This document shows, piece after piece, positions 1 to 64,000 of a DNA stretch of 64,000 nt. The notes below the pieces were generated by a model that made no database searches, was not told the DNA's origin, and was given only the letters and a program-made list of their open reading frames with translations. The stretch is from Macrostomum lignano. Taxonomy: Eukaryota. The stretch covers positions 95,929 to 159,928 of the forward strand of contig NIVC01002941.1 of assembly GCA_002269645.1 (NCBI GenBank), in the 5' to 3' direction. Both the position numbers and the translations under genes were made by a program. Position 1 is the first letter of the stretch; each line of letters starts with the position of its first letter.

Positions 1-1093
1 TGAGTTAGTGATTGAGTGATTTAAAGTGAGCATGAAAGCTGCTTTACAGGCCTCGTACAACTCAATCAAGGCCCAGCTCGTACAAATCACGGACTACTTT
101 AGTGTCGTTTTTATAAAAAGCCTGTACATGTACACATAATAAAAATGGTATGGCTGCACGACTCACGACTCACCAGTCTGCCTGCCTGCGATCAAATTGG
201 CAAATTTGCATTGGCAATCAGACATGCTCGAATCACACATGAAAACTCACATTATAACAAATTATAACAATGATAACTAACTCAAGGACCACATTCAAAA
301 CTGCGAATTAAGAATGCAGTTAAGTCAAGAGCCTTTTTTCACAGCTTTCTACTAATAGTAGCTGTTTATTTAGGATTGATAGTTCCTTTACAATTCAAAT
401 TGAATGAAAAAACGAGGAGGGCTCACTCACCCACCCGGCCCGCTCACCGGTTCCTCTCTTGCGGCCTTGTCGTCCCCATTTCACCCCTCCCCCAGCACCA
501 TCCAATAACATGGCGAGCCAAATTCCTCCCCCTAGCTCTCCCAAGTGTGGCAGTCTTGGTGTGTGGCAGTCTTGGTCCTACGCCTGATTGTGCGCCAAGT
601 GCGCCAAGGACCCCTTGTGTGCGCTGCGCTTGTATGCCAATGTGCGCCGAGACCTTTTGTGTGCACAGGAATTTCCCCCCTCAAAGGCCACCTTCCTGAC
701 TATGGGTTTTGTATAGGTTATAGAAAATAATGGCAATGCCCATGTTCCTTCTGAATTCAAAACAATTTATAAAAAAGGTACTAATATTTCTTTTTTCTTA
801 TAAAATCATACATTAAGTGAAAGAATAATAAAAATAATTATCTAGGTATAAGAAAAATGGAATTTTTTTATTTATTAAAAAAGCTTTATCAATAATAAAA
901 AAATATTTCAGATATTAGAGTAGATGATTAAAAAAGCTTTATTAGGGGGCCTTGAGGTGGGGATAGAGAAAGAAAATAGAAATTTGGATTTGGAAAAAAA
1001 GTTGGGGGTTTTCTTTGAAACCAGTAGCATTGCATTCGCGCAAATGAAGCTGGAAAATTGTGCAGACAAATCACAACAAAATTTCTTTCTCCT

Positions 1094-2649
1094 TGAAACG
1101 AAAAATTATATTGGTTTTTCCCATATTATAATCGTTTCCTTCTGCCAACAGTTCAGGAAGACAACGAACAATGGACTTGATGGTAACTTTCTCTGTGTGA
1201 TCTCTAGAGTCACATTCTCAAACTTCAGGCGAGGATCTTTCCTCTTCAATCAGTATATTTTATAAGCTAGCACACTGTACGCGAGCAACGAGGAATAGGA
1301 GCAGTAGGGAGAGAGAGTGGGATTTCGAGGCCCAATAGGCAGTGTCGGTCAGAGGTTGTGCATGCATCACGCGAGGGTCGCATGGCTGGGCTTCTTGCTC
1401 GCCGATCATCAGGACTATTTTTAGGCATGCAGATCTTGTGCATCTGGGGAGTTGCTGCCAAGGCTGGATGCTTGTTCACGCATCACGCGCGTGTCGGCTG
1501 ATTTCTCCCATCCTCTTGCTAACGGCGCCTTCGTTTCACTTCAGTCGCTCTTTTTTCAGGGAAGCGAGGCCCTCCGAGCTCTGTTGAAAATAAGCTTGGA
1601 GCAATGATGACATGGCGTACAGTTGTGCATTTGCTTGCGATTCGCAGTCCCACTTGGTAACTTGCAGTTGAGTTGATGTTGTTGAAACACGAAACTTGGT
1701 CAAGGGGCAAAGTGAACTTGTGACAACAGTGGATGAATTGTACCAGCATATCCTCTTGACTATTTAATCAGATCTGAGAGGGGGATTCACGTGAACTCGG
1801 AAACTCGACAAATTGAATGGGCTTTTCGATGCCCTAAACAGTGACGCAAATAGGACTGGACACGGAGACTCGACAAATTGAAACAGCGTCTGGTAGACAG
1901 TCAGATCGGGATGCTGGCTGAAGGTACATTGCAGTTAAATAGGACGTCGGAAAAATACCGTCTTGACCAAATTGATTGTGTAGATCTCTCAACGAAAGTT
2001 TCTTCTTGGAAGGGTAAACTGCGTCGCTTCTTGATCTTCGTCCATTGGTCTTGTCTAGTTCGAAGTTTTCCTTTACTGAAGGCAGGAAAGTCTCAGTTCT
2101 TGATTCATTCGGATGGCTGTTGAAGACATGCAGCAGAGCGGTAACTGCATGGTGCCTGAGACTTCTGTCTAGCGGCGACTCACGAGGTCAGTGGAACCAA
2201 TTGAAATGACAATTTATATGGGTTTTTCCCATATTATTCGTTTCCTTCTGCCAACAGTTCAGGAAGACAACGAACAATGGACCTGATGGTAACTTTCTCT
2301 GTGTGATCTCTAGAGTCACATTCTCAAACTTCAGGCGAGGATCTTTCCTCTTCAATCAGTATATTTTATAAGCTAGCACACTGTACGCGAGCAACGAGGA
2401 ATAGGAGCAGTAGGGAGAGAGAGTGGGATTTCGAGGCCCAATAGGCAGTGTCGGTCAGAGGTTGTGCATGCATCACGCGAGGGTCGCATGGCTGGGCTTC
2501 TTGCTCGCCGATCATCAGGACTATTTTTAGGCATGCAGATCTTGTGCATCTGGGGAGTTGCTGCCAAGGCTGGATGCTTGTTCACGCATCACGCGCGTGT
2601 CGGCTGATTTCTCCCATCCTCTTGCTAACGGCGCCTTCGTTTCACTTCA
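1094..2649 (-). mobile_element. Complete short non-autonomous LTR retroelement (TRIM-like), 1556 bp
   Basis: Two near-identical ~450-bp direct repeats (1094-1543, 2202-2649), each TG...CA. TCCT flanks both ends (1090-1093, 2650-2653), a 4-bp TSD. On the minus strand, PBS-like TGGTTCCACTGACC (2199-2186) follows the 5' LTR and purine-rich GAAAAAAGAGCGAC (1557-1544) precedes the 3' LTR. The ~660-bp interior has no intact ORF. Confidence 0.8.
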
Positions 2650-2672
2650 TCCTGTTTTACTCTGACTACCAG

Positions 2673-2755
2673 GTTCTCAAGTCCGGGGGAAGGGTAGTCG
2701 CAATCGTAGCGGAGCGGTCGTGTAGTGGCATGGTCGTTCAAAACAATGAAACACT
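2673..2755 (+). CDS. Possible upstream exon of the RASA1-like gene (..MVVQNNET-L)
   Basis: Pyrimidine tract plus CAG acceptor at 2670-2672, open frame with ATG at 2730, and a weak phase-2 donor (ct|gtaaat, 2756) that fits the 1-nt overhang of the 7336 exon, giving NETL-FFHGQ. Confidence 0.3.
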
Positions 2756-3699
2756 GTAAATTCTAACACCATAGATAATTGCTTCAAGTGCTAAGCTTAT
2801 TACTCTCAGTAGGGTAGTTGCTGCCACCACCGTAATTTATGTATTACGGAATGGATGAAGTCTCAGAGCTTTCATGAGATGAGAACTTTGGTTGTTTTAT
2901 GCCCCACAGGCAAATTACTTAAGATAAGCTATGGCTTAGACAATGCAATTAGACCGAACAAATTAGCTGCTGTCGCTATTATTTATTATTACTATTTAAC
3001 AAAATATTAGGCGCTAGCAGGCGTATTAATTATTAAGTTGTTATCAAGCAAATGAGAATTATCAACGATGGTGGATGTCGAAGTAGCAGAAAAGTTAGTT
3101 AGTGACCAATATAACATACGCAGGGGAGAGTTTCATAAGGAGTTACAATGCACAGGGCAGACAAATGGCACTGGAAAGGGGAGCCAAACTGGTGGCCCTC
3201 ACAAAGTCCAGGCTCGAGCAAAAATTTGAACAAAGAACAGGGATTGCATCCTCAAATGCCCTCTGCTAAGGACAGGCCTAGATCCAGGGCTTGACCTGAG
3301 TGGGGCACAGACTGCTTGGCCTTAGACAGCAGGCTCAAGGAAAATTGAGAGACAGATACCTTTCAGTTATATCAAAACTGAGAAGGTTTACAATTAGCTA
3401 GCTGCTTTTCTACTGAAAGCATAAGGTGAAAGGGGGGACACTTCCGCACTTTGAGCGCGTGCAGGGAAGCTCACATTAAATGGGGATATGCAATGAAGCA
3501 ATAGATTTACTGTATTGCATTTTTTTAATATTTCGCATAGGATAAATATTGCCGCATGGTTGCGGGCTTTTGCCAGAAAGTGTAAGGATAAATAAAGAGA
3601 GCAAAAGTGCTGAACTAATGAAACACATTGGATAAATACAAATCGTGCACTATACATGAGCACTGAGACTATTCAAAATGTACATTGCTTTTACCCTGA

Positions 3700-3965
3700 A
3701 GCATAAGGAAAAGTACAAAACTGACTGCTTTTGAACCCCAAGCCTAAGGAAAGTACAAAATTGATTGCTTTTGACCCTCAAGCATAAGGAAAAGTACAAA
3801 ATTGATTGCTTTTGACCCTCAAGCATAAGGAAAAGTACAAAACTGATTGCTTTTGACCCTCAAGCATAAGGAAAAGTACAAAACTGATTGCTTTTGACCC
3901 TCAAGCATAAGGAAAAATACAAAATTGATTGCTTTTGACCCTCAAGCATAAGGAAAGTACAAAAT
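3700..3965. repeat. 41-bp minisatellite (AAGCATAAGGAAAAGTACAAAATTGATTGCTTTTGACCCTC), about 6 copies
   Basis: Unit recurs at 3780 and 3821 (period 41). Confidence 0.9.
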
Positions 3966-4044
3966 TGAATGGAAAATTACAATTGACACCTGCTTTTATC
4001 CTGAAAGCATAAGGAGAAATTCAATTTCTTTTCACAAGAATTTT

Positions 4045-4428
4045 GCATTTCACAAAATTGACTACTACTAGTAATGCGCATCGAAAGTTAGCAACTTGGC
4101 GCAACATATCCTGAAAGCATAAGGAGAAATTGAATGGGAAATTATAGCAAATTGAACCGCAAAATTAAAAAATTCTGCTTTCAGCACAGAAAAGGTACAG
4201 AGAAGGCTTACATCAATTTAAAACCTCAGAAATGCATTTCACAAAATTGACTACTACTAGTAATGCGCATCAAAAGTTAGCAACTTGGCGCAACATATCC
4301 TGAAAGCATAAGGAGAAATTGAATGGGAAATTATAGCAAATTGAACCGCAAAATTAAAAAATTCTGCTTTCAGCACAGAAAAGGTACAGAGAAGGCTTAC
4401 ATCAATTTAAAACCTCAGAAATGCATTT
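4045..4428. repeat. Tandem duplication of a ~189-bp unit
   Basis: GCATTTCACAAAATTGACTAC starts at 4045 and 4234, with near-identical continuation. Confidence 0.9.
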
Positions 4429-4439
4429 CGCATTTCTGA

Positions 4440-5215
4440 GGTTAAATTACAGCGCCGATGTCAGGCAGATCTAGGTCGCCTTCAAGCAGCACTTCCGGAT
4501 AGTGCAGGCTTGGCTCAAACAATTGGCTGCCATGCTGGTCAGGCTGAGCTGCGACTGGCTGTTCTAGAGCAGGCTGTTCGGCTGAATCATCTTTGCTTTT
4601 GTCACTCAACTCGTAGGGCAGCATTGGCCGCTCTGTTTGGTGCGGCGGCTCCTGCAGTCGGTCTGCCATCATCTGTGGCACCTTTGATTATGTTGTTGCA
4701 ATGTACTAACATTTTGGCTAGACATCCATGTTGGGCTGTTGCAGGCTAGATCCAGTAGGCTACCTTGCCGACCTTTCTGTTGACCTTGTACATGCTCTTG
4801 TATGGCCAATGAAACTTTGGTAGCTTGCCCAACTCGAGCTTCGGGTTGGCCAGGCAGACCAGATCTCCGGGCTGCAATTCCACGGGCTTAGGTCAGTTCT
4901 CGTAATTGGCCCAGGGCAAGTATGGCAGCTTTGTTGTTTGTTGAATGCCATAGACTTCGCAGAAATGTCGAAACTCATGCCCCATAAACTGCTTGCCTTG
5001 GTCTAAATGGATCCACATGGGGATTCCGGTGATTGGGAAGACTTGCTCTTGCAGGAGAGTTATTATCATCTTGGCACTCTGATTTTTCATGGCAAAGGCA
5101 AAGGGGTACTTCGATGTAGTATTGACATAGGTGAGAATGTATTTGTTACCTTGGTTTATCAATAATAATAATAATATTTTGGATATTAGAGTAGATGAGT
5201 TGTCAAACACCTTTT
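4440..5215 (-). pseudogene. Degenerate Ty3/Gypsy integrase (rve core plus C-terminal region)
   Basis: GNKYILTYVNTTSKYPFAFAMKNQSA...GIPMWIHLDQGKQF...FCEVYGI follows the Gypsy integrase pattern, with the first catalytic D apparently changed to N. Another frame downstream reads LQPGDLV...PKFHWPYKSMYKVNRKVGKVAY. Contains stops and frameshifts. Confidence 0.8.
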
Positions 5216-6961
5216 GCAGTCTTTTCTAGCATCATAGTATGATACTTAGGTCATGTACATAAGCAGTGATGGGCACCACTAAATTTATTTTTAGTGCCGC
5301 TAATTAGTGCTATTGCTAACTGATAAAAGAAAAAAAAATTGCAATTGCTAATAGTGGTAGCCATTTCTACTTTGAATTTAGTGCAATTAGTGCCACTAAT
5401 TTTGAAATACACTAATTAATAAGTACATTTAATATAAACTGCCATTTCATATATATTTAGGCATTTTTGCATATTTTTAACTCACGTTTTAAATGAATAT
5501 GTTAATAATGCTATTGCTAATAATTTGTTTTTATTATCAATCCTAATAAAAAATTCTCAAGCTGCTGAACTGTCAGAGCAACAGTTGGTAGAAAGAGTTC
5601 CTAAATTACAATGCTGTTTGCCTTAAAAATGTCAAGGGCCCTTGCTACCATGGCCATGACCTTTTTATACACAAGAAGAAAAGCATGATCATCAGCTTCA
5701 AATGGTGGTATGGGATTTATTAACCCCACCATCACCCTGTTGATATAGCATGTTGCTTCACATCATTGTTTAGAATATCAACTGAGTTGAACGTTGAAGT
5801 CTGATTAAATTATTAAATCTAGTATTCTAGTATGCATTTTATCTTCAAGACTATAGGCTACATATTATCTATCAAACCTAACTAGGGCATTTTTGTCAAT
5901 TTTGCTAGGCTATTTTGCTATATATGTCAATGTTGGACCTAAAAATTATATAAACTAAATATTAGCCAAGGTTCTTTCAAAAAGGCATAAATATGCTAGA
6001 ATTTTTCAGCATAAAGGCTATCTTCTGGATTATATATTTAATCAAGGTTTATTGACTATTTCAAGCAAGCAAAAAGCATTTCAACTATATAAAATGTATT
6101 TAATCCTTTTTGAAATATTAATGATATAGCTCTTTACTATAAAATAATGATTCTATATTTATTATATTGTCTACAGAACTGTTATTATAACATGGCTATA
6201 ATTATTCTCAGATAGCAAATATCTTAAGCCTTTATTATAGACATTATACCCAAGCTAAAGATATAAAAATAATTCTAAACTAAATAAGTCAGTTTGGCAT
6301 GAATCTAATCATGTACCATAGCACTTGGGCAAACTATATAGCCAACTATGTAAGTTAATAACATATTTATAAATAAAAATCTTTATATATCTGATCTAAT
6401 TTTTTTAAAGTTGAAAGACTTTTAAATTAAATTAAAGCAATTGACAATGAACAAATAGAACAGGAAAGAAATTATGGAAAATATATAAGCTAAATGTATA
6501 TATTTGTACAATGAAAAAATAAGGTATATATAGTACAAAATATTAATTATTATAAAGTATTTATGTCTAAAATAACTTAGTCTTTATCATTTGTTCTATA
6601 TATAAAAAATTGCTAGAGGGTTATAAGCACATTTTGAACTGTCTTTGGTGACATTGTCATATAAATAATAATGAGACAATCCTGTCTATTTTGCTAATAT
6701 AGGCATTTATTAATGTGCCAATACTGTATATAGGTACTCCCTTATACGGACATAGTATACAATGGCCTTGATTTTTTAATTATCAGGCATGTACACTCTC
6801 TACTTTGAAAGTTGGCCTTGCCCTCCTAATAGGGTACAAATTACCCCTGGCCAATTTTTGTTTACAAGCCCCAAATTAATGTGCAATACAGAATTGACCT
6901 AAGCATTATCACAAGATACAGCTGCATTTATATTAATTTATGCTAAACTTAGTTTAGGCAT

Positions 6962-7205
6962 AGGGGCTGTAGCCCAGTGTTCTAGCTTGGCACTCTGATG
7001 ACCCACCCAGACTCACATTAATTTGGGGCTAAATTCGAATCTTGGCTTAGCTCTGCTTGTATAATCAACACTTTTGAGGCCCAACTCCCAAGGCACAGTG
7101 AAGTGTACATGCCTAACGATAATTAGAATCAGGGCCGCTGTACACTCCTGTGTGAGTGTGTGCCTGCGTACGTATCCGCGCGCTTGTGTGCCTGCTCAGG
7201 GGAGT
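6962..7205 (+). mobile_element. tRNA-derived SINE-like repeat, copy A (more decayed)
   Basis: Begins GGGGCTGTAGCCCAGTG (tRNA-like 5' end). Body is similar to the reverse complement of 54257-54536 (shared CACAGTGAAGTGTACATG and GGGCCGCTGTACACTCCTGTGTGAGTGTGTGCCTG). Confidence 0.6.
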
Positions 7206-7335
7206 CGGCGGAATGGGCAGCAATGCCTCTTGCCAGTTGTGACAATATTGCTTCAAGTGCACCAGGGTGCCCACAGCTTAAATGCCATTTGAAATCTTTA
7301 CAAAAACTCAAATTAACAATTTATCCATACTTTAG

Positions 7336-7515
7336 TTTCTTCCATGGCCAAATGGACCAGCTGACGGCTGACGAGTTGCTAAATCAGTATGAGCCCGACA
7401 ACTATTACCTAGTTCGAGAGAGGGTCATTACTGAGTCATCTGAGAAACCTGATGAGCAGTTCTGTATATCTTTGCATACCAGAGTGAATGGGCAGCCAAA
7501 GAAAGTTCATTTTAG
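7336..7515 (+). CDS. RASA1: RASA1-like exon: N-terminal SH2, first part
   Basis: [15 protein letters not shown]...YLVRER...KVHFR; tttag acceptor, ag|gtaag donor. Confidence 0.8.
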
Positions 7516-10500
7516 GTAAGTTAATTAAATATTAATTTTGAAATCACCTGAAAATTCTTTTAGTCTATCTTGTTGTTGTCATTTTGCAATGCCATTGGAT
7601 TTATCTTGCTGTCATTTTGCAATGCCATTGGATTTATCTTGCTGTCATTTTGCAATGCCATTGGATCTATCTTGCTGTCATTTTGCAATGCCATTGGATC
7701 TATCTTGCTGTCATTTTGCAATGCCATTGGATCTATCTTGCTGTCATTTTGCAATGCCATTGGATCTATCTTGCTGTCATTTTGCAATGCCATTGGATCT
7801 ATCTTGCTGTCATTTTGCAATGCCATTAGATCTATCTTGCTGTCATTTTGCAATGCTATTAGATCTATCTTGCTGTCATTTTGCAATGCTATTAGATCTA
7901 TCTTGCTGTCATTTTGCAATGCCATTGGATCTATCTTGCTGTCATTTTGCAATGCCATTAGATCTATCTTGCTGTCATTTTGCAATGCCATTAGATCTAT
8001 CTTGCTGTCATTTTGCAATGCTATTAGATCTATCTTGCTGTCATTTTGCAATGCCTGAGAGTGCAGAATGAGCATGAATGCTAGCTAGGAGGAGACTGCA
8101 TTTGAGCATTGCGAGCAACAGGCAAATATAGCACTGATGATGCGGTAGCCTATTTTTAGCATAATTTATTACTCTGCGCAGTTTAGAAAAATATAAATAA
8201 GTGTTAATTCTGGAGTCCCCGCTCTCCTCGCTGTACATTTACCGTTTCGTCACTTTCTAATCCTGGGCTTTTTTGTTCCTTGTTATTGTAAAAGGCATCA
8301 AATATCCAGATATTATCGAGTAAAGCTAGGCTAATTCCTTATCAAATTTGCCTTGCCAGAATACGACAGTCCTACGACCTGTGTGTTATTGGCGGTCTGG
8401 TGTTTCACTCGCTGTCTGAGCTGGTCACCTACTATACTCAGGTAATGATTTGATACTTTTGTGCTTGGTCTATTCATCAGTATTCTGTGTTCTTGAATTC
8501 TAACTACCTTCATTGCTTACTGAGTCCTCTGTCTGTCTACCTCCCAGCTCTCGCCTCTCTCCCTCTAGCGCCCTGTTGGCCTCCTAGCACCATGTCTGCA
8601 TTTCACTTCTCAGCTCTCTACCTCCCAGCTGTCACTTCTACCTCCCAGCTCTCCTCTGCCTCTCAGCTCTCCCCTACCTCTCAGCTCTCCCCTACCTCTC
8701 AGCTCTCCCCTACCTCTCAGCTCTCCGCTACCTCTCAGCTCTCCCCTACCTCTCAGCTCTCCCCTACCTCTCAGCTTTCCCCTACCTCCCAGCTCTCCCC
8801 TACCTCTCAGCTCTCCTCTGCCTCTCAGCTCTCCCCTACCTCTCAGCTCTCCCCTACCTCTCAGCTCTCCCCTACCTCTCAGCTTTCCCCTACCTCCCTG
8901 CTCTCCCCTACCTCTCAGCTTTCCCCTACCTCCCAGCTCTCCCCTACCTCTCAGCTTTCCCCTACCTCCCAGCTCTCCCCTACCTCTCAGCTCTCCCCTA
9001 CCTCCCAGCTCTCCCCTACCTCTCAGCTCTCCCCTACCTCTCAGCTTTCCCCTACCTCCCAGCTCAACCTCAACCTCTACCTCATAGCTCTCCTTATCTT
9101 CATCTCACCCTCTACATCCCATCTCACCCTCTACATCCCATCTCACCCTCTACATCCCGTCTCACCCTCTACCTCCTAGCTCTCTCTACCTCCCATCTCA
9201 CACTGCCCCCCCCCATCTCACACTACCTCCCATCTCACCCTCTACCTCCCAGTTCTTCATGTCTACATTTCACATCTCACTCTCTACCTCTCAGCTCAGT
9301 TATACCTGTAACTCGCTCACGCCACAAAACTTTGCCAGGTGGAAATCTACCCAGGCGGCCGGCTGGAGCACCCGATCCGGCCGAAGCACAGCTGTCCAAG
9401 CAATCGCTGCGTGATGGCCATCATGAACTATACGAAATCGGCTGGCACTGACGAGCTGTCGCTGACTGCTGGTGACGTGTGCCAGGTGCAGCACAAGAAC
9501 CAAGACGGCTGGATGTGGGTGGCGCATGTCAAATCTGCTCAGAGCGGTTGGGTCTACGATGGAATGGTTGAGGACCTGGTGAGTGTTGCTATGGTCATAG
9601 GGAGCTATGCTTTCATCCCGGATCCCCTGAGGCCGAGGCTCTAGCGGTGGTCCCTGAATCCCTGAGGCTGAGGGGCTAGCGGTGGTCCCTGAATCCCTGA
9701 GGCTGAGGGGATAGCGGTGGTCCCTGAATCCCTGAGGCTGAGGGGCTAGCGGTGGTCCCTGAATCCCTGAGGCTGAGGGGATAGCGGTGGTCCCTGAATC
9801 CCTGAGGCTGAGGGGCTAGCGGTGGTCCCTGAATCCCTGAGGCTGAGGGGATAGCGGTGGTCCCTGAATCCCTGAGGCTGAGGGGCTAGCGGTGGTCCCT
9901 GAATCCCTGAGGCTGAGGGGATAGCGGTGGTCCCTGAATCCCTGAGGCTGAGGGGCTAGCGGTGGTCCCTGAATCCCTGAGGCTGAGGGGCTAGCGGTGG
10001 TCCCTGAATCCCTGAGGCTGAGGGGATAGCGGTGGTCCCTGAATCCCTGAGGCTGAGGGGATAGCGGTGGTCCCTGAATCCCTGAGGCTGAGGGCTAGCG
10101 GTGGTCCCTGAATCCCTGAGGCTGAGGGGATAGCGGTGGTCCCTGAATCCCTGAGGCTGAGGGGCTAGCGGTGGTCCCTGAATCCCTGAGGCTGAGGGGC
10201 TAGCGGTGGTCCCTGAATCCCTGAGGCTGAGGGGATAGCGGTGGGTCCCAGAATACCTCAGGAAACTGTTACACTAAATGGGGGGAGTAGCGGTTGCCCC
10301 TTCATTTCTAATGTTAAGTCTATCGTTAAGGCGACAATTGAACTTCAGGTAGCAGTTATGAATGATTGTTGCACCATCATCTGCTAAACATACTGAGGTG
10401 TAAATGTTGTGTTCCATTTTTGTGTTGACGAGTCTTCATGCCAGTCAAAAGTTAGCAGTCTGGAGACAATTTAAAGAGTGCGTACGACTATGCAGTGCTT

Positions 10501-10748
10501 TGTTTCGGTGCGCGTGCACCAGTTCTCTGTTTGACTCCGAGTCTCCGGTTTAATAGCTTCTTAGCCTGTACGCTCGCTCGTAGGCTGGGGCTGGGGTGCA
10601 AGGCAGTGGCGCTGGGGCCGCTGCGAAGCATGAAAATTTCTCAGTGCCTCCCGTGATTCTTTTATTTATCAGATTTTCTCCAATGGTGTCGCTTTGTTTA
10701 CTCACCGCTTCGGTGACCAAATTAATCAGATAGATAGGTAGATAGATT

Positions 10749-10781
<33 letters not shown>

Positions 10782-10782
10782 G

Positions 10783-10869
<87 letters not shown>

Positions 10870-13800
10870 GTAGATAGATAGATAGATAGATAGATAGGTG
10901 GGTAGAAGGTCACCCTGTACTTAGCCGGTAGAGACCGCCTGTCCGCTGCCTCCCTCACTATTTTACAGCTAACTCGTACTCAGCCTCTGATTGGTTGTCA
11001 AAACAGCGGGCCTGGAGGTTTCCCAGTTCTCCCCTCATCCCACAATGATAATTTCATTCAGGCGCATCCAGGACCCTGGGAATGACAACAGTGTCGCATC
11101 TTTTATATAACAGAAAAAAACTGACTCTGTTTACTTATTAAACGCTTCTGGCAACATTGAATGCCGGTAACATTAAGATTTTTTCTTTAAGTGTGAACCT
11201 TATCACATGACTGGCACACATCATGCTTCATCTGTGTGTAAGTTTCTTAAATATTTAATTATAAACATTTCCCAACAGCTGTGACTCACTGAATGATCAT
11301 CAAGGAATATCAGCTCAGTGACAATGACTCACTGAATGATCATCGATGAATATCAGCTCAGTGACAATGACTCACTGAATGATCATCAAGGAATATCAGC
11401 TCAGTGACAATGACTCACTGAATGATCATCAAGGAATATCAGCTCAGTGACAATGACTCACTGAATGATCATCAAGGAATCATTAAGTGCAATTGAACGC
11501 CCTCATGTTTATCAGTGGATAATCTTCCCATACGACAATTATACAGTTTCAATCTTTGTCTTCGTGTATTTGGCTAGTAGTAGGGTAAAATATATAAATG
11601 CAAGCAAATTAGTCATATACATTGGTATTTCCCATCTGCCTCCGCAGCCCCCGTGACCCTCCTGTAACCCGCCACCGAATCAATGTTGTTTAGTTGCATT
11701 AGTGGAATAGTGGAACGTGCTGCTTCGATCAAAAAATGTGTCCTAAGGTCAGAATATAAAAAATAAATAACTTAATATACCTTGCAAGATAAGGGAACTG
11801 GTGTTTGTGCGTGTGTTATTTTCAAACCAGATTCCTATATTCCAGCATCTTGATATTGTAGCTTCATCATTCTCTTTGTGCGCCGAAATTTTCTGCTCTG
11901 TCCCTCCCTCACCTCTCACTTCAGTGAACTTGTGTGGTTGACCTTTGTTTGTGTGAACTTTGATTGCTATAAATGAAAGAGCCAGGTCTTTATAGACTTA
12001 GTGGAGCCCAGTAAATCTTGAATTCCTTTCATCCCCATCGTATCCCATGAAGTTCCATCTTCAAAAGCAGTTTATTTGGAATTTTAGTTAATTTTAAGTT
12101 TTAGAAGGCGAAACATTTATATACCTGACTTGTATTATGAATTCTATTTCTCTTGACATGTGCAGTCCCGCCTCAAATGGTCTTGAGGTTTACCTAAGAA
12201 TATTTAGACTCAAATCATTGAGAATGGGTATTCAGTCTCATTGTTAATCGGTGTTCAGTCTCATTGAGAATGGGCCTTCAATCTCATTGAGAATCGTCTT
12301 CAATATCATTGAGAATCGTCCTTAAATCGCATTGAGAATCGGTATGCAGTATCATCGAGAATGGGTATGCAATTTCATTGAGAATCGGTATGCAGTCTCA
12401 TTGATAATCGGTATGCAGTCTCATTGAGAATCGGTATGCAGTCTCATTGAGAATCGGTATGCAGTCTCATTGAGAATCGGTATGCAGGCTCATTGAGAAT
12501 CGGTATGCAGTCTCATTGAGAATCGGTATGCAGTCTCATTGAGAATCGGTATGCAGTCTCATTGAGAATCGGTATGCAGTCTCATTGAGAATCGGTATGC
12601 AGTCTCATTGAGAATCGGTATGCAGTCTCATTGAGAATCGGTATGCAGTCTCATTGAGAATCGGTATGCAGTCTCATTGAGAATCGGTATGCAGTCTCAT
12701 TGAGAATCGGTATGCAGTCTCATTGAGAGTCGTCCTTTAATCTCATTGAGAGTAGTCCTTCAATCTCATTGAGAGTCGTCCTTCAATCTCATTGAGAGTC
12801 GTCCTTCAATCTCATTGAGAGTAGTCCTTCAATCTCATTGAGAGTCGTCCTTTAATCTCATTGAGAGTCGTCCTTTAATCTCATTGAGAGTCGTCCTTTA
12901 ATCTCATTGAGAGTCGTCCTTCAATCTCATTGAGAGTAGTCCTTCAATCTCATTGAGAGTCGTCCTTTAATCTCATTGAGAGTCGTCCTTTAATCTCATT
13001 GAGAGTCGTCCTTCAATCTCATTGAGAGTAGTCCTTCAATCTCATTGAGAGTCGTCCTTTAATCTCATTGAGAGTCGTCCTTTAATCTCATTGAGAGTAG
13101 TCCTTCAATCTCATTGAGAGTCGTCCTTTAATCTCATTGAGAGTCGTCCTTTAATCTCATTGAGAGTCGTCCTTCAATCTCATTGAGAGTAGTCCTTCAA
13201 TCTCATTGAGAGTCGTCCTTTAATCTCATTGAGAGTCGTCCTTTAATCTCATTGAGAGTCGTCCTTCAATCTCATTGAGAGTCGTCCTTCAATCTCATTG
13301 AGAGTAGTCCTTCAATCTCATTGAGAGTCGTCCTTCAATCTCATTGAGAGTCGTCCTTCAATCTCATTGAGAGTAGTCCTTTAATCTCATTGAGAGTCGT
13401 CCTTCAATCTCATTGAGAGTAGTCCTTTAATCTCATTGAGAGTCGTCCTTTAATCTCATTGAGAGTCGTCCTTTAATCTCATTGAGAGTCGTCCTTCAAT
13501 CTCATTGAGAGTAGTCCTTTAATCTCATTGAGAGTAGTCCTTTAATCTCATTGAGAGTCGTCCTTCAATCTCATTGAGAGTAGTCCTTTAATCTCATTGA
13601 GAGTCGTCCTTTAATCTCATTGAGAGTCGTCCTTTAATCTCATTGAGAGTCGTCCTTCAATCTCATTGAGAGTAGTCCTTTAATCTCATTGAGAGTAGTC
13701 CTTTAATCTCATTGAGAGTCGTCCTTTAATCTCATTGAGTGTCGTCCTTTAATCTCATTGAGAGTCGTCCTTCAATCTCATTGAGAGTAGTCCTTTAATC

Positions 13801-14805
13801 TCATTGAGAGTCGTCCTTCAATCTCATTGAGAGTCGTCCTTCAATCTCATTGAGAGTCGTCCTTTAATCTCATTGAGAGTCGTCCTTTAATCTCATTGAG
13901 AGTAGTCCTTCAATCTCATTGAGAATCGTCCTTCAATCTCATTGAGAGTCGTCCTTCAATCTCATTGAGAGTCGTCCTTCAATCTCATTGAGAGTCGTCC
14001 TTCAATCTCATTAAGAATCGTCCTTCAATCTCATTGAGAGTCGTCCTTCAATCTCATTTAGAATCGTCCTTCAATCTCATTGAGAGTCGTCCTTCAATCT
14101 CATTGAGAGTCGTCCTTCAATCTCATGAGAGTCGTCCTTTAATCGGTATTCAGTCTCATGAAGAATCGCATTGAGGCTGTCCATAAGAATCGCCCCATAA
14201 AATTTTTCTACTGACCTTTTCTGTTCTTTTTCATTTTCGGATCAGCAATCAGGAAATGCAGCAGCAATTTGGCTCGGTACTTGTAATGAAAGTCTCTACC
14301 AAGCGTTCTGAGTCATTGCTTTTTCTCTGTCCATATCTGAATTCTGGTAGATTTCTGCTTTTTGATTTTTTCCTTCCGCGTGCTCCCCCCCCCCATTAGC
14401 GCTCGTCTTTCCCGTTTATTTTTGCTCAAACTCGAATCCACAACGCGGAAGCAAAAAAATGTCGAACTATTAAGGACGGAAGTTAAAATAGAAAGATTTT
14501 CTGGTGGAGAATTCTCCAAATCTTGTCGTTCATTTTTCCTGCCTATATAAGCGGCCTCTGTTGGGTCTGAGAATTGTCAGCCATCTTTTATTGAATAAAA
14601 GCCTGCTAAGCATGAGCTGGCCTCCATTGAGACTTGCTGATCTGTTTTCTAATTGGTGTCGCTCCATTCGGCAACAGGCTGCTCAGGTGCTCAATCAATT
14701 GCTGTCAGATTTTTGCATTGGCTTCGCTTTGTAGATGTCAAGTGAATATTGAAAGTTTATAAACATCATTAGATAATAATCAAGACGGACACTAAGGCAC
14801 AGGCC

Positions 14806-14903
<98 letters not shown>

Positions 14904-14932
14904 TAGACAGAGACACCGACAGACAATAAAGC

Positions 14933-14965
<33 letters not shown>

Positions 14966-17900
14966 CAGAGAGAGAGAGAGTGTGTGTAAGACAGACACAC
15001 AGTAAGACCGACAGGCTGGCAGACAGACGTACTAACACAGGCGTACAGGCGCAATGCACACAAAGACCTTGATATTTGCACGAAAAAAGACGCGCAGGTA
15101 AGCAGAGACGCATCAACGCTATCCCCATTGTGCCCGCAGAACTCACCCAACTACGACCCGGAGCTAGAGAGCTGCGAGTTCTACCATCCCAGCCACAGGG
15201 AGGAGCGCGTCGAGGAGCTGAAGAGCCGCCCAACCGGGACCTACTTCCTTCGGCCGAGCGCCAAGAGCCGCAGCGTGTCCGTGCTCTGCGTCAATTGTAA
15301 CGACGCTATAAAAAAATTCGAAATCGAGAGAATCCCGGGCGGCTTCAATCTGTCCGGCAAAGCATTTCGCACTATTGACGAAGTCATCCAGCGCTACTCC
15401 GTTAAGTACATCGACGAGAAGAACGAGGTGAAGTTGCGCGAGCCGCTGCTCAGACGGAGTCACGCCGCATCCAACCTACCGCAGGAGGACATCTACGCTC
15501 CCAATCGGGCTTCATCAACTCAGATTCGGGAGTGCCAGCTGGCCGCCGAGTTTCACTGCCTGTTCCCGAAGCGTCGGAGTCGGCAGCGGGCCTGGAAACG
15601 GCAGCGCTGCATTCTGCATCGGCGGCAGGACGAGAATCACGAGGTGCTGATCACGTCCAGCTCGGAGGTTGGCAGGCAGCCGAAGGGCAAGCCAAAAGGC
15701 TTGATAGCGTTGGAGTTCGCTCACCTGTACCCTGTGTGCCACGGCGCTTATGACAGGCCGCACTGCCTGCAGTTGGTCATCTTCAATGAGGTGTCTGCGA
15801 ATTCGACACCGCCTGATGTCTACGTGCTGGCGGCCGACTCGCAGGCTGTGCTGGCCGAGTGGCTGGCCGCTCTCAAGCCGCTGTGCAAGTGCAGCAAGGT
15901 GTGCAACCACGGCCAGAGGAGCGGGCACGTCAGGCATGTCAGCACGCTGGAGGTGAGCTGATTAGGTTTGTCGGATTTCTAGTGTGGGATTTCTAGTGTA
16001 GGGTTTCTAGGTTGGTGATTTTTTGTGGGATTTTTAGTGTGGGTTTTTTAGTGTGGGATTTCTAGTTTGGGATTTCTAGTGTGGGATTTCTAGTTTTGGA
16101 TTTTTAGTGTGGGATTTCTAGTGTGGAATTTCTAGTGTGGGATTTCTAGTGTGGGATTTCTAGAGTGAGATTTCTAGTGTGGGATTTTTAGTGTGGCATT
16201 TCTAATGTGGGATTTCTAGTTTGGGATTTTTAGTGTGGGATTTCTAGTTTGGGATTTCTAGTGTGGGATTTCTAGTGTGGGATTTCTAGAGTGGGATTTC
16301 TAGTGTGGGATTTCTAGTGTGGGATTTCTAGTGTGGGATTTCTAGAGTGAGATTTCTAGTGTGGGATTTCTAGTTTTGGATTTTTAGTGTGGCATTTCTA
16401 GTGTGGGATTTTTAGTGTGGGATTTCTAGTGTGGGAATTTTAGTGTGGGATTTCTAGTGTGGGATTTCTAGTGTGGGATTTCTAATGTGGGATTTCTAGT
16501 TTGGGATTTTTAGTGTGGGATTTGTAGTGTGGGATTTGTAGTGTGGGATTTCTAGTGTAGGATTTCTAGTTTGGGATTTCTAGTGTGGGGATTTTCAGTG
16601 TGAGCTTGCTGTTTAGGGTCATTATTTAGCTGCATGATGGCTACCTCCTGCCTGCGCCCATCCAGGTGGCCGTCAAAGGCGTCCGCAATCTCAACGTCAG
16701 CTGTAAGACCGCCTTCGTCGCGGTTCACTTTAACGGGGTTGTGGTGGCGAAGACCCGGTCCAACCGGCGGGAGCAGGACGATGACAGCGTGCTCAACTGG
16801 GACGAGCAATTTCACTTGTAAGTGCTTCTCATTTTACTTCTCTTTGTCTACCTCTGTATCTGCATTTTAATTTGATTTCCTCTGGCTATCACTCTGAATT
16901 TGGCACTCTCAATTGACTCTGTATATCCCTTTTTATTTACCTTTGTAGTCCACTTCTCTGCTTAGCGTCTGCCTCTTAATCTACCTCTCAGTCTACTTCT
17001 GTCTGGTAATTACTAATTAGTCTACTTTTCAGTCTACTTCTTCTGATAATTAGTCTACCTATCAGTCTACTCCTTTTTAGTCTACCTATCAGTCTACTTC
17101 TCCTTTTTAGTCTACTTCTCAGTCTACTTCTCTGTCTGGTAATTAGTCTACCTATCAGTCTACTTTCCTGTCTGGTATTAGTCTACTTCTCAGTCTACTT
17201 CTCTGTCTGGTATTAGTCTACTTCTCAGTCTACTTCTCTGTCTGGTAATTAGTCTACCTATCAGTCTACTTCTCTGTCTGGTATTAGTCTACTTCTCAGT
17301 CTACTTCTCTGTCTGGTATTAGTCTACTTCTCAGTCTACTTCTCTGTCTGGTAATTAGTCTACCTATCAGTCTACTTCTCTGTCTGGTATTAGTCTACTT
17401 CTCAGTCTACTTCTCTGTCTGGTAATTAGTCTACCTATCAGTCTACTTCTCTGTCTGGTATTAGTCTACTTCTCAGTCTACTTCTCTGTCTGGTAATTAG
17501 TCTACCTATCAGTCTACTTCTCTGTCTGGTATTAGTCTACTTCTCAGTCTACTTCTCTGTCTGGTAATTAGTCTACCTATCAGTCTACTTCTCTGTCTGG
17601 TAATTAGTCTACCTATCAGTCTACTTTCCTGTCTGGTATTAGTCTACTTCTCAGTCTACTTCTCTGTCTGGTAATTAGTCTACCTATCAGTCTACTTCTC
17701 TGTCTGGTAATTAGTCTACTTCTCAGTCTACTTCTCAGTCTGGTAATTAGTCTACTTCTGTCTGGTAATTAGTCTACTTCTTAGTCTACTTCTCTATCTG
17801 GTAATTAGTCTACTTCTCAGTCTACTTCTCAGTCTGGTAATTAGTCTACTTCTCAGTCTACTTCTCAGTCTGGTAATTAGTCTACTTCTGTTTGGTAATT

Positions 17901-20900
17901 AGTCTACCTATCAGTCTACTTCTCTGTCTGGTAATTAGTCTACTTCCGTTTGGTAATTAGTCTACCTATCAGTCTACTTATCAGTCTGGTAATTAGTCTA
18001 CTTCTGTCTGGTAATTAGTCTACCTATCAGTCTACTTTCCTGTCTGGTAATTAGTCTACTTCTCAGTCTACTTCTCTGTCTGGTAATTAGTCTACCTATC
18101 AGTCTACTTCTCTGTCTGGTAATTAGTCTACCTATCAGTCTACTTCTCTGTCTGGTAATTAGTCTACCTATCAGTCTACTTCTCTGTCTGGTAATTAGTC
18201 TACCTATCAGTCTACTTTTCTGTCTGGTAATTAGTCTACTTCTCAGTCTACTTCTCTGTCTGGTAATTAGTCTACCTATCAGTCTACTTCTCTGTCTGGT
18301 AATTAGTCTACCTATCAGTCTACTTTCCTGTCTGGTATTAGTCTACTTCTCAGTCTACTTCTCTGTCTGGTAATTAGTCTACCTATCAGTCTACTTTTCT
18401 GTCTGGTAATTAGTCTACTTCTCAGTCTACTTCTCTGTCTGGTAATTAGTCTACCTATCAGTCTACTTTCCTGTCTGGTATTAGTCTACTTCTCAGTCTA
18501 TTTCTCTGTCTGGTAATTAGTCTACTTCTCAGTCTATTTCTCTGTCTGGTAATTAGTCTACCTATCAGTCTACTTTCTTGTCTGGTATTAGTCTACTTCT
18601 CAGTCTACTTCTCTGTCTGGTAATTAGTCTACTTCTCAGTCTGGTAATTAGTCTACTTCTGTCTGGTAATTAGTCTACTTCTTAGTCTACTTCTCTATCT
18701 GGTATTAGTCTACTTCTCAGTCTACTTCTCTGTCTGGTAATTAGTCTACCTATCAGTCTACTTCTCTGTCTGGTAATTAGTCTACCTATCAGTCTACTTC
18801 TCTGTCTGGTAATTAGTCTACCTATCAGTCTACTTCTCTGTCTGGTAATTAGTCTACCTATCAGTCTACTTCTCTGTCTGGTAATTAGTCTACCTATCAG
18901 TCTACTTCTCTGTCTGGTAATTAGTCTACCTATCAGTCTACTTTCCTGTCTGGTATTAGTCTACTTCTCAGTCTACTTCTCAGTCTGGTAATTAGTCTAC
19001 TTCTCAGTCTACTTCTCAGTCTGGTAATTAGTCTACTTCTGTTTGGTAATTAGTCTACCTATCAGTCTACTTCTCAGTCTGGTAATTAGTCTACTTCTGT
19101 CTGGTAATTAGTCTACCTATCAGTCTACTTTCCTGTCTGGTATTAGTCTACTTCTCAGTCTATTCTCTGTCTGGTATTAGTCTACTTCTCAGTCTACTTC
19201 TCTGTCTGGTATTAGTCTACTTCTCAGTCTACTTCTCTGTCTGGTAATTAGTCTACCTATCAGTCTACTTCTCTGTCTGGTAATTAGTCTACCTATCAGT
19301 CTACTTCTCTGTCTGGTAATTAGTCTACCTATCAGTCTACTTCTCTGTCTGGTAATTAGTCTACCTATCAGTCTACTTCTCTGTCTGGTAATTAGTCTAC
19401 CTATCAGTCTACTTCTCTGTCTGGTAATTAGTCTACCTATCAGTCTACTTCTCTGTCTGGTAATTAGTCTACTTATCAGTCTACTTTTCTGTCTGGTAAT
19501 TAGTCTACTTCTCAGTCTGGTAATTAGTCTACCTATCAGTCTAATCTGTCTGGTAATTAGTCTACTTCTCAGTCTACTTCTCTGTCTGGTAATTAGTCTA
19601 CTTATCAGTCTACTTCTCTGTCTGCTTATACATGTACGTTGGAGTATTTTGCAGAACTTTATGTCACTCTGTGTCCTTAGGAATAAAAGTACACCTCGTA
19701 GAACTGCCCTAGATAAATGAAATTGTACAGAATTGAGGCCACTCTGCGTGGGAGGCGAGAGGTCACATGGTGCACAGTGTGTATACACAGATTGAACTGG
19801 TAATTCGCCTGATTTCAGCATGAGTCATAGGATAGTGGAATTGTCACCCTAATATGCAAGTATGCCCATTTTTCAGTAAAATTCCAAGCTTTTCATTATT
19901 AAAAATGTTACAATTATATAGCATTTCGCTTGTTAAACTTATGTTACATTGAGCAGCTCCTCAAGAAATTTTGATTGTCTTTATGCTATAGTAAATTGAG
20001 TTTAGTACAGGAATGTACATCTTCCATAGGGTGCAGAGGTGTACATCTGTTCCATAGGATGCAGAAGAGGTGTACATCTGTTCCATAGGATGCAGAAGAG
20101 GTGTACATCTGTTCTAAAAGGTGCAGAAGTGTACATCTGTTCCATAGAGTGCAGAGATGTACATCTGTTCCATAGGATGCAGCAGAGGTGTACATCTGTT
20201 CCATAGGGTACAGCAGAGGTGTACATCTGTTCCATAAGGTGCAGAGGTGTACATCTGTTCCATTGAGTGCAGGGGTGTACATCTGTTCCATAGGGTGCTG
20301 CAGAGGTGTACATCTGTTCCATAGGATGCAGCAGAGGTGTACATCTGTTCCATAGGGTGCAGAGGTGTACAAGTGCATCTGTTCCATAGGGTGCAGCAGA
20401 GGTGTACATCTGTTCCATAAGGTGCAGAGGTGTACATCTGTTCCATTGAGTGCAGGGGTGTACATCTGTTCCATAGGGTGCAGCAGAGGTGTACATCTGT
20501 TCCATAGGGTGCAGAGGTGTACATCTGTTCCATAGGGTGCAGAGGTGTACAAGTACATCTGTTCCATAGTGTGTAGAGGTGTACAAGTGCATCTGTTCCA
20601 TAGGGTGCAGAGGTGTACAAGTGCATCTGTTCCATAGGGTGCAGCAGAGGTGTACATCTGTTCCATAGGGTGCAGAGGTGTACAAGTACATCTGTTCCAT
20701 AGTGTGTAGAGGTGTACAAGTGCATCTGTTCCATAGGGTGCAGAGGTGTACAAGTGCATCTGTTCCATAGGGTGCAGCAGAGGTGTACATCTGTTCCATA
20801 GGGTGCAGAGGTGTACAAGTACATCTGTTCCATAGTGTGTAGAGTTGTACAAGTGCATCTGTTCCATAGTGTGTAGAGTTGTACAAGTGCATCTGTTCCA

Positions 20901-23900
20901 TAGTGTGTAGAGTTGTACAAGTGCATCTGTTCCATAGTGTGTAGAGTTGTACAAGTGCATCTGTTCCATAGGGTGCAGAGGTGTACAAGTGCATCTGTTC
21001 CATAGGGTGCAGCAGAGGTGTACATCTGTTCCATAGTGTGTAGAGTTGTACAAGTGCATCTGTTCCATAGTGTGTAGAGTTGTACAAGTGCATCTGTTCC
21101 ATAGGGTGCAGCAGAGGTGTACATCTGTTCCATAGGGTGCAGCAGAGGTGTACATCTGTTCCATAAGGTGCAGAGGTGTACATCTGTTCCATTGAGTGCA
21201 GGGGTGTACATCTGTTCCATAGGGTGCTGCAGAGGTGTACATCTGTTCCATAGGATGCAGCAGAGGTGTACATCTGTTCCATAGGGTGCAGCAGAGGTGT
21301 ACATCTGTTCCATAAGGTGCAGAGGTGTACATCTGTTCCATTGAGTGCAGGGGTGTACATCTGTTCCATAGGGTGCTGCAGAGGTGTACATCTGTTCCAT
21401 AGGATGCAGCAGAGGTGTACATCTGTTCCATAGGGTGCAGAGGTGTACAAGTGCATCTGTTCCATAGGGTGCAGAGTTGTACAAGTGCATCTGTTCCATA
21501 GGGTGCAGAGGTGTACAAGTGCATCTGTTCCATAGGGTGCAGCAGAGGTGTACATCTGTTCCATAGGGTGCAGCAGAGGTGTACATCTGTTCCATAGGGT
21601 GCAGCAGAGGTGTACATCTGTTCCATAAGGTGCAGAGGTGTACATCTGTTCCATAGGGTGCAGAGGTGTACAAGTACATCTGTTCCATAGTGTGTAGAGT
21701 TGTACAAGTGCATCTGTTCTATAGTGTGTAGAGTTGTACAAGTGCATCTGTTCCATAGTGTGTAGAGTTGTACAAGTGCATCTGTTCCATAGTGTGTAGA
21801 GTTGTACAAGTGCATCTGTTCGATAGTGTGTAGAGTTGTACAAGTGCATCTGTTCCATAGTGTGTAGAGTTGTACAAGTGCATCTGTTCCATAGTGTGTA
21901 GAGTTGTACAAGTGCATCTGTTCCATAGTGTGTAGAGTTGTACAAGTGCATCTGTTCCATAGTGTGTAGAGTTGTACAAGTGCATCTGTTCCATAGTGTG
22001 TAGAGTTGTACAAGTGCATCTGTTCCATAGGGTGCAGAGGTGTACAAGTGCATCTGTTCCATAGGGTGCAGCAGAGGTGTACATCTGTTCCATAGGGTGC
22101 AGCAGAGGTGTACATCTGTTCCATAAGGTGCAGAGGTGTACATCTGTTCCATTGAGTGCAGGGGTGTACATCTGTTCCATAGGGTGCTGCAGAGGTGTAC
22201 ATCTGTTCCATAGGATGCAGCAGAGGTGTACATCTGTTCCATAGGGTGCAGCAGAGGTGTACATCTGTTCCATAGGGTGCAGCAGAGGTGTACATCTGTT
22301 CCATAGGGTGCAGAGGTGTACAAGTGCATCTGTTCCATAGGGTGCAGAGTTGTACAAGTGCATCTGTTCCATAGGGTGCAGAGGTGTACAAGTGCATCTG
22401 TTCCATAGGGTGCAGAGTTGTACAAGTGCATCTGTTCCATAGGGTGCAGAGGTGTACAAGTGCATCTGTTCCATAGGGTGCAGCAGAGGTGTACATCTGT
22501 TCCATAGGGTGCAGAGGTGTACAAGTGCATCTGTTCCATAGGGTGCAGCAGAGGTGTACATCTGTTCCATAGGGTGCAGCAGAGGTGTACATCTGTTCCA
22601 TAGGGTGCAGAGGTGTACAAGTACATCTGTTCCATAGTGTGTAGAGTTGTACAAGTGCATCTGTTCCATAGTGTGTAGAGTTGTACAAGTGCATCTGTTC
22701 CATAGTGTGTAGAGTTGTACAAGTGCATCTGTTCCATAGTGTGTAGAGTTGTACAAGTGCATCTGTTCCATAGTGTGTAGAGTTGTACAAGTGCATCTGT
22801 TCCATAGTGTGTAGAGTTGTACAAGTGCATCTGTTCCATAGTGTGTAGAGTTGTACAAGTGCATCTGTTCCATAGGGTGCAGAGGTGTACAAGTGCATCT
22901 GTTCCATAGGGTGCAGCAGAGGTGTACATCTGTTCCATAGGATGCAGCAGAGGTGTACATCTGTTCCATAAGGTGCAGAGGTGTACATCTGTTCCATAGG
23001 GTGCAGAGGTGTACAAGTACATCTGTTCCATAGTGTGTAGAGTTGTACAAGTGCATCTGTTCCATAGTGTGTAGAGTTGTACAAGTGCATCTGTTCCATA
23101 GTGTGTAGAGTTGTACAAGTGCATCTGTTCCATAGTGTGTAGAGTTGTACAAGTGCATCTGTTCCATAGTGTGTAGAGTTGTACAAGTGCATCTGTTCCA
23201 TAGTGTGTAGAGTTGTACAAGTGCATCTGTTCCATAGTGTGTAGAGTTGTACAAGTGCATCTGTTCCATAGTGTGTAGAGTTGTACAAGTGCATCTGTTC
23301 CATAGTGTGTAGAGTTGTACAAGTGCATCTGTTCCATAGTGTGTAGAGTTGTACAAGTGCATCTGTTCCATAGTGTGTAGAGTTGTACAAGTGCATCTGT
23401 TCCATAGTGTGTAGAGTTGTACAAGTGCATCTGTTCCATAGGGTGCAGCAGAGGTGTACATCTGTTCCATAGGATGCAGCAGAGGTGTACATCTGTTCCA
23501 TAAGGTGCAGAGGTGTACATTTGTTTCTGTAGCATGTACTGTACAGCAAAAGCTTCAACCCTTACGCCTCTCCACTGCAGCGAGTTCTTCCCAGAGTGCA
23601 TTCACACTCTCAGCCTGCACATGACTCGACGCAAGACGCCCAAGACTACCAAAGTGATGAAGCACGACGTTCGAGTGTCCGATTTGAGCCTGGGTCGAAC
23701 CTCGGACTTGAAAGTGCCGGCGGCGCAGGACAAACTGCAGTTGTGCTTCTCCGTCCGCAGAGTCGGGTACGCGGTGCTGCAGGCCAGCAAAGACTACGTC
23801 CCGATTCGGGATATTTTCCTCAAGTCAAAAGACGATCCCACTGAATGCCTGCGAGCACTTGCCGAGGTGTGCACCTCCGAGGATTTGACTTACCTGGCCA

Positions 23901-25938
23901 GGGCCATCTACAAGGTGTTCGCTTATTACGATCAAGTGGCGAACCTGCTAACCAGCCTCCTGCTTAGAGAAATTCAGTCTATTAGCAGCGAGTCCGAGGG
24001 TGTGTTGTTCAGGACCACCACTATTGGCACTTCGGTGCTTGAAGTCTACCTGGTCACCGATGAGCCTATGCAGTTTGTGCGCCACTGTCTCGGCGAAATG
24101 GTTCAAGAGGTGCGTCTTTTGCGCGATTGAGATCCGTTCGGGCCAGGATCAGTGTTGCTTGTCAGTAAAGTGTCATAGATTATATCATGGTCATTCATGA
24201 CCTGTGTCAGTGGCTAAAGAATCATAGGCAGTGTCAGTGCCTAGTGCTTGGAATTGTCAGCAGATGCTCATAGCGAGTTTCAGTCAGCAAGATGCTCATA
24301 GCCACAGTCAGCAGATGCTCATAGCCAGAGTCAGTCAGCAGATGCTCATAGCCACAGTCAGTCAGCAGATGCTCATAGCCACAGTCAGTCAGCAGATGCT
24401 CATAGCCACAGTCAGCAGTCATTTCTCCCTCGCAGATCGTCAACAGCAACGCCAACCTGGAGCTGAAGGCGGACCGCCTGTTGCACTCGAGCGGCGAGAT
24501 GAGCGACCTGGACGAGGCGGACTCGATTGCTAGGAGGAACGCGGCCCGGCTCATCGAGCTGCTGAACAGCTGCATGAGGCGGACATTGCGGCACTGCCAG
24601 GCAAACGGCTGCCCGGCCATCCTGCACCAGGTGAGCGTGGCCTGTCAGCAGGAGACGACTCGGCGCTTTCCTCAGGCCACGGCTCGCGTTCTGTCTGCTT
24701 TCTTCTTTCTGCGCCTGTTCTGCCCGGCGTTGACCACGAAGTTTAGGCAGGTGTTCGGAGCCGAGCTCCATCAGGAAGTCAGTCCGCAGGTGCTGCGATC
24801 TCTGCAGCTGGCCGCCAAGGCTCTGCAGTTGTTTGCTAATCAGTCAAAAACTATGCGAGAGGCTTGCATGGAGCTGGTGCGACCTTTTGTGTGCGAGAAT
24901 ACGGATTTGTTTAACCAGCTCAACGCTTGTCTGGTGAGTTGTCTGGCATGGCATTGATTTCATGTTCTGGGTGATTTTTGTTTTTTAAATTGGGACAGTT
25001 TGTGGCAATTTTCCCCACTCGAATTGGGATAATCTGTGGCTAATTTCCCTACTCGAATTGGGATAATCTGTGGCTAATTTCCCCACTTAAATTGGGATAA
25101 TCTGTGGCTAATTTCCCCACTCGAATTGGGATAATCTGTGGCAATTTTCCCCACTCGAATTGGGATAATCTGTGGCTAATTTTCCCACTCGAATTGGGAT
25201 AATCTGTGGCTAATTTCCCCACTCGAATTGGGATAATCTGTGGCTAATTTCCCTACTCGAATTGGGATAATCTGTGGCTAATTTCCCCACTTAAATTGGG
25301 ATAATCTGTGGCTAATTTCCCCACTCGAATTGGGATAATCTGTGGCTAATTTTCCCACTCGAATTGGGATAATCTGTGGCTAATTTCCCCACTCGAATTC
25401 GGATAATTTGTGGCTTTTGTTCTAGATGAAATTGGGATAATTTGTGGGGATTTTCCCTAGTTAACTTGGGATAATTTCTGGCGATTTTCCCTAGTTAACT
25501 GGGGATAATTGTTGACAATTTTCCCCATTGGAATTGGGATTATTTGTGTCTTTTTTTTCAGTAACTCGTATGTAAGATGTTATGGGATTTTTTTTATGTT
25601 GTAGACTTTTTTATTGAGGCTATAAAGAAATACAAGTCATCCCCTCTCAACTCCAGACGGCTTCCCCGGATCCGGTGGCTCCCCTCTCCGCCGGTTCCTC
25701 CGCCGACGCTCCGTCCTCTTCGTCCGCCGGCGCCGCCGCTGCCGCCGCGTCAAGCAGCCCATCAGATTTGCAGAACATCAGCCTGACGTTCGAGCTGGCC
25801 AGCGTCCACGATTTCTGCGCCCGACATCTCGACGACCTGCGCAATTTGCAGACTCGCTCAGGCAGTCAGAATCTCAACACGCTCATCAAGGCCACCGAGT
25901 TCCTATCGAACCGGCTGTCAAATGAGACGAACAGGTGA
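7336..25938 (+). CDS. RASA1: p120 Ras GTPase-activating protein (RASA1/vap-like), spliced gene lacking its first exon(s); join 7336-7515, 8360-8441, 9339-9578, 15140-15952, 16630-16817, 23581-24109, 24436-24933, 25657-25938
   Basis: All introns are GT-AG with matching phases. 2812 nt of exon give ~936 aa. Domain order SH2-SH3-SH2-PH-C2-RasGAP is diagnostic of p120GAP. Arginine finger [15 protein letters not shown] motif, and C-terminal [16 protein letters not shown] helix are present. Confidence 0.9.
7560..8055. repeat. 33-bp intronic minisatellite, about 15 copies
   Basis: ATCTTGCTGTCATTTTGCAATGCCATTGGATCT repeated. Confidence 0.97.
8360..8441 (+). CDS. RASA1: RASA1-like exon: N-terminal SH2, second part (not in ORF track)
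   Basis: [27 protein letters not shown] resembles the RASA1 IGGRRFSSLSDLIGYY segment; ccag acceptor, cag|gtaatg donor. Confidence 0.85.
8635..9300. repeat. 18-bp pyrimidine-rich minisatellite (CTCTCAGCTCTCCCCTAC) with degenerate right flank
   Basis: Direct inspection. Confidence 0.95.
9339..9578 (+). CDS. RASA1: RASA1-like exon: SH3
   Basis: [22 protein letters not shown]...DGWMWV; donor ctg|gtgagt. Confidence 0.9.
9643..10250. repeat. 35-bp minisatellite, about 17 copies
   Basis: CCCTGAATCCCTGAGGCTGAGGGG(C/A)TAGCGGTGGT repeated. Confidence 0.97.
10728..10900. repeat. (GATA)n microsatellite
   Basis: Direct inspection. Confidence 0.98.
11283..11480. repeat. 43-bp minisatellite, about 4.5 copies
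   Basis: GACTCACTGAATGATCATCAAGGAATATCAGCTCAGTGACAAT repeated. Confidence 0.95.
12215..14175. repeat. 23-bp minisatellite with two variant blocks
   Basis: GAGAATCGGTATGCAGTCTCATT up to ~12725, then GAGAGTCGTCCTT(T/C)AATCTCATT. Confidence 0.97.
14808..14980. repeat. (GACA)n and (GA)n microsatellites
   Basis: Direct inspection. Confidence 0.97.
15140..15952 (+). CDS. RASA1: RASA1-like exon: second SH2 plus PH
   Basis: [10 protein letters not shown]...[11 protein letters not shown] (SH2); [10 protein letters not shown]...RPHCLQLV...[19 protein letters not shown] (PH). Confidence 0.9.
15975..16590. repeat. 14-bp minisatellite (GTGTGGGATTTCTA)
   Basis: Direct inspection. Confidence 0.96.
16630..16817 (+). 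CDS. RASA1: RASA1-like exon: C2 domain, first part (not in ORF track)
   Basis: [10 protein letters not shown]...[12 protein letters not shown]...LNWDEQFH; tttag acceptor, tt|gtaagt donor. Confidence 0.85.
16985..19620. repeat. ~36-bp minisatellite (AGTCTACTTCTCTGTCTGGTAATTAGTCTACCTATC) and variants
   Basis: Direct inspection; built from AGTCTAC sub-units. Confidence 0.96.
20020..23520. repeat. Composite 28/31/34-bp minisatellite (core CATCTGTTCCATAG)
   Basis: Direct inspection; source of the spurious ~1190-aa minus-strand ORFs. Confidence 0.97.
23581..24109 (+). CDS. RASA1: RASA1-like exon: end of C2 and start of RasGAP with arginine finger
   Basis: [11 protein letters not shown]...[19 protein letters not shown]; ctgcag acceptor, gag|gtgcgt donor. 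Confidence 0.9.
24255..24420. repeat. 27-bp minisatellite, about 6 copies
   Basis: AGTCAGCAGATGCTCATAGCCACAGTC repeated. Confidence 0.93.
24436..24933 (+). CDS. RASA1: RASA1-like exon: RasGAP core
   Basis: [15 protein letters not shown]...[16 protein letters not shown]...MELVRPFV. Confidence 0.92.
25010..25540. repeat. 34-bp minisatellite
   Basis: CCCCACTCGAATTGGGATAATCTGTGGCTAATTT, degenerating to the right. Confidence 0.94.
25657..25938 (+). CDS. RASA1: RASA1-like terminal exon
   Basis: ctccag acceptor in frame with [16 protein letters not shown]...ETNR*; AATAAA at 26511-26516. Confidence 0.85.
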   Translation, partial: TASPDPVAPLSAGSSADAPSSSSAGAAAAAASSSPSDLQNISLTFELASVHDFCARHLDDLRNLQTRSGSQNLNTLIKATEFLSNRLSNETNR

Positions 25939-26084
25939 ACCTGACTTAGAGAGCTTGCGCTTCCGCTCTACTGATAGTAGTAAGCCGTAGCATTTCTCCT
26001 GTATCTCTGGGTCCGTTGCTAATACCCGCTGTGCATCCCCACTGATGAACAACCCCTTGTGCATCCCTACTCTGATTTACATCC

Positions 26085-26300
26085 CCACTGATGTACATCC
26101 CCACTCTGATGTACATCTCTATTCTAATGTACATCCCCACTCTGATGTACATCCCCACTCTGATGTACATCCCCACTCTGATGTACATCCCCACCCTGAT
26201 GTACATCCCCACTCTGATGTACATCCCCACTCTGATGTACATCCCCACCCTGATGTACATCCCCACTCTGATGTACATCCCCACTCTGATGTACATCCCC
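26085..26300. repeat. 18-bp minisatellite containing the perfect palindrome GATGTACATC
   Basis: GATGTACATCCCCACTCT, about 12 copies. Confidence 0.96.
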
Positions 26301-26864
26301 ACTGTACGCCCCATTTCCCACCGAAAGTCTCATATTCACTGCGGTTAAACAAACTTCAACTTCAATGTAAATCGGCTTTGCCCAGCTGTTAGAATCTGCC
26401 AGTTTTATTCATGATTTGCGAACCCTCACTGTTTATTGCGCTCCGATCTTGTTATCTTGGACTAAAACATTGATTGATTAGTACACCTTTGCAGTGATTA
26501 TTACAAATTTAATAAAAATTGCATGTATCTCGTACACTGTGCGATACTTGTATCTGTGCCATCCGTCTGCTCATCACGGCACGGAAATGATGCATGATTT
26601 CTGATCCAGTTTTAATGCTCAGTGCGTGTAGCATGGTATCACGTGACTTAATTAATTTTCTATATTCCTGTCATGCTGGAAATTTCACTGTGCGATTTTT
26701 AACTTGCGATTTCAATATAATTGATTAATTATATTACCAGATTTTCGGTTGATTGATTATATTGTACTTCAGCATAGTCTGCTTTGTAAAGCAGCGGGTT
26801 TTGAAATAAATTTGTTTGCCACTATTCGCTTTCTGTTGCGATTCGCTGATGCCAGTAATGAAAT

Positions 26865-27375
26865 CCCAGATTCTCAAATCCCAGAATCCCATATCCTCAA
26901 ACCCCAGATTCCCAGATCCTCAAAACCCAGAATCCCAGATCCTCAAATCCCAGAATCCCAGATCCCCAAACCCTAGAATCCCAGATCCTCAAATACCAGA
27001 ATCCCAGATCCCTAAACCCCAGAATCCCAGATCCCCAAACCCCAGAATCCCAGATCCTCAAATACCGGAATCCCATATCACCAAATCCCAGAATCCCAGA
27101 TCCCCAAACCCCAGAATCCCAGATCCCTAAACCCCAGAATCCCAGATCACCAAACCCCAGAATCCCAGATCTCAAATCCCAGAATCCCAGATCCCCAAAC
27201 CCCAGAATCCCAGATCCTCAAATACCAGAATCCCAGATCCCCAAACCCAGAATCCCAGATCCCCAAACCCAGAATCCCAGATCCCCAAACCCCAGAATCC
27301 CAGATCACCAAATCCCAGAATCCCAGATCTCAAATCCTAGAATCCCAGATCCTCAAATACCAGAATCGCAGATCC
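26865..27375. repeat. ~23-bp minisatellite (CAGAATCCCAGATCCCCAAACCC)
   Basis: Direct inspection. Confidence 0.94.
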
Positions 27376-28151
27376 CAGTAGAAAAATATCGTTATGCTTT
27401 GTACAAGTATTAAATATTTGTAAGCTGAATCACAATTTTTGTTAATGAAATCATTCTGATTTTCTTATATACTGAGTCCTGTTCTTTAAATAGTTTAGGT
27501 TTAAAGCGTTAATTTGCGTTGGCAAAGCGAAAGAAACTCTGGTGTCTTCTTAATTTAGTATTGTCCAAGCCAAGCTTTTCTATAATCCTAACTTTTGCTG
27601 CATGTACTACTTCTATTTTTGCCCCACCAGTAGTTGTAGTGGCATATGCGGTCATTCTGTTTCCGTTATTTTTGTTTTACAGATAAAAATTGTGCACCTT
27701 AAATACATAGTATTTTTATTATTGACACATGCTTTTAATGTCAATAAGTGCGTTTCATTTCTTATCGAATTTTATTCGATCCTGAAGGCTTGAGTCTGTC
27801 TGTTTCTTTAAGCCAATAATTTTAAGTGTTTTAATCTAGGATTTATTATTTGGCATCTGAGATCTAGGATCTGGGATCTGGGATCTAGGATCTGGGATCT
27901 AGGATCTAGGATCTAGAACCTGAGATCTAGGATCTGGGATCTAGGATCTGGGCTCTAGGATCTGGGATCTAGGATCTGGGATCTGGGATCTGGGATCTAG
28001 GATCTGGGATCTAGGATCTGGGATCTAGGATCTGGGATCTAGGATCTGGGATCTAGGATCTGGGATCTAGGATCTGGGATCTAGGATCTTGGATCTAGGA
28101 TCTGGGATCTAGGGTCTGGGATCTAGGGTCTGGGATCTAGGATCTGGGATC

Positions 28152-29044
28152 AGCTTCAAAAAGTGTGGAGTGCTGTTGACTCCTATCTGATTGAGCTGAC
28201 TGTCGAGGAGGGAATCTCCATCGGCATTGAGCGGATGGTGCTGCGAAGCACATTCGTTCTTATTGCTCCTAGCAGCGAGGAGGACGCTCGGCAGCTGCTC
28301 CAGCGGCTACCGACGGTCTCCTTGGATGCTGACCTTGGTGGAGCTCTTTTTCTTCGCGAGGGCCAGCGTCCAAAGACGATACCCTACGTGGTTTTCGTTC
28401 CTGCTAAGAGCACCGCAGCTGGACCAGACGTTATCCGCCGGGTCCTACTGCGTCTGAACCCCGACCTCCCTGCTAGTGGACTGGTGTATCACCGCCGAGT
28501 CCGCAGGGGGGAGACGGGCAACTCAATTGTCCTCGGCCTTTCCAACGCTTGGGCGAGTCGGTACCCTAATGGATCCTCTTTCCAGCTGGGTGCCCTCAAG
28601 CTCAAGATGCGCCGAGGAAAGTCTGCCAAAGGGAAGGCTACTGCCAACCCCGGCATCTCCGGCAAGAGCGGGGCGCAGTCTAAGGCCCAAGGAAAGGCGC
28701 AAGCCGATCCCAAAGCCAAAGCTGCGTCTCGCCCTTCTGCTAGCAGCAGTTCGGCGACCGTGGTAACGGCTCCGGCCAAGCCCCGGGAACCAAACCTGCC
28801 AGTCGGAGAAGGAGTTGAGGACGAGGCCGGGTCTTCGGAATCCGAGCTCTCCTCGGCCACCCTGGTGGGGTCTGAAGGTAAAGATGCAGATGAGGAAGCT
28901 TCCTCCATCCTGTCATCGGAGCCTGAGGACTCTGCTGGGGGGGCCGGTGGGAGTGAGGAGGCCATGGACGTCGACCAACTCCCATCTCCCAGTCAAGCCC
29001 CAGCGGCCTGGGACGAGGACGATCTGTTGTCCAAGTCTCCTTGA
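28152..29044 (+). CDS. LINE ORF1, 5'-truncated; DUF4780-like region plus acidic/Ser-rich tail, no CCHC knuckle
   Basis: Open from the junction (SFKKVWSAVDSYL...RVLLRLNPDLP...GNSIVLGL). Resemblance to Loa-clade ORF1 is recalled from memory, not searched. Confidence 0.65.
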
Positions 29045-29083
29045 TGGCCCTGGGCTCTAGCCAGACACTGCATTTAATACAGT

Positions 29084-32000
29084 ATGACTAAGCTCCACGC
29101 TGCCAAAGGAGCGACATTCTGTCTGCAAATAAATTTACAGCATTGCGTATCTGCGTCAGTAAATCTGATGAAGATTGCTGAGCTGTACAGGCCAGGCCTC
29201 ATCCTGATCCAGGAACCCTGGATGCGCAACGGTAAGTTGCCCAACATTCCCTCTGGCTACTCTGAATTTTATGTGTGTGGCCCGGGGAACAACCGCCCTA
29301 GAGCGGCTATCCTCGCTGCTAGCCATCTCCAGGCTTGGCTGAGGACTGATCTCTCTGATGGAGACCTTTGCGTCATCCAATCTAATAATTTCTCTCCGCG
29401 TACGTGTCTTGTTGCCTCGGTTTATATCCCAGGCGACAGAGACCCTGCTCCTGAGAGTTTACTGCGCCTCGCGCAGTACTGCGAGTCCCAGAACGCTGAG
29501 CTGTGCTTAGGGGGCGACCTCAACGCGCACCACAAGCACTGGGGCAGCAAAGATACCAACACTAGAGGAGAGGAGCTTCTGGCCCTCATCTCTAACACAA
29601 ACCTCATGCTCTGCAACCGCGGCAGCACTCCTACCTTTAATAATGGCAGATGGACCGAGGTCCTCGACGCCACACTCGTTACCCCAAGATTCTTTGACAG
29701 AGTTGAGGAGTGGTGAGTCTGGTCTGAGGAGCCCTCCCTGTCTGACCACTGCTTTATCGCCTTTAATATCGCGGACACTAAAACCCAGTCTCCGATCACT
29801 TGGAGGCGCAATATCCGCAACACTGATTGGGCGGCCTACAAGGCTGCCCTTGATCTGCACCTGCAGGAACTCACGGACTTACGTCCGATTGAGACCTGCG
29901 AGGATGTGGATCATATGGCTGAGACGCTGACAGGTTGCATTATTGCAGCCTACGAAGCGGCTTGTCCTGCTCGCGCCTACAAAGGCAAGACCTCGGCGCC
30001 GTGGTGGAACCCGGAGCTGGGGAAACTCAGGCGGAAGGCCAAAAGCCTTCATCGCCGTGCCATGAAGACCGGAAACCCGGAGGACATGGAGCTTTTCCGG
30101 CAAGCCTCCCGCAATTTCAAATCTGAAGTGCGCAAGGCCAAGGAATGTAAGTGGCGCCAATTCTGCAATGAATTGGATCAAGACAGACCTACTTCTAGGC
30201 TTGTCAAGGCCCTTACAATAGACAAAATTTCCAAATTAGCCATGATCAGAAAAGATGATGGCTCTCTTACTAAAGACCCTGAAGAAGTGCTTCAGCATAT
30301 GCTCAGCACATTCTTCCCGAGGGTACCTACTGCTAGACCGGAGCCCAACCATTCGATGGATGGAGCCACCCTAGCGGCGGGCATTGTCACTGAAGACCTA
30401 ATCGCTCGTGCGGTCAGAACCTTCAAACCCTTCAAATCTCCTGGACCTGATGGTATCTACCCTGTTCTCCTTCGTGAAGCAGCCAAGATACCCTCGTTCC
30501 TGAGACTCACCCGCAATCTTATGCGGGCCTCTATCCAGCTGGGATACGTTCCCAAATGCTGGACTGAAGCTCGGGTAGTCTTTATTCCCAAACCTGGGAA
30601 GGGTGACTACCAAAGCGTCAAGGCCTTCCGGCCAATTAGCTTAACGTCAGCAATGCTTAAGCTCACGGAGAGGCTTATTCTCTGGCGGCTGCTCTCCTGC
30701 GAGCTGACAGCGATGCCCCTCAGCAATAATCAGCACGCCTTCCGTACCGGGAGGTCGACTGACAGCGCCCTGCATGCGATTGTCGAGAAGATTGAACGGG
30801 CGGTACTGGGTGACGGTTACGCCCTGGCTCTCTTTCTTGACATTGTTGGCGCCTTCGACAACGTTATCTTTGAAGCGTTTCAGAGGGCCCTTCAAAATCG
30901 CAAAGCTCATGCTACCCTCATACGGTGGATCATGTACATGATCTCCAACCGTACGGTCACTGCCCAACTTCTTGGGCAAACTGCCTCCACCAGAGTCTGT
31001 AAGGGTGGACCCCAAGGCAGAGTCCTCACCCCGACGCTCTGGAACCTGGTCATGGACGCTCTTCTGAGTGACTCCCGACCCGACCCCGTCTTCAAAGTCG
31101 GGTATGCTGATGACGTCACGGCCATTGTGGCAGGACCGTCTCCCAGCACGCTCAGGGATCTGATGCAGAGCTTTATCTGCAAAGCAGAATCCTGGGCCAA
31201 TGACAATGGTCTGGAACTCTCTGAGCCCAAAACCGTTGCCATTATGTTTACCAGCAGACTACGCTGGAACATACGTCCTCTGCAGCTCTACGGCAGAGAT
31301 ATTGCCTTCGCGCACCAGACCAGATGTCTCGGGGTCACACTTGACCACCGGCTTAACTGGTCCTTCCACGTGAAAGCAAAAGCCAAGCGTGCCTCAGCCA
31401 TCCTGGCCCAGCTCCGACGAGCACTTGGCACTTCTTGGGGTCTATCCCCAAAGCGGCTTTGGTGGATCTATACTTCCGTAGTTAGACCTGCCATTACGTA
31501 CGCCTCTGTTGTCTGGGTTAGCGCTACCCAGGTCAAAAGCCATGCAGACCTGCTCAACAAGATCCAAGGCAGAGCGTGTAGGCTCATCTGCAACGCCACC
31601 AGGTCCACGCCCTTTGCTGGCATGGGGGCCTTCCTTAATCTACCGCCTCTTGACCTCTTCGTCAGGGGTGAGGCGGCTAGAACGACGCGGCGTCTAATTG
31701 ATGCCGGCGTCAAATTCATTTACATGAGAGCACCTGCTAAGCGGAACCTTGTCCCGCATAGCGACCTGTGCCTCAACTTTCTCAACGAGTGTCAGGCCAA
31801 TCGCGTCTTCACCGATGGCATTGCCTCAACGCTCAACCTGAGACAGCGCTACTCCGTAGCTATCGACTCGCGCGATAACATCAATGACCAATGGAACCTT
31901 GGTGAGCTTCATTGCTACACCGACGGTTCTAAGCAGTCAGCCAACACCGGCTTTGGTGTTGGAATCTTTCTGAACGGGAGGGTCATCGCTACCCACGCTC

Positions 32001-32828
32001 AATACACTGGGGTCAACTCCAGTGTTTTCCAAAATGAAGTTCTGGCAATCAGCTCCTGCACTGCAGAGCTTCTCGCCACTGGCGTTATTGGCAAGAACAT
32101 CATTTTCCATTCGGACAGCCAAGCTGCCTTGCACGCCATCAGTGGCTGCAGCACCAACTCTGCTACAGTCCTTGACTGTATCAAACTCCTCAATGTGTTG
32201 CGTTCCGCCAACAAAATTACCCTTAAGTGGGTTCCGGGGCATGTGGGGATCCGAGGAAATGAGTTGGCTGACTGACACCCTTGCAAAAGTTGGTGCCTCC
32301 GGCTCCTCTCTCGGCCCCGAACCCCTTGTCCCGATTCCTGGCTGTGTCATCGACTCGCGCATCAAAGCGTGGATCAGGACTCAGCACCGCTCGACTTGGG
32401 CGAACCGCACGAACTGCAGGCAATCCAGAGGCGCTGTCCCTCAGCCCTCTCACCAGCTCCGGAAGCTCCTCTTGCGCCTCTCGCGCAGAGACATCCGGGC
32501 TGCCACCATGACCCTCTCTGGTCACGGCTGCTTCTCCAGGCACCAGTACCTGCAGGGCAACGCCAACAACGCCACCTGTAGTTTCTGCAACTCAGGTGAC
32601 GAAACTGCTGAGCATTTCGTAAGCATCTGTCCCGCCTTCACGCGGGCCAGACTCACTTACCTCGGGCCACACACATGTATTACTGAAGCGTGCAAACCCG
32701 AAAACTTTAATCAGCTCACGCGCTACCTTCGGGCCACCCGCAGGGCTGAACTCTCCTTTCCAGAGAGCACTATAGCTGCTGGCGACACTGGGGGACCTCC
32801 CTGGGCGGCGCCAACCCTCCGTCCATAG
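29084..32828 (+). pseudogene. LINE ORF2: AP endonuclease, reverse transcriptase, RNase H, CCHC; two lesions
   Basis: LQINLQH, GDLNAHH.HWGS, SLSDH (APE); KSPGPDG, FRPISL, GYADD (RT); YTDGSK, HSDSQAAL, WVPGHVGIRGNELAD (RNase H); CSFC...ETAEHF...C. In-frame TGA at 29714-29716; duplicated TGAC at 32269-32276 gives a +1 shift. Confidence 0.92.
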
Positions 32829-35800
32829 CGACGCGTCGGCCGTTCAGGGATTAGCGGAATGGGCGCCCGCGCCTTCCCGCTGTATCCCCTCCGGGACAGC
32901 CCTGCAGCTAAGTCAAGTAAGTCAAGTAAGTATCTGGGATCTAGGATCTGGGATCTAGGATCTGGGATCTAGGATCTGGGATCTAGGATCTGGGATCTAG
33001 GATCTGGGATCTAGGATCTGGGATCTAGGATCTAGGATATGGGATCTGGGATCTAGGGTCTGGGATCTAGAATCTGAGATCTTAAATCTAGCGTCTCAGA
33101 TCTAGGATCTGGGATCTAGGATCTAGGGTCTGGGATCTAGGGTCTGGGATCTAGGATCTGGGATCTAGGATCTGGGATCTAGGATCTGGGATCTAGGATC
33201 TGGGATCTGGGATCTAGGATCTGGGATCTGGGATCTAGGATCTGGGATCTGGGATCTAGGATCTGGGATCTGGGGTCTGGGATCTAGCGTCTGGGATCTA
33301 GGGTCTGGGATCTAGAATCTGAGATCTTGAATCTAGCGTCTCAGATCTAGGATCTAGGTTCTAGGATCTGGGATCTGGGATCTAGGATCTGGGATCTGGG
33401 ATCTGGGATCTAGGGTCTGCGATCTAGAATCTGAGATCTTAAATCTAGCGTCTCAGATCTAGGATCTGGGATCTAGGATCTAGGGTCTGGGATCTAGGAT
33501 CTGGGATCTAGGATCTGGGATCTAGGATCTGGGATCTAGGGTCTGGGATCTAGGGTCTGGGATCTAGAATCTGAGATCTTGAATCTAGCGTCTCAGATCT
33601 AGGATCTAGGTTCTAGGATCTGGGATCTGGGATCTAGGGTCTGGGATCTAGGATCTGGGATCTAGGATCTGGGATCTAGGATCTGGGATCTAGGATCTGG
33701 GATCTGGGATCTGGGATCTAGGATCTAAGATCTGGGATCTGGGATCTAGGATCTGGGATCTAGGATCTGGGATCTAGGATCTGGGATCTAGGATCTGGGA
33801 TCTAGGATCTGGGATCTAGGATCTAGGATCTGGAATCTGGGATCTAGGGTCTGGGATCTAGGGTCTGGGATCTAGGGTCTGGGATCTAGGGTCTGGGATC
33901 TAGAATCTGAGATCTTGAATCTAGCGTCTCAGATCTAGGATCTAGGTTCTAGGATCTGGGATCTGGGATCTAGGGTCTGGGATCTAGGATCTGGGATCTA
34001 GGATCTGGGATCTAGGATCTAGGATCTGGAATCTGGGATCTAGGGTCTGGGATCTAGGGTCTGGGATCTAGGGTCTGGGATCTAGGGTCTAGGATCTAGA
34101 ATCTGAGATCTTGAATCTAGCGTCTCAGATCTAGGATCTAGGTTCTAGGATCTGGGATCTGGGATCTGGGATCTGGGATCTAGAATCTGGGATCTAGGAT
34201 CTGGGATCTGGGATCTGGGATCCAGGATCTGGGATCTAGGATCTAGGATCTAGAACCTGGGATCTAGGATCTGGGATCTAGGATCTAGGCTCTAGGATCT
34301 GGGACCTAGCATTTGGGATCTGGGCTCTAGTATCTGGGATCTGGGATCTGGGATCTAGGATCTGGGATCTGGGATCTAGGATCTGGGATCTAGGATCTGG
34401 GATCTGGGATCTAGGATATGGGATCTGGGATCTAGGGTCTGGGATCTAGAATCTGAGATCTTGAATCTGGCGTCTCAGATCTAGGATCTGGGATCTAGGA
34501 TCTGGGATCTAGGATCTGGGATCTAGGATCTGGGATCTAGGATCTGGGATCTAGGATCTGGGATCTAGGATCTGGGATCTAGGATCTGGGATCTAGGATC
34601 TGGGATCTGGGATCTAGGGTCTGGGATCTAGGATCTGGGATCTAGGATCTAGGGTCTGGGATCTAGGATCTGGGATCTGGGATCTAGGATCTGGGATCTA
34701 GGATCTGGGATCTGGGATCTAGGGTCTGGGATCTAGGGTCTGGGATCTAGAATCTGAGATCTTGAATCTAGCGTCTCAGATCTAGGATCTAGGTTCTAGG
34801 ATCTGGGATCTGGGATCTAGGGTCTGGGATCTAGGATCTGGGATCTAGGATCTGGGATCTAGGATCTGGGATCTGGGATCTGGGATCTAGGATCTGGGAT
34901 CTGGGATCTAGGGTCTGGGATCTAGAATCTGAGATCTTGAATCTAGGATCTAGGTTCTAGGATCTAGGATCTGGGATCTAGGGTCTGGGATCTAGGATCT
35001 GGGATCTGGGATCTAGGGTCTGGGATCTAGAATCTGAGATCTTGAATCTAGCGTCTCAGATCTAGGATCTAGGTTCTAGGATCTGGGATCTGGGATCTAG
35101 GGTCTGGGATCTAGGATCTGGGATCTAGGATCTGGGATCTAGGATCTGGGATCTGGGATCTGGGATCTAGGATCTGGGATCTGGGATCTAGGATCTGGGA
35201 TCTAGGCTCTGGGATCTGGGATCTAGGGTCTGGGATCTAGAATCTGAGATCTTGAATCTAGCGTCTCAGATCTAGGATCTGGGATCTAGGATCTGGGATC
35301 TGGGATCTGGGATCTAGGGTCTGGGATCTAGGATCTGGGATCTAGGATCTGGGATCTAGGATCTGGGATCTAGGATCTGGGATCTAGGATCTAGGATCTA
35401 GGATCTGTGATCTAGGGTCTGGGATCTAGGGTCTGGGATCTAGGATCTGGGATCTGGGATCTAGGATCTGGGATCTAGGATCTGGGGTCTAAGATCTGGG
35501 GTCTAGGATCTGGGATCTAGGATCTGGGATCTAGGATCTGGGATCTAGGGTCTGGGATCTAGGATCTGGGATCTAGGATCTGGGATCTGGGATCTAGGGT
35601 CTGGGATCTAGGGTCTGGGATCTAGAATCTGAGATCTTGAATCTAGCGTCTCAGATCTAGGATCTAGGTTCTAGGATCTGGGATCTGGGATCTAGGGTCT
35701 GGGATCTAGGATCTGGGATCTAGGATCTGGGATCTAGGATCTGGGATCTGGGATCTGGGATCTAGGATCTGGGATCTGGGATCTAGGGTCTGGGATCTAG

Positions 35801-37364
35801 AATCTGAGATCTTGAATCTAGGATCTAGGTTCTAGGATCTAGGATCTGGGATCTAGGGTCTGGGATCTAGGATCTGGGATCTGGGATCTAGGGTCTGGGA
35901 TCTAGAATCTGAGATCTTGAATCTAGCGTCTCAGATCTAGGATCTAGGTTCTAGGATCTGGGATCTGGGATCTAGGGTCTGGGATCTAGGATCTGGGATC
36001 TAGGATCTGGGATCTAGGATCTGGGATCTGGGATCTGGGATCTAGGATCTGGGATCTGGGATCTAGGATCTGGGATCTAGGATCTGGGATCTGGGATCTA
36101 GGGTCTGGGATCTAGAATCTGAGATCTTGAATCTAGCGTCTCAGATCTAGGATCTGGGATCTAGGATCTGGGATCTGGGATCTGGGATCTAGGGTCTGGG
36201 ATCTAGGATCTGGGATCTAGGATCTGGGATCTAGGATCTGGGATCTAGGATCTGGGATCTAGGATCTAGGATCTAGGATCTGTGATCTAGGGTCTGGGAT
36301 CTAGGGTCTGGGATCTAGGATCTGGGATCTGGGATCTAGGATCTGGGATCTAGGATCTGGGGTCTAAGATCTGGGGTCTAGGATCTGGGATCTAGGATCT
36401 GGGATCTAGGTTCTGGGATCTATGGTCTAGGATCTGGGATCTGGGGCCTAGGATCTATGGTCTGGGATCTATGGTCTGGGATCTAGGATCTGGGATCTAG
36501 GGTCTGGGATCTAGGATCTGGGATCTAAGGATGTTTTTATTTGAGGTAAGTCATTTCTGATCTGTAGCTGGCTAGAGAATGACAGGGAGGGGGTAGATGG
36601 AGAGTATCTCATGACTGCTCCCCGGATTATAAACAGTGGAGAGGAAGCGAGAGACAGAGTGTGCAGGGAAAATTCGGTTCGGAGAAGAAGAGACCTGCCC
36701 CAATCTTGAAGCAACAATATTCGGGCTGATGGCAGCTCAACTTATCAGGTTTGTTCTCCAATTCACAGTCACAATTGACTACTTGCTGGCTTCTCAGTTT
36801 CTCCAAGGCAGGCATGGGAATAATGAATGCAAGCAGCGAGGTAGCTGACTCAGGCAATTTCCGCTGTTGTGAGCTGATCGCTGCTGCTAGGCGTGGCGGA
36901 TAGCGGAATCCCAACTAGAGCAGCTGTCGTATTTAGTCACGGCATGGTCTTAGCAGCTGTGAGGCGGAAATCTCAGTCAATATTTGCTCCAGGATGTTTT
37001 TTTGCGTTGTTGTCACTGGCTGTAAAGTGCGGTCCGACCTAGCTTGAGATCCCTGTCTGAGAACTGCGAGAGCCTCTCCAGTGCATGACACAGAAAGGAT
37101 TTAACTCAAGCAAAAGTATACAAGCAGCAACACAGACGTAACTTTTATGTTTTTATATTTTGATAAACAGTTATAACAAATAACTGATAAAATAATACAA
37201 GGATTTTGTACCAGTATACAGCCAAGCCGCTTGAATATCTGTTGCGGTGCACGTGGGATTAAAGTTGCCTACAAATAACACGAAACTTGTTTGCGAGGGG
37301 GTAGGTGATATCAATAAAATGAATTACTCATGAATTTTTGCAATCTGAACAGCTGAAACTGAAA

Positions 37365-38062
37365 TACAGAAATTTTCTCAGGGGTGGGGTCATTAACCCT
37401 AATTTTCTCAGGGGTGAAGTCATGACCCCTAATTTTCTCAAGGGTGGGGTCATGACCACTAATTTTCTCAGGGGTGGGGTCATGAACCCTAATTTTCTCA
37501 GGGGCGGGGTCATAACCCCTAATTTTCTCAGGGGTGGGGTCATGACCCCTAATTTTCTCAGGGGTGGGGTCATGACGCCTAATTTTCTCAGGGTGGGGTC
37601 ATGACCCCCTAATTTTCTCAGGGGTGGGGTCATGAACCCTAATTTTCTCAGGGGTGGGGTCATGGACCCTAATTTTCTCAGGGGTGGGGTCATGAACCCT
37701 AATTTTCTCAGGGGCGGGGTCATGAACCCTAATTATCTCAGGGGCGGGGTCATGACGCCTAATTTTCTCAGGGTGGGGTCATGACCCCTTAATTTTCTCA
37801 GGGTGGGGTCATGACCCCTTAATTTTCTCAGGGGCGGGGTCATAACCCCTAATTTTCTCAGGGGCGGGGTCATGAACCCTAATTTTCTCAGGGGCGGGGT
37901 CATGACGCCTAATTTTCTCAGGGTGGGGTCATGACCCCCTAATTTTCTCAGGGGCGGGGTCATAAACCCTAATTTTCTCACGGGCGGGGTTCAGGACCCC
38001 CTAATTTTTTCAGGGAGGAGTCCGCCGACTCCCTTGTCGCCCCCCCCCTAGATACGTCAGTG
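37365..38062. repeat. 30-bp minisatellite (CCTAATTTTCTCAGGGGTGGGGTCATGACC) ending in a TIR-like CCCCCCCTAGATACGTCAGTG
   Basis: About 21 copies; no partner for the TIR-like end was found. Confidence 0.9.
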
Positions 38063-38839
38063 GTAAAAAGCAGAAAAATGTAGCAAAACACGTGCAACAT
38101 TCCGGATAAAATTGAAGATACACAAAGAAATCACAAACAAAAATATCGTTGGATAATAGCATAATTCTTTTTTTCAAAAAACATTTCTGACTTTACCAAG
38201 TCTGACTAGTTTAAAAATACACCGATCAAAAGTTTTACAGCCTTCCGCCAACTTGCATAAATGTACGAGTGTAGTAAAACAAAAAACGCAGCGCATCGAA
38301 AGAGTTAAACAAAATAATTTTTTCACGAAATTTTTAACAAAAAACTTTCTTAGAAATGGGGCAAATTTGATTTATATAACAACTGTCGATGAGTTGCGGA
38401 TTAAATAATGCATAAATATAGATTAAAAAATAAAAAAATAAACTGATATTAGAGCAAACATAGTTCACACGCATACAATTTTATAAGCCATTTGTACAGC
38501 GTTACAAGCGCTGCATCAAATTATAATATTGAAAAAGCGGAAACAAAAACTGCCTACAGATTTCACCAAACCGACTCAAAAGCGGACTATAAAGCTACGG
38601 AAAACTTTTTACAACAGCCATGCGCGCGTGCAATCAATCGTGCAGTCTTGCAATGCGGACGCTTCGTTTCTTCTGTAGTTTATTGGAATTGAAGTTCGAA
38701 TTGCTTATTAAATATTCGACTTGGGCGTCCCAACTATGGTCGCGCAATGTTTCACTGAATCATTGTTACTTTGCTCTCCTCTCCAGGTTCGCCTTTCTCG
38801 TACCTGAGTTGAGTGAAGTCGGTTCGCGGCTTTATTCTT

Positions 38840-38934
38840 AACTAACTAAATGACTAACAAACAAACAAACAAACTAACTAACTAACTAACTAACCAACTA
38901 ACTAACTAACCAACTAACTAACAAACAAACAAAC

Positions 38935-38975
<41 letters not shown>

Positions 38976-38997
38976 CACTAACTAACTAACTGACTAG

Positions 38998-39031
<34 letters not shown>

Positions 39032-39032
39032 C

Positions 39033-39079
<47 letters not shown>

Positions 39080-39080
39080 C

Positions 39081-39131
<51 letters not shown>

Positions 39132-39203
39132 CACTAACTAACTAACTAACTAACTCACTAACTAACTAACTAACTTACTAACTAACTAATTAACTAACTA
39201 ACC

Positions 39204-39259
<56 letters not shown>

Positions 39260-39260
39260 C

Positions 39261-39299
<39 letters not shown>

Positions 39300-39339
39300 C
39301 ACTAACTAACTAACTAACTGACCAATTAACTAACTAACC

Positions 39340-39379
<40 letters not shown>

Positions 39380-39380
39380 C

Positions 39381-39419
<39 letters not shown>

Positions 39420-39420
39420 C

Positions 39421-39472
<52 letters not shown>

Positions 39473-39505
39473 GCTAGCTAACTAACTAACTAACTAACTA
39501 ACCAA
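38840..39505. repeat. (CTAA)n / (TTAG)n microsatellite
   Basis: Direct inspection. Confidence 0.98.
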
Positions 39506-39520
39506 TAGAAAACCTCTCTC

Positions 39521-40741
39521 TCACCTGACTGTCAAGTCAGCGTCGCGGTCGACACGGTCGACGTCTTCAGCCTCGTGAACTTCGCATTCGGTTTCAGTAG
39601 TCCCGTTATTTGAGGCGGCGGCGCCGGTCTCGGCAATCATCGCAGCCTCCTGATTGGTCCCGGTGGCCTCGTTGTTGTCCTCCGTCAGGTTGTCATCCTG
39701 AATTCCGTCCTCAGGTCCGACGTGGCCACCGTTCTGACGCTGGCGGCTCTTGTCGACGGTGGAGTACCGGTAGGACGTGTTCAGCCGCGAGTCACTCCGA
39801 GCGGCATTGGGGGGCCGCTTCGGGAACAAGCAGGGCAGGATGTTGCGGAACTCGTTCTGGAAGTTGGCGTTCATCCAGCCGTACAGGAACGGGTTGTACA
39901 TCACGGAGCTCATGGCCAGCAGGTGGCACACGAAGAAGAGGCTGCGGAACAGGCCCTCCGAGGTTATGCCGACATCGTTCAGCATCCACAGCAGGTTCAG
40001 CGGGATCCAGCACACCACGAAGATGACCACCATGGCGATGAGCATCCGGTTGGTGCGCCGCTTCCTGCGGATGTCCAGCTCCTCCTTGCTGCGCGACTTC
40101 TTGGCCAGAGTTTTCTTGTGGCGATTCTTCAAGCTGATGCTCACCTTGGAGTAGCAGGCCGTGATGATGGAGCAAGGAATGAGGAACTGCAGCACGAAGC
40201 TGATCACGGTGAAGACTGGCCGGTATTCGGGCTTCCAGTCCTCCACGCAGCTCTCCGTTGCCGCCTCGTCCGAGGACTTCACGCGCTGGAACACGGCGAT
40301 GGGCAGGCTGATGAGCACGGCCACCAGCCAGATGATCACCACGATGAGCAGGCAGAGGCCCGTCTTCATCCGGGGCACGAACGGGTGCACAATCATGCAG
40401 TAGCGTTCAACGGCGATGGCCGTTGAAGTCAGGGTCGACACGTACACGGAGACGCCCATGGTCATCGGCATGAGCTTGCAAACTGCGCCCGGCAGCGTCC
40501 AGGTCTGCATGAACATCACCGTCGGCGTCAGCGGCACGTTCACCGTGCTCATGATGACGTCAGAGATGGCCAGGTTGGTGATGAGGATGTTGGTGATGGT
40601 CTGCATGCTGCGCTTCCTCAGTACAACTGTGATCACCAGCAGGTTGCCCAGGGTGCCGAGCATGCAGATGATGGAGTAGAACAGGACGCACAGCGACTTC
40701 ACCCACATCGGGTGGGTGGGGATGGTCGCGTTGTGGCTCAT
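39521..40741 (-). CDS. Rhodopsin-family neuropeptide GPCR, NPY/sNPF/PrRP-receptor-like, intronless, 406 aa from MSHNAT
   Basis: Seven hydrophobic helices; GN (TM1), NLAISD (TM2), C...ERY (TM3), W (TM4), FLIP (TM5), CWIPLN (TM6), NPFLYGWMN (TM7); KRRTNRML in ICL3; N-glycosylation site NAT. Confidence 0.92.
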   Translation of the reverse strand: MSHNATIPTHPMWVKSLCVLFYSIICMLGTLGNLLVITVVLRKRSMQTITNILITNLAISDVIMSTVNVPLTPTVMFMQTWTLPGAVCKLMPMTMGVSVYVSTLTSTAIAVERYCMIVHPFVPRMKTGLCLLIVVIIWLVAVLISLPIAVFQRVKSSDEAATESCVEDWKPEYRPVFTVISFVLQFLIPCSIITACYSKVSISLKNRHKKTLAKKSRSKEELDIRRKRRTNRMLIAMVVIFVVCWIPLNLLWMLNDVGITSEGLFRSLFFVCHLLAMSSVMYNPFLYGWMNANFQNEFRNILPCLFPKRPPNAARSDSRLNTSYRYSTVDKSRQRQNGGHVGPEDGIQDDNLTEDNNEATGTNQEAAMIAETGAAASNNGTTETECEVHEAEDVDRVDRDADLTVR

Positions 40742-40984
40742 TGCAGGCGGGTGACTCGGTCTGGGTTTAATGGAATGGGTGGCTACGCGTGTATACAGAC
40801 AGCACTCAGCAACGGTTGAGGCTGACCCCGCCTGACTCGGACAGACATTATCAGTCAGAAGACGCGGGTCACGAGCACGCAAAAGTGGCGTCCGTGGTGG
40901 TGGCATCAGGGAGGCGCAGCCAGGTACTTTCCTATGTGTGCATGCAACCCGGAGTTCGATTCCTGCTCGCGCGGTCACATTACT

Positions 40985-41165
40985 GTGAAATGGCGCCAGA
41001 GCTATATACTGTGGAATGGTGCCAGAGCTATACACTGTGGAATGGCGCCAGAGCTATGCTGTGAAATGGCGCCAGAGCTATACTGTAAAATGGCGCCAGA
41101 GCTATACTGTAAAATGGCGCCAGAGCTATACTGTAAAATGGCGCCAGAGCTATACCGTGAAATGT
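40985..41165. repeat. 24-bp minisatellite with TGGCGCCA palindrome
   Basis: AATGGCGCCAGAGCTATACTGTAA repeated. Confidence 0.92.
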
Positions 41166-41599
41166 GGTTACCAAACCTTGATCTAAGGCTCAAAAATAGT
41201 TCTGGCTTCAAAACGCATTGAGCTGCATATTTTATTAATAGAACTCCAAAAAAAGAGTTGAGTGCAATTCTCACTTGAATAAAACTTCAATTTGCCTTTC
41301 GTTGGCAGGCAGGCTAAGGCAGAGTCTGCTCCAGCATATGCAAATATGCCAGCCCAGTGCCAATACGAGAACTGGGTTGGGTAAGTTTGCTCAGGGGATT
41401 AATAAGTGTCTTCATATTGCTGCTGCCATTAATGATTGGGTTGATTGATTGGCGCTGTCCTGAGGAATTCATTATCAATCATCAGGCTTACTACTCTCCT
41501 AATTATGATGATTTGACAGCATCATCAAGGCTCTGGACTCTCTGTAGATCGCATCCGATAAAGTAATTCGGCAGCCTTGATGACTTCAGCGACTGCATC

Positions 41600-42670
41600 G
41601 GATACAGAGACATGCCCCCCCCCCGACAAAGACATGACTCCCCCCCCCGACAAAGACATGGCTCCCCCTCCGACAAAGACATGGCTCCCCCCCGACAATG
41701 ACATGGCTCCCCCCCTCCGACAAAGACATGGCTCCCCCCCCCCTCCGACAAAGACATGGCTCCCCCCCGACAATGACATGGCTCCCCCCCGACAATGACA
41801 TGGCTCCCCCCTCCGACAAAGACATGGCTCCCCCCGACAATGACATGGCTCCCCCCTCCGACAAAGACATGGCTCCCCCCGACAATGACATGGCTCCCCC
41901 CCGACAATGACATGGCTCCCCCCTCCGACAGAGACATGCCCCCCCCCCGACAAAGACATGGCTCCCCCCGACAATGACATGGCTCCCCCCTCCGACAGAG
42001 ACATGCCCCCCCCCCCGACAAAGACATGGCTCCCCCGACAATGACATGGCTCCCCCCTCCGACAGAGACATGCCCCCCCCCCGACAAAGACATGGCTCCC
42101 CCCGACAAAGACCTGGCTCCCCCCCCGACAAAGACCTGGCTCCCCCCCGACAATGACATGGCTCCCCCCGACAATGACATGCCCCCCCCGACAAAGACAT
42201 GGCGCCCCCTCCTGAAAAGACATGGCGCCCCCCCCCCGACAAAGACATGACTCCTCCCCGACCCCGACAAAGACATGGCGCCCCCTCCTGAAAAAGACAT
42301 GGCGCCCCCCCCCCGACAAAGACATGACTCCTCCCCGACCTCGACAAAGACATGGCGCCTGGCGCCCCCTCAAAGACATGGCGCCCCCCAAGGACAGGGC
42401 GCCCCCTAACAAAGACATATGGCGCCCCCCAAGACATGGCGCCCCCCAAAGACATGGCGCCCCCCAAAGACATGGCGCCCCCCCCAAAGACATGGCGCCC
42501 CCCCCAAGACATGGCGCCCCCCCCAAAGACATGGCGCCCCCCCCCAAAGACATGGCGCCCCTCCAAAGACATGGCGCCCCCCAAAGACAGGGCGCCGCCT
42601 AACAAAGACATGGCGCCCCCCCCCGGACAACGACAAGACATGAAACCCTCCCCCCGACAGACATGGCAAC
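41600..42670. repeat. C-run minisatellite (GACAAAGACATGGC(T/G)CCCCCC)
   Basis: Direct inspection; C-tract length varies. Confidence 0.93.
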
Positions 42671-43444
42671 ACAAATGTTTCAAACTCACCAAATGCAAGG
42701 CAAAAATCTGTTGTCCAGAATTGAAAAATAGCTTTAACTGAAATTCAACCAAAGACATTGATTTAATAAACAGGATCCAAGCTTAAAGTACTCAAATCCT
42801 ATTATGAGAATCAGAAGAAAGCTTCTCAGATCAACTCACCCGCTGAGAGCAAATCCTTGAGCAAAACTGCCGCCGCCCACGTTTTGCCTTCTCATTCTGT
42901 CTCTTTTTTCAAATCCCCTTTAAAACCCTTCGCCCCCTGCCTCTCGGATCCCCGATTTTTCTTCCCCGCACTCGCACCGTCTCCTGCCCAGACAGCCAAT
43001 CCGCTAAGCAGCAGCATCTAGAAAAGGTGAGCCCCGTCTGCTCAAAGGGAGACGGTAGAGATGGAGGAGTTCGAAGGAATGAAGACGGGAAGGAGTGCAG
43101 AGGGGGACAGGAAAACAGTGGAATTTGGCAGCCAATAGCAGTGCGGATGGGGGGGGGCGAGTTTCACTTGTTTCAATTGCTTCCCCCGTGTCTACATCAG
43201 CTCCCTGCCTTCACCCTGTGTTCCCCGCGCGTCTTTTGAAGTCCCCGCTGCTCCTGATGGGCCTCTCGAAAGCGATGTCTGTGTGGGTGGGTGGGAGCGC
43301 AGCTAAGCAGCTTCTCCGTCACTCTCACTCACTGCCTCACTGCCGAGATGCAGAAAAACAATTTCTGAAAGGATTTCATTCCAAAAATTCTAAAAATAGT
43401 TCTCTTGATTGTATCGCGTTTCTGTGTCTCTGCCTGCTAGAAGA

Positions 43445-49688
<6,244 letters not shown>

Positions 49689-50139
49689 CAAAGTGCTTCA
49701 AACAAAATTACAACCCGTCGGAGGGAGTTTCAGCAGCTACCTGCAGCCTGAACAATGCCATTTCATCTACGGGAAGTTAAAGCCGCTGCTATTCACTACT
49801 GCAGCGTGAGAAACAAAAAGCAGTCTGAAAGACCCCCCCATCCATCTGTCTGATTAAGTGGAGCCCTTGCTCACGGCTGATAATGACAGGATGCGGGACA
49901 AAGGAAGCATTCCATTAGTCTTTGCATTCGGCTGTCGCTCTTTCCCCACTCGCAGATGATGCCAGCTGACTGATGCGGCGCTCTGAGAGGCTGCGCCCTT
50001 CCTTTTTTTTCCGCACCTGCTGCACCTCTTTATTGAACAGAAAATGTTATTGAAAACGGAAAAGCATGCCGTTCGGGAAATATGTTGCTCAAAGGTTTTT
50101 TCACTTGTATTTTATCGCGATTTTAGAGGCCAGTCTCTT

Positions 50140-53100
50140 TCAGATCTCTTTCAACCGATTCTCCAGCTCAGGAAAGGCCATTAGCAGCAGCATTTTGTTA
50201 TACTTCATGACGCTTTTCACCGAGTCAAACGACACGGAATGACCTGTGAACCAGGTGCGCCTGAAGCCCTGCACTTGGTCAAGGATTCGCCACAGAACCC
50301 CATCGGCGATTTCCGGTATGGTGTATCGAGGCATGTAGTTGAAGGTTATTGAGGCCAGGGTGTCGCCACTAGCCAGGGGGTCGTGAGCTTCCGGCGCTGT
50401 CTGCAGGTCGCTGCTTGAGCCTTCCGAATTGGAGTAGCCTGACAGGTAGTAGGCTACGATGGTGGAGGAGGCTGGAGTCTCCGGGCTTCGATTGAAATCT
50501 GGCGAGTTCAGAGCCAGTTCGGAGTTGCGAATGGCCAGGAGCCGATCGAGACTGGGGCTGCGGATTGCCGTGCGGGGGTTGATATTAGGGGGGTGCAGAC
50601 TGTGAGTAGAGGGTGTAACTGTGAAGGATCGCCACAGAGGGTGTAGAATGTGAGTTGAGGGTGTAGACTGTGAGGGGAGGGTGTAGACTAATAGTAGAGG
50701 GTGTAGAATTTGAGTGGAGGGTGTAGACTGTGAGTGGAGGGTGTAGACTGTGAGTGGAGGGTGTAGACTTTTAGTGAAGGGTTTCGATTGAAGCTAGAGA
50801 TGGAGCTGCTGCAGACAATGGATTTCCATCACATACTTCTCCGTGTCCAGCTGGTCCAGGTAGTAGGCCACAGGGTGGGCCGCCACTTCCGGTTGACCGG
50901 AAAAGCGCACCAGCTTAGTCAGAAACTTTCTGGACTTCAGTCTGGAGAACACATCCTTCTCGGCCGGGGTCAGGTCATCCAACAGGCCGCCCGTGACCGC
51001 CTGCGCGCTGGGAGTCCACACCAGCCAGTCCACCGTCTCCATGCTGTTGTCAAAGAATCGAATCTTGATGGGACGACCACCGCCACCACCGCTCCTGCTG
51101 ACACCAACGACACGACTGTTCATGCGGAACTGCACACCGCCAGCCAGCTGGAGACGGTCGCGCGCCGACTCCCAGAAAGTCTGGGTGGATAGAATTCAAT
51201 AATAACGATATGAAATGAGAGCTAAGATGGCCAGTTTACACTCTGGTGCTTTGGAGTGGGGTAGACTTTGGATTGAAGACAAGATCGTCAATGTACAGTC
51301 TAGCTTTGGTGGTATTGGGGTGGGGTAGGAATTAAAGATAAGCTCGCCTATGTACAGTCTAGCTTTGGTGGTATTGGAGTGGGGTAGGAATAGGAGATAA
51401 GATCGCCAATGTACAGTCTAGCTTTGGTGGTATTGGAGTGGGGTAGGAATAGGAGATAAGATCGCCAATGTACAGTCTAGCTTTGGTGGTATTGGAGTGG
51501 GGTAGGAATAGGAGATAAGATCGCCAATGTACAGTCTAGCTTTGGTGGTATTGGAGTGGGGTAGGAATAGGAGATAAGATCGTCAATGTACAGTCTAGCT
51601 TTGGTGGTATTGGAGTGGGGTAGAAATAGAAGATAAGATCGTCAATGTACAGTCTAGCTTTGGTGTTATTGGAGTGGGGTAGAAATTGAAGACAAGATCG
51701 TCAATGTACAGTCTAGCTTTGGTGGTATTGGAGTGGGGTAGAAATTGAAGATAAGATCGCCAATGTACAGTCTAGCTTTGGTGGTATTGGAGTGGGTAGG
51801 AATAGGAGATAAGATCGCCAATGTACAGTCTAGCTTTGGTAGCATTGGAGTGGGGGAGGAATCGAAATGGGTTGAAGATGGCAAGTAGAGCAATCTGTAA
51901 TCACCTAATACAGAGCACAAGAATGGTCGGGCGCACCTGGAATCCCTTGCGCAACATGCCGAGCCTGGACTCCTTCCGGGGCACCAGCAGGTCAGTCAGG
52001 TAGGCCTCCGACATCCACATGAGTCCGTAGAGAGCGGAGGTGTCGCTGGGACTGCCGTAGCCCATGGCGGTCATGCCGAACAGAAAGTAGGGCTCCAGAG
52101 CCAGCAAGCCGTTCTTCTCCAGATAGCTGAGCGCGCTGCAGTTCAACTTGGCCAGCGCCTCGCTTGACGGCTGGGCCAGCGGGAACTCCAGGAAGTCCGG
52201 CTGCTGGGCCGGATAGAGCTTTGAGCGCAGGCGGATGTAACGCTGACTGGCCTGCAGAATGTGCTGCTTGACCTCCTCATCGGATGCGTTGGGCCGCAGC
52301 GTTGGATCCAGGCGTCGAACCCTGCCGAACACGAACTGCTCAAGGTCCATCTAGAAGTTGGAAAAGTTTCTTTCCTAACTTACGGATTTGCCACTTACTG
52401 GAGTGGTTGGAACCGTGATCGGAGACAGTTCTGCTCATTCCACTGCCTCCTGAGCACACAAGCACGCCAAGACTGCACGCAGGCACCCACTCGTGCACAC
52501 GCTCACACAGAGTGCACAGGGGCGCCAGCACCAGGGGCTTTAGCACCAGGGGCGCCAGCACCAGGGGCTTTAGCACCAGGGGCTTTAGCACCAGATGCTT
52601 TAGCACCAGGGGCGCCAGCACCAGAGGCGCCAGCACCAGGGGCGCCAGCACCAGGGGCGCCAGCACCAGGGGCGTCAGCACCAGAGGCGCCAGCACCAGG
52701 GGCGCCAGCACTAGGGGCGTCAGCACCAGAGGCGCCAGCACCAGGGGCGTCAGCACCAGAGGCGCCAGCACCAGGGGCGCCAGCACTAGGGGCGTCAGCA
52801 CCAGAAGCGCCAGCACCAGGGGCGTCAGCACCAGAGGCGCCAGCACCAGAGGCGCCAGCACCAAGGGTGCCATCACCTGGGGCGCCAGCACCAGAAAAAC
52901 TTGTGAACCAGCGCAGGATCAGAACAGCGCAAAATTCAGTGCTACTGAAAACTCGCAAGTTTCGAGTTCAGGATCGCGGCCGACAGCTCATACCTGGCGA
53001 GCGGATGGCTCAGACGATTCTCTGATCACCGCGGCAGGCAGGGTGGCTTCATCCAGATCGTAGCCGATGCCCTGAGCCATGCGGCGCAGGTCTCGGTAGT

Positions 53101-53383
53101 CGCTGCTCACGTAGCAGGTGCCCAACTCGTGCGGCAGCGGGTCCGCCTCCGAAACCTTCAGCGTGACGGAGCGCCCGCCGACCCGGCCGGAGGACTCCAG
53201 CACAAGGAGATTCTTGAAGCCCAGACTGCGGAGCAGGTAGGCCATATGCATCCCGGCTGGGCCGGCGCCCACAATGGCCACCCTCGAAGACCGGCTGGGC
53301 CGCTCGGCAGCTGTCGGCAGGCAGGCGGCGTCATGGTTGCTAAGCAACTGCAGCAGCAACAGCAGCAGCAGTGATGATGTCAT
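50140..53383 (-). CDS. Secreted FAD-dependent oxidoreductase of the flavin amine-oxidase superfamily, PUFA-isomerase (PAI/PFI)-like; join(minus) 53383-52994, 52350-51937, 51180-50837, 50557-50140; 521 aa
   Basis: Signal peptide MTSSLLLLLLLQLL; VAIVGAGPAG, LESSGRVGGRS, HELG, TAMGYG, C-terminal FNYMPRY...VQGFRRTWFTGHSVSFDSV. Three GT-AG introns with phases 0, 0, 2. AATAAA on minus at 50034-50029. Confidence 0.88.
50590..50780. repeat. 20-bp intronic minisatellite (GAGGGTGTAGACTGTGAGTG)
   Basis: Direct inspection. Confidence 0.85.
51255..51860. repeat. 59-bp intronic minisatellite, about 10 copies
   Basis: AGCTTTGG recurs at 51361 and 51420 (period 59). Confidence 0.95.
52516..52895. repeat. 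15-bp intronic minisatellite (GCACCAGGGGCGCCA)
   Basis: Direct inspection. Confidence 0.95.
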
Positions 53384-53969
53384 GCTTTATCACTCGCCTT
53401 ATAGTCTCTAAATCAGCTGTTAGGAATAATTAGTTTAAATGAGTACAATTAGCAGGCTAGCAAGCGCAAACTCTGCTGTGAGAAAAGACTTAATAAGGGC
53501 CTATAAGTCGAGGCTCTTATCGGAAACCCCCCACCCCCTAATGCAGCAGCTCAATGGGCCGGCCCCTGCCATGTGTTATTGTTCCATTGTTTGAAGGCAA
53601 AATAATTTGTGACAGGAGTTGGCGATTATTTATGACTGATAATAAAATACTCACGATTCCAGAGTTCGACCGGATTGCCCCCCATGCGGGATTGCGTGCG
53701 CACTACTTGAAATTAATTCTGTCACTTTTTGCCAGGCGTTGTTGCTATTTATAGCTTTAGTTGACGTTTTACCGGCCCGCGAGATATGGCATGAGTTCGT
53801 GGAGGATCGCGGCAAAATTTGAAGTGCCATGCACTTGAGAAAAAAACTATTATGGCCGAGATTTGAAAAGCTGCACGAAATTATTCCACGGCTGATTGAA
53901 CTGCTCGAAATCTGCGCAATTTTACCAGCAGGGATCGACTTTCGAAAAGCCAATGAAACAACAAATTAA

Positions 53970-54160
53970 TCGATTTAAATGATTTAATCGATCGATTTTT
54001 ATCGATTTTTATCGATTTTCATTGAATTTATCAATTTTCATCGAATTTATCTATTTTTTCGGACTTTTAAGATTTTTTCTCAGTTTTATCGATTCTTATC
54101 GATTTTTAGCGATTTTATCGATTTTTATTGACTTTCATCGATTTTATCGATTTTATTGAG
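53970..54160. repeat. Degenerate ATCGATTTT(T) repeat
   Basis: Direct inspection. Confidence 0.8.
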
Positions 54161-54256
54161 CATATTCTTTAGCAGTTGCTAATCGGAGTCCAGATTCTGG
54201 GTTAGTTCGATGTGTTTTGTAATTTTTTTGCTAATGTAATTGCAAGACACGCACAC

Positions 54257-54536
54257 GACTGCCCCTGAGCAGGCACACAAGCGCCCGGATACGTACGCAG
54301 TCATACGCACAGGCACACACTCACACAGGAGTGTACAGCGGCCCTAACTTTATTTACCGATAGACATGTACACTTCACTGTGATTTGGGGGTTGGCCTTC
54401 AAGGCCGTTAATTGCGCAAGCAGAGCCAAGCCAAGACTCCGATTTAGCCCCAAATTAATGTGACTGCACTGGGAATCGATCCTGGGCCGCTGGCACACCA
54501 GAACGCCGCTCTACTAGATCGCTGGGCTATGCCCCC
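54257..54536 (-). mobile_element. tRNA-derived SINE-like repeat, copy B
   Basis: Minus strand reads GGGGCATAGCCCAGCGATCTAGTAGAGCGG (box A-like) then GGATCGATTCCC (box B-like, 54482-54471), followed by the body shared with 6962-7205. Confidence 0.65.
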
Positions 54537-54927
54537 ATAAAAGTGCAATTACCCCGCCCTAACTTAGCTGGGATTGACGTAAACACAAAAGCGATTAGCA
54601 TCTAAATTTAGTTTGAAAGAATCTGAAATCAGATCCTCTCATGCAGCTCATGAAACTCAATGCCAATACAAAGGAATATTTTTCTTGGATAAAAGAAACA
54701 TCCAGGCCAGGCATTGTGAGCTCACGCAAGTCTCCGCCTGACTGCTTCGGGCCAGGGCTGAGAGGGCCGAGTGGAGGGGAAGTCAGCCAAGCGTGCGCCT
54801 GCTGGCGACTCGAGCCTGACAGGGCAGAAGTTCGCGGGCTCGTCTGTCGCTGAACGGCACCGAATCCCAAGGGTGCAGAGAAAATTTGAATTTTAATACC
54901 ATGAGACGCGTCCTTTTCAGCCTCAGT

Positions 54928-54929
54928 CC

Positions 54930-55013
<84 letters not shown>

Positions 55014-55030
55014 GTCTGTCTGTCTGTCTA

Positions 55031-55068
<38 letters not shown>
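54928..55068. repeat. (TCTG)n microsatellite
   Basis: Direct inspection. Confidence 0.98.
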
Positions 55069-55904
55069 CATCGATCTTCCCCTCTTTCCTTTCTGTGTCC
55101 CACTGCAAATCTCTGGTGAATTTTCGACAAAAGAGCTCAAATATAAATAGACGCAATGAAAGGCCTAAAAAACGCAATGATAATTAGCAGGAGTCGAATT
55201 CCATTTTTGGCTTTCTACGAGCCTGTATTTCTGAAAAAAATCCGACTTTCTGAAAGGGGTGGTCGAATATCTGAATGCCTTACAAGCACATGAACTGTAA
55301 GTCTTAGGATTAGATATTGGGAAATTTATGTGTCCACAGAGTACTGAAATCTACCCATCTCGCAAATGCATTCAGGCAGGGAAACTCGGCCTGAAACAAA
55401 ACAGAGTAAGGAGTCCTTGTACTTGAGTTGTCCATCAGTGAGTATATTGCACCCATGCAGCCAAATTACTTTTGCAGCGCATAAGCTGTCAAAATGACAA
55501 AACAAATATTTTCAAATCCATCGTCTTCCCACATATCAGCAGCTTTGCGCGCCTGAGGCTGCAGCGAATTATGAGAAGAACTGAACTCAAAATTTTTCGT
55601 TTGATTTTTCCCTCCTTTGCCCGGGTCTCCGCGTACAGCCCGAAGGAATTGCCAAGGCGCCCGAGACTGAGGCTGCAACTCGATCAAGGCGGGGCCCGTC
55701 GCCCACGCCTCTGTCTGGGGAGAGGAAATTGAAATTCAAAAAAAGAAAAAACATGACACCGCTCGAACTGGGTGGCCGGGGCGCGTGTTCCTTGATGAGG
55801 AGAACAAGGGAGGATGGGGCGTTGACGCTGGTTGCTAATTAAACAGCCAGCATCTCTGACTCGGGGGCGGAAGCCATATCATACTGGCGCATTTTGAGTC
55901 AATT

Positions 55905-56285
55905 TTGTCGTTGACTAGATTAGCAATCCATCTCATTCTTTCCTGTTGACTAGATTAGCAATCCATTTCCTACTTTCCTGTTGACTAGATTAGCAATCCA
56001 TTTCCTACTTTCCTGTTGACTAGATTATCAATCCATTTCCTACTTTCCTGTTGACTAGATTAGCAATCCATTTCCTACTTTCCTGTTGACTAGATTAGCA
56101 ATCCATTTCCTACTTTCCTGTTGACTAGATTATCAATCCATTTCATAATTTCCTGTTGACTAGATTAGCAATCCATCTCATAATTTCCTGTTGACTAGAT
56201 TAGCAATCCATTTCATACTTTCTTGTTGAATATATAGATTCTTGTTGAATTTCATACATTCTTGTTGACTAGATTAGCAATCCAT
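55905..56285. repeat. 35-bp minisatellite, about 10 copies
   Basis: TGTTGACTAGATTAGCAATCCATTTCCTACTTTCC repeated. Confidence 0.94.
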
Positions 56286-58049
56286 CCTGCATCTTTATAC
56301 TCTGGCAGAAATTGAGACAGAGAAAGCAGAAGCGAAGAACAACAATACGAGTATAAGCACATGCATAAGCAGAAATGGCATGCAAATGTAGATTGTCTCA
56401 GAAAGTGTTCAGACAGGCCAGCCGTGAGCACCTCTGAGATCTCAGCAGCGCCGGCAGAAGCTGTAGATCACCAGGAGGCAATAAATTAGAGGGGTCGGCC
56501 TTGTAGGGACGGGGAATTTAATCAGTCCTGGGTCTGCTATGGATTTTGTACATGCGAGCTCACGCGGGGCGTCCCAGAGGCTGGCTGATATATAATTACC
56601 TCAATAGCCATAAAACACGATTTCCAGTCTTTACAAGGCCGCCGATTCTTGTTTTTCCATCGATAAATAAAATTCCGCACTGACTACTTGCAACTGAGAC
56701 TGGCAAAAAATTAATTAATTTGATAACTATGCGAGACAGACTGCACGTTTCTTTTGGCTCAAAGGTTGTTGGAAAAATTTATTGCAGAAAACCGCTGCAT
56801 GGGAATTGCATATAGGACTCGCCATCTTCATTGGCTCCTGGTTTGGCAGTCCTGAGCCTTGATCATCAGTATATTAAACTCTCTAGCCCTTTCGACGATT
56901 TATAATTTCGAGCTTGTGACAGCTAACCCTTTTTCGACTCACCGATATGTTACGTTAAACAATTTTTAAGGCAGTTTTTTCACGAAGAAACGCATGCACT
57001 TTTGCGAGTGTTTCTTGAAAACAGAAACCTGCATCATTACGCTCGTAACAGGAAGCAGCACCTGGATCAGTTGGCGTGCTATCAAAAGCTTCTGCGGCAT
57101 TGCAGGAAATCTGAGGAATTTGCTTGGCTTCCAGAATGCACAAGTTAATTAACGCTGGCCCCGATCGTGCAGCCCTTTTCACAATAGCATGTAGCGGAAG
57201 TACTCGAAATTCAACAATTTCTGCAAACACGTCCAGCTCACTAATTAAATCCCAGCTACTCACTTGTCTGTTTTCAATCGATCCGAAGGGATCTATTTCA
57301 GTAGTATGGGATAACAGAACTCTGCCGCAGGAATTTCCGTGGAAAAGCCATGGGCCCTAGTGAGTGAACATACGGGCCTATGTAAATCCATTGAGCGACT
57401 CTGCCGCAGGGCAGGCCATGGAAATTCCGTGAGACCTCCTAGTGAGAGTACATTGGTGCAAGTATTTGCGAATGGGGTGGGGCTCCGCGGGAATTCCGTT
57501 AACCGCAATGAATGAGTATTGGCAAATGCGTGTTCTGCTACGACGGACACAGGCGGTTCGGTTCATAAAACCAGGCAATGCTTTGCTTCTGAATGACATT
57601 TAATATTCCATCGGGTATCGTAAAAGGAGGAGGGGCGTGTCTTTATTTCAATGATTACAATAAAATCAATTTGCAATTCATGTCTAAAATTTGAGCTACC
57701 AACTGTTGAAAAATCACTTGATTTTGGAATTTAAGGATTTTGGAATTTTGGAATTAATTGAAACTTTTGCCTATTAATTAGGCAAAAGTTTCAATAACAA
57801 GATGCTGCTTTAATAAGATTATAATAGCCAAGCATCTCCCCCTTTCTTGGGGTGGTGGGTGTGTTGCTAAATGGAATTGGACGCTCAATAATTATCAGTT
57901 TTATTGCTCCCCAGTCTGGTCGGGAGTTCCAGTTGGCGGCAAGTGCAAAGGAACTTTTGTACATGTATGCTTTCAATAGAGGCTCTGTATCTGGGTTTTC
58001 TAATAAAATTATTTTAAAAAACCGGTTTCTGAGACGGCTGGGTTACTGA

Positions 58050-58141
58050 CTGTAAACATAGCTAAGCTGTAAACATAGCTAAGCTGTAAACATAGCGGCT
58101 ATGTTTTTATTAACACAGATTCGAATAAGCGAGGTATATAA
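58050..58141 (+). promoter_or_regulatory. Candidate promoter: three CTGTAAACATAGC repeats, an inverted copy, and a TATA box
   Basis: 17-bp period from 58050; AAACATAGC-G-GCTATGTTT palindrome; TATATAA at 58135-58141, ~95 nt before the ATG at 58237. Confidence 0.4.
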
Positions 58142-58236
58142 GACACCGTATACTTGAATACGGGACATAAGTTTCTACTTCTAATTTGAATTTAACTTCA
58201 ATTTGATTTTTCTATTCAAACATTAAAAAATTTGGA

Positions 58237-59415
58237 ATGAATAAATCGCGCTGCCCTTCATATGTGTACGAGGTATGCATTTCCTGCAACTCATGTGAGC
58301 TCGGTGGCTTAAAACGTCACAAAATGAAAAGCAGCTGCAATGTCAGTCGCTGGCTGCTTTGCCACGAGTGCCAGACGCGTGAGCTCTTTAATGTGCGCCA
58401 GCAAGTTCGAGCTCACAAAAACCACATTATTATTAACTGGAGCTCACCTGGAGATTTAAAACGAGCCCGCTTTGCTGCCTTGGAGGCTGCCCAGCGTCAA
58501 GAGCAGCTCAACATTATCGAGCGCAGTCGAGCACCGGTCAGCGCACTCAGCCAGACAATTCAGGGCGTCTTTCAGCAGCCTGATGAAGATTTTCAGCACG
58601 CTACCGATGCAAACTTTGATCTGCTTGCCGCTGCACTTGCCGCTGTGGAGCAGCAATCAGATTTTTTTGGTTCAGCCGCTGCGCCAGCTGCTGATGCCGG
58701 CCTCCCAGCTGACGGTGCCGGCCTTCCAACTACTGATGCCGGCCTCCCAGCTGACGGTGCCGGCCTTCCAACTACTGATGCCGGCCTCCCAGCTGACGGT
58801 GCCGGCCTTCCAACTACTGATGCCGGCCTCCCAGCTGACGGTGCCGGCCTTCCAACTACTGATGCCGGCCTCCCAGCTGACGGTGCCGGCCTTCCAACTA
58901 CTGATGCTGGCCTCCCAGCTGACGGTGCCGGCCTTCCAACTACTGATGCCGGCCTCCCAGCTGACAGTGCCGGCCTTCCAACTGCTGATGCCGGCCTCCC
59001 AGCTGGCAGTGCCGGCCTTCCAACTGCTGATGCCGGCCTCCCAGCTGACGATTCCACTGGTTTTGCAGCTCCTTCGGAGTTGGATACTGCCTTCTTCGAG
59101 GATGTCGATTTGGAGCCTGTTGAGCTGGCAAATGAAGAAGCTGAGCAGCAACAGATGCCACCCTACAGGCCTGTTCCAGTCGCAGGAAAAAATATGGAGC
59201 AAGCCAGAATGATGGCAGAAGCAAGCCTATCCGATCTCCTGCGAGAATTCGAACCTCCTACTCCACCGGCTGCACCAGAAATCCAAACCGGTGACATCCC
59301 AGTCGTAGAAGCCATGCCACCGATGCCACCGTCAGTCTGCATTCAGCTGGTACTACCGAGCAGAGTCGAGGGCGAGTATTTTATTGACCTTGGGGAGGAA
59401 CTCGCATTCGCTTAA
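58237..59415 (+). CDS. Hypothetical 392-aa protein: Cys/His-rich N-terminus, ~9 x 13-aa repeat, acidic C-terminus
   Basis: Single ATG-to-TAA ORF with long non-repetitive coding flanks; the 39-bp repeat (~58690-59045) preserves frame; AATAAA at 59615-59620. Confidence 0.6.
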   Translation: MNKSRCPSYVYEVCISCNSCELGGLKRHKMKSSCNVSRWLLCHECQTRELFNVRQQVRAHKNHIIINWSSPGDLKRARFAALEAAQRQEQLNIIERSRAPVSALSQTIQGVFQQPDEDFQHATDANFDLLAAALAAVEQQSDFFGSAAAPAADAGLPADGAGLPTTDAGLPADGAGLPTTDAGLPADGAGLPTTDAGLPADGAGLPTTDAGLPADGAGLPTTDAGLPADGAGLPTTDAGLPADSAGLPTADAGLPAGSAGLPTADAGLPADDSTGFAAPSELDTAFFEDVDLEPVELANEEAEQQQMPPYRPVPVAGKNMEQARMMAEASLSDLLREFEPPTPPAAPEIQTGDIPVVEAMPPMPPSVCIQLVLPSRVEGEYFIDLGEELAFA

Positions 59416-60117
59416 GTAGCTCTTAAAGTGTCCCAGTTCAAAGTATTTAAAAGTAGGGGAAACGAGATTTGTAGATTTTTAGGGTAAAACCAATGCATTC
59501 TACCCTGCATAAATATTAACTAATTACGTTGCACCTCATCGTGCTCATACAGGTTTCTCATAAACAAAGTGAAAAAGAAAATAATTTAGGCTTACTGTTC
59601 AAACTTATTCTTATAATAAAGCTTTAATAAGCAGCTTTAATTAGTAGGGTGACTAACGAGCATGATTTTTTGCATTGCGAAATGCTTTACCAGAAATATA
59701 ATGGATTGATGGTTGCTTTTAATGAAAGCTTTTGCACTTTCTTGGACTTTGTTGAATTCATTACTTGTTTTTTTTTTTCAATCATGTGAATATCTTCGAA
59801 GAAGTTATAGGTTCACTCGCTTATAGAATTACCGTTAGGTTCACAGCATCTACTCAACTCTATGAGTATAATATGGGATTGATGATCTATGATACCCAAT
59901 GTTTAGAATGACATGAATTTGGTTTGTCAAGCATGACTTTGGTTAGATTCAATTTCTGCTCCATAGAGCTCTGAATGCTGGAAATTTATCACTCCACTAC
60001 ATCTCTGACAGAATTGCACTTGGGTTAAATTTATCAAACAACACTTTTACACTGGAATTTCAGCAGCATTGAGTTCTTCACTAAATGTCGCTCTATTTCT
60101 AATATTAATTCTCTGTA

Positions 60118-63100
60118 ATGGCCACCTCATCGAGTCAAGAGGACGAGCCGGTGGACCCAGCTGTCAGCCACGAATTTGGACCGAGTGGTAAGTTTTTTCA
60201 TTCCATTGCTGGTTTTATGAACTCATGCATTTCTGTTTGTTGCATTCCTGTCTCTTAGCAACGGAATTATTTATATTTTTCTCGCCTACACAACAATTCC
60301 CAAATGGTTCCCAACAGGATTAAGCCGGAGAACTCACAATAATGAGACATTTTTATTCCTCATTAGATGAATTGACAAAAATGCGAAAGCAGAACTCCAT
60401 CTATTTCTTCAATAATAACTCTTCAAATTCTTTTTTTACACTTATACGTAGCTCGTATTGATTAATAAAAAATATTAAATCTAGATATAAGGTAGTAGGA
60501 TAAATAGTATACTCGTAAGTGTAAAAAAGGGCAATAAAATATTCGACTTCCATAACTCCCAGAGACATTTCTCATCATTTCCACTTTCCATAAATATTTT
60601 TAATACTATCTTCCCTTCTTCAATTGTAGGACCTTCATTCACCCTGGCGTTAAAAACCAGCGCTCACGAAGATGTTCTTCAAGTTCATCGATTTACACCT
60701 GGAGCTGCCACTGAAACATTCGAGTTTCTCGATTTCTGCAAAATCGCAGTGCAGCAGTGTCTTGAAATTCGCTTCGACTCTTCGGATAATTGCTCTGTTA
60801 AAGCTCAGATCAAACTGAATTTGCGCATGGTCAGAGTGCAGGCGTCAGAAGCTGTCAAGGGGGAGGATAAATGGATGAGCACACAACTCGGATTGGTGGT
60901 AGATATACAGGAGTTTGATGATTGGTGGAGACAGCAGTTTACAGAGCTGGAGCGCAAAGTCGATGTCTACAACACCAACGGTAGTGGCTGGATAATTGAA
61001 AAAATCAATTTTTTTGAACTTTACTCAGCTCTCGTCGAACGAGTTTCCTACTACACGGGGCATGCTGCGGAATTTATTCTACCGACTCCACTTCTTCGGA
61101 AGAAGGCGGTTATTTGTCCTCCAAGCAATGGTGTAAATTGCTTTCTTTACGCATGCCTTGCTTTTCTGCACAAGGAAGACAACAAAATAAAGAAATCAGC
61201 GCAACGCGAGTCTTCCTACACTGACTGGCTGGATGAACTTAACATGAGTGGAATTGACTTGCCAATCAATGTCACCGACCTTTCCATTGTTGAGAGACTG
61301 AACCCGAGACTTTGCTTCACGGTTTTCATCTGGGAGAAAGAGAGCGCTCAAGTCCTCCGCTTGCCTACTGCAGCTACAATTAAAGATCGAGAAGTTGTTC
61401 TACTCTTATTTATTCCACCATCAGAAGACGAGGCCTCGGGTCATTGGTGTGCTGTTTCAAGCATCAACAGGCTTCTTAATAGCAAGGCAGCTCTGCATCG
61501 GCGGAAGTGGTGTGAGCGCTGCTTGCTGCCCTTTCATAGTGATGCAGCCTTTGAAGAACACAGCCGAGCTCCTTGTCAACCTGGAGTGATCAACGTCAAG
61601 GAAGAGTTGCCAGATGAAAGGAATAATATTCTCCGATTCTCATCATGGGAAAAAACAATTAGTCCGCCATTTGTTGTTTACGCCGACTTCGAAGCATTGA
61701 ATGCTCCATGCCAAGAAGATTCGATTGCTGGTATAGCAACGAAGAAGTTAACTGAGCACATTGCTGTTGCTGCTGGCTACATCGTGCTGCACAGAGAAGG
61801 GATGACTGGTCTAGCGCCCAGAGGAGCGGATGATAAAGTGAGCACTTTTGTCAGCGACGATCCTAATAAGTGCATTTCCGATTTCCTGCAATCGCTGGAG
61901 AAGCTCGCTCGTGAAGTTTACGGCTGGAACACGGAGTTCAGTCGACAAGCAGCGATAAGAACAGAGATGGCAGGGCGACAGTTCAGAGAAGCCACAGCTT
62001 GCTGCTATTGTAGAAGCGAATTCACGGAAGGGTCCAATAAACATTGGGATCACGACCACCTCAGCGGAGAATTTCGGGGAGCTGCGTGTGCTGATTGTAA
62101 TATGAAGGCCAGACTAAAGAGGTCTTTCCTTCCCGTCGTGTTCCACAATTTCAAGGGGTACGATCTCCATCTCATGATGTCATCCGCTTTGGGTCTGATG
62201 GAGGGTTGGAAAATCTCCGTCATCCCTCTGAATCCAGAGCAGTTTCTGTCGATGAAAATCGAATTTAAAATCGGCGAGTATGAGAGTGAGGGCAAGATCA
62301 AGCCTTTAAATTTTACTATTCAGTTCATTGATTCGAATCAATTTCTTAATGCCAGCCTCTCACAGCTCATCAAAAATTTACCAGAGGCTGAATGTCGTAT
62401 CACTAGTCGCCTACGCAGCAGCAGATTCCCACTGCTATCATCCGAAGTGCTTTTCAGCAAGGGAGTTTTCCCGTATGACTATCTTAAAAATTCAGACGTG
62501 CTGAAGGATGCCGTGCTTCCCAGCCAAGAGAGCTTCTACAATGCTCTGACTAAGAGCCACTGCACCAACTCTGACTATGAGCATGCTCAACGCGCCTGGC
62601 GAGAATTTCAGGTTTCAAATCTAAAAGAGTACATGCTGTGCTACCTCGAGCTCGACATCAGGCAGTTGGCTGATATTTTTGAAAATTTTCGCAAGATCAG
62701 CATGCAAGAGGATGGCCTTGATCCAGTCCATTTTATTTCGACACCAGGCCTATCATTCGCTTCGGCATTGAAATCCATCAAGTCAGGGATTGAACTGCTA
62801 ACAGATGCGCAGATGTATTCGCTGTTTGAGCGCGGCATTCGCGGCGGCATGTCGTTTGTTAACATCCACAAAGTGCAGGCTACCTCAGCAGCGGGCGCCA
62901 GCACTGGTGTTGACAGCAATGAGGATGTTGATGGTGGCACTCCTACTATTCATGCTGGCCTCACCGAGCTTCTTGCTGTGGATGCAAACAACCTGTATGG
63001 ACAGGCGCTCACTATGAACTTACCAGTCGGAGGATTCCGTTGGCTGGACGATGATGAGCTGCTTTTGTGGACTGAAGATCGCATTCGAGGACTCAAGCTA

Positions 63101-64000
63101 ACCGATCCACTCGCCTACCTCTTTGATGTTGACCTTGAGTATCCCCCAGAGATTCACGAAACCACCGAAGACCTACCATTTGCACCGGAAAAGGCTGCCC
63201 CGAATTTCAGGGAATTTCCTGAATACATGCAGCAGCTGTGGGAAAAGGTCGGTACGGAGAACTCCACCTATCATCCGACAGAGAAGCTGATGCTCACTTG
63301 TCACGATAAGCCTTCCTATGTGGTTCATTCCTCTATTTTGGCGTTCTACCTGAACCATGGAATGCGGGTTAGACGCATCAATCGCATGATTGAGTTTCAC
63401 CAAGAGCCTCTCTTTGCTGCCTACGTCGAGAAAAATAGCCAGAAGCGGGCTGCAGCGAAAACCAACTTCGAAAAGGATTTCTACAAGTTAAAGAATAACG
63501 CGCTATTCGGCAAAACTATGGAGAATGTGCGAAAGCGGCGTGATATTCGAGTCTGCACCAACGTGGAAAAGGTAAAGGTACTGCTTGCCAAGCCGACAAT
63601 TACCAATTTTATCATAATTACTGATTCACTAAGCGTTTTGGAACTGCAAAAGACAAAATTAAAGCTCGATCGGCCTATTTTTATCGGGCAATGCGTCCTA
63701 GACTTTTCGAAAATGATTATGTACGAGCTGTTTTACGACAAACTGAAGCCCTGGATAGAGAACGATGGAGGTGTCATCAAGCTATGCGGTGGTGATACCG
63801 ATTCTTTCTTTCTCTCAATCAGCAACATGAGCGTTCAGTCTAAAGTTCTACCGCTGTTGAAGTCGAAGCAGCTGCTCGACACTTCAAACTATCCTCAAGA
63901 GCACGCGCTATTCTCGAATGATTTAAAAGCGCGACTTGGCTGCATTAAGGATGAAGCAGCCGGTGCTCGCTTTGAGGAGTGGCTGCTCCTAAGGCCGAAG
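60118..64000 (+). CDS. Protein-primed family B DNA polymerase (DNA_pol_B_2) with zinc finger and inserted EndoVII/HNH; join 60118-60187, 60630->64000 (3' partial)
   Basis: Frame open 60632-64000 (1123 codons, no stop). Motifs: GSGW (60980), WCERCL..F...EEH, YADFE (61679), CCYC...DHDHLSGEFRGAACADCN (~62000-62100), FHNFKGYD (62141), KGVFPYDY, DANNLYG (62981), KLKNNALFGK (63485), GDTDS (63791). Confidence 0.93.

Follow-up and report, generated by a model that had tools for sequence, protein, structure and literature searches.

The window analysed here, a 64,000-nucleotide stretch of contig NIVC01002941.1 from the flatworm Macrostomum lignano, ends inside a long uninterrupted polymerase frame of Polinton type. 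Which element does this frame belong to, how recently was it inserted, and do its parts share one history? An earlier reading, made from the letters of the window only, had reported 1123 codons running to the edge. These codons (60632..64000) were recovered within a stop-free stretch that begins at 60491 (1170 codons from stop to edge) and that, in the source contig, terminates 429 bases beyond the window, for a total of 1312 codons. All features described below are on the forward strand unless stated otherwise. The exonuclease motifs named in that reading were found at 61679 (YADFE), 62144 (HNFKGYD) and 62642 (YLELD), and polymerase motifs A, B and C at 62981 (DANNLYG), 63485 (KLKNNALFGK) and 63791 (GDTDS). 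In a Pfam profile search, the frame matched DNA_pol_B_2 (PF03175) above the cut-off (6e-17), as predicted, as well as Endonuclease_7 (5e-7). The PF03175 match is weak and partial, as would fit the Beta-class adintovirus trait of a PolB less than 30% identical to the pfam03175 type. Among 7988 candidates scored, 603 homologues were found at E<=1e-100. The catalytic residues of the exonuclease and polymerase motifs are conserved in 58-60 of 60 aligned homologues, chosen as every second of the best 120 listed.

The N-terminal region (60630..61460), a long stretch of the kind in which, as the earlier reading noted, the terminal protein usually lies, probably carries both a terminal-protein domain and a vOTU protease. 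A serine (60983), a cysteine (61139) and a histidine (61442) are each conserved in 57 of the 60 aligned homologues. They likely correspond to the domains of pPolB described in the available text of 10.1101/2024.03.18.585575, where the terminal protein precedes the vOTU domain; domain order, a conserved Ser beside a Gly, catalytic Cys and His, and an inserted homing-type nuclease domain are common to both systems. The 3'-5' exonuclease domain (61679..62660) contains an endonuclease VII/HNH zinc domain at 62000-62101, as judged from Pfam and the alignment. This insertion was considered as a special trait of the polymerase and rejected, since PF02945 is annotated in 105 of the 120 best homologues listed and the insertion is thus common. 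The polymerase domain, delimited from the frame and the alignment of homologues, occupies 62981..64000 and goes on beyond the window. Just past the edge, the C-terminus carries a poly-glutamine tract of about 40 residues, followed by a basic NLS-like tail.

The frame has its first ATG 113 codons in, and in six of eight other polymerase families of this genome the homologous frame has no Met before the conserved start. A likely first exon was identified at 60118..60187 (70 nt, 23 codons plus one base), with its ATG at 60118 and a GTAAGT donor. It would be followed by a 442-bp spliceosomal intron (60188..60629), with GT at 60188 and the acceptor at 60629; 60630 is the base directly after the acceptor, with which the 70-nt exon is in phase. 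The polymerase gene therefore probably starts at this small upstream exon, giving a predicted product of about 1,290 residues. A GT..AG joint 60186/60629 was seen in one contig, in one of four sequencing runs, with a short side of 28 letters that falls below the 31-letter bar. None of the runs used for joints is recorded as RNA, and introns and spacers are covered in several of them, so that read contigs are not informative on expression level. Genes free of introns, a trait of intact vertebrate elements (PMC8097293, available text), are not what is seen here, given the likely intron at the pPolB 5' end; this trait is not family-defining for Polintons outside vertebrates.

The left end of the element lies within the window. 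In two homologous contigs, the match to the flank reaches 57299, after which they run on with a single TATTTC and no element; in the window this 6-bp sequence is the left copy of the target-site duplication (57294..57299). Identity with sister copies starts exactly at 57300, where a 132-bp left terminal inverted repeat beginning with AGTAGT (57300..57431) was delimited from sister copies and right ends. It matches right ends at 96-98%; compared with its own matching right end, 4 of its first 132 bases are mismatched. The source contig stops 3.4 kb past the window. The right end of the insertion is found on another contig, C393, where it runs into TATTTC and the same flanking DNA; the integrase beside this right end matches that of a sister copy at 99-100% at the protein level. 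Five more insertions of the same family, F1, have matching 6-bp flanks. Two F1 insertions are assembled end to end (15.9 and 16.1 kb), and sister copies, about 16 kb long, are more than 99.9% alike.

Over about 7 kb, the window copy and five sisters are set apart by four gaps and no more than 0-3 substitutions, which argues for a recent insertion. The four gaps shift the frames of genes past the window, including that of a TATA-box binding protein (TBP). They are likely assembly errors, because one insertion that was assembled twice differs from itself by two gaps only and read contigs are gap-free in the TBP. A search with the polymerase gave 156 matches in 134 of 954 candidates scored. Together, terminal inverted repeats, 6-bp duplications, empty sites and the multi-copy state support the assignment, already proposed in the sequence-only reading, of the insertion as a young element of the Polinton/adintovirus type.

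Several other observations were made around the ends. In the left arm, a perfect inverted repeat of 17 bp (57757-57795) encloses a loop of 5 bases. A shortened copy (C3339:7222-16922) has two left arms face to face between matching 6-bp duplications, and gave no integrase or capsid matches. Contigs C2692 and C862 carry tandem partial duplications of element ends, either real or made by the assembly. About 4 kb from the insertion, a multi-exon host gene of the flavin amine oxidase type (50794-53386, minus strand) has long tandem repeats in its introns. Further away, a LINE-like region (28127-32825) is broken across several frames, the longest being 852 codons.

Between the left repeat and the polymerase, a first ORF (58237..59415) has a paired CxxC N-terminus with an LxCxE motif, a 42-bp tandem repeat and an acidic tail; it is Oncoid-like by position. 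No Pfam family matched it above the cut-off. Homologues are found 5' of the polymerase in six other families, and LxCxE in two of the five families with a readable frame. The 42-bp coding repeat (58684-59050) varies in number among near-identical copies, giving frames of 392, 402 and 458 codons, and one run lacks 336 nt of the region. A canonical TATA-like box, TATATAAG (58135..58142), precedes this ORF and would serve as its promoter. The same box precedes a PC4-like gene at the opposite end of the element; both outer F1 genes thus have TATATAAG.

The rest of the element was read in sister copies, where genes on the opposing strand converge on the polymerase. From the outside inwards, these encode the PC4-like protein (Pfam score just under the cut-off), an integrase (rve 2e-12, with a chromodomain), a probable minor capsid protein, a basic ORF, a probable major capsid protein, an adenain protease (Peptidase_C5, 4e-5, above cut-off), an ATPase with a Walker A motif and only sub-threshold Pfam matches, two ORFs without a named function, a small DEDD-looking gene and the TBP. 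For the DEDD-looking gene, Atlas matches are arthropod clusters, with Maelstrom as a lead. Hence, of the genes that had been expected downstream, integrase, protease and ATPase are present in sister copies, while capsid genes are candidates by position, size and conservation. The major capsid candidate (427 aa, strand-rich, 22 full or near-full relatives) gave a model with a pLDDT of 36 and weak, unusable matches to jelly-roll capsids. It had no PDB match, Capsid_N was matched in 1 of 20 members (0.03), and no relatives were found in viral contigs. The minor capsid candidate, located between the integrase and the major capsid candidate and assigned by position and size, had no Pfam match. The upstream exon, the left end within the window, the TBP and PC4-like genes, and the family mosaic described below had been missed in the sequence-only reading.

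PF00352 matches the TBP at 1e-22 in two stretches, corresponding to the two TBP repeats. All 35 matches among PDB sequences are TBPs, as are the top Foldseek matches of its model (pLDDT 60, poor domain packing). Canonical TBP and TRF2-like genes each have three loci in the host genome; the element proteins are about 24-29% identical to host TBP, and score 28-31% against one canonical TBP. Among 1.84 billion representatives, only five matches fall below 1e-30, four of them Macrostomum or Logan proteins and one from a metagenome. In a quick tree, nine element-type TBPs form one clade on a long branch, apart from host TBP and TRF2 (support 97). No relatives were found in viral contigs; of 376 metagenome TBP loci, 80 were kept (23-31% matches), none with another gene of the element. 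Where dS is measurable, dN/dS is mostly 0.05-0.26 in both halves. Judged from its sequence, the element TBP is divergent and under purifying selection.

Compared with cellular TBP/TRF2 (PF00352), the element protein has the two repeats, the TBP fold, the C-terminal Phe pair and the acidic stirrup in common, but it is small and stand-alone, and another gene overlaps its first repeat. Of the four Phe positions of host TBP, which we take to be those that intercalate in canonical TATA binding, two are kept, the C-terminal pair; the element TBP thus lacks the full set of four. The N-terminal pair aligns to a Pro (beside a Trp) and a Tyr, and one Asn is also replaced. Two TBP lineages, about 36% identical to each other, have both retained the C-terminal EPExF stirrup and the C-terminal pair of Phe. 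In both lineages, the tail of the upstream gene overlaps repeat 1 by about 330 nt in a second frame. Synonymous shuffles of repeat 1 leave this overlapping frame open 2-5% of the time. No purifying signal was detected in the overlapping tail, and repeat 1 is conserved at the protein level in other relatives too. In the source contig and some others, the upstream gene and the TBP are read as a fusion. A true fusion was rejected as a likely assembly error: the twice-assembled insertion is fused in one of its contigs only, and read contigs are gap-free. No splice joint into the TBP was seen in any of the four runs examined, which does not exclude one.

A candidate target for this protein emerged upstream of the converging genes. 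The word TAAGAA is found within 150 nt upstream of most starts (F1, 8 of 11; F2, 7 of 11), as compared to 17-20% of windows. Binomial values are 7e-5 for F1 and 2e-3 for F2, both post hoc since the word was picked from a listing of upstream sequences. In the F2 locus, TTAAGAA occurs 11 times (2.1 expected). TAAGAA is strand-biased, stands ahead of most particle genes and is used in both groups of particle genes described below. In F1 and F2 alike, the box is absent ahead of the protease and 235-codon genes, and F2 has further copies far from the listed starts. In beta- and gamma-herpesviruses, a viral TBP works with TATT late promoters. The element, known from sequence alone, has in common with that system a non-canonical box ahead of particle genes.

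We find it plausible, by a modest balance of the evidence, that the element TBP drives a late programme from the TAAGAA box. Alternatively, this protein would act as a decoy for, or modulator of, the partners of host TBP rather than as a late-gene switch, with host factors reading TAAGAA. The replacement of two of the four Phe positions and of one Asn would fit such a role. On the other hand, the EPExF stirrup and the C-terminal Phe pair have been retained across both TBP lineages, and the strand-biased box precedes particle genes with TATATAAG at the two outer genes, so that we hold the decoy role to be rather unlikely.

Do the polymerase arm and the particle genes share one history? Nine polymerase families, F1-F9, were compared; with one representative copy each and some arms taken from different contigs, their polymerases are 51-73% identical at the DNA level. 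The particle genes fall into two groups, a (F1, F5, F6) and b (F2, F3, F4, F8, F9). Within either group, identity is mostly 95-99% across the block that begins with TBP repeat 1 and ends with the minor capsid candidate; this block comprises repeat 1, the pre-TBP gene, the 235-codon ORF, the ATPase, and the major and minor capsid candidates. The protease is 97% identical in group a and 90-97% in group b, and the minor capsid candidate of F5 is an exception to block identity, at 89-90%. Between groups, the same genes are 58-86% identical. F7 shares only the ATPase to minor capsid part with group b. In both polymerase trees, F1 groups with F2 as its sister (support 1.0), and their polymerases are the closest of all, yet they belong to different block groups.

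The switch between block and arm falls inside the TBP. In 13 of 13 close pairs, divergence rises from 2-4% to 25-40% at codons 96-119; breakpoint fits gave codons 96-108 in the three group-a pairs and 115-119 in the ten group-b pairs. The two halves of the TBP hence have separate histories. For the F2-F3 pair, synonymous distance is 0.02 in the pre-TBP gene and 1.15 in TBP repeat 2. The five F7 pairs gave loose breakpoints. Repeat 2 follows the polymerase tree in part: F5 and F6 are close, as are F7 and F8, while F1 and F2 are not. On the right-hand side, boundaries differ by family, the integrase being common to F1/F6, F4/F7 and F8/F9 (for F3 none was recovered). Each family has its own terminal repeats, which are 48-95% alike among families. 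F2, F7 and F8 each have their own repeats at both ends and matching 6-bp duplications in a single contig, and in one F5 copy the duplication matches at five of six positions. The F1 junction was found in 12 contigs at 99-100% identity, and one read contig crosses it without a difference.

We therefore propose, with good confidence, that the window holds a recently inserted Polinton whose families pair divergent polymerase arms with near-identical blocks through repeated homologous recombination ending in their own TBP. Of its parts, the exchange itself between co-resident families, by double crossover or conversion, is the most secure and very probably real. As is known of Polintons, an excised linear form would be the template of the polymerase, with the terminal-protein domain, freed by the vOTU protease, as the primer, and the integrase would insert the product with a 6-bp duplication. 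Co-resident families may then swap internal DNA by double crossover or gene conversion, each presumably retaining ends suited to its polymerase. Exchange would pile up in the middle of the TBP, where the dual-frame repeat 1 may be the last high-identity stretch before the divergent arm, and the element TBP would drive late genes from the TAAGAA box. That the pile-up simply marks the end of a dual-coded stretch of high identity is the simplest account of its position, and one that we moderately favour.

Selection could instead hold the switch in place, keeping repeat 1 with its late boxes and repeat 2 with partners encoded in the polymerase arm. The five group-b families switch within about five codons of one another; repeat 2 is homologous (58-79% DNA identity) and under purifying selection yet never shared; and TAAGAA is found in both block groups. 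However, the two-frame overlap also ends at the switch; synonymous divergence is halved by this overlap (0.52 versus 1.05 for F1-F2), which would favour crossover there without selection. In addition, repeat 2 tracks the polymerase only in part. We consider it unlikely that selection fixes the boundary. We are slightly more doubtful still of a broader version, in which animal Polintons of this lineage would form a recombining swarm with a shared late-gene cassette and the TBP would be a switch of two separately inherited halves, repeat 1 with the TAAGAA promoters and repeat 2 with the replication arm. If it were true, any replicon taking up the cassette would gain a working, arm-matched late programme.

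The mosaics could also be artefacts, with the assembly joining arms of different elements through similar internal sequence. Contig C393 would be such a join: it carries the left end of an F6 insertion, whose duplication matches contig C219, and the right end of the window's insertion, so that at least one false or rearranged join passes through the block, either an assembly error or a real rearrangement between two elements. One insertion was assembled twice with two gap differences, and many copies end at contig ends. Against a general artefact, the terminal repeats and target duplications of F2, F7 and F8 agree between left and right ends, TBP variants specific to a family turn up in many contigs and the F1 junction in 12, blocks differ by 1-5% between families instead of being identical, and a read contig spans the F1 junction; we regard this explanation as very improbable. 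Weakest of all, the notion that the block merely evolves far more slowly than the arm, without exchange, gains something from the dual coding of repeat 1 and its protein-level conservation in other relatives, but there is a 50-fold difference between the synonymous sites of a single-frame gene and those a few hundred bases away, and the F1/F2 trees conflict, a topological conflict that largely refutes it.

How does this element compare with known ones? With Polintons/Mavericks and the proposed adintoviruses, as described in the available parts of PMC8502044 and PMC8097293, it has in common an OTU-bearing pPolB, an rve integrase with a chromodomain, an adenain protease and a packaging ATPase, as well as two converging modules, AGTAGT ends, a 6-bp duplication, a size of about 16 kb and the CxxC/LxCxE ORF 5' of PolB. 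Ends, duplications and sizes of vertebrate Polintons are given in PMC8097293, and Polinton capsid genes are defined in PMC4028283, as far as their available text goes. The Macrostomum element adds the TBP, the PC4-like protein and the likely pPolB intron. In the available parts of PMC8502044 and the preprint 10.1101/697771, TBP is named only in legends of figures on MELD viruses and related elements. A term search of the available text of PMC11071296 and PMC11131425 gave no TBP; one supplement file of PMC8502044 contains neither TBP nor Macrostomum, and the available supplements of PMC4028283 gave no motif match. In a search of openly accessible text, figures and Repbase excepted, we found no literature on Macrostomum Polintons, on TBP in animal Polintons or on block exchange within one genome.

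Polymerase and particle genes with different histories are also reported, in the available text of these sources, for nematode Polintons, with polymerase replacement (PMC10748475), and for the transfer of virion modules between Alpha and Beta classes (PMC8502044). Exchanges of that sort are deep and infrequent and cross classes or host phyla, whereas in Macrostomum lignano recent exchange links at least eight families in one genome, with one boundary fixed within a gene. The Polinton polymerase is thus a true but expected finding; the TBP and the fixed exchange boundary in its middle are what set the element apart. Family trees based on polymerases mislead here, nine polymerase families sharing two particle blocks, and the mosaic provides a dated account of DNA swaps among co-resident elements, with a boundary that lies within one gene. 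A young multi-copy family in a laboratory flatworm, having a TBP of its own and a candidate late box, makes it testable how animal Polintons control their capsid genes and whether they cycle as viruses to this day.

The genome holds other Polintons. In a third, distant lineage, the polymerase is about 30% identical and the genes of the capsid region are different; eight stretches examined gave no TBP match. A second lineage has a capsid about 40% identical, and its TBP, which follows the same upstream gene, belongs to a clade of its own with a metagenome relative. Two of its copies seem to lack capsid genes between integrase and ATPase. All its genes except PC4 are on the polymerase strand, and TATAAA or TATAAG words stand upstream of several of them.
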